49,154 nt of DNA, from the sequence record MW748993.1. One strand, written 5' to 3'. This DNA comes from Pseudomonas phage BUCT566. Each line of letters begins with the position of its first letter. Positions within the stretch are counted from its first letter, which is position 1. The notes beneath the pieces were generated by a model that did not search any database, was not told where the DNA came from, and saw only the letters and a program-made list of their open reading frames with translations. This document shows, piece by piece, positions 1 through 49,154 of the stretch. A program made the translations under genes and the position numbers.

Positions 1-1
1 C

Positions 2-1372
2 ATGACTGACAAACTCGACCTCGCGGTCAATCACGCGATGAGCAGTGCTATCGCGCGTGCGCGAATGAGCCTGCTGAACCAGGGCATCGGCCATGACGCC
101 AAGCGGCCGCAGGCATGGTGCGAGTACGGATTCCCCCAGGAAATCACGTTCAACGACCTGTACACCATGTACCGGCGGGGCGGTATCGCCCATGGCGCGG
201 TCGAGAAGATCGTCACCACTTGCTGGAAGACGAATCCGCAGGTCATCGAGGGTGACGACCAGGACCGCTCCAAGGACGAAACCGAGTGGGAGAGGAAGAA
301 CAAGCCGTTGATCGCAGGCGGCAGGTTCTGGCGGGCTGTCTCCGAAGCCGACCGGCGCCGCTTGGTGGGTCGGTATTCCGGGCTGCTCCTCCACATAAGG
401 GACAGCCAGCCCTGGGATAGACCTGTTTCGGGCAAGGTCAATGGCCTGGCGAAGGTCACCCCGGCCTGGGCTGGGTGCCTTAAGCCGAAGTCGTTCGACG
501 AAAAGCCGGATAGCGAGACCTACGGGCAGCCCACCATGTGGGAATACACCGAGGCTTCCCAAGCCGGTCGTCCCGGTCTGGTGCGGGATATCCATCCGGA
601 TCGGGTGTTTATCCTCGGAGACTGGACCGGCGATGCAATCGGCTTCCTGGAGCCTGCCTACAACTCCTTCATCAGCCTGGAGAAGGTCGAGGGAGGCAGT
701 GGCGAATCGTTCCTGAAGAACGCCGCACGCCAGCTCCTGCTGAACTTCGACAAGGAGATTAACCTCGGCGAGATCGCCAGCACCTACGGCGTGACGCTCG
801 ATGCGCTCAACGAGCGCTTCAACGAGGCAGCGCGCCAGCTCAACCTCGGCGTCGATGTCCTGCTCCCGACCCAGGGGGCGACCGTCACGCAGATGGTGTC
901 CGCTGTTTCGGACCCCAGCCCCACGTACAACGTCAACCTGCAGACCGCCGCCGCCGGCGTCGACATCCCGACCAAGATTCTGGTGGGCATGCAGACCGGC
1001 GAGCGGGCGAGCAGTGAGGACCAGAAGTACCACAACGCCAGATGCCAGGCGCGCCGGGTGCAAGAACTGACGTTCGAGATCAACGACTTGTTCGCGCACC
1101 TGATGCGCATCGGCGTGGTTCCGCTGAAGGCTGAGTTCACCGCGATCTGGGATGACCTCACCGTGCCGACCAAGGCCGAGCGCTTGGCCAACTCCAAGAC
1201 CATGAGCGAGATCAACAGCGCCGCGATCGGCACTGGCGAGCCCGTGTTCACGGCGGAGGAAATACGCGAAGAAGCTGGATACGACCCGCTCGAGGGTGGC
1301 GATCCGCTGCCTGACACCGAACCGGAGGATGAAGATGCCGCGCGCACCGATCCTACCGGCGAACGGCAGTGA
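2..1372 (+). CDS. phage portal protein (N-terminus may continue upstream of the window edge)
   Basis: 456-aa ORF starting at window edge; followed by Mu F-like gene, scaffold and capsid; acidic C-terminal tail typical of portals; terminase large subunit sits at the other end of the window. Confidence 0.65.
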   Translation: MTDKLDLAVNHAMSSAIARARMSLLNQGIGHDAKRPQAWCEYGFPQEITFNDLYTMYRRGGIAHGAVEKIVTTCWKTNPQVIEGDDQDRSKDETEWERKNKPLIAGGRFWRAVSEADRRRLVGRYSGLLLHIRDSQPWDRPVSGKVNGLAKVTPAWAGCLKPKSFDEKPDSETYGQPTMWEYTEASQAGRPGLVRDIHPDRVFILGDWTGDAIGFLEPAYNSFISLEKVEGGSGESFLKNAARQLLLNFDKEINLGEIASTYGVTLDALNERFNEAARQLNLGVDVLLPTQGATVTQMVSAVSDPSPTYNVNLQTAAAGVDIPTKILVGMQTGERASSEDQKYHNARCQARRVQELTFEINDLFAHLMRIGVVPLKAEFTAIWDDLTVPTKAERLANSKTMSEINSAAIGTGEPVFTAEEIREEAGYDPLEGGDPLPDTEPEDEDAARTDPTGERQ

Positions 1373-1406
1373 CCCGACCGGGGTAGATCGCCTGGAAAGG
1401 GGCGCA

Positions 1407-2258
1407 ATGCGCGAGTTCGACAGGCGCATGCGGAAGATCAGGGATGGCTACGTGGCCGCCCTGGATCGAATCCCGGCCCAGCCGGTGGTGAACGAGCAGT
1501 ACACCTACCGTCTCGACCAGGCTCTTCTCTCCGCGATCTTCGCCGACACCAACCTGATGGTCGACGAGATCCTGCAAGAAGGCGGAGAGCGTGACCTCTG
1601 GTTCTTCGAGTCCTACGTCGGGGTTGCCTACATCCGCGGGACTGCGCAGACCCACGCCAACCTGGCGCAGCAGTCGCCGGCGTATCGCGCTGGCCGGGAG
1701 TCGCTGGATGTGCTCCTCCGATCCGACGCCTACCGCGCGCGCATGGCGCTGCTTCGCGCTCGGGAGTTCGAGGAAATGAAGGGGTTGTCGGGCCAGGTCA
1801 AGGCCGACATGGCGCGCATCCTCGCCGAAGGCATGGGGCGCGGGAAGAATCCCCGGGAGATTGCACGGGACCTGACCGCCCAGAGCGGCATCGAGGCGCG
1901 TCGAGGCCATCGCATCGCCCGCACCGAGGTCACTACCGCACTCCGAAGGGCCCGCTGGGACGAGAAAGACGCTGCTGAGGCCGATTACGGCGTCCAGTCG
2001 AAGCTGATGCACATGTCGGCCCTGTCCCCCAGTACCAGGGCAACCCATGCGGCCAGGCACGCCAGGCTCTACACCTCGGACGAGCTGAGGGACTGGTACA
2101 GCCGAGACGGAAACTCGATCAACTGCAAGTGCAGCCAGGTCGAGGTACTGGTCGATGACGAAGGGAACCCGGTTGTCCCGGCCATCGTCGAGCGCGCGCG
2201 CCGCAACTACCAAGTCATGAAAGCCAAAGGGCGCGGGCCCTGGGCGAAAGAGGATTGA
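1407..2258 (+). CDS. head morphogenesis protein, Mu F / SPP1 gp7 family
   Basis: ATG at 1407 with GAAAGGGG RBS (in-frame alternatives at 1296/1329 overlap portal); conserved HAARH..Y.S..W..DGNS..C.CS...V motif region of Phage_Mu_F-type proteins; position after portal. Confidence 0.7.
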   Translation: MREFDRRMRKIRDGYVAALDRIPAQPVVNEQYTYRLDQALLSAIFADTNLMVDEILQEGGERDLWFFESYVGVAYIRGTAQTHANLAQQSPAYRAGRESLDVLLRSDAYRARMALLRAREFEEMKGLSGQVKADMARILAEGMGRGKNPREIARDLTAQSGIEARRGHRIARTEVTTALRRARWDEKDAAEADYGVQSKLMHMSALSPSTRATHAARHARLYTSDELRDWYSRDGNSINCKCSQVEVLVDDEGNPVVPAIVERARRNYQVMKAKGRGPWAKED

Positions 2259-2261
2259 GCC

Positions 2262-3539
2262 ATGCCCATGCAGGTCAACATCACCACCCAGGTCAACAGC
2301 GCCAGTATTCGACGTGAGACCTACAACGGGCGCGAACACCTGGTTCTGCCGAGCTACACCCTGCCGGCCGGGGTGGTCATGAACGGTGGTCTCTACACCG
2401 CCGAGCAGATCGACAAGCACTACCCAGGGCTGGAGGGAACGCTCGCGCCGCTCGGCCACCCGATGGTCGATGGGAAGTTCGTTTCGGCGTTCTCCCCTGA
2501 AGGGATCAACGTCGGCCATATCGGCGCCTGGAACCGAAACGTGAAGAAGTCCGGCAACCGGGTCTACATGGAGAAGTGGGTCGACGTCGAGTTCGCCAAG
2601 TCCACGGAAGGCGGTCGTGAACTGTTGCAGCGCGTCGAGGCGCTGGAGAAGGGGGAGGACGTTCCCCCGATCCATACCAGCGTTGCAGCATTCCTCAACC
2701 GCATCGAGCCGAACGAAAGCCAGCGCGCCCAGGGCGCGGAGTGGGTCGCCGACATCCAGAGCATGGACCACGACGCGATCCTGCTGCACGAAGTAGGGGC
2801 GGCCACTCCTGAGCAGGGCGTCGGCCTCATGGTGAACGCGGACCAGGCTGTGCCGCTTCAGCCGAACTCCGGCGCCCTGGTTGGCGAGTCCTACCGGGAG
2901 CGTGAGCAGCGCCTGGACCGAGCCGCAAAGGAGCGATTCGCCTCCGGCCCCGACCAGTACGCATGGGTTGCCGACTTCACCGATTCCCAGGCCGTGATCA
3001 GCCTCAACGGCGGTGTGACCGAGGTGTACGGCTACAAGGTCGAGGCAGGGAAGATCGTCTTCGACGAGTCCGGCCATCCCGTTGTCCGGCAAGAGTCCTG
3101 GGTGGCCATGGTGGCCAACAGCATCAAGAACATTTTCACCCATCGTCAGGCTCGGCCTGATCAACCTGAGAAGGAGGGCGACATGCCCCTGACCCCCGAA
3201 GAAAAGGCCGAAATCGTGAAGGAAATCGGCACCAACACCTCCAGCGCCATCAAGGAACTGGCGGACACCATCATCAAGCCCCTGGCCGACAAGGTCGACG
3301 GCCTGGTCGCCAACCACAAGGCCCTGGCCGACACGCTGACCGCCAACCAGCGCGCCGAGGAAGACAGCATGCGCGAAGCGGTCAAGGCCAAGTTCGGCGA
3401 GGTCATCGCCAACAGCCTGGCCGGCGACGCGCTCAAGGAAATGTTCAAGCAGTGCGGCGAGTCCGCCCCGCTGGGCGCCAATGCCGCCACCGACAAAGGC
3501 GGTCTCACCGCCGATATCAACAACCTGCCGAAGGAGTAA
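2262..3539 (+). CDS. prohead scaffold/protease-like protein (DUF2213-like N-domain, coiled-coil C-terminus)
   Basis: AGAGGA RBS; N-terminal ~300 aa globular, C-terminal ~120 aa heptad-rich Lys/Glu/Ala coiled coil; position between MuF and capsid genes. Confidence 0.5.
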   Translation: MPMQVNITTQVNSASIRRETYNGREHLVLPSYTLPAGVVMNGGLYTAEQIDKHYPGLEGTLAPLGHPMVDGKFVSAFSPEGINVGHIGAWNRNVKKSGNRVYMEKWVDVEFAKSTEGGRELLQRVEALEKGEDVPPIHTSVAAFLNRIEPNESQRAQGAEWVADIQSMDHDAILLHEVGAATPEQGVGLMVNADQAVPLQPNSGALVGESYREREQRLDRAAKERFASGPDQYAWVADFTDSQAVISLNGGVTEVYGYKVEAGKIVFDESGHPVVRQESWVAMVANSIKNIFTHRQARPDQPEKEGDMPLTPEEKAEIVKEIGTNTSSAIKELADTIIKPLADKVDGLVANHKALADTLTANQRAEEDSMREAVKAKFGEVIANSLAGDALKEMFKQCGESAPLGANAATDKGGLTADINNLPKE

Positions 3540-3542
3540 GCC

Positions 3543-3992
3543 ATGTCTCGCTATCGTCGCGTGAACATCGACGGCAAGTCGCTGTTCAAGACCGAAACCC
3601 GCAAGACCGCCGCGGATCTCCTGCCCGGCACGTTCGCCGTGATCAATGGCAGCGACCTGTTCGCCCAGGCAAGCGCAAGCGTTGGCCGACTCTACGTCAT
3701 CGACTGCGCTCACCACGAAGGTCTCAACATCCGCGATGCGGTTCCCGCCGGCCATTCGGCCGTGGGCAACTACGTCGAAGAGGGTCGCGAACTCGCCGTG
3801 CTGTGCCCGGCCGGTACCTACAAGAAGGACACGCCGATCAAGCTCGGAACCAGTGGCCAGGGTGCCATCGCGTCGAGCGATACCGACACGGTCCTCGGTT
3901 ACAGCCAGGACGATGCAGTCATCGCCTCCGGCCAAACCGACTTCATCCGCATCCGCTTCCGTGTCGGCAGTGTCGCCGCCCCGGCGCCCTAA
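3543..3992 (+). CDS. head structural/decoration protein (hypothetical)
   Basis: 149-aa ORF with AAGGAG RBS between scaffold and capsid genes. Confidence 0.35.
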   Translation: MSRYRRVNIDGKSLFKTETRKTAADLLPGTFAVINGSDLFAQASASVGRLYVIDCAHHEGLNIRDAVPAGHSAVGNYVEEGRELAVLCPAGTYKKDTPIKLGTSGQGAIASSDTDTVLGYSQDDAVIASGQTDFIRIRFRVGSVAAPAP

Positions 3993-4007
3993 TAGGAGTA
4001 CGGACAC

Positions 4008-5102
4008 ATGTTCCTCACCCAGCAAGCAATCGCCGCCCATCCCCGCCTGATGGGCCACTTCCAGGAGTTGCAGGCCAACCGCAACATCTGGAACAACCAG
4101 AACGCCGCTATGCTCGCCGAGCACCGCGGCGCCATGACCCCGGGAATGCTGGCCTGCAATGCGCTGGCCGGCCTGGGTCGTGAGTTCTGGGCAGAGATCG
4201 ACGCCCAGATCATCCAGTACCGCAACCAGGAGACCGGCATGGAGATCGTCAACGACCTCCTGCAGGTGCAGACCGTTCTGCCGATCGGCAAGAGTGCCAA
4301 ACTCTACAACGTGGTCGGCGACATCGCCGATGACGTGTCGGTGAGCATCGACGGCCAGGCCCCGTACTCCTTCGATCACACCGAGTACAACTCCGACGGC
4401 GACCCGATCCCGGTATTCACCGCCGGCTACGGTGTCAACTGGCGCCATGCCGCTGGCATGAGCACCGTCGGCATCGACCTGGTCCTGGATTCCCAGGCCG
4501 CGAAGCTCCGCAAGTTCAACAAGCGGATCGTTGCCTACACCCTGGACGGTGCCACCAACATCCAGGTCGAGAACTACCCAGCTCAGGGTCTGCGCAATCA
4601 CCGCAACACCATCAAGGTCAACCTGGGCTCCGGCGCCGGCGGCGCGAACATCGACCTGACCACTGCCACGCCGCAGCAGATCATCGACTTCTTCACCAAA
4701 GGCGCATTCGGCCAAGCCGCGCGCACGAACAAGGTCGACGCCTACGACGTGCTCTGGGTTTCTCCGGAAATCAACGCCAACCTCGCTCAGCCGTACATGA
4801 TCACCATGGGCGGCGGTGCGAATGCGGTAGTGGCCGGCACCGTGCTCGATGCGGTCATGCGCTTCATCCCGGCGCGCGAGGTTCGCCAGACCTTCGCCCT
4901 GTCGGGCAACGAGTTCCTGGGTTATCAGCGACGTCGTGACGTGGTGTCCCCGCTAGTCGGCATGGCTACCGGTGTTATCCCGCTGCCGCGCCCGCTGCCG
5001 CAGGTCAACTACAACTTCCAGATCATGAGCGCCATGGGCATCCAGGTGAAGAAGGACGACGAAGGTCTGTCCGGCGTGATCTACGGCGCCAACCTGGCGT
5101 AA
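4008..5102 (+). CDS. major capsid protein
   Basis: 364-aa ORF with TAGGAGTA RBS directly after scaffold/decoration genes; size and position typical of MCP in portal-MuF-DUF2213 head modules. Confidence 0.6.
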   Translation: MFLTQQAIAAHPRLMGHFQELQANRNIWNNQNAAMLAEHRGAMTPGMLACNALAGLGREFWAEIDAQIIQYRNQETGMEIVNDLLQVQTVLPIGKSAKLYNVVGDIADDVSVSIDGQAPYSFDHTEYNSDGDPIPVFTAGYGVNWRHAAGMSTVGIDLVLDSQAAKLRKFNKRIVAYTLDGATNIQVENYPAQGLRNHRNTIKVNLGSGAGGANIDLTTATPQQIIDFFTKGAFGQAARTNKVDAYDVLWVSPEINANLAQPYMITMGGGANAVVAGTVLDAVMRFIPAREVRQTFALSGNEFLGYQRRRDVVSPLVGMATGVIPLPRPLPQVNYNFQIMSAMGIQVKKDDEGLSGVIYGANLA

Positions 5103-5111
5103 GGGGGCGAC

Positions 5112-5303
5112 GTGCGCTACGAAGTGACCCGCGCCTGGCATGGCGTAAGCGTGGGCGACGTGGTGGAACTGGAGCACCTTCACCCGTCGCTGAAACCCAA
5201 CGTGCGCCCCCTCGGCGGTGATTCTGTCCTCGAAGCAGCTACGCCGGCTGCAAGTTCGGATGTCGAGCAGAAACGCCGAGGGCGACCGCCGAAAACCGAG
5301 TGA
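5112..5303 (+). CDS. small protein with AT-hook-like C-terminus (RRGRPPK)
   Basis: GTG start preceded by AAGGGGG; 63 aa. Confidence 0.3.
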   Translation: MRYEVTRAWHGVSVGDVVELEHLHPSLKPNVRPLGGDSVLEAATPAASSDVEQKRRGRPPKTE

Positions 5304-5387
5304 CCGGTGCGTGACGAGAGGCCGCCTGCGGGCGGCTTCGTCGTTTCTGGCCCCAGAAATGGGGCCTTCTTCTTCCAGGAATCGGAC

Positions 5388-5789
5388 ATGATCACAGTTG
5401 AACAGGCCCGGCAGTACCTGCAGAGCCAGGGCATCGACAACGTGCCCGATTTCATCCTTGCGGCGTGGATCGAGCAATTGCAGCAGATCCAGGACTGCAT
5501 GGATGCCCATTACCCGGCATCGACCGCGCTGCTGATTCAGGCCTACCTGCTGGCGCTATTCGCCTTGGCCCAGGCCGACAAGTACATCAGCAGCCAGACG
5601 GCACCATCCGGCGCTTCTCGATCGTTCCGCTACCAGGCCTTTGCTGATCGCTGGAAGGCGCAGTTGGCCTTGCTGAACGCCCTGGACAAGTACGGATGTG
5701 CGACGGGGCTGATTCCCCCGAACCCAACCCAGACCGCACACGGCGGTCTTTGGATCGCGCGCGGTGGCTGCATGTGTGGTGACTCATGA
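5388..5789 (+). CDS. head-tail connector/adaptor protein
   Basis: ATG with AGGAA RBS (ORF-track start 5307 is an upstream extension); position after capsid gene. Confidence 0.4.
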   Translation: MITVEQARQYLQSQGIDNVPDFILAAWIEQLQQIQDCMDAHYPASTALLIQAYLLALFALAQADKYISSQTAPSGASRSFRYQAFADRWKAQLALLNALDKYGCATGLIPPNPTQTAHGGLWIARGGCMCGDS

Positions 5790-6106
5790 GCACGACAGCG
5801 AATTGGAGTTACACCAACACGGCGATGATTCGGCCATTCCTGCACTTCGACCTTTCGACCCAGGAGGCCGTTTACGGCCCCGAGTACGAGATCGCCTGCA
5901 CCTGGGTAGCGAAAGGTGAGCAGGTCCGCGATAACAACGGCGCCGAGTTCGTGTCGCGCCACCAGATCTACACCGAGGACCGCCGGCCGAAGTACCTGGA
6001 CCTGATCCAGTTCGACGGCTCCAACGGCTGGGAAGAGATTCGCTCGGTGACGAACTGGGACATGTCCTTCTTCGGCGAGCAGCCGGACTTTCTACTGGTG
6101 ACCTGA
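5786..6106 (+). CDS. head-tail joining protein
   Basis: 106-aa ORF, ATGA overlap with upstream gene. Confidence 0.4.
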   Translation: MSTTANWSYTNTAMIRPFLHFDLSTQEAVYGPEYEIACTWVAKGEQVRDNNGAEFVSRHQIYTEDRRPKYLDLIQFDGSNGWEEIRSVTNWDMSFFGEQPDFLLVT

Positions 6107-6107
6107 C

Positions 6108-6512
6108 ATGGCAATCCAAGGCATCGACCGCGTCCGGCGGAATCTTCGTGTGGCTGTCGAAAACATCGCCGGCGGCGTTTCCGAGCGCGCTGTTTATGAG
6201 GTGCTGAGCCAGGGAGCCGGCGCGGCGGATGCAATGACGCCGACCGAAACATCAACCTTGATCAACAGTAGGACGTCGCCCCAGATCACTGTTGGCCCCA
6301 ACGGGGTCGAGGGTAGCGTCGGTTACACCGCTTCCTACGCGGCGGCAGTCCACGAAGCGCCAGGTACTCTCGCCGGCCAGCCGCGGGACGAGAACGACCC
6401 TAGCCGGGGAAACTACTGGGACCCGAATGCGGAGCCTGAATTTCTCACGAAGGGCTTTGACCAGATCATTCCAGCCATCCCGGCCATCCTCCGCAGGACA
6501 TACCGCGTATGA
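6108..6512 (+). CDS. HK97 gp10-like tail completion protein
   Basis: 134 aa; SYAAAVHEAPGT region resembles gp10-family YA..VE.G motif; gene order. Confidence 0.45.
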   Translation: MAIQGIDRVRRNLRVAVENIAGGVSERAVYEVLSQGAGAADAMTPTETSTLINSRTSPQITVGPNGVEGSVGYTASYAAAVHEAPGTLAGQPRDENDPSRGNYWDPNAEPEFLTKGFDQIIPAIPAILRRTYRV

Positions 6513-6883
6513 CCCCCTACGACGCCTTCCAGGACTGGCTGGCTTCGATCCTGGGCGAGGGCTACCAGTACAGCCGTGGGATGTGGGTCGACCACCCCTC
6601 GCTCGACTCGGCATTCATCGCAGCGATCCAGCAAACCGGCGGTCCCCCGACCCAGGTCGACATTCGTCGCCTGCGGTTCAAGGTGATCCTCCTCGGCCCG
6701 AAGGGCGTCCGGAAACACGTTGTCGATGTCGGCAACTCAATCGAGACCCTGGCGCAGGCAGCGCTTGGTGACAGCGTCCCCTGTGGCGCCGCATCTGTTC
6801 GGGCAATCGGCGAGCCGATCGGGCCTGGATACACCACCGAAAACCGGGCCTGGTACAGCCTGGACCTTGAAGTTCTCTATTAA
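6509..6883 (+). CDS. tail terminator-like protein
   Basis: 124-aa ORF immediately upstream of major tail gene, overlapping stop/start. Confidence 0.4.
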   Translation: MTPYDAFQDWLASILGEGYQYSRGMWVDHPSLDSAFIAAIQQTGGPPTQVDIRRLRFKVILLGPKGVRKHVVDVGNSIETLAQAALGDSVPCGAASVRAIGEPIGPGYTTENRAWYSLDLEVLY

Positions 6884-6897
6884 TCAGGAGGCCAGAC

Positions 6898-7893
6898 ATG
6901 GCTTGCAAGAAGCTCAAATTTCCGGGCCGCGACGTCGTGCTCGAGTATTACATCGGGTGCGGCGATGCGCTGCCGGCGGAGAATGACTGGCTCCGTTTCG
7001 GGTCGCTCCGCACGAAGGAGTTCACTATCGAATGGGACACCATCGACGCAACCGATTCCGACTCGGTCGGCGCGCTGCGCGAGAACCTGGCTAGCTTCCA
7101 GACGCTGACCATTTCCGGTGACGGTATCGTGAAGTCCTCCGGTGCTGGCGCGCAGAACCTGATCGACCTGACGAAGCATGTCGTGAAGCCGGACGCGACC
7201 GGCGGGCAGCCTGTTGCCTGGATGCGCATGACCTTCCCGGACCTGACGTTCACTGCATTCATGCTCATCAGCAACCTCAGCCGCTCCGCGCCTTACGACG
7301 ATGCCACCACCTACAGCTTCGAGGCTTCGGCGACCGCTTCGGACTTCGGCCTGATCGTCGAGGATACCCCCGATGCGGATGCGCCGGACCCGACCAGCAT
7401 TCAGGTCGTGCCGGAGACTCTTTCGCTGACCGTTGGCGAGGACTTCAACTTCGAGGGCGTCGTGCTACCAGTTGGCGCTCCGCAAGGCCTGCGCTGGACT
7501 TCCAGTGCGCCGACCGTGGCCGCGGTGAACGCGGTTACCGGCGAGGTGAGCGCGCTGTCGGCCGGCACCGCCACGATCACCGCTGCTTCCAGCGTCGCCC
7601 CGGGCGTCACCGATACCGCAACTGTCACGGTCGTCCCGCTGGTGCAGGGCATCACTGTCTCGCCGACCTCCGTCTCGATCGCCGAAAGCGCCACCCAGCA
7701 ACTGACCGCCGCTGTATCCCCGACCGGGGCGGCTCCTGGCCTGGTCTACGAAAGCGCGGCGCCGGCGATTGTCACCGTGAGCTCGACCGGCCTGGTGACC
7801 GGTGTTGATGTCGGTACCACCACGGTGAAAATCACCAGTGCGGCGCGGCCGTCGGTGAGCGTGACCGTTCCGGTAACCGTCACTGCGCCGTGA
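6898..7893 (+). CDS. major tail protein with C-terminal Big_2 (Ig-like) domains
   Basis: C-terminal ~130 aa is Thr/Val/Ala/Ser-rich with repeated SA.TATITA / TVKITSAA patterns characteristic of bacterial Ig-like group 2 domains; position before chaperone/TMP. Confidence 0.6.
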   Translation: MACKKLKFPGRDVVLEYYIGCGDALPAENDWLRFGSLRTKEFTIEWDTIDATDSDSVGALRENLASFQTLTISGDGIVKSSGAGAQNLIDLTKHVVKPDATGGQPVAWMRMTFPDLTFTAFMLISNLSRSAPYDDATTYSFEASATASDFGLIVEDTPDADAPDPTSIQVVPETLSLTVGEDFNFEGVVLPVGAPQGLRWTSSAPTVAAVNAVTGEVSALSAGTATITAASSVAPGVTDTATVTVVPLVQGITVSPTSVSIAESATQQLTAAVSPTGAAPGLVYESAAPAIVTVSSTGLVTGVDVGTTTVKITSAARPSVSVTVPVTVTAP

Positions 7894-8507
7894 TCCTCAC
7901 CGAGATCGGTGAGATAGGCGTACACACGGCCTCGGGGGAGTGCTTTCTCCTGCGGCCGTCCCTGTACGCCATGACCCAGCTCGGTACGCCGGCCGAGATT
8001 GTCGACGTCTTCGCGCGCGTCATGAGCGACCCGATCACCGAGAAGCATCAGGCGGACCAGTTCGCCGACGCCCTGGCCGTGGTGGTGGCCTGTAGTGAGC
8101 AGGACCTGTCCGACGTGTTTGGCTACTACGACCAGGACCTGGTCTACCGGCCAGGAACTGCGGACGTCGAGCACCTTGTGCCTCTCGCGCGCTGCCTGCT
8201 GAAGCACGGCGTCACAGGAGCGATTCCGCCACTCCCCCGGCGCCACGACGAAGAGCCGAACTACTCGGGGGAATTCGTTGCGCGGGAGTACGTCGCGACG
8301 GCGATAGCGCACCTGGGGCTGAGCGAGCGCGAAGCCTGGTCCATGACCATGACCGGCCTGATCGGCGCCCTGCGCGCGAAATACCCCCCAACCGAATCGA
8401 ACGCTCCGGGCGCCAGAGCCCCGACCGCGGCAGAGCATGACGCGACGATGGAGTGGTTCGACAAGATCGAGGCCAAGCGCAAGGCGCGGGCGAAAGGAGC
8501 ACCCTGA
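7890..8507 (+). CDS. tail assembly chaperone
   Basis: 205-aa ORF between major tail and tape measure genes; GTG start overlapping upstream stop. Confidence 0.45.
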   Translation: MILTEIGEIGVHTASGECFLLRPSLYAMTQLGTPAEIVDVFARVMSDPITEKHQADQFADALAVVVACSEQDLSDVFGYYDQDLVYRPGTADVEHLVPLARCLLKHGVTGAIPPLPRRHDEEPNYSGEFVAREYVATAIAHLGLSEREAWSMTMTGLIGALRAKYPPTESNAPGARAPTAAEHDATMEWFDKIEAKRKARAKGAP

Positions 8508-10996
8508 TGGCTGAGAATGTCGGCAGCATCTACTACACCGTCGAGGCGGATACCTCCAGCCTCGTCAACGGTGCGAACGCCGCCGATCGCTCGCTGGACA
8601 GCATGCAGGGTTCCATGCAGCGGACCGATGCGACTGCTGGGAAGTTGCAGACCCGCATGACCAGGGTGGCGGGAGCTGTGCGGCAGGCCAACCAGCAGAT
8701 CGGCGCCCAGACCTCAGCATACAGCGGGCTGACCCGGGTCGTTGCTGCTTACCTTTCGCTCCGGACGCTCCAGTCGGTCATCGAACTTTCCGACCAGTAC
8801 GGCCAGATGGCGTCGCGCATTCGGAACGCTACCAGTAGCGCCGAAGAGTACGCCATGGTGCAGGAGCGGCTGTTGCAGACCGCCAACGGCACCTTCCGGG
8901 CGCTGAGCGAGGCTCAAGAGGTCTACCTGGCTACGGCTGACACGCTCCGGGATCTCGGCTACACCACGTCCGACGTTCTGGATATCACCGACTCGTTCTC
9001 CTACGCGCTGGTTCGCGACGCCGCGCGCGCCGACCAGGCCACCACCGCCATGGATGCGTGGTCCAAGGCGTTGATGAAGAACAAGGTCGAAGCCGATGGC
9101 TGGGCCTCGATCATGGCCGCGACTCCGTCGATCGTCGAAGGCATCGCCGAGGCTACCGGCCGGACCCAGGCTGAAATCCGGCAATTGGGCGCCAGCGGGA
9201 AGCTGTCTGTCGAGGCGCTGAACGAAGGGTTGCGCCGCACCCGGGACGAGAACAAGGCATTGGCCGATGAGATGGAAACATCGGTCGCAGACTCGTTTAC
9301 CAAGCTGCGCAACAGCATGACGGTGTTCATCGGAAAGGTGAACGAGTCGAGCGGCGCCAGCCAGGTTCTGACCAGCAACATCGCCGAACTCGCGGATGCA
9401 TTGCAGGACCCCGAGACCATTCGTGCCGCCCAGGAGTTGGCGGCCGGGGTGGTAGGCGCCCTCAACCAGATCATCGCCGGCGCGAAAGAAACCGTTCGGA
9501 TCGTCAAATGGGCGGCCGAGGGAATTGCCGCGGCGCTACACGGCGCGGCGTCTGACGATATTGTCCGCCTGGAGGACCAGCTCAACACGTACCAGGAGAT
9601 GCTGGCCAACCCGCTGAAGCGCCTGCGTATCGGTGGGAAAGGGCAGGCGATCGCGCTGTTCAGTGAGGACGAAATCAAGGCGAATATCGCCGCGACGCAA
9701 GCGCTGATCGACCAGTTCTACAAGGACCAGGAGAAGAAGCCTCCGGTAGTTGTGCCGAACGTAGAGTCACCGTCTACCCAGGGTAAATCGGGCGGGAAGA
9801 CCGGTACCGTCAACGCCGAGGCCGCTGCCACCGCAGGCACGAAGAAGCTCACCGAGGCGCAGAAGGCAGCCAAGAAAGCCGCTCAGGAACTCGCCCAGGC
9901 GCAGAAGGAAAACATCGACACTATTGCTGGCCTCGGCCAGCAACTCGCTCTTGTCGGCCTGAAGGGCAAGGACCTGATGCAGACCCAGGCAGAGCTGCAA
10001 CTCAACGAGTACGCCACGCCGGAGCAGGTCGCCCAGGTCCGCGCGCTCGCCGCAGCTCTGTACGAAGCGCAACAGGTCGAAGCCAACAAGCAGTTGCTGG
10101 GGCAGATGGACCCGATCGCCGGCGAAGACCAGCGCTACCAGACCGAACTGGAGAATCTGAAAAAGCTGAACGAGGCCAAGTTGCTCGAGGACCAGCGCTA
10201 CCTGGAACTCAAGACGCAGGCCGAGCAACAGCACGATGCCACGATGAAGCAACTGGAGGAGGAACGATTCCGCCGCCAGGCTGCCGGCAACGAGATGATC
10301 ATGGCAACGCTGGATCAGGTGCAGCAGGCCGGCACGAACGCTCTGACTGGGCTGATAACCGGGGCGAACAACGGTGCCGATGCCATGCGGCAACTGGCCG
10401 GCGCCATGCTGAACCAGGTCGTTGGCGCCCTCGTCAAGGTCGGCATCGAACAGGCGAAGAACTTCATCATGGGGCAGGCCCAGCAGGCGGCTGCGGCGAC
10501 GACAGCCGCGGCGACCGGCGCCGCTATGGCTTCTGCCTACGCGCCAGCCGCCGCTGCCGCCTCGGTTGCGTCATTCGGTGGGGCGGCAACGGCTGGCCTT
10601 ACCGCAATGGCGGCCGCTATCCCGGCGATGCTTGGCATGTTCGCTGGTGGCCGACAGTACGGAGGCCCCGTAGGGGCTGGTGGCATGTACCGCATCAACG
10701 AGAACGGCGCGCCAGAGGTGTTCCAGGCTGCGAATGGCCGGCAGTACATGCTGCCGAACACCCGTGGAGAGGTGATCAGCAACGGCGACGCCACCGCACA
10801 GGGCTCGCCGCAGATCAGCCTGCAGATCATCAACAACGGTCCTCCGGTTTCCGCCACCGCCACCATGGACGGGAACAACCTGCGGGTAACTCTCGATGCG
10901 GTCGAGCAGGACTTTGCCAACAAGGTTTCGTCCGGCCAGGGGCTTTACCCGAAAGCAATCGAAGGCGCATATGGATTCAAGAGGGCAGGGCGATGA
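8507..10996 (+). CDS. tail tape measure protein
   Basis: 829 aa, ATG with AAAGGAG RBS (ORF-track 8453 start is a GTG extension); Ala/Gln-rich helical protein with Gly/Ala-rich C-terminal block; lambda H-like placement. Confidence 0.8.
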   Translation: MAENVGSIYYTVEADTSSLVNGANAADRSLDSMQGSMQRTDATAGKLQTRMTRVAGAVRQANQQIGAQTSAYSGLTRVVAAYLSLRTLQSVIELSDQYGQMASRIRNATSSAEEYAMVQERLLQTANGTFRALSEAQEVYLATADTLRDLGYTTSDVLDITDSFSYALVRDAARADQATTAMDAWSKALMKNKVEADGWASIMAATPSIVEGIAEATGRTQAEIRQLGASGKLSVEALNEGLRRTRDENKALADEMETSVADSFTKLRNSMTVFIGKVNESSGASQVLTSNIAELADALQDPETIRAAQELAAGVVGALNQIIAGAKETVRIVKWAAEGIAAALHGAASDDIVRLEDQLNTYQEMLANPLKRLRIGGKGQAIALFSEDEIKANIAATQALIDQFYKDQEKKPPVVVPNVESPSTQGKSGGKTGTVNAEAAATAGTKKLTEAQKAAKKAAQELAQAQKENIDTIAGLGQQLALVGLKGKDLMQTQAELQLNEYATPEQVAQVRALAAALYEAQQVEANKQLLGQMDPIAGEDQRYQTELENLKKLNEAKLLEDQRYLELKTQAEQQHDATMKQLEEERFRRQAAGNEMIMATLDQVQQAGTNALTGLITGANNGADAMRQLAGAMLNQVVGALVKVGIEQAKNFIMGQAQQAAAATTAAATGAAMASAYAPAAAAASVASFGGAATAGLTAMAAAIPAMLGMFAGGRQYGGPVGAGGMYRINENGAPEVFQAANGRQYMLPNTRGEVISNGDATAQGSPQISLQIINNGPPVSATATMDGNNLRVTLDAVEQDFANKVSSGQGLYPKAIEGAYGFKRAGR

Positions 10997-11460
10997 TCAA
11001 ATGGCCTGATGGCCTTCCCTTCCCGCTCAGGGAGGGTTACGGCTTCAAGACGGTAGAGCCTATGGCCAGGACGTCCCTCCAGAGCGGTCGGGCACGCTAC
11101 AGGCGGAACTTCAGCAATGTGCCGGTCGCACTGGAGGTTTCCTGGCTGTTCACTGCTGAGCAGGCCCGGCTGTTCAAAGGGTGGTACCGAGACGTCCTGA
11201 AAGACGGCGTCAAGTGGTTCGAGTGCGATTTGCGTACGGAAGAGGGAATCGTTCCGTGCAACCTGCACTTCGAGGGGATCTACGACGGTGGCTATCTCGT
11301 CGGGCGTGACTACTGGCGCTTCAACGCAACCGTCGTGATGCGAGAGCGCTCGATCATCGATCCAAGGTGGGCCGAGATTCTGCCCGAGTACATCCTCCTC
11401 GCTGACATCTTCGACATCGCGATGAACAGGGAGTGGCCTCGACATGGCGACGGCTCTTGA
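10993..11460 (+). CDS. minor tail protein, lambda gpM-like
   Basis: 155 aa directly after TMP; local similarity to lambda M (..W...F.W pattern). Confidence 0.5.
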   Translation: MIKWPDGLPFPLREGYGFKTVEPMARTSLQSGRARYRRNFSNVPVALEVSWLFTAEQARLFKGWYRDVLKDGVKWFECDLRTEEGIVPCNLHFEGIYDGGYLVGRDYWRFNATVVMRERSIIDPRWAEILPEYILLADIFDIAMNREWPRHGDGS

Positions 11461-11935
11461 GCGCTTCTATGCCTCCGGCGGTGAAGACCTGAAGCTCGCC
11501 ACGGTCGAGTTGTCATGCCCGGCGTGGCCGGAGCCTATCCTCATCTGCCAGGGCTATGACGACATCACCTGCATGACCGAAGACGGGCGGCTACTTACGT
11601 TCATCGCTGGCGCTATCGACGTATCGATTCCGAAGCGAGACAACAGCGGAAACCAGAACGTCGGATTCGCAATCGACAACGTGACCGGATTCGCCCAGCA
11701 GCGTATCAACGAAGCCCTGGAGGCTGGCGAGTATGTGACCCTGATCCTGCGGATGTACCTGGAGAGCGATCTCACAGCGCCCGCTGAGCGGCCATACCGC
11801 ATGAGGGTCAAGACGCCGGGTTTCGAGGGTCTCACTGTTCAGGTCGAGGCCGGTTACTACGACCTCATCAACACCGCCGCGCTGCGCCACATCTACAACG
11901 TCAGCGAGTTCCCCGGACTCAAATACTGGCCTTGA
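11444..11935 (+). CDS. minor tail protein (gpL-position)
   Basis: 163-aa ORF between gpM-like and NlpC/P60 genes. Confidence 0.4.
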   Translation: MATALERFYASGGEDLKLATVELSCPAWPEPILICQGYDDITCMTEDGRLLTFIAGAIDVSIPKRDNSGNQNVGFAIDNVTGFAQQRINEALEAGEYVTLILRMYLESDLTAPAERPYRMRVKTPGFEGLTVQVEAGYYDLINTAALRHIYNVSEFPGLKYWP

Positions 11936-11939
11936 TCCC

Positions 11940-12347
11940 ATGCCGAACAGATACCTCACCGCCATCTATACCGAGGGCGGGCGGGCCCTGCCGTGCCTGG
12001 ACTGCTGGGGCCTGACGCTCATAGCGCGGGTTGAGCTGTTCGGACTGCCGATGCTGACCGACTTCGGTGGTGTCACGCGACTCACCCCGGTTTCGATGCA
12101 GCGGGCGTGCGATATGGAGATCCAGCGCGCGCTCGAGCAATGCGAGCCAGGACCTGGGGTCATCGCCGCGGCCTATAGAGGGCGTCTGCTCGATCACGTA
12201 GGTCTGCTGGTCGAGGTGGATGGTCGCCTGCGGATTCTCGAAATCAACCCGGGAAGCGGGGTGTCGCTCACTCCGCTCCAGAAGTTCTCCGACAAATATT
12301 CCAAGGTGGTCTTCTACCGTGATCGAAATCTACCCATCGCTCCTTGA
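11940..12347 (+). CDS. tail-associated NlpC/P60-family peptidase (gpK-like)
   Basis: LPCLDCWGL (catalytic Cys context) and downstream LDHVGL His; 135 aa. Confidence 0.55.
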   Translation: MPNRYLTAIYTEGGRALPCLDCWGLTLIARVELFGLPMLTDFGGVTRLTPVSMQRACDMEIQRALEQCEPGPGVIAAAYRGRLLDHVGLLVEVDGRLRILEINPGSGVSLTPLQKFSDKYSKVVFYRDRNLPIAP

Positions 12348-15048
12348 CGGAGAACCGCTGGAGCGGCATCCGATCGGCCGCAGGATGACGATCCATGCGT
12401 GGCTGACTGCGAATTCGCCTGGGTACCGCTGCCACGACGTCCACCCGTTCTCTATCGGTGTTGTCCCCGCCGAGGTTGCGCTCTGCGATGACCTCACCGA
12501 CAAGCAGAAAAAGGCCCATGAGGAGTTCATCCATCCCGGTGAGTGGGCCGAGCGCATCATCGACCGCGGCGACATTGTGAGGATCTACAAGCTCCCGCGC
12601 GGGACTGATCCGTTCACGATTACTGCGGCCCTTTTCAAGGGGGCGCAATCGGTTTTTCGGATGCTCATGCCTCAATTGCCCGGCATGCCGACGAACCCCG
12701 GGCAGGGCGCGTCGCTTTCTGAAACCAGCGCGCGCGGGAACAAGGTAAAACTCGGCGATGCGATCCGCGAAGTCGCTGGCCGTCGTCTGATTTATCCAGA
12801 CTACATCCTGCCGCCCCGGAAGTATTTCGCCGGTCCGCGTGAGCAGTGGACCGAAATGCTCCTGTGTATTGGCCGTGGTCGGTTCCAGATCGCCGAAGGG
12901 GCAGCGAAAATCGGTGACACGTCGTTCCTGGCACTGGGCGCTGATGCCTCTTTCCAGATTTTCGAACCAGGGCAGAACGTCAGCGGGCACCCGGCATCGG
13001 TCTGGTGGCACCTGGTTGAGGAAGTTGGGGCGAGCTCAACTGGTAATGCCGGCCTGGACCTGACCGAGAGCTCCAATCTCACCCCGAACCCGTCGGCAAC
13101 TACGTTCACGTTTTCCGGAACGAACATCATTATTTCTGCCGGAGCCGGGTCGTTCCCCTCTGACTGGGTTGCGGGGACGATCCTGCGGGTTGAGGCGATG
13201 TACCCCTATTCGGTGAACGATGGCGGCGGGACGAATCGCGACGTCGTGACGGGGGATATCGCTCAGCTCGGGCTGGATGTTGGCGATGAGATCGAGGTGG
13301 TCGGCACCAACGGCGGCCTCTACCTGGTGAACGACATCACCTCAACGTCGATGACGCTCAACTACAGCAACGGTTCGCCGGCCAATGCGTTGCAGACCGG
13401 CTCCGGAAATGCAGCAATTGGCCCGCGTGGCCTGCGCTATCGGATCACGTCCTACAGCGCGCAGCAACTCACCGTCGAGCGGCTGACCAGTGCGGGTGGT
13501 GTCGATGTTGACTGGCCAGGATTCACCGCTCTCAACTCGTCTACGTCCCGAGTCACCATCGATCCGACCAGCCTAGAAGGGGGCTGGCGCGGTCCCTTCC
13601 CGGCGTGCCCTGTATCGGAGAAGACCAACTTCGTCGAGATCGACGTGTTTTGCCCGGAAGGCCTGTGCGGCGTAGGCAGGGAAGGGCAGATCTACCAGAT
13701 CCGCACCTATTACGACATTCAGTGGCGAGACATGGCCATCGGCGGCGCATGGACGACGGTCAGCAAGAACCATGCTGGCAGTTCTCTCGACCAGCAGGGT
13801 TTTACGGACGGCATCCCGCTTCCGTACATGATGCGGCCCGAGTTTCGCATCAGAAAAGTGTTCGTCAACCAGGGTGGCAACTCAACATCCGAGTACCGAG
13901 ACCGCACCCAGTGGTACGGGATGCGCGCGCGCCTACAGGCTCCATCGTCCTACGCCGGAGTCACGACGATGGCCGTCAGGTATCGGTCGTCTGACCGTAT
14001 CGCAGCGCAGACCGAAAGCCGCGTTTCGGTGGAAGCTACTCGCATGCTACCGACTCGGCAGAACGGTGCATGGACGAGCGAGATCGCTACGCGAGACATC
14101 GTCCCGTTCCTCTGCTACATCGCGAAGGAGCGCGGCTACACCGATGCGGATCTCGATCTCGAAGAACTGGATCGGCTGGACGCCATCTGGAAGGCCCGCG
14201 GCGACACGTTCGACATGATCTACGAGGACGGTAAGGTCACGGTCGCCCAGATCATGGACGACGTGCTTGCGGCCGGGTACGCCGAGAAGACCATCAAGCG
14301 CGGCGTGATCTCTGCGGCCCGAGACGAGCCAAGGACAACATTCGGGCACATGTACTCGCCGCAGAACATGGATGGTCCACTGAGGATCAGCATCAGCGCT
14401 CCTTCGGAGGACGACTACGACGGTGTTGACGTGGATTTCGTCAACGCCAACGGCTGGATCGAAGATACCGTGCAGTGCCGCCTGCCCGGCGATGTCGGCA
14501 GGAAGGTCGAGAAGATCACGGCTGTCGGTGTCACAAACCGCGATCGGGCCTGGCGCTATGGCATGCGCCGCAGGATGGCACAGCGATACCGGCGAACCGA
14601 GTATTCGTTCGATACCGGCCTCGACGCGCTGAACAGCGAGTTCTGGGATTACGTGGCTCTCGCCGGCGATGTTCCAGGCCCTGGGCTGGCGCAGAGCGCA
14701 TATCTGAAATCGTTCGTGATCTCGGGAAACTCGGTGCTGATCGAGTCCAGCGAGCCGCTCGATTGGTCGCTGCTGAGCTCTCCAGCGCTGTACCTGCGCC
14801 GGCCAGACGGAACGGTTTCCGGCGGATACCCGGCATCCCGGATCGACGACTACCGGCTGAGCATTCCAAGCATCGATTTCGTCCCCGATGTTTCCTGGGA
14901 GATCGAGCCGCCGCACTTATTGCTGGGAAATCCATACCCGGCACTGATCAGTTCCATTGATCCCAACGGAAATACCGCGGCATCTGTTCGTGCGGTGAAC
15001 TACGACCCCAGGGTCTACACCTACGACAACGCCAGCGCCCCCAACTGA
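12319..15048 (+). CDS. tail tip / host-specificity protein (gpJ-like central fiber)
   Basis: 909 aa from GTG 12319 with AAGGTGG RBS (alternative ATG 12385; ORF-track 12220 start overlaps gpK-like gene); largest tail gene after K-like gene; followed by intrinsic terminator. Confidence 0.55.
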   Translation: MIEIYPSLLDGEPLERHPIGRRMTIHAWLTANSPGYRCHDVHPFSIGVVPAEVALCDDLTDKQKKAHEEFIHPGEWAERIIDRGDIVRIYKLPRGTDPFTITAALFKGAQSVFRMLMPQLPGMPTNPGQGASLSETSARGNKVKLGDAIREVAGRRLIYPDYILPPRKYFAGPREQWTEMLLCIGRGRFQIAEGAAKIGDTSFLALGADASFQIFEPGQNVSGHPASVWWHLVEEVGASSTGNAGLDLTESSNLTPNPSATTFTFSGTNIIISAGAGSFPSDWVAGTILRVEAMYPYSVNDGGGTNRDVVTGDIAQLGLDVGDEIEVVGTNGGLYLVNDITSTSMTLNYSNGSPANALQTGSGNAAIGPRGLRYRITSYSAQQLTVERLTSAGGVDVDWPGFTALNSSTSRVTIDPTSLEGGWRGPFPACPVSEKTNFVEIDVFCPEGLCGVGREGQIYQIRTYYDIQWRDMAIGGAWTTVSKNHAGSSLDQQGFTDGIPLPYMMRPEFRIRKVFVNQGGNSTSEYRDRTQWYGMRARLQAPSSYAGVTTMAVRYRSSDRIAAQTESRVSVEATRMLPTRQNGAWTSEIATRDIVPFLCYIAKERGYTDADLDLEELDRLDAIWKARGDTFDMIYEDGKVTVAQIMDDVLAAGYAEKTIKRGVISAARDEPRTTFGHMYSPQNMDGPLRISISAPSEDDYDGVDVDFVNANGWIEDTVQCRLPGDVGRKVEKITAVGVTNRDRAWRYGMRRRMAQRYRRTEYSFDTGLDALNSEFWDYVALAGDVPGPGLAQSAYLKSFVISGNSVLIESSEPLDWSLLSSPALYLRRPDGTVSGGYPASRIDDYRLSIPSIDFVPDVSWEIEPPHLLLGNPYPALISSIDPNGNTAASVRAVNYDPRVYTYDNASAPN

Positions 15049-15066
15049 CCGCACACACAAATCCAG

Positions 15067-15090
15067 AGCCCGCCATAGAGCGGGCTTTTT
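15067..15090 (+). terminator. rho-independent terminator after J-like gene
   Basis: AGCCCGC-cataga-GCGGGCT followed by TTTTTCAT. Confidence 0.6.
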
Positions 15091-15108
15091 CATGCCCGGA
15101 GAATTTGC

Positions 15109-16779
15109 ATGACTACATATGCCACCGGCAATCCGCTTGGCTCCAAAGACCCGCGCGACTTGTACGATAACGCCGAGAACTTCGACGCTGCAATGAACGA
15201 CCGCGTGGACGTGGCGTGGAGTGACCGATTCGGCGTCTCTAGAAAAACCTGGTTTGGAGTCGAACAGCAGGTCAACGACTTCCTCGCCAACGCCGGCTTC
15301 GAGCCGGTGCCGCTGGAGTACGTCGATGGCACTCCGCTTACCGTTGATCGGCCAACACAACTGATTGAGCGCGATGGGAACTTATACAGCGTCAAGCTTC
15401 CAGCATCGTTCCCTGTAAACCTTACTGGGAACTGGGCGACTGATCAGAACCTATTGGTCGCTCAAGTAGACCGTTCTCTCCGCCAACAACTGAGGGATGC
15501 TGGCGGGTCAGGTATGGTGGGATTCAATGCATCTGAATCTTACCCATCAGACACAGTCGGCTATGAAGTAAAGACCCTCGGGGCGCTCAAGGTTGTCGTA
15601 GTTACGAATTACGGCGCCACCGGCAACGGGACGACTGATGACACGGCGGCGATTCAGTCTGCCATTGCAGCAGCAGGGCCATATTCAGATGTCGTATTCC
15701 CGTCTGGAACTTACCTCATCACCTCTACGCTCACCTCGTTGACTGGTCAGCGCTGGCTTGGTAGGGGCGGCCAACGAGGCACGACGATCAAGAAGGGCGC
15801 CAACATCGACATGGTTGTTGTGGGCACCCTTTCCACCATTCTTGATATCAACCTCGAAGGCGTTGGTGCCACCTATACAGGAAAGGGGTTCAGGATCGTC
15901 TCTGGATTTAGTCAGACGATCACTCGGTGCCGTGCGGTAAACATGGGAGGTAACCCCATGTGGTTCGATGTCGATGCAGGCGGCGGGGCTAACGTGACAT
16001 GCTTTGAAGGTTATCCAGTAGATCCAGACGCCTATGCAGGAATCCAGATTGCTGGTGATACTGGTGCTCACCCTAGATTTTTCCGTGGGATTTGGCTAAG
16101 TGGTGCAAACTTCGCGCTCGGCCCAGGCGCCGGTAATGGTGGGAGTCTGTCTGAGTTCTATATCAGAACTTTCGTATTTGATCCGACATCTACGCTTTTC
16201 CATATTTCAAATGGAAGGTGCTCTACTCCATCTACAACTATTAGGGGTTTTGACCATTCCATTGATGGGGTTGCATTCCCAGGGCCTTTAACCCTTGACT
16301 CTGCTCAAGGAATTAACTTCGGACCATCCTGCGGAATAAATAACAACTTCGCCGAACTCAACTCGCAATACAACGCTGTCTATATCCAGCGCAGGACTTA
16401 CACTCCAACGTGGGTGCAGTCTACTGCTACGCCATCGATAGGAAATGGCACTCTTACCGGGAATTTCGTCAGGTCTGGTCATATGTGCCACCTACAGCTT
16501 GAGCTTATTGCTGGGTCGACCACGACCTTTGGAGATAGTGCCTCGGCTTATAGATTCTCTCTCCCTTTCCCCGCGCATCTTTCTTTCAACCAGCGAGGCT
16601 TCCCTGTTCGTATCTTCGATACGAGCGCTGGTGCGGATTTCACGGGATGGGTGAGTATTCCGGCCGGCTCTACAGAGTTTACGATCTCTTTCGGCGCGCA
16701 ATCGGTTAGGGCGTCTTCGCCCATGACCTGGGCAAGCGGAGACACCTTGCAGTGCTCATTTTCGTACATGGTTAGGTAG
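15109..16779 (+). CDS. tailspike / receptor-binding depolymerase with pectate-lyase-type beta-helix
   Basis: GGAGAA RBS; conserved N-terminal anchor domain then YGATGNGTTDDTAAIQSAIAAA motif (Pectate_lyase_3 signature); GC content drops in C-terminal half. Confidence 0.7.
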   Translation: MTTYATGNPLGSKDPRDLYDNAENFDAAMNDRVDVAWSDRFGVSRKTWFGVEQQVNDFLANAGFEPVPLEYVDGTPLTVDRPTQLIERDGNLYSVKLPASFPVNLTGNWATDQNLLVAQVDRSLRQQLRDAGGSGMVGFNASESYPSDTVGYEVKTLGALKVVVVTNYGATGNGTTDDTAAIQSAIAAAGPYSDVVFPSGTYLITSTLTSLTGQRWLGRGGQRGTTIKKGANIDMVVVGTLSTILDINLEGVGATYTGKGFRIVSGFSQTITRCRAVNMGGNPMWFDVDAGGGANVTCFEGYPVDPDAYAGIQIAGDTGAHPRFFRGIWLSGANFALGPGAGNGGSLSEFYIRTFVFDPTSTLFHISNGRCSTPSTTIRGFDHSIDGVAFPGPLTLDSAQGINFGPSCGINNNFAELNSQYNAVYIQRRTYTPTWVQSTATPSIGNGTLTGNFVRSGHMCHLQLELIAGSTTTFGDSASAYRFSLPFPAHLSFNQRGFPVRIFDTSAGADFTGWVSIPAGSTEFTISFGAQSVRASSPMTWASGDTLQCSFSYMVR

Positions 16780-16843
16780 GTTCGAGTCGCCACAGGGATG
16801 TGGCTATCGGCTACAATCGGCGCCTGTCAATCTGGAGGACGCC

Positions 16844-18100
16844 ATGTACGCGATGCTAACCGGGGTAACCCTGCTCATTTTTTCAGTGGTTGCAAGGCTT
16901 CTAGCGCGTAGCGCCATACACCCCTCGGTCGCTATGCCAGTCACCTGGGGGTTAGGCCTTCTCGGAGTCAGCCTAGCATCTATGATAGGTTTCTATCCTG
17001 TCGAGTCCGACGCTCTGCTTATTTTCCTCGCAGGTGTCCTTTCGTTTTCACTCTCGTCCGCATTTTTCTCTTTCATCTACAATTCATATACTCCTCCATA
17101 TAGCTACAATGTTCTTTTCGATAGAGACCTGCGCGCTAAATCTCTAGTTTTTTTCTTCTGTGTAGCACACCTGTTTTTTCTCACAGTAATCTACAGAGAT
17201 TTGTCTTCTATTGCTCCAACTCTGCGCGAAGCGGCATATATGGTTCGTGCGCAGTCAGTATCAGGTGAGCCACTCCTCAGTTCTTTGTCTCTAAATTATC
17301 TTCAGCTTGGTCAAACAGTAATACCTCTTGTGGTATTGCTTTATTTGCGCGGGAAATGCGGGGCTATAGGCATGCTGTCTGTTTCTGCTCCATGGATGGC
17401 TGTCATACTTCTGGCAAGCGGCAGATCATCTCTTATGCAGATGCTTGTCGGGTTGTTCTTTATTTATGTTCTGGTAAAGGGTCGTCCATCCATCAAGAGC
17501 ATTTTCGTGATAGGTGCGGCAATGTTCTTGGTAATTGCTGTTGGTGCAGTTGCAACGTCTAAGATCCAGTTTCACGAAGGTGATGGAATCTCTACCTTAT
17601 TCGTTGAGCTTTACCGTCACGTTGCTGGGTATGCTTTGCAGGGTCCTGTTTTATTTGATAGGTACTATCAGGGGCTGATTCAGGTTGAGCCTCATTGGTC
17701 GCCTTTTAACGGTCTTTGCAGTATGGGTTATATATTGGGCTTGTGTGATAAGCCTATTCAGCATCTAGATTTTTACGCTTATGCTCCCGGCGAGCTTGGG
17801 AACGTATACTCAGTATTCTTCTCTATGTACCCTCACTATGGTGTTTTAGGTGTGGTTTTCTTTATGTCTGTTTATGGCATGGTTTGCTCGTATGCATACT
17901 GTAAAGCCAAGAAGGGTAGTCTGTACTTCACAATTCTCTCCTCGTACTTCTTTTCTGCAATCGTGTTTTCCCTGTTTAGTGACCAGATATCCACCTCATG
18001 GTGGTTCTACGTCAAAATGACGATCATTCTGGGAGTCCTGTGCTTCGTGTTTAAGCGTGACAGGATGTTTGTGATACGCCTTCCGCAGAAAGCCAACTGA
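16844..18100 (+). CDS. polytopic membrane protein, O-antigen polymerase (Wzy)-like; probable serotype-conversion moron
   Basis: 418 aa, ~10-12 predicted TM helices, strongly AT-rich codon usage unlike rest of genome, GGAGGA RBS; located directly after tailspike. Confidence 0.5.
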   Translation: MYAMLTGVTLLIFSVVARLLARSAIHPSVAMPVTWGLGLLGVSLASMIGFYPVESDALLIFLAGVLSFSLSSAFFSFIYNSYTPPYSYNVLFDRDLRAKSLVFFFCVAHLFFLTVIYRDLSSIAPTLREAAYMVRAQSVSGEPLLSSLSLNYLQLGQTVIPLVVLLYLRGKCGAIGMLSVSAPWMAVILLASGRSSLMQMLVGLFFIYVLVKGRPSIKSIFVIGAAMFLVIAVGAVATSKIQFHEGDGISTLFVELYRHVAGYALQGPVLFDRYYQGLIQVEPHWSPFNGLCSMGYILGLCDKPIQHLDFYAYAPGELGNVYSVFFSMYPHYGVLGVVFFMSVYGMVCSYAYCKAKKGSLYFTILSSYFFSAIVFSLFSDQISTSWWFYVKMTIILGVLCFVFKRDRMFVIRLPQKAN

Positions 18101-18138
18101 TATCGTAAAGTCTTCGTCAACGTTCATGAGGGTCTGGT

Positions 18139-18486
18139 GTGGCTAAAAAGGGAATCGACTCGGCGATCATCCATGCGAAGCGGATGGCTAAGCTGAATAG
18201 CGCGTCCAGCAGCTACGGTTGCAGGACTTTGTTTATGCATCTGTCGGCCCTTCGTCCAGATACCCGAACCTCTCACGCCGCAAGGCACGGAAAGCTTTTC
18301 ACTGCTGATCAGGTAAGGGAGTGGTATGCGCGTGATGGCAATTCAGAGGGTTGCAGGTGCTCACTCGTCGAGGTTCTCGTAGACGAGCAGGGTATCCCCC
18401 TGACCCCCATGCTGGTTGAGCGTGCGCGTCAGACTTTCGAAAATATGAAGGCGAAGGGGCGCGGCGACTGGACAAGAGAACTGTGA
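18139..18486 (+). CDS. stand-alone paralog of the Mu F-like C-terminal domain
   Basis: GTG start after GAGGG; residues 31-115 align ~60% identical with C-terminal 85 aa of the 1407-2258 protein (LFMHLSALRPDTRTSHAARHGKLFT..W..DGNS.GCRCS.VEVLVD..G.P....VERAR....MKAKGRG.W). Confidence 0.5.
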   Translation: MAKKGIDSAIIHAKRMAKLNSASSSYGCRTLFMHLSALRPDTRTSHAARHGKLFTADQVREWYARDGNSEGCRCSLVEVLVDEQGIPLTPMLVERARQTFENMKAKGRGDWTREL

Positions 18487-18502
18487 CCTTGAGTGATCTC
18501 AG

Positions 18503-18531
18503 CAGCCCGGCCAAGAGCCGGGCTTTTTATT
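18503..18531 (+). terminator. rho-independent terminator
   Basis: GCCCGG-ccaaga-GCCGGGC followed by TTTTTATTT. Confidence 0.6.
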
Positions 18532-18543
18532 TCAGGAGAGCGT

Positions 18544-19173
18544 ATGCCTATCACTGAGCAGCAGTTGCTGCATGTCCTCCCGAACGCCGGCCCTCGAGCC
18601 GGCGTTTTTGTTGGTGCGCTGAATCGTGGGATGACGCGGTTCGGCATTACCTCGCTGGTGCGCGCGGCGGCATTCCTCGCCCATGTCGGCCACGAAAGCG
18701 GCCAGTTGACCCGCTTGGTGGAGAACCTCAACTACAGTGCGCGCGGCCTGGCCGCGACCTGGCCGAGCCGGTATCGCGCCGCCGACGGCCAGCCGAACGC
18801 TCTGGCGCAGCGCCTGGCGCGCAACCCCCGAGCCATCGCCAACAACGCCTACGCCTCGCGCAACGGCAATGGCGACGAGGCGTCGGGCGACGGCTGGCGG
18901 TTCCGCGGGCGTGGCCTGCTACAGATCACCGGCCGGTCGAACTACCGCGCCGCCGGCGCCGGGCTGGGCCAGCCGCTGGAGGCTGAGCCCGAGCTTCTCG
19001 AGCAACCGGAGTGGGCGGCGCTGTCCGCCGCCTGGTGGTGGTCGACGCACGGCCTGAACGACCTGGCCGACCGCGGCGAGTTCGCCGCCATCACTCGGCG
19101 CATCAACGGCGGCACGAACGGCCAGGCGGAGCGCTTGGCGCTGTGGGAGCGGGCCAAGGGGGTGCTGTCGTGA
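18544..19173 (+). CDS. endolysin, glycoside hydrolase family 19 (chitinase-like lysozyme)
   Basis: AGGAGAG RBS + ATG at 18544; AHVGHESG..L..ENLNYS and GRGLLQITG..NY motifs typical of GH19 endolysins. Confidence 0.75.
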   Translation: MPITEQQLLHVLPNAGPRAGVFVGALNRGMTRFGITSLVRAAAFLAHVGHESGQLTRLVENLNYSARGLAATWPSRYRAADGQPNALAQRLARNPRAIANNAYASRNGNGDEASGDGWRFRGRGLLQITGRSNYRAAGAGLGQPLEAEPELLEQPEWAALSAAWWWSTHGLNDLADRGEFAAITRRINGGTNGQAERLALWERAKGVLS

Positions 19174-19562
19174 TCTCGGCCCGCGCGATTTCGATAGCGC
19201 TGGCCTGCCTGCTTCTGGTCGGCCTCGGCGCCGCCGGCGGTGTCTGGCTCGGCGCGCGACACTACCGGCCGCAGTTGGATGCCGCGAGCGCGGATCTGGC
19301 TGCCTGCCGTGCCTCCCGGGGAGAGTTGGAGTCCGCAGTGGCGGAGCAGGTCCGGCAGGTTGCCGCGCTGCGACTGGCTGGTGAGCAGCGCGCCCGGGAT
19401 GCAGCCAAGGCGCTGGAGCAGGGACGACAGCAGGCCGCCGAGCGGTATGCAGCAGCCCATCGCCTACTGAGCCAGCGAACCGTCGGCGGGCAGTGCGCGG
19501 CCGCCGAGGCGGTCATTGATCAGGAGTTGGGGCTTTCGGCCATGCACTCCAGTGCGAACTGA
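19170..19562 (+). CDS. i-spanin (Rz-like)
   Basis: GTG start overlapping endolysin stop (GTGA), AAGGGGG RBS; N-terminal TM segment then Ala/Gln/Arg-rich coiled coil. Confidence 0.55.
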   Translation: MISARAISIALACLLLVGLGAAGGVWLGARHYRPQLDAASADLAACRASRGELESAVAEQVRQVAALRLAGEQRARDAAKALEQGRQQAAERYAAAHRLLSQRTVGGQCAAAEAVIDQELGLSAMHSSAN

Positions 19563-19738
19563 ACCGTGTAAGGCGCGGCCCGGTAGAGCTGGTGCGACTC
19601 GTCGCGCAGGTAGTTGCGGAAGCCTGGCCATGAAAGGCCGAGTAGTTCCGCTGCTTGACGCTGGCTGACACCTGCTTTGTCGACCAGCCCGCGCAGGTAG
19701 CGCGGATCTGGATTGTGGTTGGAGGCGTCAGGCTTCAT
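19520..19738 (-). CDS. aca1: Aca1-like HTH regulator (anti-CRISPR-associated)
   Basis: 72 aa: MKPDASNHNPDPRYLRGLVDKAGVSQRQAAELLGLS...APYTVQFALECMA; matches my recollection of Aca1 of P. aeruginosa Mu-like phages; start overlaps upstream gene stop. Confidence 0.55.
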   Translation of the reverse strand: MKPDASNHNPDPRYLRGLVDKAGVSQRQAAELLGLSWPGFRNYLRDESHQLYRAAPYTVQFALECMAESPNS

Positions 19739-20021
19739 CTTCGACCGCTTCGAGCAGGCGCTTGATTTCTGAATCTTCTGCGGTGCGAGCTTCGTCGTCC
19801 AGCCAGTCCGCATAGCCTTTGATGCTGTCTGCGTCGTCGGCATCCATCGCGTACTGAGTAGTGCCCGACTGGATCAGAACGCTGTTGTCGTCGAACGTGT
19901 ACTTGGTATAGCCCTCGCCATCCCAGACCTGATCTTTTGCGATAGCGATGGCTTCGGCGGCTTCGCACGCTGCGACAGTATCTTTGTGCTGCTGAGCGAT
20001 CATTTGTGCGGTCTTAGTCAT
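19728..20021 (-). CDS. small strongly acidic protein; candidate anti-CRISPR (AcrIF2-like DNA mimic)
   Basis: 97 aa (91 from second Met), ~25% Asp/Glu, AAGGAGAG RBS; immediately upstream of and co-oriented with Aca1-like gene. Confidence 0.45.
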   Translation of the reverse strand: MTKTAQMIAQQHKDTVAACEAAEAIAIAKDQVWDGEGYTKYTFDDNSVLIQSGTTQYAMDADDADSIKGYADWLDDEARTAEDSEIKRLLEAVEDEA

Positions 20022-20119
20022 GGTGTCTCTCCTTGGGTTCGCCTCGCCGTTGTGGCTGGCATGGGTGTAGATTAATGGGTAACAACGTACACCACAACAA
20101 CCGTTCGTCGGAGTTGACC

Positions 20120-20383
20120 ATGCGTTGGATGATTTTGATTTTCGCGGTCGCGCTGGCGGGATGCGCCGGCCGGCAGGAAGCCGAGCCGCGCACGGTGCGC
20201 GTAGAAGTGCCGGTGGCGGTGCCGTGCCGGGTGCCGGCGGTGGAGGTGCCGGCATGGGCAACCGCTGGGCTGAAGAAGAGCGACGATATCCAGACCAAGG
20301 TCCGTGCGTTGCTCGCCGAACGCTTGCAGCGGATCGGTTACGAGGCGCAGCTCCTGGCTGCGAACCAGGCCTGCCAGGATTAG
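20120..20383 (+). CDS. o-spanin-like outer-membrane lipoprotein (Rz1-like)
   Basis: GGAG RBS; lipoprotein signal MRWMILIFAVALAGC (LAGC lipobox), Pro-rich VEVPVAVPCRVPAVEVPAW, C-terminal Cys. Confidence 0.45.
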   Translation: MRWMILIFAVALAGCAGRQEAEPRTVRVEVPVAVPCRVPAVEVPAWATAGLKKSDDIQTKVRALLAERLQRIGYEAQLLAANQACQD

Positions 20384-20418
20384 GAGTAGACTACGGCCTT
20401 TTCCTACGGAGCTCGGTG

Positions 20419-20682
20419 ATGCTGGTGATTCGATTCAAGGGCTGGTCGGTGAAACTCGACCACCAGGTGGGCAGCGCTGGGAAACATGGCATCTGGTCGT
20501 TCCACGGCTCGGAGAGCAGCTACGTACCGGACATGGAGACGATTCTCCGGCATGCTGCTATTCGGCCTGCGGAGCCGAAAGAAGGCGGGGAGGTCGAGGT
20601 ATTCATCTGTGATTCGCGTATGCCGCAGGACGAATGGCGGGCGGTAGGGACCGGCGTCGCGGCTTATGAGTCGGACCGCTGA
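20419..20682 (+). CDS. hypothetical protein (87 aa) adjacent to attP
   Basis: ATG with GGAG RBS; ORF-track 20125 start is a spurious extension. Confidence 0.35.
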   Translation: MLVIRFKGWSVKLDHQVGSAGKHGIWSFHGSESSYVPDMETILRHAAIRPAEPKEGGEVEVFICDSRMPQDEWRAVGTGVAAYESDR

Positions 20683-20700
20683 ATGCTGGCCGTGACGGAA

Positions 20701-20742
20701 ACGTGAAGCACGGAAATGGAAAACGTGAAAAGGAATTTCACG
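20701..20742. promoter_or_regulatory. attP left arm: integrase arm-type repeats ACGTGAA(A)
   Basis: ACGTGAAG (20701-08), ACGTGAAA (20723-30), inverted TTTCACG (20736-42). Confidence 0.4.
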
Positions 20743-20810
20743 ATTGGCACAGTTTAAGTGATTGCGGTCGGCGTAAACTGTTGTAATATAAGAGCTTCTG
20801 ATGTGCGAGA

Positions 20811-20868
20811 CAGGATTTAGGTTCCAGCGCCGCAAGGCGTGAGAGTTCGAGTCTCTCCGTCCGCACCA
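20811..20868 (+). other. attP core: 3' portion (variable arm, T arm, acceptor 3' strand, CCA) of a type-II tRNA gene
   Basis: GAGAG-TTCGAGT-CTCTC T-arm then CGTCCGC-A-CCA; upstream GCGCC-GCAA-GGCGT variable-arm hairpin; no complementary 5' acceptor strand within 100 bp; ends 10 bp from integrase stop. Confidence 0.55.
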
Positions 20869-20877
20869 CCTTCTAAA

Positions 20878-21987
20878 TCAAGTGTTTACGAGCTTCAGCG
20901 GCCCTCCATGTAGATGCGCTGGATTATCAGCGTGAACAGAACGTGAAATGCGGCTTTCACGGACTTGATCAAGAACCCCAACAGCATCCCTTACCCTGGC
21001 CGGAGCAAGATGGGCATATCGTTCAGTCATCGCGACTGTCGAGTGTCCGAGCAGATCCCGTACATCCGCCAGCGGAACGCCGGCGCTGACCAGCCATGCC
21101 GCGCAGGTGTGGCGCAGGTCGTGAATCGTAAAGTCCGCAATCTTCGCTGCCTGGCAGGCCTGCTTGAAGCCGGCCGAAAGCGATATCACTCGATCACCGT
21201 TAGCGCGCGCAAAGACCCAGGGGCATTCCGGGCTGGTCTCGGACCTGAATGCCATTCGTCGCTTTAGTGCTGCCATCGCCCCTTCGTTGATCGGGATGCT
21301 CCGGCGCTTGCCTGCCTTCGTGTGGGATGCCTCCAAGTAGATCAGTCGATTGGCGAAATCCACTCTGCGCCACTCCAGGCCAAGCATTTCCTCCCGCCGG
21401 CATCCGGTGTTCACCGCTAGGCGGATGAAGTCCTCGAGCATCGGGCCAAACTTCTGGACGCGCGCGGCGCGGCACAGGGACTCGACCTCCGCCCTGGTCA
21501 GCCAACGATCACGTCCCTCGGCCTCGCGCATCTTCCGCCCCTTCACCGGGTTAGGAAGGGCCCACTCCAGTTCTGTGTTGCAGTGGTTGATGGCCGCGGA
21601 CAGTGCGGCGAGTTCTCGGTTGATGGTTGCCGGGGATGCGCCGGCATCCAACCGATGCGCTCCATATCCCCGGATGTCCTGGCCCCCTAGATCGTTGACC
21701 ACGCGTCCGGCAAAATAATCGCGCAGCGGCTTTATGCGGTGCACGGTCGTTTCGTAGCTGCGCTGATGCTGGCGAGCGTGCTGCAGGTACGGAATGATCA
21801 CCTCCTCAAAGGTCCTGGGCGGATTCACGCCCATTTCCTTTTCCTTCCACGCTTTCGCGCGCTCCTGTTGCTCTAGTGCTTTCGCCGCCGAGTAGTCGGC
21901 AGTTCCAGAAGAGCGTCTAACAAGCTTTCCTGTTGCTGATTTGAAAGAGATCCACCAGTAGGCGGAGTCGTTTCTCTTGTACGGCAT
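20878..21987 (-). CDS. int: tyrosine integrase
   Basis: 369 aa; R..HDLRHT..Y C-terminal catalytic motifs; adjacent to tRNA fragment. Confidence 0.85.
   Translation of the reverse strand: MPYKRNDSAYWWISFKSATGKLVRRSSGTADYSAAKALEQQERAKAWKEKEMGVNPPRTFEEVIIPYLQHARQHQRSYETTVHRIKPLRDYFAGRVVNDLGGQDIRGYGAHRLDAGASPATINRELAALSAAINHCNTELEWALPNPVKGRKMREAEGRDRWLTRAEVESLCRAARVQKFGPMLEDFIRLAVNTGCRREEMLGLEWRRVDFANRLIYLEASHTKAGKRRSIPINEGAMAALKRRMAFRSETSPECPWVFARANGDRVISLSAGFKQACQAAKIADFTIHDLRHTCAAWLVSAGVPLADVRDLLGHSTVAMTERYAHLAPARVRDAVGVLDQVRESRISRSVHADNPAHLHGGPLKLVNT
20931..20961. promoter_or_regulatory. attP right arm: arm-type repeats inside int 3' end
   Basis: CGTGAACA (20931-38), ACGTGAAA (20941-48), inverted TTTCACG (20955-61). 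Confidence 0.35.
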
Positions 21988-22187
21988 ACTTCCTCCGGTA
22001 CGCCGACCGCGTCGCGCATGCTAGCAGCGGCTTCCTCTTCAAGCATCTGTTCGAGCTTTTCCTTGTGAACCCGGATTGTCTTTTTGAACCTGACCACCGG
22101 GATCAGCTTTTCGTCCGCGTAGCGGTACGCTGTCCTGCGGCTCACGCCGAGAATGCCGGCGGCCGCCTCAACTGAAATCAAAGACAT
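21873..22187 (-). CDS. xis: excisionase / AlpA-like DNA-binding protein
   Basis: MSLISVEAAAGILGVSRRTAYRY... HTH; AAGG RBS; overlaps int start by ~115 bp. Confidence 0.55.
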   Translation of the reverse strand: MSLISVEAAAGILGVSRRTAYRYADEKLIPVVRFKKTIRVHKEKLEQMLEEEAAASMRDAVGVPEEVCRTRETTPPTGGSLSNQQQESLLDALLELPTTRRRKH

Positions 22188-22317
22188 AGCGAGACCTTGG
22201 CCGATCAACGGCATCGGGTTGGCGGGTAGAATTCGTGGAGGCTTGGCCGGACAGGGCGCCCGCATCGGGCAATATGGGGGTTAACTGCTCGGTCAGGCCT
22301 TCTGGTAGGATTTGAAC

Positions 22318-22366
22318 GCCCAGCCGGGCGGGCCTCAGGAAGAGGCCCTAGTGGGCTCGGCTGGGC
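22318..22366. other. nested GC-rich stem-loop between xis-int and early-left operon end
   Basis: GCCCAGCCG...CGGCTGGGC outer stem with inner GGCCTC-aggaa-GAGGCC; weak U-tract. Confidence 0.3.
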
Positions 22367-22716
22367 TACTTGATCTTGATTTCGCCGTTGAACGGGATAA
22401 GGAGTTCCCGGAACTCACGCATCTCAGGGACTGTTACGCCATATCCGAGCAGCTCTCCATTCTCCCTGATGAACATGTGAGCGGCGATGCGTAGTCTCAG
22501 CTTCTCCAGGGCATGAAGCCTTCCGATGTAGTCGAGGTCCATCCTTGCCTCGGCTGATGGCGCCGGCTCGAATAAATCCACCACCAATTGACATCCATCC
22601 CAAGCGGCCTGTGTGTGGCTGTCCGAATATCGGATGTCTCCCTGGCTGTCCACATGGACGGACAGGTCGAATATGCCGGCCATGCGTTTCTCGAAGGCCT
22701 CCCGCATGTCGCTCAT
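22366..22716 (-). CDS. hypothetical protein
   Basis: 116-aa ORF, last gene of leftward early operon. Confidence 0.45.
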   Translation of the reverse strand: MSDMREAFEKRMAGIFDLSVHVDSQGDIRYSDSHTQAAWDGCQLVVDLFEPAPSAEARMDLDYIGRLHALEKLRLRIAAHMFIRENGELLGYGVTVPEMREFRELLIPFNGEIKIK

Positions 22717-22871
22717 TCTTCAGGCTCCTGATCTACAGTTTCGCCAGGATAGAGTGGAGTGATCCACCGACCGAACGCTGGCTCTCCGTTGAATTCGCTG
22801 GCGAGCCAAAGCTCTCTGGCGCCGTTCTCGAACTCAACGAGCCATGCAACCGGTTTCTTTTCTTCGCTCAT
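22713..22871 (-). CDS. hypothetical small protein
   Basis: 52 aa from MSEEKKPVAWLVEF; ORF-track start is upstream extension. Confidence 0.4.
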   Translation of the reverse strand: MSEEKKPVAWLVEFENGARELWLASEFNGEPAFGRWITPLYPGETVDQEPEE

Positions 22872-23083
22872 TCCCCACCTTCCATAGACTTGCCGATCTC
22901 GGCGGCGGCGCGGACTTGCCCAGCCTGGTATGCCTCGCACAGAAGGGCGTGCAGAGACACAAGCTCACCATTACGCTCCAGCCTGAACAGCGAAATATCG
23001 CTGCCTTGGCATAGTTTCTGGTCGGTAATCCAGCGCTCACACGCCGCCCGCGCCGCCAGTTCGAGTAGTGTGCGGTCGTTCAT
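22868..23083 (-). CDS. hypothetical protein; paralog of N-terminal domain of the 26513-27502 protein
   Basis: ERWITDQKLCQGSDISLFRLERNGELVSLHALL matches NLWIAEQHLCQGSDISLFKLERNGALVSLHELL; DNA repeat ~85% identical. Confidence 0.45.
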   Translation of the reverse strand: MNDRTLLELAARAACERWITDQKLCQGSDISLFRLERNGELVSLHALLCEAYQAGQVRAAAEIGKSMEGGE

Positions 23084-23415
23084 TTCCCGGCCCCCTCCAA
23101 GGCTGTTCTGGCCTTTTCCAGCACTGCCTCCATAGATACGTCAGGCATGCCACGCCCTGCCTCAATGTATGCTTCAGCGCGCAGCACGAAGGCCTCAAGC
23201 ACCGAACGGAGCATCTGATTTTCTTCCTGGCTTTTAACTGTCTCAATCGCCAGGTTGCGGAAGTCTCCGTATCTAACCCACAAGCCGTTTGCACCCATAT
23301 CCTCCTTCATTTCGGCATAGCGAACGTCTCGCCCCCATCCATCTTCCCCAACTGTTAATACTGGAGCGAAGGTCTTTGTGGAGTGCAAGATATTCAGAAG
23401 CTTTGCGTCGTTCAT
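23080..23415 (-). CDS. hypothetical protein
   Basis: 111-aa ORF, overlapping start/stop with neighbours. Confidence 0.45.
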   Translation of the reverse strand: MNDAKLLNILHSTKTFAPVLTVGEDGWGRDVRYAEMKEDMGANGLWVRYGDFRNLAIETVKSQEENQMLRSVLEAFVLRAEAYIEAGRGMPDVSMEAVLEKARTALEGAGK

Positions 23416-23864
23416 TGCGTTGCTCCTTCCAGGACTGCTCCGATGATCCTTTCGATCTCGTCACAGTGGTCGTAGATGTCATTCGGGTGAGTGCCGTTAT
23501 TCAAGCCGCTGACCATGTTCACGAGGTCGCGGGTAAGTGGGCGGAGATTCCCGTCGACCTCAGCTTGAACGGCCTGTAGCGCCCCACGCAGAACCTCGTT
23601 CTCCGCCTTGAGCCCGTCTATCTCGTCCAGCAGGGCGAGGATGGTCTTGGGGTTGGCGGATGCGATGTATTTCAAATTCTCTGCGGGCGCTACTATGTCA
23701 GGCCAGCCATCATGCGGGTGCGTGCATGGACGAAGTACATCTCCATCACCGCTGTCGGTTCCGATGCGGCGCCAACTGCACCCGGTTTGAACACGCCAAG
23801 GCCCCGGCGTTGCCGCCTTAGCCAGCCTCCGCAGCTCTGAGTGGTGGGTCATTGTTTGCTCCAT
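23412..23864 (-). CDS. Ead/Ea22-like protein
   Basis: ELRRLAKAATPGPW motif near N-terminus, coiled-coil middle. Confidence 0.55.
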   Translation of the reverse strand: MEQTMTHHSELRRLAKAATPGPWRVQTGCSWRRIGTDSGDGDVLRPCTHPHDGWPDIVAPAENLKYIASANPKTILALLDEIDGLKAENEVLRGALQAVQAEVDGNLRPLTRDLVNMVSGLNNGTHPNDIYDHCDEIERIIGAVLEGATQ

Positions 23865-23995
23865 CTGCTCAACTCCTGTCCTTTCTGTTCTGTCTGCTCG
23901 TATAGGTTCTGGAAGTCCCCGACTATCCGGAAGATGCCGAAGACGATCAGCGCGATGACCAGCAGCGCGACCAGGGTTTCGTTTTCGTTGTCCAC
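23849..23995 (-). CDS. small single-TM membrane protein
   Basis: GTG start 6 nt after GGAGGA; 48 aa with LVALLVIALIVFGIF helix; rest of ORF-track 113-aa ORF is Arg-rich junk. Confidence 0.35.
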   Translation of the reverse strand: MDNENETLVALLVIALIVFGIFRIVGDFQNLYEQTEQKGQELSRWSKQ

Positions 23996-24036
23996 GGTTG
24001 GTCCTCCGGGGGCGGATACGGTTGGGTTCGTTGGGG

Positions 24037-24327
24037 TTAATCGCCCGCGGCCTTTGAGATCAGGTGCATGAGCATTTCGCGCAGCACCTCGCGGTCCAGC
24101 ACTTCGCGAGACCGCGCATACTCGTCTGCCTGACGCAACACTGCCTCTATCTCGATGTTGAACATCGGCGAGAGCACGTCTGGCTCGCACTGTTCGAGCA
24201 GCAACTGGATTGCGCGGGTCGGGTGCGCCATGGTGATGCCGAGCCAGTTGTAGGCCGAGGCAGTGCGGTAGTAGCGAAGGCCGGCGATCTCATGCCGGCG
24301 CGGCGGGCGGAAGGGTTTCGTGCGCAT
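24037..24327 (-). CDS. hypothetical protein
   Basis: protein-like composition; start uncertain (24327 or 24231), weak RBS. Confidence 0.3.
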   Translation of the reverse strand: MRTKPFRPPRRHEIAGLRYYRTASAYNWLGITMAHPTRAIQLLLEQCEPDVLSPMFNIEIEAVLRQADEYARSREVLDREVLREMLMHLISKAAGD

Positions 24328-24399
24328 ATGCAATCCGGGTAGGTTGAGCCTACATTTTGCAGATTGCTGTATATGCGTACAGTGGTTGGCGATGGGTGG

Positions 24400-25140
24400 C
24401 TAGTTGAAACACATTCCCGAATCGCACCTGCCGGTGAAAAGGTCGCTCTCAATCGAAAAGTCAGCCTCCTCTAGAGGTTCTGCCGTTTCAACCAGCCACA
24501 GGTCCTGATCAATGAGTCGCAATTGCCTGTCAAACTCGCATGCTCTCTCAAAGTCGGCTGGAGCATTCTCTTTCTGCCATCTCCGATCATGCGAACTCAT
24601 ATTGGGGCACATGTAGCAGGCCGACCGGGGAGGCTCTGGCCAACCCATGCGCTTGACCATTGCAATGCAATCACCTCGTGTCATGCGTCGCTCAATCAGC
24701 GGGTATCTGTGCTGCCATTTCCCGACTGGCTGTGTCACACGGCGTAGCTCGTCGATTGTCATGCCAAGCCAGACGTCAGCCTGAATAACCCCTTGTTCGG
24801 TCGCCCAGCGGCGCATAACACGCTGTTTCCATTCATTGCTGCAATATGTCGGGAGCTTACCTACAGCCCCGCTTTCTGTCGTGAATGCCGGAATCAGCAC
24901 GTCGTCATTGCGCATCAGGTCGACGGTCGCATAGCTGCTCTTGGCAACTCTGTTCAGTTTGACTCCAGCGGCCTCAAGCGCTGGTAGAACCCAGCGATCC
25001 AGGTATTCCCATGTGGTGCTCATCTCGCGCTCAGTGTCAACGATGATCGACAAGTCAGGGGTCAGCTCCCCCTGACATATCAACGCTGCGATTGCTGAGC
25101 TTTGAGTACCTCCACCAGAACTCCATATCTGCGTTCTCAT
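24400..25140 (-). CDS. PAPS reductase / PP-loop ATP pyrophosphatase family protein
   Basis: IWSSGGGTQSSA P-loop-like SGG motif near N-terminus, 246 aa; strong GGAGGGAGGGAAG RBS; start ATGA-coupled to upstream gene. Confidence 0.55.
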   Translation of the reverse strand: MRTQIWSSGGGTQSSAIAALICQGELTPDLSIIVDTEREMSTTWEYLDRWVLPALEAAGVKLNRVAKSSYATVDLMRNDDVLIPAFTTESGAVGKLPTYCSNEWKQRVMRRWATEQGVIQADVWLGMTIDELRRVTQPVGKWQHRYPLIERRMTRGDCIAMVKRMGWPEPPRSACYMCPNMSSHDRRWQKENAPADFERACEFDRQLRLIDQDLWLVETAEPLEEADFSIESDLFTGRCDSGMCFN

Positions 25141-25454
25141 TGCTTCCCTCCCTCCTGCTCGCTCAGCAGGGCGTGGAGTTGGTTCGCGATTTCGATCATC
25201 TTCTTCGCGCGTGTCGTAGCCGCGTTCGTCCCTGCTGGAACGTTTTCGCAATTCCAGTCGCTTTCCCGCCTGCACTCCCGCTCTATGCTCCGCAGCAGAT
25301 CCTCGCTTACCACTGCATGGCCATCCGGGATAATGTAGAGCGCCTCGGTCCTGCGCTCGGTTCTCTCCCTTGATACATGACCACAACGACCTGCGAGCGA
25401 TCGACTGATCCCTGTTTCGCTGATGAACCCAACGAGAGTCAGCTTTTCAGCCAT
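25137..25454 (-). CDS. hypothetical protein translationally coupled to PAPS-reductase-like gene
   Basis: 105 aa; stop overlaps downstream ATG. Confidence 0.45.
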   Translation of the reverse strand: MAEKLTLVGFISETGISRSLAGRCGHVSRERTERRTEALYIIPDGHAVVSEDLLRSIERECRRESDWNCENVPAGTNAATTRAKKMIEIANQLHALLSEQEGGKQ

Positions 25455-25680
25455 TGCCGTTCTCCTTGTCTTCCTCTGTCAGCGTTCGGCCTTTCGAGTC
25501 AGTGATCGCCTTGCACTCGAAAACGGTTTTTCCGACGTAGAATTTGCCGAGCTTCCGGCATTCTTCGGCGACGGTGTAATGGGCGTACACCCAGCCGCCG
25601 AACCAGCCGATAGCCATGAAGACCACCATCCACAGACTGAACAATCGATACTCCTCCGGCTCATGCAGCATGGTCGCCAT
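25447..25680 (-). CDS. small membrane protein
   Basis: 77 aa with FSLWMVVFMAIGWFGGWVYA hydrophobic segment. Confidence 0.45.
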   Translation of the reverse strand: MATMLHEPEEYRLFSLWMVVFMAIGWFGGWVYAHYTVAEECRKLGKFYVGKTVFECKAITDSKGRTLTEEDKENGNG

Positions 25681-26317
25681 TCTCCTTGTCCTCGTTGAGT
25701 AGGGCGCTAAGCTTCGGAGTTACCCGGTAGCATTCAGCCGGGAACGAGGTAGACCAGGCGCAGGCGCAGTACTCTTCCGGGCCTCGGCACGGCTCGTTCA
25801 TCACCTGTTTGGCGATCAACCCATGGCGTTCGGCACTTTCCTGGATGTCCGCCCCATCGAAGCTGCCGCCTTCCAGGGCTCCGCTGATGATCTCCTGTGC
25901 GAATGCGGCCATACCCCGCAATAGCCCCTCGCTGACCGTCATGCCGTTGAGGCGCGATTGAGCTTCCAGCGCTACCTGAATGTTCTCAGGGCTTGTGAAT
26001 AACCGCTCCCGAGCATCGAGCGCCGCGTACACCGTGCTCGCATCAGGTAGAACCAACACCCTTGTGCGCAGGGATTCCAGCTCTTCCTCTAGTTGCTCGA
26101 CTTCGGACTTCAGCTCATTGGCCTTGTCCGTCATCATCTTGAGCGCGTCGTTTTCAACCTTGGTCAGGAACTTCTGCTGCGCGACTTCCTCCCTGAACGC
26201 CTTGTTCTCATCTTCCAGTGCGTAGATGCGCTGGTACGAAAAACCTGCCTGAGCCCTGTGGAAGGCCGCCTGCTTGCGTAGCTGTGCGATGTGTTCAGTG
26301 CGCTTCACATTACTCAT
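25661..26317 (-). CDS. coiled-coil hypothetical protein
   Basis: 218 aa, GGGAGG RBS, heptad-rich central region. Confidence 0.5.
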   Translation of the reverse strand: MSNVKRTEHIAQLRKQAAFHRAQAGFSYQRIYALEDENKAFREEVAQQKFLTKVENDALKMMTDKANELKSEVEQLEEELESLRTRVLVLPDASTVYAALDARERLFTSPENIQVALEAQSRLNGMTVSEGLLRGMAAFAQEIISGALEGGSFDGADIQESAERHGLIAKQVMNEPCRGPEEYCACAWSTSFPAECYRVTPKLSALLNEDKENGDHAA

Positions 26318-26513
26318 GACCTACCTCCCGATACTCGTTGCGGATGCGGCCGGCGATGTTCTCCAGCCGCTCAGCCATGCCCCACATGTCGTTGTTGTCG
26401 CGCCGGCTCACTACTGCGGAACGATGCACGTTGCGCCCGGCGAGAATCCGGGCAGCAACTAGGATCAGCCCGGCCTCCACGTGCCGCCGGACAAAACCGG
26501 AATGAGGCAGCAT
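26310..26513 (-). CDS. hypothetical small protein
   Basis: 67 aa, AAGGAGG RBS, TGATG overlap with upstream gene. Confidence 0.4.
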   Translation of the reverse strand: MLPHSGFVRRHVEAGLILVAARILAGRNVHRSAVVSRRDNNDMWGMAERLENIAGRIRNEYREVGHE

Positions 26514-27502
26514 CACACCGCCTCCTTGCCGGGCGCGGCGGCGAGCAGGCGGCGCAATGCAGCAGCCACGTCCTCGTAAGTCGGGCAGTCGTCCTCGCCC
26601 CACATGCCACGGATATCGATGATTACCGCTTCGACTTGTGATGGGGCGTCGTAATACCACCCCTCCGGCACGCTGTGCTGAGCCTGGTCGTCGTGGAGTT
26701 CTTCCAGCTTCTTGTCGATGCAGGTCAGACAGACATAGCCGCCCATCCAGTCGACGCGCAGCGGGGTGTGTTTGTACTCCCCGCAGCCGGCGCAATTGGT
26801 TGCCTGGGTGCTGGCGTAAGTCCATCGGCTGCGCAGCTCCTTCTGTAGCTCGGTTACTTTCTCGCGTAGCTCCTGGATCTCCATTTCCATGCCGCCAGCA
26901 GCGTGGCGGGCAGCATCACCCTTTGCTGCTGCGTCGCATGCCATCGCCAGTTCTTTCTCCAGCTCCGCCACCCTGGCCAGGGCGGCTTCCAGCCGCTTAG
27001 CGTGTTCGTCGCGCTCGTACATCACTTTCATGCACTTTTCGAGGCTGCCGACAGGGTCGCCTTTGGACTCGCGCAGGCGCTCGACTTCGGCCAGGGCGGC
27101 GTCGCGCTGTTGCTCCACGCGATTGAACATTTCTGCCCAACGGGCGACGCTGGCTGCATGCTGCGCGACAGTCATCAGTTCATCGTTTGCATTGAGCGGA
27201 CCGCACTGACCGAGGACGACAGGATTCGAATGCACGACGCGAGCCACCACCTCCGGCCGCTCCGCCTCTGCCTGCTCGGCCTGTGCCGGGGAGGGTTGCG
27301 CCAGGGCGGCGCGGTCTTGCCCAGCCTGGTATGCGTCGCGCAGAAGCTCATGCAAAGACACAAGCGCGCCATTGCGTTCCAGCTTGAACAGAGAAATATC
27401 GCTGCCTTGGCATAGATGCTGTTCAGCAATCCAGAGATTGCACGCCGCGCGCTCATCCCCGCCTGCCTGCTCTACCGATTCCTTGTTCAGTTCAATGCTC
27501 AT
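26513..27502 (-). CDS. hypothetical protein with coiled coil and C-terminal zinc ribbon
   Basis: 330 aa; GGGAGG RBS; CAGCGEYKHTPLRVDWMGGYVCLTC; N-terminal domain duplicated in 22868-23083. Confidence 0.5.
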   Translation of the reverse strand: MSIELNKESVEQAGGDERAACNLWIAEQHLCQGSDISLFKLERNGALVSLHELLRDAYQAGQDRAALAQPSPAQAEQAEAERPEVVARVVHSNPVVLGQCGPLNANDELMTVAQHAASVARWAEMFNRVEQQRDAALAEVERLRESKGDPVGSLEKCMKVMYERDEHAKRLEAALARVAELEKELAMACDAAAKGDAARHAAGGMEMEIQELREKVTELQKELRSRWTYASTQATNCAGCGEYKHTPLRVDWMGGYVCLTCIDKKLEELHDDQAQHSVPEGWYYDAPSQVEAVIIDIRGMWGEDDCPTYEDVAAALRRLLAAAPGKEAV

Positions 27503-27723
27503 TTCACTGCCTCCCACACCTCGGCATTGCCGAGCGCTTCGATTGATGTGTACGTGCTGTGCCCGCTGGCTTCTTGAAGCTCAACTGATCCGTCGGCTTC
27601 GAGAACAGCGATGTATCTGCGATTAGTCGGTTTGTGCCGGAAGACCTTTCCGACGACGCACTGCGCGTTGATATGTCGGACCTGGTAGCTGTCGGCGAAA
27701 CAGCCGTGTTCGTGCATGCTCAT
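27499..27723 (-). CDS. hypothetical protein
   Basis: 74 aa, ATGA-coupled. Confidence 0.45.
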   Translation of the reverse strand: MSMHEHGCFADSYQVRHINAQCVVGKVFRHKPTNRRYIAVLEADGSVELQEASGHSTYTSIEALGNAEVWEAVK

Positions 27724-27905
27724 GCTGCTACCCTCGGGGCTATGCCCATGTCTCTGTCGTTATGTCCTGCGAGCCATAACGAACGCTCATAGAGCATGTG
27801 CAGTCCGTAGGGGCAGGCCTGTAGACGTTCTCCACGGTCGCGTGCGTCGACGCCCTCGCGGTATTCGTCTGCCGATTCGGGGAACTCAAGCCGCTTGCTT
27901 TGCAT
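27720..27905 (-). CDS. hypothetical protein
   Basis: 61 aa from ATG 27905 (GGAGG upstream). Confidence 0.4.
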   Translation of the reverse strand: MQSKRLEFPESADEYREGVDARDRGERLQACPYGLHMLYERSLWLAGHNDRDMGIAPRVAA

Positions 27906-28485
27906 TTGCTGCTCGCCTCCGCGCGTTTTCACAGGCCTTGCATTCGCTGCAATGGCCGTCCTTCTTGCTCGGGTTCGAGTAGTACTCAGATAGAGGTTTG
28001 AGCGTCTTGCACTTCGAGCATGGTTTCTCGCCGTTTATGAGCGTCGATTTCCCATGTCCGGATGCCCTCCACTTGTCGAACTCGGTGCGGGTGGAGAAAT
28101 AGGTGCGAAGGAGACGCTGTACGGTGTGATCGCTTATCCCCATGGCAGGGCCTATCTCCCATCGACCGCAATCGAGGATCACTAGGTCTTCGAGCATCTG
28201 GCAGTATTCGATATCCTTTGCCGTGCGCTTGGCCTGAACACGCTTCTGCTGCTCTCGCTCCATCCCGGTAGATGCTCCGGTAATGCGGCTATTGAACGTG
28301 ACCGGCTGATTTGAAGAGACGCCCGCAGGGATGTTCGTGATAACCCCTCCCGCTGCCAGGTACTCAGCAACGGCGTTTTGAATGTCATCGTGAGTCAGCG
28401 CATGGGCAACCGGCTCTTGCACGCCGCACCACGCATCAGCGCCGATTCTCAGGTCGCTTAAAATCTCGGGAATGTCGGTTTCCAT
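27886..28485 (-). CDS. DNA-binding protein with HTH and C-terminal CxxC..CxxC zinc ribbon
   Basis: MGISDHTVQRLLRTY HTH-like segment; CSKCK...CSECKAC; GGAG RBS. Confidence 0.45.
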   Translation of the reverse strand: METDIPEILSDLRIGADAWCGVQEPVAHALTHDDIQNAVAEYLAAGGVITNIPAGVSSNQPVTFNSRITGASTGMEREQQKRVQAKRTAKDIEYCQMLEDLVILDCGRWEIGPAMGISDHTVQRLLRTYFSTRTEFDKWRASGHGKSTLINGEKPCSKCKTLKPLSEYYSNPSKKDGHCSECKACENARRRAANAKQAA

Positions 28486-28500
28486 GGCTTTCTCCGGGCA

Positions 28501-28523
28501 AAATAAAAGGCCCTGTTGAGGGC
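28501..28523 (-). terminator. intrinsic terminator downstream of ssb
   Basis: minus strand GCCCT-caac-AGGGC followed by CTTTTATTTT. Confidence 0.4.
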
Positions 28524-28548
28524 ATTTAATTTCGCGTAACTTGTTGAT

Positions 28549-28998
28549 TTAGAACGGGATATCTTCGTCGAATTCGTTATGAGCGCCACGCTGCTGCGGT
28601 GCGCTCTGCTGCTGAGGAGATTGCCTGCTCTGAGCCGCCTGGTCATTTACAGACTTTCCGCCAAGCATCTGCATCTGTCCGTGCATGTCGACGATTACCT
28701 CGGTGGTGTAGCGATCCTGACCGTCCTGGCCCTGCCACTTGCGGGTGCGCAGGCTGCCTTCGACGTAGACCTGGGAACCCTTGCGCAGGTACTCGCCGGC
28801 GATCTCCGCCAGGCGACCGAAGAACACCACGCGGTGGAACTCGGCGCGTTCCTGTTGCTGTCCTGTTTGCTTGTCTTTCCAGGTTTCGTTGGTAACGACC
28901 GTGACGTTGGTTACGGCGTTACCATTCGGTAGAAATCGCGCTTCCGGCTCGCCTGCGCAGTTCCCAATGATGATGGCCTTATTGATGCCTCTACTCAT
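28549..28998 (-). CDS. ssb: single-stranded DNA-binding protein
   Basis: OB-fold core, Gln/Pro-rich linker, acidic C-terminal DEDIPF tail; GGAGG RBS. Confidence 0.8.
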
Positions 28999-29501
28999 GC
29001 GACATGCCTCCAAGTCTTATTGCGTAGGACGCTGCCGATGGCAGCCTGAGAAACGCCATACTTTTCCGCCAGTTCATACTGATTCCCATCTCCTGCTGCG
29101 TAAGCGCGGCGGATCTCAGTGACCTGTTGTTCGGTCAGCTTTGCGTTGGTGTTTCGAGTTCCGATGGCTCGGTTCTTAGTGAACCCAGATCGGCCCTTGA
29201 TTAGCATGTCGATGTAGTTGCTATCGACAGTCCCCAACATCAGGTGGGATGGATTGCAGCAGCTTGGGTTATCGCAGGTATGGCATACCTGCATGCTCGC
29301 CGGGAAGTCACCGTGAGCAAGCCAGAATGCAATGCGGTGAGCACCAAGACTCTCCTTGTTAACTGTGCAATTTCCATAACCCTTTGGCTTTCTCGCTCCC
29401 TGCCATTCCCAACAGTCTGTTTTCAGCCATGTGATAGCTACCTTCGACCAGAAGGCAGAGCGTTGGGCATCATCCATCTCCAGCGTGAATGTCTCTCTCA
29501 T
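28995..29501 (-). CDS. HNH endonuclease (HNH_3-type) with C-terminal HTH
   Basis: CWEWQG...GYG...AHR..F and [14 protein letters not shown] motifs; GGGAGGA RBS. Confidence 0.7.
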
Positions 29502-30118
29502 GCCGCCATCCTCCCGCGCATGTCGGCTTCCAGTTCGGCCAACTCTTCCAGGAACGCTTTAACTTCGGACTCCATCTCGCGAATGCGTTCCTCGTCGCGG
29601 TGGTAGCGGAAGCACACGTACTGCAATTCATCAGGCAGACGGTCGTCGAAGCTCACGAAGTCGACCCACTCGCGGCCGCTGCATGACATTTGGGCGAGCA
29701 TCTGCCACTCGTACTGTGGGTCGTGCTTGCCCGACTGCATCGTGTAGATGTGGGTTGCGGTAGACGGGCATTTAATCTCGACGAGCCCATGCTCCCCCGC
29801 GAGGCCATCTGGCGACGCGCCAAATCCATCGATTCTCGGATGGATGATCAGGCCTGTTTCGATCGTCATTACGCCTGCATTGAACTCGTAGGCCGAGCGG
29901 GCAATCGGCTCCAGGTCGGTACCACGCTGCATTGCGGCGCTGGTGAATCCTTCCTCGCGCTTGCCGGTCAGGCGCTCGCACAGGAGCTGCATCATGTAGT
30001 TCTGGCGGGTAGCAGAAGGGGCGCCACTGCGCCCCTTTGCCATCACATCCTTGACCTTGCTGGCCGTCACCCGCCCCAGGCGCTGTGCGAACCATTCATC
30101 ACTACGCTGCTCGATCAT
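29498..30118 (-). CDS. YqaJ-like viral recombinase exonuclease
   Basis: MIEQRSDEWFAQRLGRVTASK N-terminal signature; paired with RecT upstream; ORF-track start is spurious extension. Confidence 0.7.
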   Translation of the reverse strand: MIEQRSDEWFAQRLGRVTASKVKDVMAKGRSGAPSATRQNYMMQLLCERLTGKREEGFTSAAMQRGTDLEPIARSAYEFNAGVMTIETGLIIHPRIDGFGASPDGLAGEHGLVEIKCPSTATHIYTMQSGKHDPQYEWQMLAQMSCSGREWVDFVSFDDRLPDELQYVCFRYHRDEERIREMESEVKAFLEELAELEADMRGRMAA

Positions 30119-30848
30119 CGCCGGTCTCCTCGAATTCAACGTCGATAGGGGCGTCCAGCAGTTCTTTCTTCCGCTGGTCCTTGGCCGCCGTAAGCTGGTC
30201 GCGCGCGCCCTTTGTCTTGTAGGCTTTCCAGGCATTGCTGAATGCTGACTGCAAGTCTTCCATTGTTGGGGAGTCCTTGATGAGGCAGACCGCCTCGCTG
30301 ACGTCCTCGTACTGTTCTGCGGGAGTGACGTCTCGTTCAACGATCCGCTCGGCCTCGTCCTGGTCGTATATGCCGGCGAACCCGAACGCGAGGCGTGCGC
30401 ACTGGATCATTGCCTTGTGGCGAAGCATCCGGCGCGGATGGGACTGCCAAGGCTGGGTGTTCCGCTTGCACTCGGCCATGTACTCAGTCGCGCTGATGGC
30501 ATGGCTGCGGTCCTTCCGATAGATCTTGCATGTGCATTCGGTTCCCTGCTGGTCCATTGAGAATTCCATGCCATCGAACTGTGGGTTCTCGTTGATGATC
30601 CGAGCCCAGCCATCCACACCAACAACCGGCACGATGCCGTTGTTCTTGTCGGGGAATGCGTACAACTCCTTGGTGAAGGGGTTCAGCTTGTACTGGTCGG
30701 CTACGATCAGCAGCGCGACCATCTGGGCATCATTGACCTGACCTTTGAAACAGGTCTGCTTGAGAGTGCTAGCCACCTCTTCGGGCGTTGTGCCCATCTC
30801 GTATCGGGTGGCGAACTTGTTCAGAAGAGGTGCTAGTGCAGTGGACAT
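30102..30848 (-). CDS. recT: RecT-family single-strand annealing recombinase
   Basis: 248 aa, NPFTKELYAFPDKN..IVPVVGVDGW core; upstream of YqaJ exonuclease. Confidence 0.7.
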   Translation of the reverse strand: MSTALAPLLNKFATRYEMGTTPEEVASTLKQTCFKGQVNDAQMVALLIVADQYKLNPFTKELYAFPDKNNGIVPVVGVDGWARIINENPQFDGMEFSMDQQGTECTCKIYRKDRSHAISATEYMAECKRNTQPWQSHPRRMLRHKAMIQCARLAFGFAGIYDQDEAERIVERDVTPAEQYEDVSEAVCLIKDSPTMEDLQSAFSNAWKAYKTKGARDQLTAAKDQRKKELLDAPIDVEFEETGDDRAA

Positions 30849-30883
30849 GTTGATACCTCGCCGCGCATGCGCAGCCAGTTAAG

Positions 30884-30891
30884 GGGGGGGT
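30884..30891. repeat. G8/C8 homopolymer tract in recT leader
   Basis: gggggggg between stop of 30891 gene and recT start. Confidence 0.9.
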
Positions 30892-31163
30892 TAGGCGGTG
30901 GCCTTTGCGATTGCGGCGGATGCATTCGCAACCTGCTGGATTTCCGCTTTCAGCGGACTAATCAGCGGCAGAAGATTTACCAGCGCATCCAGAAGCTCCG
31001 GCGCCGCAGCTATCAGGCGGGCGTTGGCTTCACACTCGCTATCCGTACGCTGCGTTGCCATCACCCCTTCAAAGGAGTTGGCAAGGCGCTGACCGTGCTT
31101 GTCGTAGATCGTGCATTTGTTGGGGCCGCCAACATGCCAAGGCCCCGGCGTGTGCTTGCTCAT
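30891..31163 (-). CDS. Ea22-like small protein (TPGPW motif)
   Basis: MSKHTPGPWHVGGPN N-terminus. Confidence 0.5.
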   Translation of the reverse strand: MSKHTPGPWHVGGPNKCTIYDKHGQRLANSFEGVMATQRTDSECEANARLIAAAPELLDALVNLLPLISPLKAEIQQVANASAAIAKATA

Positions 31164-31193
31164 ATCTTTCTCCAGTTAGAAGGGGAAAGGCGC

Positions 31194-31331
31194 TTACCGG
31201 CCTGCTGCGGACAGGTGCGTAGCTTCTGCGGTGATGATGCCGCCCCAGATCGGGCCGGCTGCCAGGATGAAGAGGTACAGCAGGCCTCCGAAGAGGCTGC
31301 CTAGCCAGATTGCTGTGCGTCTGGTGTTCAT
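31194..31331 (-). CDS. small membrane peptide (45 aa)
   Basis: GGAGG RBS; ATGA-coupled to upstream peptide; hydrophobic core. Confidence 0.3.
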   Translation of the reverse strand: MNTRRTAIWLGSLFGGLLYLFILAAGPIWGGIITAEATHLSAAGR

Positions 31332-31441
31332 AGCCCTGCCACCTCCACAAACGCCACGGCGAACATGAACACGCTGCCCACAAAAAAGCCGCCGAAGATC
31401 AGGACTTGGGCGGCCTCTTTCAGGTCTATGATGATGGTCAT
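31328..31441 (-). CDS. small membrane peptide (37 aa)
   Basis: ATGA-coupled to 31438-31728 gene; FGGFFVGSVFMFAVAFV. Confidence 0.3.
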   Translation of the reverse strand: MTIIIDLKEAAQVLIFGGFFVGSVFMFAVAFVEVAGL

Positions 31442-31728
31442 GGCGTGCGCTCCATGGCGGCGTCGATGGCTTTATCTGCCTCTTCTAATCTCAGCCCTTC
31501 GCCCTCGTTTACTGAGTCGTCGCCATTTCGTTGCCAATGGCAGATATCAATGCGAGGCGCGCAGAAGTCATTCGGCTGCGAACGAAGCCACCGATACCGC
31601 TTAGCATCAGCCTCAGCAGCGATAAGTCGCTCAGCCAATTCATACAGCGCAGAGATGGGGCACGGAATCGAATCTATGCAGCCATCTGCCAACTCCGCCA
31701 ACTGCTCATCACTGATAGGGGTTGTCAT
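31438..31728 (-). CDS. hypothetical protein
   Basis: 96 aa from MTTPISDEQLAELADG; ORF-track N-terminal extension is Arg-rich junk. Confidence 0.4.
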   Translation of the reverse strand: MTTPISDEQLAELADGCIDSIPCPISALYELAERLIAAEADAKRYRWLRSQPNDFCAPRIDICHWQRNGDDSVNEGEGLRLEEADKAIDAAMERTP

Positions 31729-32261
31729 TTCCCTTCCTCCTGGCGGCGGTAGCCGGCGTCGTAGAGCGCGGACAACTTGGCGTAGACAGTCGGTCCTGCG
31801 CCGTCGGTGATGGTCTGCATGTCGCTGATGCCTGCCTCCCGCTCCTCGGCGGCGATCTGCTCGGGGGTGCGGAGCGGGCGGAACTCGCAATTATCTATCC
31901 GCTGAACGACAGGCCAGCACCCCGGCTTCTGCATACAGATGAATAGTCCATCGTCTGTATAGGCGACCACATTGCTTTCTGTATAAACCCAGCCATCAGG
32001 CCCATCGCTGTTCGGTCCGTGCCACTCGCACAGCGTGCCCACCGGCGGCAGGCCCTGGCCGTTCCAGGACTCTTGCGGTCTCGCTTCGAATGTCCCCATT
32101 CTCTGTTCTGAGATAAAGAGAGAGGGACTCCACCTTCCTACATCTCCTTCCCACCAGAACCAGGAGTCACCCTCTTTCTTCATCCAACTTCCGAAGACGT
32201 GATAGCTATCTGGCTCCCAGTGCGTTGCATCTTTTGGTGCCGTGCTCCAGTCAATGCTCAT
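31725..32261 (-). CDS. hypothetical protein (Trp-rich)
   Basis: 178-aa ORF, coupled neighbours. Confidence 0.5.
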   Translation of the reverse strand: MSIDWSTAPKDATHWEPDSYHVFGSWMKKEGDSWFWWEGDVGRWSPSLFISEQRMGTFEARPQESWNGQGLPPVGTLCEWHGPNSDGPDGWVYTESNVVAYTDDGLFICMQKPGCWPVVQRIDNCEFRPLRTPEQIAAEEREAGISDMQTITDGAGPTVYAKLSALYDAGYRRQEEGK

Positions 32262-32677
32262 GCTGCATCCTCCATGTTCTGCTCTGCGATCATTTCCAGC
32301 ACTAGATCTGCGTGCGGTTTCAGGAGTCCGAGCGCGATGCGTTCAGTGATTCCCTGGTGATGCTCAAGGTTTGCCGCGCACTCGCGGGCGGTAGAGGTGA
32401 ACTCGTCTTCGGCGGCCTGGAACATCTGCGCGAGCCAGCATTCTTCGTCGGCCTGGATGAGTTTCAGCAGTTCGGCCTGTACCCGTTCGGTCAGAGTGCT
32501 GGCGAAGACCACTACGTGCTCGCGCATGGTTTCGATCTTCACGTCCATGCCGCACCGCAGATCGTTGACTGCGTGTTCTGCCCAGTCGCAGAACTCATCG
32601 GAGTTAGCGGCGGGAGGGGTGTCGTCAGGAGTCGCGTCGTCATGTAGCGACTGTGCGCATTGAAATGCGGTGTTCAT
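32258..32677 (-). CDS. hypothetical protein
   Basis: 139-aa ORF. Confidence 0.5.
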   Translation of the reverse strand: MNTAFQCAQSLHDDATPDDTPPAANSDEFCDWAEHAVNDLRCGMDVKIETMREHVVVFASTLTERVQAELLKLIQADEECWLAQMFQAAEDEFTSTARECAANLEHHQGITERIALGLLKPHADLVLEMIAEQNMEDAA

Positions 32678-32736
32678 GTCTCACCTCGCGTTCGCGTGCA
32701 TGCGGCAGCGTCCTGTCTCGCTGTCGTCATACAGGC

Positions 32737-32761
32737 GAAAAAATGCCCGGACTTGCCGGGC
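32737..32761 (-). terminator. intrinsic terminator within early-left operon
   Basis: minus strand GCCCGG-caagt-CCGGGC followed by ATTTTTTCGCC. Confidence 0.45.
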
Positions 32762-32776
32762 TAAGAGGGGTAGGGT

Positions 32777-32974
32777 ATGAAAGTGATCTGCGCTGCCGGC
32801 TCTACTTGAGCTACCTCCACCATCTGCGGTGGCGCGCTAAGCATCAGCACTACTACTACGTCAGCGGCGTGCACACCGCTTATGCCTCGTTCGTGCCTAC
32901 GCAACCCTTCACGCCCTCGCGATGGGCCGTTTACGGGTTCACAGATGCGCTACAGCAGCGCAGATCACTATCAT
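32777..32974. repeat. 198-bp element with 20-bp terminal inverted repeats flanked by GGTAGGGT direct repeats (MITE-like)
   Basis: ATGAAAGTGATCTGCGCTGC at 32777-96 and reverse complement (1 mismatch) at 32955-74; GGTAGGGT at 32769-76 and 32976-83; no ORF >60 aa. Confidence 0.4.
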
Positions 32975-33145
32975 TGGTAGGGTGGGGATGGCCTGGATGC
33001 CAGCCAGGCAAGCGGTCGGAAAACGTCGACAGTGGCGTCATCAGTGGAGAATCGCCTAAAGACACCGACTCGCCGCTATTCGTACGCCCGCCTTGGCAGG
33101 CCCGCTTACTTCATCCCCATTGAAGGGTGGCGTCCTTGCCGGGAG

Positions 33146-33385
33146 TCAGTCTTTGCTCTTCTCGCGCACAACAATCTCGTGTGTAGCCAGACAGTCTCTA
33201 CAGAGAGCAGCCATGTCGCCGCAGTAGTCGAGCTTGCAGTTGGTGCCGAGCATCATTTCTTCAGCCTGGATGGGATGCCCCCACGAGTCGTTTCCGTTCT
33301 TGTCTGGCCACTCGTAGTTCAGGTTCGCGTCGTAGAAGCACTTGCTGCCGCAGACATCGCACGAGTAGTAGTCACCAGCTGCCAT
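33146..33385 (-). CDS. small Cys-rich protein
   Basis: 79 aa, CDVCGSKC...C..C..C; GGAGGCGAGAT RBS. Confidence 0.45.
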   Translation of the reverse strand: MAAGDYYSCDVCGSKCFYDANLNYEWPDKNGNDSWGHPIQAEEMMLGTNCKLDYCGDMAALCRDCLATHEIVVREKSKD

Positions 33386-33420
33386 ATCTCGCCTCCAGTG
33401 TGTGTATGCGCAAGGGCGCG

Positions 33421-33747
33421 TTAGGCGGTTCCGCCAGCGGATTTAATTGCAGCACGTACAGCCTCTTCCAGTTCTTTCGGGCATGAAGCTGAGATGTAGA
33501 CAGTGGTCTGCTTCTTGCGCCACCGTTTGAAAACGGTCAGTAGGCTTTCGCCATCGTCATTCGCATCGCAGAAATATCCGTCTTCGATAACAACCTGGTC
33601 CGCATCATTCAAAGCTTCGATGTCTTCGCTATCTGCATCTTGGCCGTTCACTTTCAGGTACAAACCATCGACATAGGAGTCAGCTGGCCAGACAGAATCG
33701 TCTTTCCAGAAGGACTTCAGTTCAATCCCGGTAGTCTTGATGCTCAT
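33421..33747 (-). CDS. hypothetical acidic protein
   Basis: 108-aa ORF. Confidence 0.45.
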   Translation of the reverse strand: MSIKTTGIELKSFWKDDSVWPADSYVDGLYLKVNGQDADSEDIEALNDADQVVIEDGYFCDANDDGESLLTVFKRWRKKQTTVYISASCPKELEEAVRAAIKSAGGTA

Positions 33748-33763
33748 TCTGTTCTCCTGCCTG

Positions 33764-33868
33764 TCAGGCGTCTTGCTGTTGAATAGGACGACGCTTCAGA
33801 CGGATCGGCAAAAACATCGTCAGAAGCAGAAATCCCCACATTGCTGCGAACTCGCCAAGTGATGGCAT
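33764..33868 (-). CDS. small membrane peptide (34 aa)
   Basis: GAGAGGAA RBS; MWGFLLLTMFLPI hydrophobic core. Confidence 0.3.
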   Translation of the reverse strand: MPSLGEFAAMWGFLLLTMFLPIRLKRRPIQQQDA

Positions 33869-33914
33869 GGATTCCTCTCTTGCCGTATCAGGGCAAATGG
33901 ATTGCATTCCGCTG

Positions 33915-34178
33915 CTAGCCAAGGCTTGCAGGGACGACTTTCATCGCTTTAGCGACAATCGAGTGAACTCCTTGTGAGTCCACCGTGGCGAACCCCTTTT
34001 CGGCGTGGTCCCACTGCTCATCCTCGTCTCCGGGGAAGTTGCTGCACGCCACTGAACAGACGCCAAGCCCGTCGGGCTTGAAGTAGAGGCGCACCTCCGG
34101 GCCGTCATCCCCGCGATCAAGCATCACGAGCACCTGGCCCAGGTCTTCGAACTCGAAGAGCTTCGCGAAATCGTTCAT
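33915..34178 (-). CDS. hypothetical protein
   Basis: 87 aa; preceded by hairpin+RBS repeat copy A. Confidence 0.45.
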   Translation of the reverse strand: MNDFAKLFEFEDLGQVLVMLDRGDDGPEVRLYFKPDGLGVCSVACSNFPGDEDEQWDHAEKGFATVDSQGVHSIVAKAMKVVPASLG

Positions 34179-34193
34179 GTCCTTTCCTCGGTG

Positions 34194-34212
34194 ATGCCCT
34201 GCTACCGGCAGG
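34194..34212 (-). repeat. intergenic hairpin+RBS repeat, copy A (variant stem)
   Basis: GCCCTGC-CGGTA-GCAGGGC then ATCACCGAGGAAAGGAC-ATG on coding strand. Confidence 0.6.
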
Positions 34213-34220
34213 GCGGCGGG

Positions 34221-34505
34221 TTAAGCTGCGAGCTTCTTGGCTTTCTTTAAGGCGCGCTCGAAACTCTCGAAGTAGTAGGTCTTTTCCGGCTTGAATACGT
34301 CTCCGACGTACAGCATCGTTGCTGCGGGATCGCGCTCAAGCACGCGGCCTCCAACGAATCCGCGCGGGCGGCAGTCGGCTATCAGGATTCCATCCTTTGG
34401 CAGATGCTCACCGAATCCAAGCACGGTAACTCCCGCGGCGCGGCATGCTTCAATGCGTTCCTTCTTGAGAGCAAGAAGCCCATCGTTTCTTGTGTAGAGT
34501 TTCAT
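34221..34505 (-). CDS. hypothetical protein
   Basis: 94 aa; preceded by hairpin+RBS repeat copy B. Confidence 0.45.
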   Translation of the reverse strand: MKLYTRNDGLLALKKERIEACRAAGVTVLGFGEHLPKDGILIADCRPRGFVGGRVLERDPAATMLYVGDVFKPEKTYYFESFERALKKAKKLAA

Positions 34506-34522
34506 GTCCTTTCCTCGGTGAT

Positions 34523-34540
34523 GCCCCGGCGAACCGGGGC
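34523..34540 (-). repeat. intergenic hairpin+RBS repeat, copy B
   Basis: GCCCCGG-TTCG-CCGGGGC then ATCACCGAGGAAAGGAC-ATG. Confidence 0.6.
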
Positions 34541-34547
34541 GGGGTGA

Positions 34548-35333
34548 TCAGTCGTACAGGCCGTAGCTCAGGTCGTCTGGGTCGCAGTCGATCACCAGAA
34601 TGGCGTTGCCGAAGTACAGTGATGCCAGCATGCGCTCCCACTTCGAGTAGACCTGCATGTCGATCGCGATCTTCTTGTCATCGAGCTTGGCGCTATAGAC
34701 TTCGCCGAACTGTACCTTTGGCTTCCAGCGATCCCCGGTCTCACGCTCGCCCTCGATGCTGATGTGAATGGCGTGTTTCAGACTGTGGTTGCTTCGAGGG
34801 GAAGATGAGTAGAGGCCGCTCCGGTAACGTTCTTCCGGCTCAGGATCGAAATAGATGTGCAGCGTCTTGTGGGAGTAGCTGCCGTCACCTTCTTCAATGC
34901 GAATCTCTGGGCGCTCCCACTGGTCTTCGGCGGCGCGCTCCTTGTGGTGCTCGATGAATTCCTCGAGCAGGGCTTTGAGCGACACCTCGCCGGTCAGCAG
35001 GCCATCGCCGGTGAGCACCTCGGTGATCGACTTATCGGCTTGTTCCAAGATGACCGCACTCAGGCCAGCCGACTCCCAGCGCTGTCGAAGTGCATTTGCG
35101 ACGATGGCGTTGTATCGCTGAAGGTCGAGGATGTCGGACACGTTTGCCGGCAACGCAGCTTTGACGGCTTCCTTGATGGCGCCGCCGAAATCTCCATAGG
35201 AGCGGAACGCGTCGCTCACGACTTCCTTGAACAGCTTGTCGATGCCTTCGTCGATCAGTTCGCGCGGCCTGTCGGATGCTGCGTAAAGGGTGACTCTTTC
35301 TGCTAGCAGGTCTTGCAGGGTTTGCTGGCTCAT
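34548..35333 (-). CDS. hypothetical protein (261 aa)
   Basis: starts MSQQTLQDLLAERV 5 nt after upstream stop; ORF-track extension is translation of hairpin repeat. Confidence 0.5.
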   Translation of the reverse strand: MSQQTLQDLLAERVTLYAASDRPRELIDEGIDKLFKEVVSDAFRSYGDFGGAIKEAVKAALPANVSDILDLQRYNAIVANALRQRWESAGLSAVILEQADKSITEVLTGDGLLTGEVSLKALLEEFIEHHKERAAEDQWERPEIRIEEGDGSYSHKTLHIYFDPEPEERYRSGLYSSSPRSNHSLKHAIHISIEGERETGDRWKPKVQFGEVYSAKLDDKKIAIDMQVYSKWERMLASLYFGNAILVIDCDPDDLSYGLYD

Positions 35334-35337
35334 GTGA

Positions 35338-35559
35338 TTAATGTCCTTTGGTGATGCCCCGGCGAACCGGGGCAGTGTTCTCACAGGCGTAACAAATTCC
35401 GGTAGCCGTCACCCCCTGGCGCCCACACTCGGGGCAGCTCGCATCGCTGCGCACCTGCTCCTGCGCATCCTCGTAGCAACCCTCGCAGCGGAATCCGTCG
35501 GACGTCTCGATCACGCGGCCGGGCGCGTTGCACCGGTCGCATTCGTGAATGATTGTCAT
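35338..35559 (-). CDS. double zinc-ribbon protein
   Basis: 73 aa from MTIIHECDRC (AAGGAG RBS); CxxC..CxxC..CPEC..CYAC; last 14 codons are encoded by hairpin repeat copy C. Confidence 0.45.
   Translation of the reverse strand: MTIIHECDRCNAPGRVIETSDGFRCEGCYEDAQEQVRSDASCPECGRQGVTATGICYACENTAPVRRGITKGH
35356..35373 (-). repeat. hairpin repeat copy C (inside 3' end of zinc-ribbon gene)
   Basis: GCCCCGG-TTCG-CCGGGGC-ATCACCAAAGGACAT-TAA. Confidence 0.6.
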
Positions 35560-35576
35560 CGGGTCGACTCCTTGCA

Positions 35577-35783
35577 TCACGCATGCATCCGCACGGTGAT
35601 GTAGCCGTTGCTTGCAACTACGTGCTCCCAGCAATTGAAGAAGACGGACTGTCCGAACTTCTTCATTGCCGCCTGGCGAACCTTCACCTCAACGTCCAGA
35701 GGCTGTTCACCGGCGCCCGGCAGGGCAAGCCATTGCAGGCTCTTTCCGTCGCTCAGGTGGGAATCGATGTTGAATTGAGCCAT
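35577..35783 (-). CDS. hypothetical protein
   Basis: 68-aa ORF. Confidence 0.4.
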   Translation of the reverse strand: MAQFNIDSHLSDGKSLQWLALPGAGEQPLDVEVKVRQAAMKKFGQSVFFNCWEHVVASNGYITVRMHA

Positions 35784-35793
35784 TCCATTCTCC

Positions 35794-36000
35794 TTACCAG
35801 GGTTTACCGGCGTTGATGTATGCGCTTCCTGCTAGCTCGGTTAGAGCTAATAGCTGCCAGGAATCGATCGCTCCGCCGTAGTGCAATCCGCGCAACATCC
35901 CGACCGTTTCGTAGTACTCGATGCGCGCTCGGTGTACGTCGCTCTCCCTGCGAATGATTCGAAGAGACTGACGTAAAGCCCGTGAGGCCTTTTCATTCAT
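35794..36000 (-). CDS. hypothetical protein, first gene of PL operon
   Basis: 68 aa from MNEKASRALRQ with GGAGGG RBS; upstream in-frame extension lacks RBS. Confidence 0.4.
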   Translation of the reverse strand: MNEKASRALRQSLRIIRRESDVHRARIEYYETVGMLRGLHYGGAIDSWQLLALTELAGSAYINAGKPW

Positions 36001-36284
36001 CGTCTTGCCCTCCAGGGCGTGTTGACTTCCCGTCTGGCCCTCGGTGGAGGGCCAGCTAGTGAAATCGGTGTTTCTCCGTACCTGCATGCGGGTCATTCGC
36101 TCGGTTCAGCATTTCGCTTCGTCCGCCGTCGCAGTGGTCTGCGCGTTGGCAGGCTTTCGGGCCTGTCGGATCGCCGGTCGCCGTAGAGGCAGGCTTGGTT
36201 GTTTCCCCTGGATTTCTTTCGCCCGCCAGGAGACAGCTCGGGCTGACCTAACCGGCGGTGCCGGGTAGTCGTTCATGGCGCGGG

Positions 36285-36297
36285 TTGTGAAAGAGCG
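36285..36297 (-). promoter_or_regulatory. boxA-like sequence in PL leader (possible nut site)
   Basis: minus strand CGCTCTTTCACAA vs lambda boxA CGCTCTTA / rrn boxA TGCTCTTTAACAA. Confidence 0.3.
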
Positions 36298-36344
36298 GTC
36301 GGCTCGGTGGCCTGGCGCTGCGTTGTTCTGCGGCGTTGAGGTGA

Positions 36345-36373
36345 AATTTAAGCGTGCTGAAATTCATAGTCAA
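36345..36373 (-). promoter_or_regulatory. PL-type early-left promoter
   Basis: minus strand TTGACT-17 nt-TAAATT; overlapped by operator half-sites. Confidence 0.5.
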
Positions 36374-36408
36374 GCGTGCTGAAGAAAATATTTTCAGTTT
36401 GCTGAATT
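36346..36408. promoter_or_regulatory. OL operator cluster
   Basis: ATTTAAG-cgtg-CTGAAAT (36346-63), half-site GCGTGCTGAAGA (~36370-86), TTTTCAG-tttg-CTGAATT (36391-408); share CTGAAAT half-site with OR palindrome. Confidence 0.45.
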
Positions 36409-36426
36409 TGGCGAGATTGCCAGGCA

Positions 36427-36450
36427 CGAAAAAGCCCGCGCTAGGCGGGC
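36427..36450 (-). terminator. intrinsic terminator after repressor gene
   Basis: minus strand GCCCGC-ctagc-GCGGGC followed by TTTTTCGTG. Confidence 0.5.
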
Positions 36451-36471
36451 CTTGTTGGGATTACCGAAACT

Positions 36472-37200
36472 CTATCTGCGAGGGGCTCGCCGTACCGTGG
36501 ACCACCAGAACACGCGCCCAAGCATTGCAATCTGGGCGAACTGCTCGGCGGTCAGTATCTCGTCTGGGTACTCGTCGCTGTTTTCGCTCCTGATGCGGAC
36601 TGAGTTTCCGGGCATCGAATAGAGATATTTGACGCGAAGCATTCCATCCTGATTGAAGGCGTAGATCTCACCGTCGACGATGTGTGTGAAGCTGGTGTCG
36701 AAGCCGATAGCGGCACCATCAAGGATCAACCTCTCCATGGATCTCCCACGAACTCGGGCTACTGCGGCACATTCGGGCTCCACGCCTGCTGACCGAAGCG
36801 TGTCCTTTGAGAACCGAAGCTTTCTGTCAGCGATTTCAACGACTTCCGTCATACCGTTCCCTGCGGCAAGTTCCACCTCAGAGTAGTACGGCAGTTCTAC
36901 TTCGTCATCCTCAAGCGGCGTGTCTGCATCCCAAGCAGAGACTAAGCCGACCAGTTCGCCCTGGTTGTGGTCTGGCCCTACGTCGATGGCTCGCTCTGGT
37001 CCAGACCCAAGCGTTATCCACTCCGCGCGGAAGCCGGTGGCTTTCGCAAGGGCGAAGGCGCTTTCCGCCTTGAGGCTCTTGCTGTCGCCATTAATCCACT
37101 GAGTGACGGCTGAGGGCGCGACGTCGCAAAGCTTTGCGATTTCACTTTTCGTTTTCCCGCTGAGCTGGATGGCTCGCGCGATTCGTTCGTTTCTGTTCAT
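36472..37200 (-). CDS. cI: CI-like repressor (HTH_XRE + S24 LexA-like peptidase domain)
   Basis: N-terminal IAKLCDVAPSAVTQW HTH; C-terminal GRSME (Ser) ... RVK (Lys) autocleavage dyad; divergent from cro. Confidence 0.8.
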   Translation of the reverse strand: MNRNERIARAIQLSGKTKSEIAKLCDVAPSAVTQWINGDSKSLKAESAFALAKATGFRAEWITLGSGPERAIDVGPDHNQGELVGLVSAWDADTPLEDDEVELPYYSEVELAAGNGMTEVVEIADRKLRFSKDTLRSAGVEPECAAVARVRGRSMERLILDGAAIGFDTSFTHIVDGEIYAFNQDGMLRVKYLYSMPGNSVRIRSENSDEYPDEILTAEQFAQIAMLGRVFWWSTVRRAPRR

Positions 37201-37252
37201 CCGATGATGTTAAGGCAGCTTAATTTAAGTGGGTGCAAAACTCGGAAGCCTG

Positions 37253-37281
37253 TTGCGAACATTATTTCAGTGTGCTGAAAT
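37253..37281 (+). promoter_or_regulatory. PR-type promoter with overlapping operator palindrome
   Basis: TTGCGA-17 nt-TGAAAT; perfect ATTTCAG-tgtg-CTGAAAT inverted repeat at 37264-81. Confidence 0.45.
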
Positions 37282-37308
37282 TGGTTCATTGCTACGCGAG
37301 GACGCGCA

Positions 37309-37482
37309 ATGAACATGAACGAAGCCATCCAGCATTTTGGCTCCAAAAAGAAGCTCGCTGAGGCCCTGGGCATCCGGCCGAGCGCTGTCACTCAGTGGGG
37401 AGAGTCGATCCCCGTAGGCCGCCAGTACCAGCTTCAAGTCATCAGCAAGAACAAGCTGAAGGCTGATCAGAAGGCCGCCTGA
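37309..37482 (+). CDS. cro: Cro-like HTH repressor (57 aa)
   Basis: GAGGA RBS; MNMNEAIQHFGSKKKLAEALGIRPSAVTQWGESIP; below ORF-track size cutoff. Confidence 0.6.
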   Translation: MNMNEAIQHFGSKKKLAEALGIRPSAVTQWGESIPVGRQYQLQVISKNKLKADQKAA

Positions 37483-37483
37483 C

Positions 37484-37792
37484 ATGACAGCCAGCCAATT
37501 AAACCCCGAGCAGGAAGCAAGGGCCCGCAAGAACTACAGCCTCATCGTGCAGCGACTTGCATCGGTTGGAAATGCGCCGGTTGCGCATGCAGTCGGTTGC
37601 GACGAGTCGACGATCAGTCGGATGAAGCCTGAGAAGTTCCTGGAGTTCGCCCGGATCTTGGCTGTGCTGGACCTGAAGGTCGTAGGCAACGAGATGAAGT
37701 GCTTCAACGAGAAGGAGATCGCCGCGATCTTGCACCTGGCGAAGTCGAAGCTCTCTGAGGTCGAGAGCGTCGAGCAGTTGGAGTGGGACTGA
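37484..37792 (+). CDS. cII: CII-like transcriptional activator
   Basis: AHAVGCDESTISRMK...KFLEFARILAVLDLKVV parallels lambda CII AEAVGVDKSQISRWK...KFSMLLAVLEWGVV. Confidence 0.6.
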   Translation: MTASQLNPEQEARARKNYSLIVQRLASVGNAPVAHAVGCDESTISRMKPEKFLEFARILAVLDLKVVGNEMKCFNEKEIAAILHLAKSKLSEVESVEQLEWD

Positions 37793-38055
37793 TGGCTAGA
37801 CGTCCCAAGCACATCAACGCGCTACTGGACCGGGCCCTGGCCGGAATGGGCGGGGAGTCTGGAGAGCCGGCCGCTTCTCGAGAGGAGTACCAACAGCTAG
37901 CCGCTGCTGCGGCTGAAATGGTTGGTTCGAGCTTTACCAAAGACCGGAAACGAAAAACCGCAGGACTGTGTTTGCAGTACCTGCGGCTTTCATTGCGTGC
38001 GCCGGCTGCAACCGGTGAACGCAGGGAACATCACGAACGGACGGACAGAGTATGA
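37792..38055 (+). CDS. hypothetical protein
   Basis: 87 aa, ATGA overlap with cII-like stop. Confidence 0.4.
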   Translation: MARRPKHINALLDRALAGMGGESGEPAASREEYQQLAAAAAEMVGSSFTKDRKRKTAGLCLQYLRLSLRAPAATGERREHHERTDRV

Positions 38056-38846
38056 GCAATATCGTTTCATTACGCAACACCGGGGGGTTTACCCGGATGG
38101 ACAACGAGCTGTATGAAGCCCTGATAGGGGCTGAATTGTCGGGGCGTGAGCTTCGTGTCGCCCTGGCCATCCATCGCCTCACCGTTGGGTACAACGTCGA
38201 GGAGGCGCGCATCGCTGCCTCGGTTATCGCTGACATGTCCGGAATCCACCGAGAGGATGTCTCCCGGGCGATCTGCGAGTTAATCCGCCAGCGAGTGATT
38301 TACCGTACCGGAGGGAGCCGGAGCCCGATGGGTTTCGCACCGGTTTCTGAGTGGAAAATCGACGGAAAGAACACCCACCAGAACAAGCAGAAATCAGTGC
38401 CACAGTGTGGCGTTTCTACCACATCCAATGTGGCGTTCTTACCACACAATAAAGACAGTAAAGACAATTCAGTTCCTTCGGAACTTGTCGACGCTGTCGC
38501 TTCGACCGATCCGGTTTTGGTTCTCGACGGTTCGCCATCGTCTGATCAACCCAAGTCCGAGCGGATCCCGTTCTCTCGGATCCAAGAAATCTACAACCGG
38601 GTTTGCGGTGGCAAGCTGCCCGAGTGCCTGAAGCTCAGCGAAGATCGCAAGCGCAATATCCGCAAGTGTTGGAATCTCCAGTTCGGTGGTGGATACCCGT
38701 TCCGCAAGGGGGAGTTTTGGGAGGGGTATTTCCATGACTGCCTGACAAACCGGCATTGGCTTGGCGAGAACGACCGTAGTTGGCGAGCAGACATTGAGTT
38801 TCTGACCCGCGAGAAGACCGTGTTGAAAGTCCTGGAGGGCGCGTGA
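38052..38846 (+). CDS. replication initiator, lambda O-like
   Basis: N-terminal ELRVALAIHRLTVGYN (phage replication protein O N-domain pattern); iteron-containing AT-rich origin inside coding region. Confidence 0.6.
   Translation: MSNIVSLRNTGGFTRMDNELYEALIGAELSGRELRVALAIHRLTVGYNVEEARIAASVIADMSGIHREDVSRAICELIRQRVIYRTGGSRSPMGFAPVSEWKIDGKNTHQNKQKSVPQCGVSTTSNVAFLPHNKDSKDNSVPSELVDAVASTDPVLVLDGSPSSDQPKSERIPFSRIQEIYNRVCGGKLPECLKLSEDRKRNIRKCWNLQFGGGYPFRKGEFWEGYFHDCLTNRHWLGENDRSWRADIEFLTREKTVLKVLEGA
38406..38470 (+). other. putative ori: iterons + AT-rich tract inside O-like gene
   Basis: TGTGGCGTTTCTACCACA and TGTGGCGTTCTTACCACA (each internally palindromic) then CAATAAAGACAGTAAAGACAATTC. Confidence 0.4.
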
Positions 38847-40243
38847 TGGATGAGCGTCCGCTGGTAGCGATGGAAGCTGAGCAGGGTGTGCTTGGCGCGC
38901 TGATGAAGAAACCGGAACTGTGCGAGGTTGTTGGGGCTTTCCTTTCCCCGACCGACTTCAGCCATGCCGACAACTCGGTGGTCTACAGCCTGATCCTTGC
39001 CTGTCATTCGAAGGCCATCGTGCCTGATCCGCTTTCTCTGGCGGAGGCTAGGTCGGAGCTTCCAAGTGGCGCCTTTACGCTTGCATACGCCAACGATCTA
39101 TGGCGCGAAGTTGCAAGCACAGCTAGCGCCGAAAACTTCGCCAGGATTGTCGTCGAGCGTGCAAAGGCTCGGGAGCTGTACGAAGCGGGCGAACGGATCA
39201 TGAACATCGCCCTTCAGAGAGGGAAAATCCCGGACCAGGTGGCTGAAGCGCAGGGCATCGTTCTTGATCTCAACGCCCAGGACGAGACTCCTGACGTGGT
39301 GACGCTGCGCGAGGCAATGCTCCCAGTCTTCGACGAAATGGAAGTTCGCTGGAAGGGAACTCAGTCGGTCGGACTGAAGTTCAACCTGCCAGACCTCGAT
39401 GCCGTTATCCAGGGATTGCGTCCCGGCAACCTGGCAATCATCGCTGGTCGGCCTGGCACGGGTAAGACGGTTCTCGGGGTGGGGATTGCTGACGAAATTG
39501 CCGTTCGCAACCGGGGAGCCGCGTTGATCTTCTCGCTGGAGATGTCTCAGGCCGAACTTGCAAAACGTTCGCTCGCATCGCTTTCTGGTGTTTCGCAAGC
39601 GGCGATCGACTCAGGCAAAGCGCTGGAGTGCCAGGACTCTATTGCACGCATGACTGCTGCAGTGGACCAAGTCTCCAGGGGTGATGTGCGAATTTGCGAC
39701 AAGGGAGGACTGACTTTCAGTCGGATCTGCTCCATCGCCCGATTCCAGCATCGAGCAAAGCCGCTGAGCCTGATCGTCATCGACTATCTCGGGCTTATCA
39801 CCTCCGATCCGAGTCACCGTCATCAGAACCGAAACCAAGAACTTGGCGCCATAAGCCGAGGGCTAAAGGCTCTCGCCAAAGAGCTTGGCATTCCAATTGT
39901 CGCGCTTGCTCAGCTCAATCGGAGTATCGAAACCCGGGCCGACGCCAAGCCCAAAATGAGCGACCTGCGCGATTCCGGCGAGATCGAACAAGACGCCGAC
40001 GTGATCATCATGGCTCACCGGGATATGAGCACTGAGCGTGGACAGAACGGTATCACCGAGCTTGATGTCGTGAAGTGTCGCCACGCAAAGCCCGGCTTCT
40101 GCCTGTTGCAGTTCCAGGGCGAGTTCGCGCGCTTCGTCAGTTGCGCCCAGGACCGGGAAGAGCAGCAGGAGCAGACGGTTCGTCCGCAGCGTCCTTCCGC
40201 GCGATCAATGGTCGCCGACTTCAAGCCGCGAGGTGCCCAATGA
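38846..40243 (+). CDS. dnaB: replicative DNA helicase (DnaB family)
   Basis: Walker A GRPGTGKT, DnaB N-terminal domain, GGAGGG RBS, start overlaps O stop. Confidence 0.8.
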   Translation: MDERPLVAMEAEQGVLGALMKKPELCEVVGAFLSPTDFSHADNSVVYSLILACHSKAIVPDPLSLAEARSELPSGAFTLAYANDLWREVASTASAENFARIVVERAKARELYEAGERIMNIALQRGKIPDQVAEAQGIVLDLNAQDETPDVVTLREAMLPVFDEMEVRWKGTQSVGLKFNLPDLDAVIQGLRPGNLAIIAGRPGTGKTVLGVGIADEIAVRNRGAALIFSLEMSQAELAKRSLASLSGVSQAAIDSGKALECQDSIARMTAAVDQVSRGDVRICDKGGLTFSRICSIARFQHRAKPLSLIVIDYLGLITSDPSHRHQNRNQELGAISRGLKALAKELGIPIVALAQLNRSIETRADAKPKMSDLRDSGEIEQDADVIIMAHRDMSTERGQNGITELDVVKCRHAKPGFCLLQFQGEFARFVSCAQDREEQQEQTVRPQRPSARSMVADFKPRGAQ

Positions 40244-40359
40244 AACGCTCCTGGACAGTGATCGTAGGCGCCAAGCGCTTCACGATGATCCTGATGGAAG
40301 ACAGCGACCCGGTAGAGGTCGTGAAGAGCATCTGGCCTGAAGGGAGGATCGAGCAGTGA
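40240..40359 (+). CDS. small protein (39 aa)
   Basis: ATGA overlap with dnaB stop, AGGTG RBS. Confidence 0.3.
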   Translation: MKRSWTVIVGAKRFTMILMEDSDPVEVVKSIWPEGRIEQ

Positions 40360-40382
40360 CGCCCGCAAAACAGGAGTCCCTC

Positions 40383-40865
40383 ATGCAGGGACAGACCGGC
40401 ATCGCGAAGAAGGTCTACGAGTGCGTACCGATCTCTGAGCCCTGGCGTTCGTTCCAGGTGCTGACCGCGCTCCGCAACATGACCGGAAGCACGCCGGACG
40501 TTCGGATTGTCCAGGGCTGTCTGCGCGACCTGGTCGATTCCGGACTGATCCGCCGCACTGGTACTGACCACTACCAACGAATCCAAGTCGAGAAAAAGAC
40601 CAAGCCTCAGGAGCCGAAGATGGGCGAGCCCGCGAAGAAGATCGAAACCCAGCCCGAGCCGAAGCGCTCTGCCTCCCCGCTGGAGATGCTGGGCGAACTG
40701 GCAAACGAGCTTGCCGGCATGGCGGAGAACATGAAGCGCCTGTCTGATCGCATCGAGGACGTCGCTCTGGCAGTTGAGCAGGAGCGCGAATCGAACGCCA
40801 AGTCGATGGAAAGCTATCGCCAGCTCAAGGCGCTACTGAAGAGCCTGCAAGGGGAGGGCGAGTGA
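40383..40865 (+). CDS. hypothetical protein
   Basis: 160 aa from MQGQTGIAKK with CAGGAG RBS (GTG 40356 alternative). Confidence 0.45.
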   Translation: MQGQTGIAKKVYECVPISEPWRSFQVLTALRNMTGSTPDVRIVQGCLRDLVDSGLIRRTGTDHYQRIQVEKKTKPQEPKMGEPAKKIETQPEPKRSASPLEMLGELANELAGMAENMKRLSDRIEDVALAVEQERESNAKSMESYRQLKALLKSLQGEGE

Positions 40866-40866
40866 C

Positions 40867-41067
40867 ATGGATATCGTAGACATCGCCAACGACTACGCCG
40901 AGCGCGAACTCGCTGAACGACTGTACTCCCGAGTCAAGTACGTCGGCGAGAGCCTGTACGAATGTGAAGACTGCGGCGAGGAGATTCCTGTGGCGCGGCG
41001 GGCACTCGTTCTTGGGGTTAGGAAGTGCCGTGACTGCGCGGAACTGGCTGAGCGGAGGGCTGTGTGA
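40867..41067 (+). CDS. TraR/DksA-type C4 zinc-finger protein (NinD-like)
   Basis: CEDCGEEIP...RR...C..C pattern, 66 aa. Confidence 0.5.
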   Translation: MDIVDIANDYAERELAERLYSRVKYVGESLYECEDCGEEIPVARRALVLGVRKCRDCAELAERRAV

Positions 41068-41264
41068 TGGATGTTAAAACGCACTATTGCTCGTTCTGCG
41101 GAGAGTCCGAGCACGACCTAAAGGCGCTCATCAAAGGCCCGTCGGCGCTGATCTGTGATGCATGTGTTGCTCTGTGTGTGGAACTGCTCGAGGACAAGGG
41201 CCATTGGCCGCCAGTTCCTTGTGGTTCTGGAGTTTCCGAATCCAATCAGGAGGAGGTCGAGTGA
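41067..41264 (+). CDS. stand-alone ClpX N-terminal zinc-binding-domain (zf-C4_ClpX) protein
   Basis: YCSFCGESEHDLKALIKGPSALICDACVALC vs E. coli ClpX [32 protein letters not shown]. Confidence 0.55.
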   Translation: MDVKTHYCSFCGESEHDLKALIKGPSALICDACVALCVELLEDKGHWPPVPCGSGVSESNQEEVE

Positions 41265-41515
41265 TGCGGAACTATCGCAAGCCAGAGATGTACTCGGACG
41301 CCGATTGGGAAATGGTCCAGGGCTACATGGCCGGCAAGGATGGCCTGCGCGCCGAACGGTCCACGGCAGCCTACATGCATGGTTATCGCAATGGGGTTTC
41401 GGACAGGACTGGTGTTCCTCACGAACGCGCCGAGGTTCTTCGTCGCCGTGCGGAGATGATCCCCGGTATCACTCCCCATAGGGCCTGGTTCCAGGGGAGG
41501 GCGCCACGTGACTGA
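41264..41515 (+). CDS. hypothetical protein
   Basis: 83 aa, CAGGAGGAGG RBS, ATGA overlap. Confidence 0.4.
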   Translation: MRNYRKPEMYSDADWEMVQGYMAGKDGLRAERSTAAYMHGYRNGVSDRTGVPHERAEVLRRRAEMIPGITPHRAWFQGRAPRD

Positions 41516-41783
41516 CTTCTTCGAACTCCTCGACGAGCCTGGCGCTCAGGTTGCGGACGGTCCGCTCCCGGGGAGGAAAGGGTGGGGCAAGGCGCCGTTC
41601 TGTGGAAAAAAGGCCCACCACTTCGAGCTTGTCTTTGCCGACACCATCGGCCCGCATGGGCGAGAAAAGTACTGGGTCGCTCTCTGTGGTGCTGATGCCG
41701 TTACTACCGACAAGGCGCCGATGTTCTCGCCTGGTAGCTGGCAACGGTGCAAGAACTGTGAGCGGAGGGAAAGCCATGGCTGA
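41508..41783 (+). CDS. Cys-rich hypothetical protein
   Basis: GTG start after GGGGAGGG; CG..H, C..C motifs. Confidence 0.4.
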   Translation: MTDFFELLDEPGAQVADGPLPGRKGWGKAPFCGKKAHHFELVFADTIGPHGREKYWVALCGADAVTTDKAPMFSPGSWQRCKNCERRESHG

Positions 41784-42246
41784 TCGAATCGCCGTAAACA
41801 GCGCCGCGCGCCTGTCTGAGGCGATCACCCGCCTGACCGCAATGTACCGCGAGAAAAAGTACGTCGTGGTTTCCCTTCGCCCCGGGAAGGACAGAACACT
41901 GGACCAGAACGCCCTATGGTTCGCGCTCTACCAGCGAATTGCCCAGATGACCGGAATGGATGACGTAGAGGACGCTCGCCGGTACTGCAAGCTTCATTTC
42001 GGCGTGCCGATCATGCGCGCAGCCGATGCCGATTTCCGCGATGGCTGGAACCGCCTGTTCTTGCACCTGGACTATGAAACCAAGATCCGCCTGATGGGCG
42101 CCTGCGCCATGTTCGGACCGGATGGCTTCCCCGTGACCAGGCTGTTCAATCGGGCCCAGGGCATCGCCTACACCGACGCCATCGTTGCCGAATTCTCGGA
42201 GAAGGGCGTTTTCTTCAACGATCTGCTTAGCGAGGACGCAGCATGA
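41776..42246 (+). CDS. ninB: NinB-like recombination protein
   Basis: MADRIAVNSAARL...LDQNALWFALYQRIA resembles NinB N-terminal conserved region; GGAGGG RBS. Confidence 0.6.
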   Translation: MADRIAVNSAARLSEAITRLTAMYREKKYVVVSLRPGKDRTLDQNALWFALYQRIAQMTGMDDVEDARRYCKLHFGVPIMRAADADFRDGWNRLFLHLDYETKIRLMGACAMFGPDGFPVTRLFNRAQGIAYTDAIVAEFSEKGVFFNDLLSEDAA

Positions 42247-42506
42247 GCAAGTTCAAGGCGGGCGATCTCGCTCTTAATCTGCAAGACATCCCCAACTGCA
42301 TCAGTGCGGGAGTGGTAGTCGAGTTGATGTCTCGACTTGCCCCCGGCGATCTGTTTGTCGAAGACGACCAGACCTTTCAGGTGAATCGGCCAGCTTGGTG
42401 GGTGCTCCACGAAGGTGATCGTCTCTACATACCTGAACGGTATCTCATGCCCCTGCGCGGCGACTTCCAGCCCGAGCAGCAGAAGGCGAAGGGGGTGGAG
42501 GCATGA
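42243..42506 (+). CDS. hypothetical protein
   Basis: 87-aa ORF, ATGA-coupled. Confidence 0.45.
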   Translation: MSKFKAGDLALNLQDIPNCISAGVVVELMSRLAPGDLFVEDDQTFQVNRPAWWVLHEGDRLYIPERYLMPLRGDFQPEQQKAKGVEA

Positions 42507-42661
42507 GCAGGCGGCAGGTTGCAAAAATTCTGGTGGGCCAGCTTCTGGTCATCGCACTCATCATCTACACGCAGACCTCTGCGGCCATCAGCCCATGGAT
42601 TGTCTCAATGGTTGGGACGGCCACCCTATGGCTTGGCTACTTCGCGGGAGAAGAGCTATGA
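42503..42661 (+). CDS. small membrane protein (52 aa)
   Basis: ATGA-coupled; two hydrophobic helices. Confidence 0.35.
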   Translation: MSRRQVAKILVGQLLVIALIIYTQTSAAISPWIVSMVGTATLWLGYFAGEEL

Positions 42662-42891
42662 GCCGCAGCTTGTTCTTCCGCGCCATGCGGAGAGTTCCTG
42701 TTCGGCCAAGAGCGCTCATTGTCCTGATGATCATGATCGCCTTTGGCTGGGTGCCTCTTGTGGTGGCCGTATGCGAGGCAGTCGGCGAAGGGGTTCGGGC
42801 CTGCCGGCAGGAATCGTCCAGGCTCTACGGCGACTTCAGCAAAGCTTTCACCGACTGCTGGAAAGCCTTGGTTTCGGGGGAGCCTCAATGA
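42658..42891 (+). CDS. small membrane protein (77 aa)
   Basis: ATGA-coupled both sides; LIVLMIMIAFGWVPLVVAV. Confidence 0.4.
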   Translation: MSRSLFFRAMRRVPVRPRALIVLMIMIAFGWVPLVVAVCEAVGEGVRACRQESSRLYGDFSKAFTDCWKALVSGEPQ

Positions 42892-43532
42892 GCCTATCCG
42901 CCAGCCAGCCCAAACCGAAGAAATGCCAGAACCCTGCATGCGGCCAGGAGTTCACCCCTCGCTTCAGCAGCACGCAAAAGGTCTGCTCCCCGGCCTGCGC
43001 CCTGGCCATCAAGGACAAGAACGCCAAGCCGGCGCGGAAGGCCATCGCTGACCGCGAGCGGAAGGAGATCAAGGTTCGGAAGGAGCGGTTGAAGACGCAC
43101 AGCGACCACATCAAAGATGCAGAGAAAGCCGTTCGGGACTACCGGCGCACCTACGAACTTTCCATCGGCAGCGGCTGCATAAGCTGCGGCAAGTCTCAGG
43201 CCGAGGCACTGGCCGAACAAGGCTGGAAGACTGGAGGTGCATTCGACGCAGGGCATTTCCTCGGCAAGGGGGCAAGGCCCGAGCACCGCCTGGAGCCATC
43301 CAACATATGGCTTCAATGCAAGGCATGTAACGCCGGCTCCAGCAAGTACGCCAGGAAGGGGCTTACCGTTTCCCAGGGCTTCCGTGAGGGCTTGATCGAA
43401 CGCATCGGCCTGGAAGCTGTAGAGGCTCTGGAAGCCGATCACCGTCCCCGCAAGTACACCAACGACGAACTGAAGGCGATCACCGCCGAGTACCGCGCCA
43501 AGCTGCGCGAACTGAAGAGGGCAACGGCATGA
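42888..43532 (+). CDS. ninG: NinG/Rap-like recombination endonuclease
   Basis: 214 aa from [22 protein letters not shown]...CSPAC; multiple Cys pairs; GGGGGAG RBS; ORF-track N-terminal extension spurious. Confidence 0.6.
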
Positions 43533-43864
43533 CCAAAGAAACTCTGACCATCGTTCTCTTCAGCATAGGGAGCGGTCTCATCGGTTATGCGATCGGTATT
43601 GCTGCCGCCTGGCTGGGCAACTGGTTCACCGACGGTTATCACCCGCTGCTGCTGTCGAACATGGTCAGCACGCCAGGTGCTGAGGATGGTGAGCGCGCCA
43701 ACGAATACCCCGATTATCTGGAGCCTCCGAGAGGCTGTTTCGGCATGTGCTGTGCTGGATGTGATGCTCGCTCGCAGGTCAACTCCAGGAGCAAAACAGT
43801 CAGCGAACAGACAGACCAATCTTACGTTTTAAACGCCGTGCTCAGCGCTCAAGGGGGCGAATGA
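43529..43864 (+). CDS. single-TM membrane protein
   Basis: 111 aa, N-terminal TM helix, Cys-rich mid region. Confidence 0.45.
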
Positions 43865-44442
43865 TGATCTACACCAGCATTCGGTCGGCAGTCGTCTCTG
43901 CCTTGGCGGCGGAAACCATCGACAACACTGCAAAGCAAGCCTGGCAGAAGCTCTACCAGCCAGGGTATGCAGAGAGCGAGGGTTTAGCTGGGCTGATCAG
44001 GGGCTCGAACACTTCAGGCATCAAGCGCATAGACGCTGATTGCTGGGTGCATGCCCGGCTGCACAGCCAGCTCAAGCCGCGGCACTGGAACGCGCTTGTG
44101 GCGAAGTACAGCACTCACAAGGCAAAGAAGGTCGAGTCCATCAGTGCGCTGGTGCCAGTTATTGCAAGCCACGCGCCTCAATTATTCGTGATGAAGGCCG
44201 TAACTGCCTGGGCGATCCCGCAGTTGAAGGGAGTCGAGGGGAAACGTTCCAGCGACATGATCGTCCTGCCTCAGCAGTTCTATGACATCAACTCTTGGGA
44301 TTCCCAGGGGTTGAACAGGACTACCTACTGGAGGTGGAAGAAAGGTGTCGAGCGAACCCTGGATGAAATGATCAACGAGGCACTTAATGATTCTGAGAAT
44401 ATTCTTCGAAGAGAAGGCATTTTGATTGCAGATGTCGCTTGA
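43861..44442 (+). CDS. hypothetical protein; positional candidate for late-gene regulator (Q-like)
   Basis: 193 aa, last gene before TTGACA promoter + terminator + late genes; no recognisable Q motif. Confidence 0.3.
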   Translation: MMIYTSIRSAVVSALAAETIDNTAKQAWQKLYQPGYAESEGLAGLIRGSNTSGIKRIDADCWVHARLHSQLKPRHWNALVAKYSTHKAKKVESISALVPVIASHAPQLFVMKAVTAWAIPQLKGVEGKRSSDMIVLPQQFYDINSWDSQGLNRTTYWRWKKGVERTLDEMINEALNDSENILRREGILIADVA

Positions 44443-44467
44443 CAGTGGCGCAACAATGCAACAAACT
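44439..44467 (+). promoter_or_regulatory. candidate late promoter (PR'-like)
   Basis: perfect TTGACA overlapping stop of upstream gene, 17-nt spacer, weak CAAACT -10. Confidence 0.3.
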
Positions 44468-44514
44468 TTTCCCATCCTGCTGATCTTGCGCGTTTGAGGA
44501 TTGGCGGCTTTGAG

Positions 44515-44543
44515 GCCCTGGCATCTGCCGGGGCTTTTTGTTT
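44515..44543 (+). terminator. rho-independent terminator (tR'-like)
   Basis: GCCCTGGCA-tc-TGCCGGGGC followed by TTTTTGTTT. Confidence 0.6.
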
Positions 44544-44546
44544 CGA

Positions 44547-44622
44547 CGCAGGGTGGAGAAGTGGTCATCTCGCCGGGCCCATAACCCGGAGAACGCTGGT
44601 TCGAATCCAGCCCTTGCTACCA
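44547..44622 (+). tRNA. tRNA, anticodon CAU, initiator (fMet)-like
   Basis: 76-nt cloverleaf: 7-bp acceptor with 1:72 C.U mismatch, GAGA/TCTC D-stem with GG in loop, CCGGG/CCCGG anticodon stem with 3 G-C pairs, loop CCCAUAA, TTCGAAT T-loop, discriminator A + CCA; closely parallels E. coli tRNA-fMet. Confidence 0.65.
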
Positions 44623-44683
44623 ACACGAAGGCTCAGCCATATCAGCGGACCTTCCCGTTCCCAGCCCGACGCGGAGTTCTGAA

Positions 44684-44782
44684 ATGTCTGCTGAATCGAA
44701 AGATGTTTGGCTGCTCAAGGGTATCGGCGGTGGCGCGCTGGTCCTGCTGCTCCTGGTTGGAGCGGTAGTAGTTCTGATCTGA
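44684..44782 (+). CDS. small hydrophobic peptide (32 aa)
   Basis: GGAG RBS 7 nt upstream; MSAESKDVWLLKGIGGGALVLLLLVGAVVVLI. Confidence 0.3.
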   Translation: MSAESKDVWLLKGIGGGALVLLLLVGAVVVLI

Positions 44783-45129
44783 ATCATTCTGGGTTGCGAC
44801 TACGCGGCCGAGGATGGTCAAAGGTGGGTTCCCGGCCCTACCGCGACCTAATACTCCGGGATCGCCTTGGACACGCAGGCGTTAAAGTGAAGTGGGAGCC
44901 GGTGGAAGCCCGGCACGGAGCGAATGCGCAGGCTGATGCGCTAAGAGGATACGCGGCGGCAACGTTCAGTGGGCGCTATAGCCAGCTCACCGCCATGCCG
45001 GATTCAGCACCGGCCACTCCAAATCACGCATGCGGCAGAAGAAAGCAAGGGTCACCACTGGTGATCAAGGCGAAAGCCCCGGCTCCTTGCTCTGCGGGCG
45101 TGACGCCGGCTAGTCCGGCACCTATTCAG

Positions 45130-45156
45130 AGCCCAGCCTGCGCTGGGCTTTTGTTT
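45130..45156 (+). terminator. rho-independent terminator
   Basis: AGCCCAGC-ctgc-GCTGGGCT followed by TTTGTTT; overlaps hicB stop on opposite strand. Confidence 0.55.
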
Positions 45157-45619
45157 ATGCATCGACGCCTTTCCTGACCTTCTGATGGCCGCCCGCAGCG
45201 AACTTCCGTCCTTGGACTACCTGCAAGCGTAGATTGAAAAGGGATAGTGCATTCTCGACGCTCTCCATTTTCGATGCGTGCTCAAAGTCGACCAGTCGGC
45301 CAGCGGCGGTGGGTGATATTCCAAGCCTCTCCGCCAGGTCGGCCTTGGACATGTTCTGCATGACCATCTGATTCCATAGGATGATCTTGGCGACGGTCAT
45401 CGCTGGGAGCGATATAGGGTGATCTCCTTTGCCAGACGAATGCGGGATTTCCTGCTTCCTCCCGACATAGATCGAGAGCGCCAAGGTTATCCCCTCGACG
45501 GCGTTCTCGATCAATTCTTCGAGTGAATCTCCAGCGCTGTGCGCCTCGGGAATGTCCGGGCACGATGACCAGAAATGTCCATTCTCTTCATGCGCGATGA
45601 TTTTGTATTCGTAGAGCAT
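45155..45619 (-). CDS. hicB: HicB-family antitoxin (RNase H-like fold + C-terminal HTH)
   Basis: MLYEYKIIAHEENGHFWSSCPDIPEAHSAGDSLEEL N-domain; MSKADLAERLGISPTAAGRL HTH. Confidence 0.7.
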   Translation of the reverse strand: MLYEYKIIAHEENGHFWSSCPDIPEAHSAGDSLEELIENAVEGITLALSIYVGRKQEIPHSSGKGDHPISLPAMTVAKIILWNQMVMQNMSKADLAERLGISPTAAGRLVDFEHASKMESVENALSLFNLRLQVVQGRKFAAGGHQKVRKGVDA

Positions 45620-45673
45620 GGTTGCCTCTCTAGCTGGTTGTGAGCTGATGCGTCTGTTCCGGTTAGCTAAGCC

Positions 45674-45859
45674 TCAGTCCTTGAGGCCTAGCTGTTTGAT
45701 TATGTCCTTCCTGAGTCCTTCGCCGATTTCCTTGGCGCCGTGGTTCGGGAAGATTGTCTGCCGGCCCTTGTAGGTGATCTTGAAGTGGCTACCGCTTGCT
45801 GACTTCGAGAACGCTACCCCTTGGGCTACCAGCCATCGCCGGAACTCGTTGTACTTCAT
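45674..45859 (-). CDS. hicA: HicA-family mRNA interferase toxin
   Basis: MKYNEFRRWLVAQG...GSHFK...FPNHGAKEIGEGLRKDIIKQLGL; GAGGAGAG RBS (TTG at 45862 is ORF-track start). Confidence 0.7.
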   Translation of the reverse strand: MKYNEFRRWLVAQGVAFSKSASGSHFKITYKGRQTIFPNHGAKEIGEGLRKDIIKQLGLKD

Positions 45860-45888
45860 CAACTCTCCTCTGTTCTGTTGATGGGGTT

Positions 45889-45916
45889 ATTATACTGAAC
45901 ATAAGTGTTTAATGAA
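45889..45916 (-). promoter_or_regulatory. hicAB promoter in AT-rich tract
   Basis: minus strand TTCATT-16 nt-TATAAT; flanking GAACAT...ATGTTC inverted repeat. Confidence 0.4.
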
Positions 45917-45948
45917 AACATAAATGTTCATTTAGAGGTGAATTCTAA

Positions 45949-45977
45949 GGCCCAGGCAATGACCTGGGCTTTTCTGC
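45949..45977 (+). terminator. rho-independent terminator immediately upstream of holin-like gene
   Basis: GGCCCAGG-caatga-CCTGGGC followed by TTTTCTGC. Confidence 0.55.
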
Positions 45978-45992
45978 ATCTGGAGTAAGCAA

Positions 45993-46325
45993 ATGGACCC
46001 GATGACGACCGTTGGCGGAGGTCTCTTCGCCAAGTACAGCGTCGCTATTGCCGGGTTCTGGGGGTCGATTCTGTCCCTTGGATTCCTGAGCGGCCTGAAC
46101 CGCTGGCAAGCCGCACTCGCTGTAGCAACCGGATTCGGGTGCTCAACCTATTGGACTGCTCCGGTTGCCGCATGGCTTTCGCGTGAGTACGAGATTCCAC
46201 TCGATGACGCATTTCTGAGTGGTGTCGCATTCACCATTGGTTTGCTGGCGATGAATATCATCCCCGGCCTGAAGGCGGCAGTAACGGCAATCACAGAGCG
46301 GTTCCTTCCTACGAGAGGAACCTGA
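45993..46325 (+). CDS. holin-like protein (3 TM)
   Basis: 110 aa, three hydrophobic helices, GGAGTAAG RBS; first gene after terminator. Confidence 0.45.
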   Translation: MDPMTTVGGGLFAKYSVAIAGFWGSILSLGFLSGLNRWQAALAVATGFGCSTYWTAPVAAWLSREYEIPLDDAFLSGVAFTIGLLAMNIIPGLKAAVTAITERFLPTRGT

Positions 46326-46327
46326 TC

Positions 46328-46600
46328 ATGATCATGTCGATTCTGGCGGCGCTGGATGCGCTGCTATGTGTGCTTGTCGTTGTGGCTGCGCTGGAGTTCT
46401 TGCGCACAGTACAGTTGTCTGGGCAGCCGCTACTGGGTATCTCCTTCTACCTGGTGGCTGGTGGTGCATTCGGAATCCTGTACGGAATCATGAAGGGCGC
46501 ACCGGTTAATCCATTTTCGGTGATCCTCCATGCTGGGCTCGTACTTTACGCCTGGTCCCGCCGCCGGCAGATATTCGGAAGCGACTGGTCGTGGAACTGA
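46328..46600 (+). CDS. small multi-TM membrane protein (holin/antiholin-like)
   Basis: 90 aa, 3 hydrophobic segments. Confidence 0.4.
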   Translation: MIMSILAALDALLCVLVVVAALEFLRTVQLSGQPLLGISFYLVAGGAFGILYGIMKGAPVNPFSVILHAGLVLYAWSRRRQIFGSDWSWN

Positions 46601-47220
46601 AGCGACCTCACCCTCCAGAGACGATCGGGCAGTTCGCGGAAGGCGAAGATTGGGCGGATGCCTTTGTCCCCGCTCAGGATGTTCTGGCTTGGGCGAAGTC
46701 AGTGTTAATCGATCCGAACGGAATCCTGGGCAATGAAGACCACGCCCACCTACAAGACGCTCCTCTCGCTTTCCTATGGGCTGCCTCCAGCTTCACCAAG
46801 CAGGGGAGGACGGTACTGGGTCAGTGCGAAGAGGTGACGTTCCGCTGTGGAGTCTGGCAGAAGGGAAGGCAGGAACAGCAGATGATCCGTTGGTTCGGAT
46901 ACCTGCCGAGGTTTCTGATCACCCTGGCTGCTGACTACTGCTCCCAGTGCTCCGACGCGGAGTTCTGCGCATTGGTCGAGCATGAGCTCTACCACATCTG
47001 CCAAGAGCACAACCAATATGGCGAGCCCAAGTTCACCGAGGAGGGCTTTCCAAAGCTGAAGCTCCGCGGGCATGACGTCGAGGAGTTCGTCGGCGTGGTG
47101 AGGCGGTACGGCCCAAGCAAGGACGTGCGGCATCTCATCGACGCTGCTAGCAGGCCTCCAGAGGTGGCCAAAATCAACATTTCGAGAGCCTGCGGTACGT
47201 GCCTGCTGAAGTCGGCATAG
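46591..47220 (+). CDS. HExxH-motif putative zinc metallopeptidase
   Basis: GTG start after GGAAG; ALVEHELYHICQEH; 209 aa. Confidence 0.4.
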   Translation: MELKRPHPPETIGQFAEGEDWADAFVPAQDVLAWAKSVLIDPNGILGNEDHAHLQDAPLAFLWAASSFTKQGRTVLGQCEEVTFRCGVWQKGRQEQQMIRWFGYLPRFLITLAADYCSQCSDAEFCALVEHELYHICQEHNQYGEPKFTEEGFPKLKLRGHDVEEFVGVVRRYGPSKDVRHLIDAASRPPEVAKINISRACGTCLLKSA

Positions 47221-47251
47221 CCACGACAGGCCCATGACAGGAAGAAAAACG

Positions 47252-47719
47252 ATGGCAACCCTGAACAGCGACGTGAAGGCGTTCATCGTTCAGGCGCTGG
47301 CCTGTTTCGATACGCCATCCCAGGTTGCGGAATCGGTCAAGAAGGAATACGGCATCGAGGTCAGTCGGCAGCAGATCGAGTCGCACGACCCGAACAAGGT
47401 GTGCAGCAAGGGCCTTGCCGCGAAGTGGCGGATCCTCTTCGAGGACACCCGCAAGCGCTTCCGCGAGGAGATCGCCGACATCCCGATCGCCAACCGCGCC
47501 TACCGACTGAGGGCATTGGGTCGGATGGCTGAGCGCGCCGAGGGCATGCGAAACATGGCCCTGGCTGCCCAGCTTTACGAGCAGGCCGCCAAGGAGTCGG
47601 GTGGCATGTACAGCAACAAGCACCAGCTCGAGCATTCTGGCCCTGGCGGAGGTCCGATCCCGACAATGCCGACCACCATCCAGCTTGTGGCGCCAGGCCA
47701 TGACCACGGCGAAGATTGA
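47252..47719 (+). CDS. terminase small subunit (DUF2280-like)
   Basis: MATLNSDVKAFIVQALACFDTPSQVAE N-terminus recalled as DUF2280 TerS family; AGGAAG RBS; immediately upstream of and overlapping TerL. Confidence 0.5.
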   Translation: MATLNSDVKAFIVQALACFDTPSQVAESVKKEYGIEVSRQQIESHDPNKVCSKGLAAKWRILFEDTRKRFREEIADIPIANRAYRLRALGRMAERAEGMRNMALAAQLYEQAAKESGGMYSNKHQLEHSGPGGGPIPTMPTTIQLVAPGHDHGED

Positions 47720-48956
47720 GCTTCCGCCAAAGCTGATACCAGTCTTCTCCGGCCCTGCCCGGTACCGCGGCGCCCATGGTGGACGAGGCAGTGCCAAAAC
47801 GCGCACGTTCGCCAAGATGACGGCAGTAAGGGCGTACATGTACGCGGAGGCTGGAATCAGTGGCGTGATCCTCGGGGCGCGCGAGTACATGAACTCGCTT
47901 GAAGAGTCCTCCATGGAGGAGATCAAGCAGGCAATTCGATCCGAGCCATGGCTGGACGCGTACTTCGACATTGGTGAGAAGTACATCCGGACCAAGAATC
48001 GCCGAATTTCGTATGTGTTCTGCGGATTGCGCCATAACCTCGACAGCATCAAGTCGAAGGCCAGAATCCTGATCGCCTGGGTTGACGAGGCTGAAAACGT
48101 CAGCGAAACGGCGTGGATAAAGCTCCTGCCGACGGTTCGTGAGAACGACTCGGAGGTCTGGATTACCTGGAACCCGGAGCGCGATGGAAGCGCCACCGAC
48201 ACCCGGTTCCGGAAGAACATGCCGGCAGGCGCAAAAATCGTCGAGATGAACTACACGGACAATCCGTGGTTTCCCGATGTGCTCGATCAGGAGCGCCTGA
48301 ACGACCGGCAGACGCTGGACGACCAGACCTATGCCTGGATCTGGGATGGCGCCTACCGCGAGAACAGCGACGCTCAGATCCTTGCTGGCAAGTACCGGGT
48401 GGCCGAGTTCGAGCCTGGTCCCGATTGGGATGGCCCTTACTACGGCATCGACTGGGGGTTCAGCCAGGACCCGACTGTCGGCGTCAAATGCTGGATTTAC
48501 GACCGCAGGCTTTGGATTGAGCACGAAGCCGGAAAGGTTGGACTTGAGAACGACGATATCGCTGAGTACATGATCAGGCGCTTGCCAGGGATCGAACGAC
48601 ATGCAGTCCGAGCCGACTCGGCCAGGCCGGAGACGATCAGCCACGTCAGGAGTAAAGGGAAAGATGGCAGTCGTGCATGTCTGCCCAGGATCGAAGGTGT
48701 CGAGAAATGGAAAGGCAGCGTCGAGGACGGCATTGCCCACCTTCGCAGCTATGTCGAGATCGTGATCCATGAGCGATGCACGAAAACCCTCCGCGAGGCC
48801 AGGCTATACAGCTACAAGGTAGACCGGCAGACCGGGGATGTGCTTACCGATATCGTCGACAAGAACAACCACTACTGGGACGCCACACGCTACGCGTTGG
48901 GCCCGCTGATCAAGCGCCGCGGCGCGGTCGGTATGCTGCTACCAGGAGCCCGCTGA
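47700..48956 (+). CDS. terminase large subunit
   Basis: Walker A GAHGGRGSAKT; C-terminal nuclease-like region with conserved Asp; 418 aa from ATG 47700. Confidence 0.8.
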   Translation: MTTAKIELPPKLIPVFSGPARYRGAHGGRGSAKTRTFAKMTAVRAYMYAEAGISGVILGAREYMNSLEESSMEEIKQAIRSEPWLDAYFDIGEKYIRTKNRRISYVFCGLRHNLDSIKSKARILIAWVDEAENVSETAWIKLLPTVRENDSEVWITWNPERDGSATDTRFRKNMPAGAKIVEMNYTDNPWFPDVLDQERLNDRQTLDDQTYAWIWDGAYRENSDAQILAGKYRVAEFEPGPDWDGPYYGIDWGFSQDPTVGVKCWIYDRRLWIEHEAGKVGLENDDIAEYMIRRLPGIERHAVRADSARPETISHVRSKGKDGSRACLPRIEGVEKWKGSVEDGIAHLRSYVEIVIHERCTKTLREARLYSYKVDRQTGDVLTDIVDKNNHYWDATRYALGPLIKRRGAVGMLLPGAR

Positions 48957-49153
48957 TGGCCATCTTCATCCTCACGGAGCGCGCAACCAGCCGCTCCATG
49001 GTGGTCCGTGCTCGCTGCACGTCCTGCGCCCGCACCGTGGCGGTCGAGAACGCTGGCGCTGAAGGGACGATGGTCTGGCGCGATCCCAACCTCTCATCTG
49101 TCGAACTGGTCCGCGAGACGGACAAGCCAGGCCTAATCCTGAAATCGGACTGA
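48956..49153 (+). CDS. small protein (65 aa) between terminase and portal
   Basis: ATGA overlap with TerL stop; CTSC motif. Confidence 0.35.
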   Translation: MAIFILTERATSRSMVVRARCTSCARTVAVENAGAEGTMVWRDPNLSSVELVRETDKPGLILKSD

Positions 49154-49154
49154 C

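Follow-up and report, generated by a model that had tools for sequence, protein, structure and literature searches.

Genes and junctions of the acrIF2-aca1 locus

The window analysed here, the whole stretch of 49,154 nucleotides from Pseudomonas phage BUCT566 (MW748993.1), contains a lysis cassette whose first gene encodes a GH19-type endolysin (18547..19173, plus strand; PHROG 181, 1.5e-88; Pfam Glyco_hydro_19, 1.3e-6). Homology to JBD44 gp42 begins at 18544, and the start at 18547 is the first ATG within it. The GTG start codon of the next gene, which encodes a 130-aa Rz-like i-spanin (19170..19562, plus strand), overlaps the endolysin stop codon; residues 1-122 of the protein match phrog_3774, a profile of 122 positions, and its N-terminal segment is hydrophobic (mean KD 2.32 over residues 1-19). 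A separate gene further downstream encodes an 87-aa o-spanin lipoprotein (20120..20383, plus strand; phrog_3580, 3.7e-47) in which residues 12-15 form a LAGC lipobox and the mature part is Pro-rich; the BUCT566 record names it "Lipoprotein".

Two genes on the minus strand lie between the spanin genes. The gene acrIF2 (19728..20021) encodes a 97-aa acidic DNA-mimic anti-CRISPR protein; its coding sequence spans 19731-20021, with the ATG at 20021 and the stop codon at 19728-19730, and the GGAG core of its Shine-Dalgarno sequence (AAGGAGAG, 20027-20034) is 7 nucleotides away from the ATG. Directly downstream on the same strand follows aca1 (19520..19738), coding for a 72-aa HTH repressor (19523-19738; ATG at 19738, stop codon at 19520-19522) of the variant described below as type B. 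The 11-nucleotide overlap of the two genes, the strong Shine-Dalgarno sequence and a 5´ UTR and -10 element in common with MP29 are the signals of an operon.

A sequence-only reading of this DNA had proposed that 19520-20021 holds an operon of an AcrIF2-type gene and an Aca1 gene, and all coordinates and features that it gave for this interval are present in the sequence. The acidic protein has the length, the charge (Asp or Glu at 23 of 97 residues, 23.7%) and the strong Shine-Dalgarno sequence described there. Comparison with AcrIF families yielded PDB 5YHR (E 2e-55, about 94% identity to the crystallised D3112 protein) as well as 6B47 and 5UZ9, and the Pfam family PF25704 (AcrF2) matched with 5.6e-60 and 200.1 bits (cut-off 27). 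The proposal was in fact too cautious, since the protein is AcrIF2 itself, 100% identical to MP29 AcrF2 in amino acids and identical over 283/283 nucleotides. Another DNA mimic, for instance an Ocr-like anti-restriction protein, is ruled out by this identity. The Cas8f/Cas7f interface acids mutated by Leon et al. (PMC7913775), D30, E36, D76, E77, E82, E85, E91 and E94, are all kept (8/8).

The HTH protein, identical in sequence to the residues quoted in the earlier reading, indeed belongs to the Aca1 family (E about 1e-26): its residues 2-71 align to residues 8-77 of PDB 7C0G (E 7.5e-27) and 7FA3 (E 9.1e-27). Pfam HTH_31 matched weakly, and none of these Acr and Aca proteins has an NCBIfam model. 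Exactly this Aca1 protein occurs on 158 contigs. With database matches as strong as those of the two proteins, neither ORF can be a product of chance.

JBD44 carries the same two spanin genes in overlap (ATGA) and free of an insert, and this empty site confirms the proposal that the acr-aca1 pair splits the spanin genes. Homology to JBD44 stops at 19534 and restarts at 20148, which defines the inserted DNA as 19535..20147. The portable acr-aca1 cassette comprises about 580 bp of it (approximately 19535-20114), and the next 33 bp provide the o-spanin gene with a new 5´ end. Homology to MP29 spans 19539-20074, and homology to Ab31 spans 19538-19738 and 20015-20114. The insertion changed all genes at its borders. 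JBD44 gp43 ends with ...ELGL* at the junction; in BUCT566 Rz has gained eight C-terminal residues (SAMHSSAN, 19536-19559), whose codons, together with the stop codon, are supplied by the cassette strand opposite to aca1. Rz proteins of 122 aa and of 130 aa fall into one 90% cluster. Conversely, the last four codons and the stop codon of aca1 (19520-19534) lie within Rz-derived DNA, read antisense. The 3´ ends of Rz and aca1 thereby overlap convergently by 43 bp (19520-19562), and a convergent overlap at the i-spanin 3´ end had been correctly noted before. For the o-spanin gene, which has 89% DNA identity to JBD44 gp44 from 20148 on, both start codon and Shine-Dalgarno sequence (GGAG, 20110-20113, at the cassette edge) are new.

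In the standard two-component spanin layout, a protein with an N-terminal transmembrane segment is encoded after the endolysin, and a lipobox lipoprotein is encoded in an adjoining, overlapping gene. Topology and place after the endolysin suggest the spanin role of Rz, and with this architecture the gene pair is a putative agent of outer-membrane disruption at lysis. When divalent cations are present at millimolar concentration, spanin mutants normally stop at the stage of spherical cells. It might also be possible that the cassette lies between two unrelated late genes which are not a spanin pair: PHROGs lists both families as "unknown function", its "Rz-like spanin" profile (phrog_456) matches the o-spanin weakly (3.6e-4), and Pfam returned nothing above threshold for the two flanking genes. 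However, the start of the first gene overlaps the endolysin stop codon, and its product has one N-terminal transmembrane segment and a periplasmic part that is long and helical; the product of the second has the lipobox and the Pro-rich mature part, and both genes overlap by ATGA in empty-site phages, which makes unrelated flanking genes very improbable.

Promoter region and the type B Aca1

The acr promoter and 5´ UTR (20022..20114, minus strand) were located by alignment with MP29, Ab31 and EV13. A generic sigma-70 scan of 18300-21000 returned no promoter, and the hexamers are therefore placed by alignment only: a putative -10 element TAATCT (20069-20074) and a putative -35 element TTGTGG (20092-20097), each fitting the consensus at just three of six positions, are separated by the 17-nucleotide spacer TGTACGTTGTTACCCAT (20075-20091). 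From the -10 element to the ATG the region aligns with the acr promoter of MP29, and the conserved block of the acr 5´ UTR reads CATGCCAGCCACAACGGCGAGGCG. The -35/spacer block is unrelated to that of MP29 (40% identity) and 100% identical to those of Ab31 and EV13; the conserved block continues upstream of the -35 element to 20114.

The Aca1 of BUCT566 departs from that of JBD30 in the recognition helix, which reads SWPGFRNYL versus SDRVMRYYL in JBD30. According to the alignment, it retains R47 and R59 among the residues with which JBD30 Aca1 contacts DNA, and three others are exchanged (R44 for P, V45 for G and Y48 for N); R47 and R59 have been reported as strictly conserved and R44 and V45 as variable among homologues (PMC8633003). 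The recognition-helix region and the -35/spacer block are a distinct, co-inherited pair, termed type B here. Type B helix and type B promoter block occur together in 13 IMG/VR loci, 7 genome loci, EV13 and Ab31, and repressor type equals promoter type in all ten of the ten loci that carry identical cargo.

Aca1 has been shown to repress the acr promoter via inverted repeats (PMC8633003). Both GGCAC-N3-GTGCC repeats (IR1 and IR2; the IR2 21-mer of JBD30 is ATTAGGCACAATGTGCCTAAT) are present at Mu-like loci that carry this cargo, MP29 included, whereas in BUCT566 this motif is absent throughout 19500-20200 with up to two mismatches, and the N4 spacing likewise gave no match near the promoter. 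Across the window the N3 motif has 21 matches with up to two mismatches, fewer than the 39.7 expected by chance. Thus, the Aca1 found here, although homologous, probably recognises a different operator, and the two are not an Aca1-operator pair of the JBD30 type. A conserved block of the type B promoter, which includes TTGTGGTGTACGTTGTTACCCA, corresponds in position to IR2 of MP29.

A dyad search of 20015-20125 revealed nothing beyond inverted repeats of 6-7 nucleotides and no convincing operator. Two candidates for a type-specific operator were rejected: GGTGTA/TACACC, which flanks the -10 element and has a right arm that is unconserved in Ab31, and GTTGTGG/CCACAAC, which involves the 5´ UTR block common to all Aca1 types. 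In the promoter region 20022-20119, the stretch TTGTGGTGTAC..TGTTACCCA can be listed as a candidate type B operator.

Since the type B spacer contains no clean dyad, we infer repression of the acr promoter by type B Aca1 from the fact that helix type and promoter block are inherited together, which suggests that Aca1 probably autorepresses here as well. The AcrIF2 operon could also be real and its Aca1 not a repressor of the acr promoter, acting on another target or by another mechanism and leaving acr unregulated or differently regulated. This would agree with the lack of GGCAC-N3-GTGCC near the promoter, the altered helix (R44P, V45G, Y48N) and a -35/-10 spacer without clear dyad symmetry, but a cognate repressor-operator pair predicts precisely the co-inheritance of helix and promoter block found in every locus examined. 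In addition, the conserved block sits where MP29 has IR2, the strictly conserved R47 and R59 are kept (PMC8633003), and autorepression has been seen in all Aca families tested to date (PMC9410906), so that a non-repressing Aca1 appears distinctly unlikely and autorepression is the reading that we prefer.

Expected activity of the cassette

The mosaic structure of the region, its junctions and its gene identities are seen directly in this analysis. Very probably the region is a functional acrIF2-aca1 operon, carried as a cassette by a D3/JBD44-like temperate P. aeruginosa siphophage, in antisense orientation between its i-spanin and o-spanin genes. AcrIF2 inhibits type I-F as well as type I-C CRISPR-Cas, with complete type I-C inhibition when it is expressed from a phage (PMC7913775), and the BUCT566 protein, being identical to the one assayed in that work, would be expected to do the same. 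Judging from the characterised proteins, AcrIF2 would be expressed soon after DNA entry from the promoter of the cassette itself (about 20069-20097, minus strand), with a transcription start predicted near 20062. As an acidic DNA mimic, AcrIF2 would occupy the site of Cas8f/Cas7f in the type I-F Csy complex that recognises the PAM, and it would also block type I-C Cascade, and we propose that crRNA-guided complexes could therefore not bind the phage DNA. Aca1, made from the same mRNA, would then repress the promoter, and expression would stay low in the lysogen.

The cassette might instead be an inert passenger or a decaying remnant, unexpressed in antisense orientation inside a late operon. 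Its convergence with the lysis genes and the weak promoter hexamers speak for this; nevertheless, both ORFs are intact, the cargo does not differ in nucleotide sequence from a functional gene, promoter and 5´ UTR are kept across many independent loci, and active acr families have replaced one another at the site, a turnover that implies selection. Furthermore, Leon et al. (PMC7913775) describe a P. aeruginosa strain in which an I-C spacer is self-targeting and acrIF2 stands alone at the aca1 locus, and phage-expressed AcrIF2 fully blocked I-C. We thus consider inertness extremely improbable and continue with an active cassette.

A terminator scan and RNA folding of 19400-19540 (minus strand) detected no terminator after aca1 (z = -0.54). 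Transcripts of the acr operon should therefore run antisense into Rz.

Other carriers of the site and comparison with known systems

The identification of AcrIF2 and Aca1 is correct and already known. The location is not the novelty that the sequence-only reading implied: the BUCT566 record already calls the protein "Anti-CRISPR protein", the layout exists in several P. aeruginosa genomes, and other known acr genes occupy the site in VB_EV13 and IMG/VR prophages. We call the finding ordinary because the same layout is present in many public genomes. Exactly this AcrIF2 is found in the identical arrangement at seven or more different prophage places in P. aeruginosa, where the host genes beside the prophage end are of at least three kinds, and three Mu-like places, plus ten similar ones, carry the same protein. 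Elsewhere (EV13, IMG/VR loci) the Rz/o-spanin site contains AcrIC4, AcrIF6, AcrIF7, AcrIE3 or AcrIE4, and in LC3I3 a HicA-like toxin module. An association of AcrIC3 and AcrIC4 with D3/JBD44-like siphophages was already noted in the preprint by Leon et al. EV13 additionally encodes a 100-aa protein that has no name in its source record and gave no PDB or Pfam match; it is a candidate AcrIC3, a label taken solely from the statement of the preprint that AcrIC3 and AcrIC4 occur together. No paper on this position emerged from our literature search on anti-CRISPR, aca1, spanins (Rz1) and BUCT566. What can be called mildly new is confined to the variant Aca1 helix without the canonical operator, the eight-residue extension of Rz and the lysis-cassette module of Ab31.

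A wider reading, which we put forward only tentatively and think unlikely, would see type B aca1 and its promoter as an Aca1 specificity type with its own operator, which the Aca1 of Mu-like phages (type A) would not recognise, resident in two or more unrelated lineages of P. aeruginosa phages, each time within the lysis cassette: at the Rz|Rz1 junction in D3/JBD44-like phages and at the endolysin|spanin junction in Ab31-like phages. The module would act as a fixed landing pad, and its conserved arms, the 5´ UTR and the first 54 nucleotides of aca1, would let recombination exchange the acr cargo. Since no terminator was detected and antisense transcription would proceed through Rz to the endolysin gene, strong early acr transcription and its later shut-off by Aca1 could, as part of the same reading, be coupled to the timing of the lysis genes.

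The identification itself matters little, as this is a textbook anti-CRISPR that the source record already labels. The locus is, however, a clean case of acr cargo moving between unrelated backbones, each of which keeps its repressor and operator. "Aca1" would then span more than one regulatory specificity, which is relevant for Aca1/operator tools and for predicting cross-repression between co-resident prophages, and the Rz/Rz1 junction of D3/JBD44-like phages is a place to seek new anti-defence genes.

Compared with the AcrIF2 of D3112 (gp30) and MP29 (ORF30), length, acidity and interface residues are the same and aca1 likewise follows directly, the main difference being the genomic position: in Mu-like phages the gene is co-oriented between G-like and protease genes, in BUCT566 it is antisense between spanin genes. 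D3112 also carries AcrIE4, whereas AcrIF2 is the sole acr gene of the BUCT566 operon. Type B Aca1 is a full-length homologue of JBD30 Aca1 (gp36; 7C0G, 7FA3, 7VJM), an HTH protein of similar size that is also encoded by the last gene of its operon, overlapping acr, but its C-terminal tail is replaced by the four residues from antisense Rz DNA; its first 18 residues are identical to those of MP29 Aca1.

The AcrIC4 locus of VB_EV13 and the prophage loci with AcrIF6, AcrIF7, AcrIE3 and AcrIE4 share insertion site, orientation and the 130-aa Rz with BUCT566, have an identical or nearly identical type B aca1 and promoter, and differ in their acr cargo only. The acrIF7-aca1 module of the podophage Ab31 has the same type B aca1 and a promoter block that is 100% identical over 20075-20114, and it too lies antisense within the lysis cassette, between endolysin and gp68/Rz; it differs in its unrelated backbone, its junction in the lysis cassette, its cargo and the end of its Aca1 (...ECLASD).

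The bor gene of lambda is an antisense moron in the late region of a lambdoid phage, beside Rz/Rz1. Like the acrIF2-aca1 cassette, it is a small accessory module with its own promoter, oriented opposite to the late operon and adjacent to the spanin genes, but bor lies downstream of these genes and not between them, and it has no anti-defence role.

An acrIF2-aca1 operon between the spanin genes

The sequence-only reading had placed two genes of the same orientation on the minus strand between the spanin genes, and both its coordinates and the peptide it quoted from the HTH protein match the sequence. The first gene comprises 97 codons (ATG at 20021, stop at 19728-19730), is preceded by AAGGAGAG at 20027-20034 and shares 11 nt with the second gene, which has 72 codons (ATG at 19738, stop at 19520-19522). 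On the plus strand, the Rz-like gene extends from a GTG at 19170, which overlaps the GH19 endolysin stop, to 19562. It therefore shares 43 bp with the 72-codon gene at the 3' end of the latter; that this overlap is convergent had been claimed correctly. Its product has one hydrophobic segment, at the N-terminus. The o-spanin gene (20120-20383, plus strand) has 87 codons and encodes an LAGC lipobox at residues 12-15.

The 97-aa product, in which 23 residues are Asp or Glu, matches the structures 5YHR, 6B47, 5UZ9 and 8DFS ("Anti-CRISPR protein 30 / AcrF2"; E values from 2e-55 to 1.5e-51) and Pfam family PF25704 AcrF2 (200 bits, cut-off 27). AcrF2 of the Mu-like phage MP29 is 100% identical to it in protein and identical in DNA (283/283 nt), and all eight acidic interface residues mutated by Leon et al. 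(PMC7913775), D30, E36, D76, E77, E82, E85, E91 and E94, are kept. Comparison with PDB sequences aligned the 72-aa protein over nearly its full length with the Aca1 structures 7C0G (E 7.5e-27) and 7FA3 (E 9.1e-27). Judged by these structure, Pfam and MP29 matches, the two proteins are AcrIF2 and an Aca1 homologue; both family assignments made earlier therefore hold, and "AcrIF2-type" was an understatement.

Pseudomonas phage BUCT566 encodes exactly the 130-aa Rz-like protein of the window (QUE30210.1 / YP_010773490.1), and for this phage the source names the 97-aa product "Anti-CRISPR protein", the 72-aa product "Transcriptional regulator" and the 87-aa product "Lipoprotein". DNA comparison places the window among the D3/JBD44/PMG1-like temperate siphophages, and the best match at the locus in the phage collection was VB_EV13 (77% coverage). 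The phage encodes a single tRNA, a tRNA-Met (CAT) at 44547-44622 (plus strand). The one paper found to mention BUCT566 does so a single time, in passing. It is already established that acr-aca1 loci occur outside Mu-like phages, also within the D3/JBD44-like group; Leon et al. used aca1 as an anchor, and the podophage Ab31 is among the carriers in an AcrIF7 survey (PMC10155984). Our literature search found no paper joining anti-CRISPR, aca1 and spanin or describing the position between spanins, and this exact position therefore appears to be unremarked. As an anti-CRISPR operon the feature is known: the source record already annotates it, and the same layout is widespread. The earlier observation is confirmed and its interpretation supported.

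Gene identities, operon layout and conserved promoter architecture were read directly here. On the basis of published studies of identical proteins or homologues, AcrIF2 would be made early from the cassette promoter and, as a DNA mimic, would bind the Csy complex at the Cas8f/Cas7f PAM-recognition site, and type I-C Cascade would likewise be blocked (PMC7913775). The promoter would then be repressed by Aca1 (PMC8633003, PMC9410906).

Borders and occupants of the insertion site

The endolysin, Rz-like and lipoprotein genes are also present in JBD44, where the stop codon of Rz and the start codon of the lipoprotein gene share an ATGA and no DNA separates them, so that the operon indeed splits the spanin pair. 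Homology of the window to JBD44 stops at 19534 and restarts at 20148. Homology to MP29 covers 19539-20074 and that to Ab31 covers 19538-19738 and 20015-20114. Because the acr loci of these unrelated phages delimit the module, the portable cassette spans about 19535-20114; the 33 bp after it form a new 5' end of the o-spanin gene.

A search of public assemblies for the exact 97-aa AcrIF2 located it in seven distinct P. aeruginosa places, in the order endolysin, Rz (130 aa), aca1 (72 aa), acrIF2, o-spanin (87 aa), an 87-aa gene and host DNA. These places have three kinds of host genes beside the prophage end and at least three different endolysins. In Mu-like prophages, the exact protein was found in three places and in 10 similar ones, between Mu-F/tail-S-like genes and the protease. 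In the window, an 87-aa ORF (20419-20682, plus strand) lies between the o-spanin gene and the integrase gene (20878-21987, minus strand); it is conserved in the lysogen loci L035-L042, where it is the final gene of the prophage ahead of host DNA, and attP is presumably located a short way past it.

Scanning IMG/VR with the window Aca1 yielded 26 loci, in which reference proteins were mapped and the ORFs upstream of aca1 were read. Between Rz and o-spanin, the cargo was a 100-aa protein with AcrIC4 (8DFO, E 3.5e-35), AcrIE3 (8ZEY, 3.8e-40), AcrIF7 (6M3N, 3.7e-41), AcrIF6 (6VQX, 3e-60) or AcrIE4 (Pfam PF25703). One further locus has AcrIF2 and AcrIE4 beside an o-spanin homologue; an Rz homologue was not detected at that locus. 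The isolated phage VB_EV13 has the version with the 100-aa protein and AcrIC4, and its Aca1 is identical to that of the window. The 100-aa protein, encoded first in the operon (VB_EV13, 3803-4105; locus L006, 658-957), gave no match in PDB, Pfam or NCBIfam and is unnamed in all sources (24-member cluster); since a preprint describes AcrIC3 and AcrIC4 as occurring together, it is probably AcrIC3.

In LC3I3 and P27 the site is occupied by a different antisense insert, in which the gene for a HicA toxin homologue lies downstream of one for a 105-aa protein that may be the antitoxin. In LC3I3 (vB_Pae_LC3I3) it occupies 3460-4020, the equivalent of window positions 19535-20147, and the HicA homologue has 80 aa (PF07927, 29.2 bits, cut-off 27). 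The site is empty in most isolated relatives, including JBD44, D3, PMG1, PAJU2 and phi297, as judged from a match span of 700-830 bp. The varied occupants thus make it a recurrent cargo hotspot, and the HicA-like insert shows that it is a general one, beyond acr genes alone. In prophages the site most often holds the acr-aca1 cassette, and this lysis-cassette hotspot is a place to mine for new anti-defence genes.

Promoter and proposed Aca1 specificity types

The acr promoter was assigned by alignment. From the ATG to the hexamer TAATCT (20069-20074) the window is 91-100% identical to MP29, in which the inverted repeat IR2 (GGCACAATGTGCC) abuts TAATCT and IR1 lies further upstream. The 40 nt at the position of these repeats are unrelated to MP29 (40% identity) and 100% identical to EV13 and Ab31. 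With TAATCT as -10, a 17-nt spacer places TTGTGG (20092-20097) at the putative -35. A generic promoter scan did not call this putative promoter, and the canonical Aca1 operator was not found at it.

The recognition helix of the window Aca1 is SWPGFRNYL (type B) as opposed to SDRVMRYYL (type A), with R44 replaced by P, V45 by G and Y48 by N, and R47 and R59 retained. We compared helices and promoter blocks (window 19539-19684 and 20075-20114) across loci L006-L018 and L033-L042. All Mu-like loci examined combine the type A helix with two GGCAC-N3-GTGCC repeats, and all D3-like and Ab31-like loci examined combine type B with the block TTGTGGTGTAC(G/A)(T/A)TGTTACCCA. At identical acr cargo, helix type matched promoter block in 10 of 10 loci and likewise in a second locus set; a third helix, TARALRNYV, pairs with two copies of GGAAC-N3-GTTCC. 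Across these loci Aca1 thus occurs in at least three recognition-helix types, each with its own promoter block, and its type goes with the phage backbone and not with the acr cargo.

Identity to MP29 is 98-100% in the cargo and the first 54 nt of aca1, 91.5% in the 5' UTR and 71-76% in the remainder of aca1, which together with the operator block is from another lineage. The window cassette is thus a mosaic. Most simply, the repressor-operator pair would remain with the phage backbone while recombination between conserved arms swaps the cargo. A dyad search of the type B block gave no convincing dyad. The specificity types merit brief follow-up.

Position among the lysis genes and comparison with related modules

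The acr operon and the lysis genes point towards each other. A terminator scan found no intrinsic terminator after aca1, and shuffled sequence folds just as well as the 141 nt beyond that gene (z = -0.54); therefore acr transcripts should run antisense into Rz. Ab31-like podophages likewise have a type B aca1 module in antisense orientation within their lysis cassette, with the endolysin gene on one side and the gene for the gp68/Rz-like spanin on the other. Its presence among the lysis genes of two backbones could reflect a tolerated moron hotspot, and a function of this position is unlikely. The Ab31-like module (Ab31, 2492-2894; also L014, L016 and L017) carries AcrIF7, AcrIE3 or AcrIF3 on a backbone unrelated to the window phage.

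Two terminator-like hairpins with T-runs, located closely upstream of the endolysin start and just within the gene (18504-18524 and 18582-18607, plus strand), suggest that expression of the lysis genes requires either antitermination or a promoter of their own. Directly upstream of the lysis genes, 16844-18100 (plus strand) encodes a 418-aa polytopic membrane protein, probably a serotype-conversion moron; homologous prophage loci have a weak Pfam match to Wzy_C (O-antigen polymerase), and D3 and PMG1 carry an O-antigen beta-polymerase in the equivalent region.

At the junction, Rz gains eight codons (SAMHSSAN). The PHROG profile of the family has 122 positions, matched by residues 1-122, and the 122-aa and 130-aa forms share one 90% cluster. 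The final four residues (SPNS) and the stop of the window Aca1 are encoded antisense to the 3' end of Rz, and these junction-made C-termini of Rz and Aca1 merit brief follow-up. Instead of SPNS, Aca1 ends with ...ECLASDPPSA in MP29 and with ...ECLASD in Ab31. The GGAG of the o-spanin gene (20110-20113) lies at the cassette edge; in Ab31 the same GGAG stands in front of a different gene downstream.

What the first reader, a model, noticed from the sequence alone, without database searches (positions are those of the whole stretch)
41067..41264. Phage-encoded free ClpX zinc-binding domain
The 65-aa protein reproduces the ClpX N-domain C4 zinc-finger pattern (YCSFCG.S.H....LI.GPS..IC..CV.LC) with no AAA+ module. 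The ClpX N-domain dimerises and docks adaptors/substrates (SspB, lambda O, MuA). A stand-alone copy could poison host ClpX N-domain function and stabilise the phage O-like initiator encoded 3 kb upstream.
Basis: partly seen in the sequence, partly recalled or inferred. Interest (0 to 1): 0.65.

Follow-up and report, generated by a model that had tools for sequence, protein, structure and literature searches.

The report
Phage-encoded free ClpX zinc-binding domain
A Pseudomonas aeruginosa temperate phage carries a conserved 65-residue gene that is only the substrate/adaptor-docking zinc domain of the host unfoldase ClpX, with no motor, so it most plausibly interferes with host ClpXP proteolysis during lytic growth, though this is untested.

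Summary
ORF 41067-41264 (+) encodes a 65-aa protein that matches Pfam zf-C4_ClpX at 53.4 bits (cut-off 27). It is 53% identical, without gaps, to the E. coli ClpX N-domain, and its predicted core superposes on the ZBD crystal structures. There is no AAA+ module, so the database names "protease" and "Clp ATP-binding subunit" are wrong.

The gene is real:
- dN/dS is 0.07-0.15 over the domain.
- It has a good Shine-Dalgarno sequence and TGATG overlaps at both ends.
- It is an exact 198-bp presence/absence cassette in the nin-like early-right operon of D3/JBD44/PSA04-type phages.

A homologue also sits in the virulent Pakpunavirus EM. Other AAA+-less ZBD proteins occur in many phage lineages, including a host-like one in P2-like coliphages.

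Isolated ZBD added in trans does inhibit adaptor-dependent ClpXP degradation in vitro. However, the gene travels with at least four different replication modules, so no specific link to the O initiator is seen. The family also differs from ClpX at five near-invariant positions and carries its own conserved tail (GHW...C-S...acidic).

Best reading, at about 0.4 confidence: a trans-acting decoy for ligands of the ClpX N-domain. The family is already catalogued, but I found no published functional study.

The parts
41067..41264 (+). Gene for the 65-aa stand-alone ClpX-type zinc-binding domain protein (stop TGA at 41262-41264)
   Evidence: ORF and translation. PF06689 at 53.4 bits against a cut-off of 27. 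phrog_12435 full length, E 1.6e-43. dN/dS 0.18-0.25 overall between the two allele groups.
41054..41059 (+). Shine-Dalgarno-like GGAGGG, 7 nt upstream of the ATG, inside the end of the upstream gene
   Evidence: Read directly from the sequence. Invariant in the alignment with PP9W2, phPA-G and Haboob.
41076..41198 (+). Zinc-binding domain core (residues 4-44). Cys ligands are C8 (41088-41090), C11 (41097-41099), C30 (41154-41156) and C33 (41163-41165), spaced C-x2-C-x18-C-x2-C. Pocket residues F10 and L40 correspond to E. coli F16 and I46.
   Evidence: Alignments to ClpX ZBD. pLDDT about 90. Superposition on 2ds5/2ds8. dN/dS 0.07-0.15.
41199..41261 (+). C-terminal tail (residues 45-65) GHWPPVPCGSGVSESNQEEVE. 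Predicted disordered and acidic, with conserved G-H/Q-W, a Cys followed by Gly/Ser/Thr then Ser, and an acidic end.
   Evidence: Low pLDDT. dN/dS ~0.55 but with invariant GHWPP, C52 and EEVE. The motif is shared with phage EM and with L057/L058. No ClpX has it.
41064..41069 (+). 5' junction GTGATG: stop TGA of the upstream TraR-like gene overlaps the ATG of the ZBD gene by one base (translational coupling)
   Evidence: Sequence. The same junction is kept in relatives, and in Haboob where the ZBD gene is absent.
41259..41266 (+). 3' junction GAGTGATG: stop of the ZBD gene overlaps the ATG of the downstream gene by one base
   Evidence: Sequence and alignment.
40867..41067 (+). Upstream neighbour: TraR/DksA-family C4 zinc-finger protein (66 aa)
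   Evidence: PF01258 at 35.9 bits. TIGR02419 at 62.3 bits against a cut-off of 59.7. phrog_54.
41264..41515 (+). Downstream neighbour: 83-aa protein of unknown function (phrog_12505)
   Evidence: phrog_12505, E 9.2e-57. No Pfam, NCBIfam or PADLOC match. It directly abuts the TraR-like gene in phages lacking the ZBD gene.
40356..40865 (+). First gene of the conserved four-gene block (phrog_4405, unknown function; the true start may be the ATG near 40383)
   Evidence: phrog_4405, E 3.4e-82. Co-occurs with the ZBD gene in 26 of the 27 temperate carrier loci in the table.
38052..38846 (+). Context only; not shown to be functionally linked.
   Evidence: PF04492 at 68.1 bits and phrog_5810. Replaced by other replication modules in many carriers of the ZBD gene.

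Best explanation
The gene encodes a genuine, selectively maintained, zinc-ribbon (treble-clef) domain of the ClpX N-terminal type that stands alone.

Expression (inferred). It is made during lytic development as part of the early-right, nin-like operon, and is translationally coupled to its neighbours.

Mechanism (inferred). It keeps the ClpX ZBD fold and the F16/I46-type hydrophobic pocket but has no AAA+ motor and no ClpP-docking loop. It therefore most likely acts in trans on the host ClpXP system as a decoy. It would bind peptide motifs of adaptors and N-domain-dependent substrates that normally dock on the ClpX N-domain, and so keep them away from the protease.

Expected effect (inferred). 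The block would be selective. Adaptor- or N-domain-dependent degradation would be dampened. Substrates recognised directly by the ClpX pore, such as ssrA-like C-terminal degrons, would still be degraded.

Beneficiaries (speculative). These could be labile phage proteins, possibly including an O-type initiator where one is present. The block could also disarm host responses that need N-domain-dependent proteolysis.

Shown: domain identity, absence of a motor, purifying selection, cassette behaviour, and distribution.
Not shown: zinc binding, oligomeric state, partners, and any effect on proteolysis.
For: Identity and fold.
No AAA+ module.
Real gene under purifying selection: dN/dS 0.07-0.15 in the domain at dS ~0.5-0.6.
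Operon setting: Shine-Dalgarno sequence and TGATG coupling, and no promoter-like site between 36.4 and 45 kb. This is consistent with transcription from the early-right promoter next to cro, cII, O and DnaB.
Pocket residues: those equivalent to E. coli F16 and I46 are retained.
In vitro precedent: isolated ZBD in trans inhibits RssB/sigma-S degradation (PMC7226468), and the ZBD is required for lambda O degradation (PMC7804408).
Use in lytic infection: a homologue lies among the small early genes of the virulent phage EM.
Recurrence: among the best 80 of 378 IMG/VR matches, 33 of 55 complete non-family ORFs are not ClpX-length (55-330 aa). P2-like coliphages carry a 110-aa protein whose ZBD core is ~83% identical to the E. 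coli ClpX ZBD.
Benefit of lowering ClpX: clpX knockdown raised phage fitness in E. coli, and truncated viral clpX copies were proposed to act as dominant negatives (bioRxiv 10.1101/2024.04.20.590424).
Charge: the protein is strongly acidic by my own count from the sequence (12 D/E against 4 K/R). This argues against nucleic-acid binding.
Against: There is no experimental datum for this or any other natural stand-alone ZBD protein. Ten literature searches found none.

The family is only ~50% identical to ClpX ZBDs. It differs at five positions that are near-invariant in 15 distinct ZBDs from long ORFs and in 24 other free viral ZBDs: K19E, A29K/V, F/Y34L, E38A/K and D41A. Its ligand specificity may therefore have changed.

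It has a conserved tail motif that ClpX lacks, and the decoy model does not explain it.

In vitro inhibition by free ZBD needed micromolar excess. Whether the phage reaches such levels is unknown.

Close relatives such as Haboob and D14C lack the gene, so it is dispensable.

ClpX can be needed by temperate phages to finish induction (S. aureus, PMC10584840).

Some ClpXP-dependent defences use pore-recognised degrons that a ZBD decoy would not block (CmdTAC).
Confidence: 0.4

Rival explanations
1. Poison subunit. The phage ZBD does not sequester ligands. Instead it pairs with the N-domain of host ClpX. ZBDs work as dimers, three per hexamer. The resulting mixed dimers would be defective, or the acidic tail would be displayed at the mouth of the unfoldase.
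For: The ClpX ZBD is a dimerisation domain, and isolated ZBD dimerises readily (PMC7226468; ZBD2 nomenclature in PMC7804408). The hydrophobic core residues are conserved. A dominant-negative effect of truncated viral clpX copies has been proposed.
Against: The protein is only ~50% identical to the host-type ZBD and is changed at five ClpX-invariant positions. ZBD dimers in ClpX are formed between tethered neighbours, which should out-compete a free monomer (inference). No heterodimer model could be computed with the tools available.
Confidence: 0.15
2. Re-purposed peptide-binding module. The ZBD fold is used as a generic small protein-binding domain. Together with the conserved GHW...C-S...acidic tail, it binds some other host or phage protein, acting as an inhibitor, an adaptor or an anti-adaptor, with no direct competition for ClpX clients.
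For: The surface is remodelled at five ClpX-invariant positions. The tail motif is conserved from temperate phages to the virulent EM and to L057/L058. PF06689 domains occur in thousands of non-ClpX proteins, including tandem arrays of 2-6 copies, so the domain has uses outside ClpX. The gene sits in a conserved four-gene block with two proteins of unknown function.
Against: The F16/I46 pocket is kept. Host-like ZBD-only proteins in other phages point to ClpX-related biology for the class. The neighbours are not required: EM has the gene without them, and Haboob has them without the gene.
Confidence: 0.25
3. One reading: the protein exists to stabilise the phage's own O-like initiator against ClpXP.
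For: lambda O is a ClpXP substrate that needs the ZBD. The O-like gene lies in the same operon 2.2-3 kb upstream. Its N-terminus (MSNIVSLRN) loosely resembles that of lambda O as I recall it (own knowledge, not tested).
Against: The gene is found with at least four unrelated or distant replication modules and in a virulent myovirus. Phages with a 100%-identical DnaB over the part of that gene held (Haboob; its O gene lies outside the stretch fetched) do without it.
Confidence: 0.1
4. Non-functional remnant of a captured clpX 5' end, or a chance ORF in GC-rich DNA.
For: Some copies are decayed: frameshifted in PACT201, and truncated or fused in variants P0004, P0006 and P0024. The gene is dispensable.
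Against: dN/dS is 0.07-0.15 over the domain at dS ~0.5-0.6. Length is exactly conserved in two allele groups across more than 25 loci. The gene has its own Shine-Dalgarno sequence and coupled start and stop. A divergent homologue is retained in an unrelated virulent phage.
Confidence: 0.03

Closest known systems
[quoted passage not shown]
   Same: Same C-x2-C-x18-C-x2-C zinc ribbon. 53% identity over 40 residues without gaps. Same predicted fold (0.9-1.0 A). F16 and I46-type pocket residues and the hydrophobic core are conserved.
   Different: Not attached to an AAA+ motor. Changed at K19E, A29K, F/Y34L, E38A and D41A, which are near-invariant in ClpX. More acidic. Carries its own conserved C-terminal tail in place of the ClpX linker.
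Recombinant isolated ZBD used as a competitor in ClpXP assays (e.g. PMC7226468)
   Same: A motor-less ZBD acting in trans, which inhibits adaptor-dependent degradation by titrating the adaptor or substrate. This is the mechanism proposed here.
   Different: That is a laboratory fragment of the host protein itself. This is a natural, diverged, virus-encoded gene whose activity is untested.
Other phage ZBD-only proteins: phrog_6797 (P2-like coliphages P88 and PhiR44_2, 110 aa), phrog_5259, phrog_20296
   Same: Phage proteins with one ClpX-type ZBD and no AAA+ module. Function unknown.
   Different: phrog_6797 has a ~60-aa N-terminal extension and a host-like ZBD (core ~83% identical to E. coli ClpX, with K19, A29, Y34, E38 and D41 all kept). 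It is therefore an independent and more recent capture. The window's family (phrog_12435) has an N-terminal ZBD, a C-terminal tail and a remodelled surface.
Small-protein modulators of host AAA+ proteolysis: anti-adaptors IraD/IraM/IraP; phage inhibitors of Lon (T4 PinA, T7 Gp4.5; own knowledge)
   Same: Small proteins that stabilise selected substrates by blocking delivery to, or the activity of, an AAA+ protease. The Ira proteins block RssB delivery to the ClpX ZBD.
   Different: No sequence or fold relationship. Those bind the adaptor or the protease by unrelated folds, whereas this would work by mimicking the protease's own docking domain. The analogy is functional only and was not tested.
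Truncated viral copies of host genes proposed to act as dominant negatives (PHAGEPACK preprint, bioRxiv 10.1101/2024.04.20.590424)
   Same: The same general idea, with clpX named explicitly as a case. clpX knockdown increased phage fitness.
   Different: The text describes viral clpX homologues that lack the Zn-binding domain. The ZBD-only class is the reverse truncation. No experiment on either is reported there.

Membership tests
Pfam PF06689 zf-C4_ClpX (ClpX-type zinc-binding domain) | Profile match above the curated gathering score | tested here: met
   53.4 bits against a cut-off of 27, E 2.4e-14, profile positions 2-38 of 39.
Pfam PF06689 zf-C4_ClpX (ClpX-type zinc-binding domain) | Four Cys ligands with C-x2-C-x18-C-x2-C spacing | tested here: met
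   C8, C11, C30 and C33. These columns are invariant in alignments A1 and A2 and in all 39 comparison ZBDs.
Pfam PF06689 zf-C4_ClpX (ClpX-type zinc-binding domain) | Treble-clef fold (beta-hairpin plus C-terminal helix) superposable on solved ZBD structures | tested here: met
   The AF2 core (pLDDT about 90) superposes on 2ds5/2ds6/2ds8 at rmsd 0.9-1.0 A with target-normalised TM 0.85-0.91. This is a predicted model, not an experimental structure.
Pfam PF06689 zf-C4_ClpX (ClpX-type zinc-binding domain) | Binds one Zn(II) and forms a stable dimer | not testable with these tools
   Needs metal analysis and SEC-MALS or NMR. Only single-chain prediction was available.
Pfam PF06689 zf-C4_ClpX (ClpX-type zinc-binding domain) | Hydrophobic pocket (E. 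coli F16, I46) that docks lambda O, SspB-XB, RssB and trigger factor | tested here: inconclusive
   F16 is kept as F10 and I46 as L40. Neighbouring ClpX-invariant positions A29 and F/Y34 are changed to K and L. Residue-level contact maps (Park 2007; Thibault 2006) were not available in the library.
ClpX (AAA+ unfoldase, NCBIfam TIGR00382 / NF003745) | AAA+ module with Walker motifs, pore loops and the ClpP-docking IGF loop; full-length equivalog score | tested here: not met
   The protein is 65 aa. It scores 39.1 and 36.3 bits against cut-offs of 359 and 370.75, matching only the first ~45 profile positions. GenBank and PHROG names such as 'ATP-dependent Clp protease ATP-binding subunit' and 'protease' are therefore over-annotations.
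PHROG phrog_12435 | Full-length profile match | tested here: met
   E 1.6e-43 over 1-65 of 65. The EM homologue and L057 also fall in this family.
Known anti-phage defence proteins (PADLOC-DB) | Match to any defence-system model | tested here: not met
   No match for the ZBD protein or its three neighbours.
Natural inhibitors or anti-adaptors of AAA+ proteases (functional class) | Demonstrated stabilisation of a protease substrate by binding the adaptor, the substrate or the protease | not testable with these tools
   Requires degradation assays and binding experiments. The only support is the precedent of recombinant ZBD in trans.

The most novel reading that the evidence does not exclude
Phages of several unrelated lineages (D3/JBD44-type temperate and Pakpuna-type virulent Pseudomonas phages, P2-like coliphages, and many uncultivated viruses) have independently turned the docking domain of ClpX into a free cytoplasmic decoy. 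This would be a natural domain-mimic inhibitor that switches off only adaptor- or N-domain-dependent ClpXP proteolysis and leaves pore-recognised degradation intact. It would protect labile phage proteins and/or blunt host responses that need that branch. In the Pseudomonas family, the conserved GHW...C-S...acidic tail would add a second, still unknown contact.
Probability: 0.3. Interest if true: 0.65.

Novelty: new variant of a known kind. Interest (0 to 1): 0.45.

Why it matters
ClpXP controls the stability of replication initiators, transposases, repressor fragments, antitoxins and stress regulators.

If this protein works as proposed, it would be a compact virus-made tool that selectively disables the adaptor/N-domain branch of ClpXP. 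That would add a new mechanism, mimicry of the protease's own docking domain, to the few known phage strategies against host AAA+ proteases. It would also provide a 65-residue reagent for dissecting N-domain-dependent proteolysis in P. aeruginosa. It could explain why ZBD-only genes recur in many phage groups.

If the function is something else, the family shows that the ZBD fold has a life outside ClpX. That is also suggested by the thousands of non-ClpX ZBD proteins, including tandem arrays.

The hypothesis is cheap to test, because natural isogenic-like phages with and without the 198-bp cassette already exist.

Tried and rejected
1. The word-indexed homology search returned only seven near-identical P. 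aeruginosa proteins. It was too insensitive for a 65-aa query. It was replaced by the exhaustive representative search and by IMG/VR scans.

2. Residue-level maps of the ZBD-SspB and lambda O interfaces were not available. Thibault 2006 and Wojtyra 2003 are not held. Park 2007 turned up only as a citation in other papers' reference lists and was not requested by id. The CLIPPER paper and a recent structural review give no contact residues. I therefore used conservation across ClpX ZBDs as a proxy.

3. The 'protease' / 'Clp ATP-binding subunit' annotation is rejected, because there is no AAA+ module.

4. A functional pairing with the TraR-like or phrog_12505 neighbours is rejected as obligatory. 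Haboob and D14C keep both neighbours without the ZBD gene, and EM has the ZBD gene without them.

5. An own promoter, which would allow moron-like expression in the lysogen, was not found. There is no sigma-70-like site between 36.4 and 45 kb. The scan is crude and covers only the sigma-70 consensus.

6. Defence-system membership: none.

7. A second metal site in the tail (His46/Cys52) was considered. It is rejected because His46 is Gln in L057/L058 and no four-ligand set is conserved.

8. Recent capture from the host is rejected for this family, since identity to ClpX ZBDs is ~50%. It is plausible for the P2-like family.

9. Ten literature searches found no study of any stand-alone ZBD protein.

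Full report
**What is there**

The window is the genome of a temperate, lambdoid Pseudomonas aeruginosa phage of the D3/JBD44/PSA04 type. A megablast of 36-44 kb hits 89 Pseudomonas phage records, the best being PSA04 and Haboob at 96%.

Landmarks:
- portal at 2-1372
- integrase at 20878-21987 (-)
- S24-type cI repressor at 36472-37200 (-)
- cro-like gene at 37309-37482
- cII-like gene at 37484-37792
- O-like initiator at 38052-38846
- DnaB-like helicase at 38843-40243
- NinB at 41776-42246
- NinG at 42888-43532
- tRNA-Met at 44547-44622

The finding lies in the rightward early operon, between the replication genes and ninB. ATG 41067 to TGA 41264 encodes the 65-aa protein MDVKTHYCSFCGESEHDLKALIKGPSALICDACVALCVELLEDKGHWPPVPCGSGVSESNQEEVE. 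A GGAGGG lies 7 nt upstream. Both gene ends overlap their neighbours by one base (TGATG), which is the usual sign of translational coupling.

**Is it a ClpX zinc-binding domain?**

Yes.
- Pfam zf-C4_ClpX scores 53.4 bits against a cut-off of 27 (E 2.4e-14).
- phmmer against all PDB sequences returns only ClpX chains (2ds5, 1ovx and others, E ~1e-11).
- BLASTP to E. coli ClpX gives 21/40 identities with no gap.
- An AlphaFold2 model has pLDDT of about 90 over residues ~6-44 and a low-confidence tail.
- The model core superposes on the ZBD crystal structures at 0.9-1.0 A. Nothing else in the PDB matches below E 0.5.
- The four Cys ligands have the canonical C-x2-C-x18-C-x2-C spacing.

There is no AAA+ module. 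The NCBIfam ClpX models reach one tenth of their cut-off and match only their first ~45 positions. The names "protease" (PHROG 12435), "Clp protease ClpX" and "ATP-dependent Clp protease ATP-binding subunit" given in databases and GenBank records are therefore over-annotations.

**Is it a real gene?**

Yes.
- Two allele groups exist: window/PSA04, and phi1/phPA-G/PP9W2 at 80-82% protein identity.
- Between them dS is ~0.5-0.6. dN/dS is 0.07-0.15 over residues 1-44 and ~0.55 over the tail. GHWPP, Cys52 and the terminal EEVE are invariant.
- An IMG/VR scan found 23 further loci, all exactly 65 codons long.
- A few copies are decayed: frameshifted in PACT201, and truncated or fused in variants P0004, P0006 and P0024.

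**Context and distribution**

In the 27 temperate phage and prophage loci that carry the gene in the table, it sits in the block phrog_4405 / TraR-DksA-like / ZBD / phrog_12505. The TraR-like gene is truncated in four of these loci, and the phrog_4405 gene is not found in one.

That block is joined to at least four different replication modules:
- O 95-99% with DnaB 98-99%
- O ~40% with DnaB 98-99%
- O ~40% with DnaB ~37%
- no O match, with either a ~35% DnaB or a primase/helicase-type replicase

Haboob and D14C have the TraR-like gene directly abutting phrog_12505. The alignment shows a clean 198-bp presence/absence with the GTGATG junction preserved. The gene is therefore a dispensable single-gene cassette.

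A 59-aa homologue (56-59% identity) lies among the small early genes of the virulent Pakpunavirus EM. It is again start/stop-overlapped with unrelated neighbours. Together these facts argue that the gene serves lytic infection in general. They argue against a function tied to one initiator protein.

**How common are motor-less ZBDs?**

Very common.
- The exhaustive representative search found 7,625 cluster representatives at E <= 1e-3. The top of the list is dominated by 90-300-aa proteins with two to six tandem ZBDs and no AAA+ module.
- A profile-guided IMG/VR scan found 378 viral matches.
- Of the best 80, 23 belong to this family.
- Among the other 55 complete ORFs, 22 are ClpX-length (409-473 aa). 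Several of these are probably host clpX at prophage edges.
- The remaining 33 are 55-330 aa by longest-ORF calling, with the ZBD at either end.
- P2-like coliphages (P88, PhiR44_2) carry a 110-aa protein (phrog_6797) whose ZBD core is ~83% identical to the E. coli ClpX ZBD. This is evidently a separate and more recent capture.
- Jumbo phages carry full-length ClpX.

**How this family differs from ClpX**

I tabulated 15 distinct ZBDs from long ORFs and 24 other free viral ZBDs. The Pseudomonas family keeps the core and the pocket residues F16 and I46 (as Leu).

It differs at five near-invariant positions (E. coli mature numbering):

| Position | Change in this family |
|---|---|
| K19 | E |
| A29 | K/V |
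| F/Y34 | L |
| E38 | A/K |
| D41 | A |

In EM and in the 89-aa proteins L057/L058, K19E is accompanied by E38K. This looks like a swapped salt bridge, but that is an inference.

After the helix the family has its own motif: G-H/Q-W, then a Cys followed by Gly/Ser/Thr and Ser, then an acidic end. It is shared by the window, allele group 2, EM and L057/L058, and no ClpX has it. The protein is strongly acidic by my count (12 D/E against 4 K/R), which makes nucleic-acid binding unlikely.

**Mechanism**

Established knowledge:
- The ClpX N-domain is the docking site for adaptors (SspB, RssB) and for N-domain-dependent substrates such as lambda O. It is dispensable for ssrA-type substrates.
- F16 and I46 line the hydrophobic pocket that overlaps the lambda O, SspB, RssB and trigger-factor sites.
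- Purified ZBD added in trans at 5-20 uM inhibits RssB-dependent sigma-S degradation (PMC7226468).

A virus-made free ZBD that keeps this pocket is therefore most simply a decoy that titrates such ligands. It would selectively dampen the adaptor/N-domain branch of ClpXP.

Selectivity would matter for a temperate phage. In S. aureus, ClpX is needed to remove the CI N-terminal fragment and complete induction (PMC10584840). ClpXP also drives some abortive-infection systems, but through pore-recognised degrons that a decoy would not block.

A CRISPRi screen found that lowering clpX can raise phage fitness in E. coli. Its authors proposed that truncated viral clpX copies act as dominant negatives. 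They describe copies lacking the ZBD, which is the reverse truncation from the one here.

I put the decoy reading at about 0.4. The alternatives:

| Reading | Confidence |
|---|---|
| Re-purposed binding module with a different partner | 0.25 |
| Poison subunit through heterodimerisation with ClpX | 0.15 |
| O-specific stabiliser (a special case of the decoy reading) | 0.1 |
| Non-functional remnant | 0.03 |

**Verdict**

The sequence family is already catalogued (Pfam, PHROG, NCBI names). No functional study of any natural stand-alone ZBD protein was found in ten full-text searches.

If the decoy mechanism holds, it is a new variant among phage strategies against host AAA+ proteases. Natural phages with and without the 198-bp cassette make it straightforward to test.

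Noticed in passing
window 40867-41067 (+): The gene immediately upstream encodes a TraR/DksA-family C4 zinc-finger protein (TIGR02419 at 62.3 bits against a cut-off of 59.7). Members of this family bind the RNA polymerase secondary channel (own knowledge). Two small zinc proteins likely to act on host machinery would then sit side by side. A TraR-like gene of this type is present in 27 phage records, far more than carry the ZBD gene.
   Followed up: partly
window 40356-41515 (+): The block phrog_4405 / TraR-like / ZBD / phrog_12505 is conserved as a unit in nearly all temperate carriers, while the replication module to its left is swapped among at least four types. phrog_4405 and phrog_12505 have no Pfam, NCBIfam or PADLOC match.
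   Followed up: partly
L003:2991-3338 (phage PACT201); proteins P0004, P0006, P0024: Decayed copies. PACT201 has a frameshifted ZBD gene annotated as a 115-aa ORF. P0024 (129 aa) is a frameshift fusion running into the downstream region, read out of frame. P0006 (58 aa) fuses ZBD residues 1-43 to the C-terminus of the window's ORF 41508-41783, so the intervening gene is deleted. P0004 has a replaced N-terminus that lacks the first Cys pair.
   Followed up: partly
proteins P0008, P0016, P0018, P0028, P0033, P0046: Bacterial or metagenomic proteins of ~90-300 aa that consist of two to six tandem ClpX-type ZBDs with no AAA+ module. They dominate the top of the exhaustive search. I found no literature on them. 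They could be natural multivalent binders of ClpX-adaptor-type motifs.
   Followed up: no
L006:2321-2653 (Escherichia phage PhiR44_2; also P88, and IMG/VR loci L089, L090, L102, L112): P2-like coliphages carry a 110-aa protein (phrog_6797) downstream of gpA. It has a ~60-aa N-terminal extension and a ZBD core ~83% identical to the E. coli ClpX ZBD. In RefSeq it is annotated as 'carboxylate--amine ligase'. This is an independent, host-like capture of the same domain.
   Followed up: partly
L057 and L058 (IMG/VR), match at 3001-3126: 89-aa proteins 60% identical to the window protein. They are the closest relatives outside Pseudomonas phages. They share GES (K19E), E38K and a G-Q-W-P motif after the helix, followed by a longer C-terminal extension.
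   Followed up: no
L066 and L071 (IMG/VR 'viral' contigs): These contigs contain a complete ClpX gene whose ZBD matches, or differs by only one or two residues from, that of the 426-aa ClpX in PDB 9ndj. This is most likely host clpX included by an over-extended prophage boundary. Counts of 'viral ClpX' from IMG/VR are therefore inflated.
   Followed up: no
window 44512-44622 (+): A strong terminator-like hairpin (11 pairs, followed by a T-rich run) at 44512-44537 ends 10 bases upstream of a phage tRNA-Met (CAU) at 44547-44622, between the nin-like region and the late genes.
   Followed up: no
window 38052-38080 (+): The N-terminus of the O-like initiator (MSNIVSLRN) loosely resembles the lambda O N-terminus (MTNTAKILN, from memory), which carries its ClpX recognition signal. 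The basic residue of that motif is absent here. Not tested.
   Followed up: no
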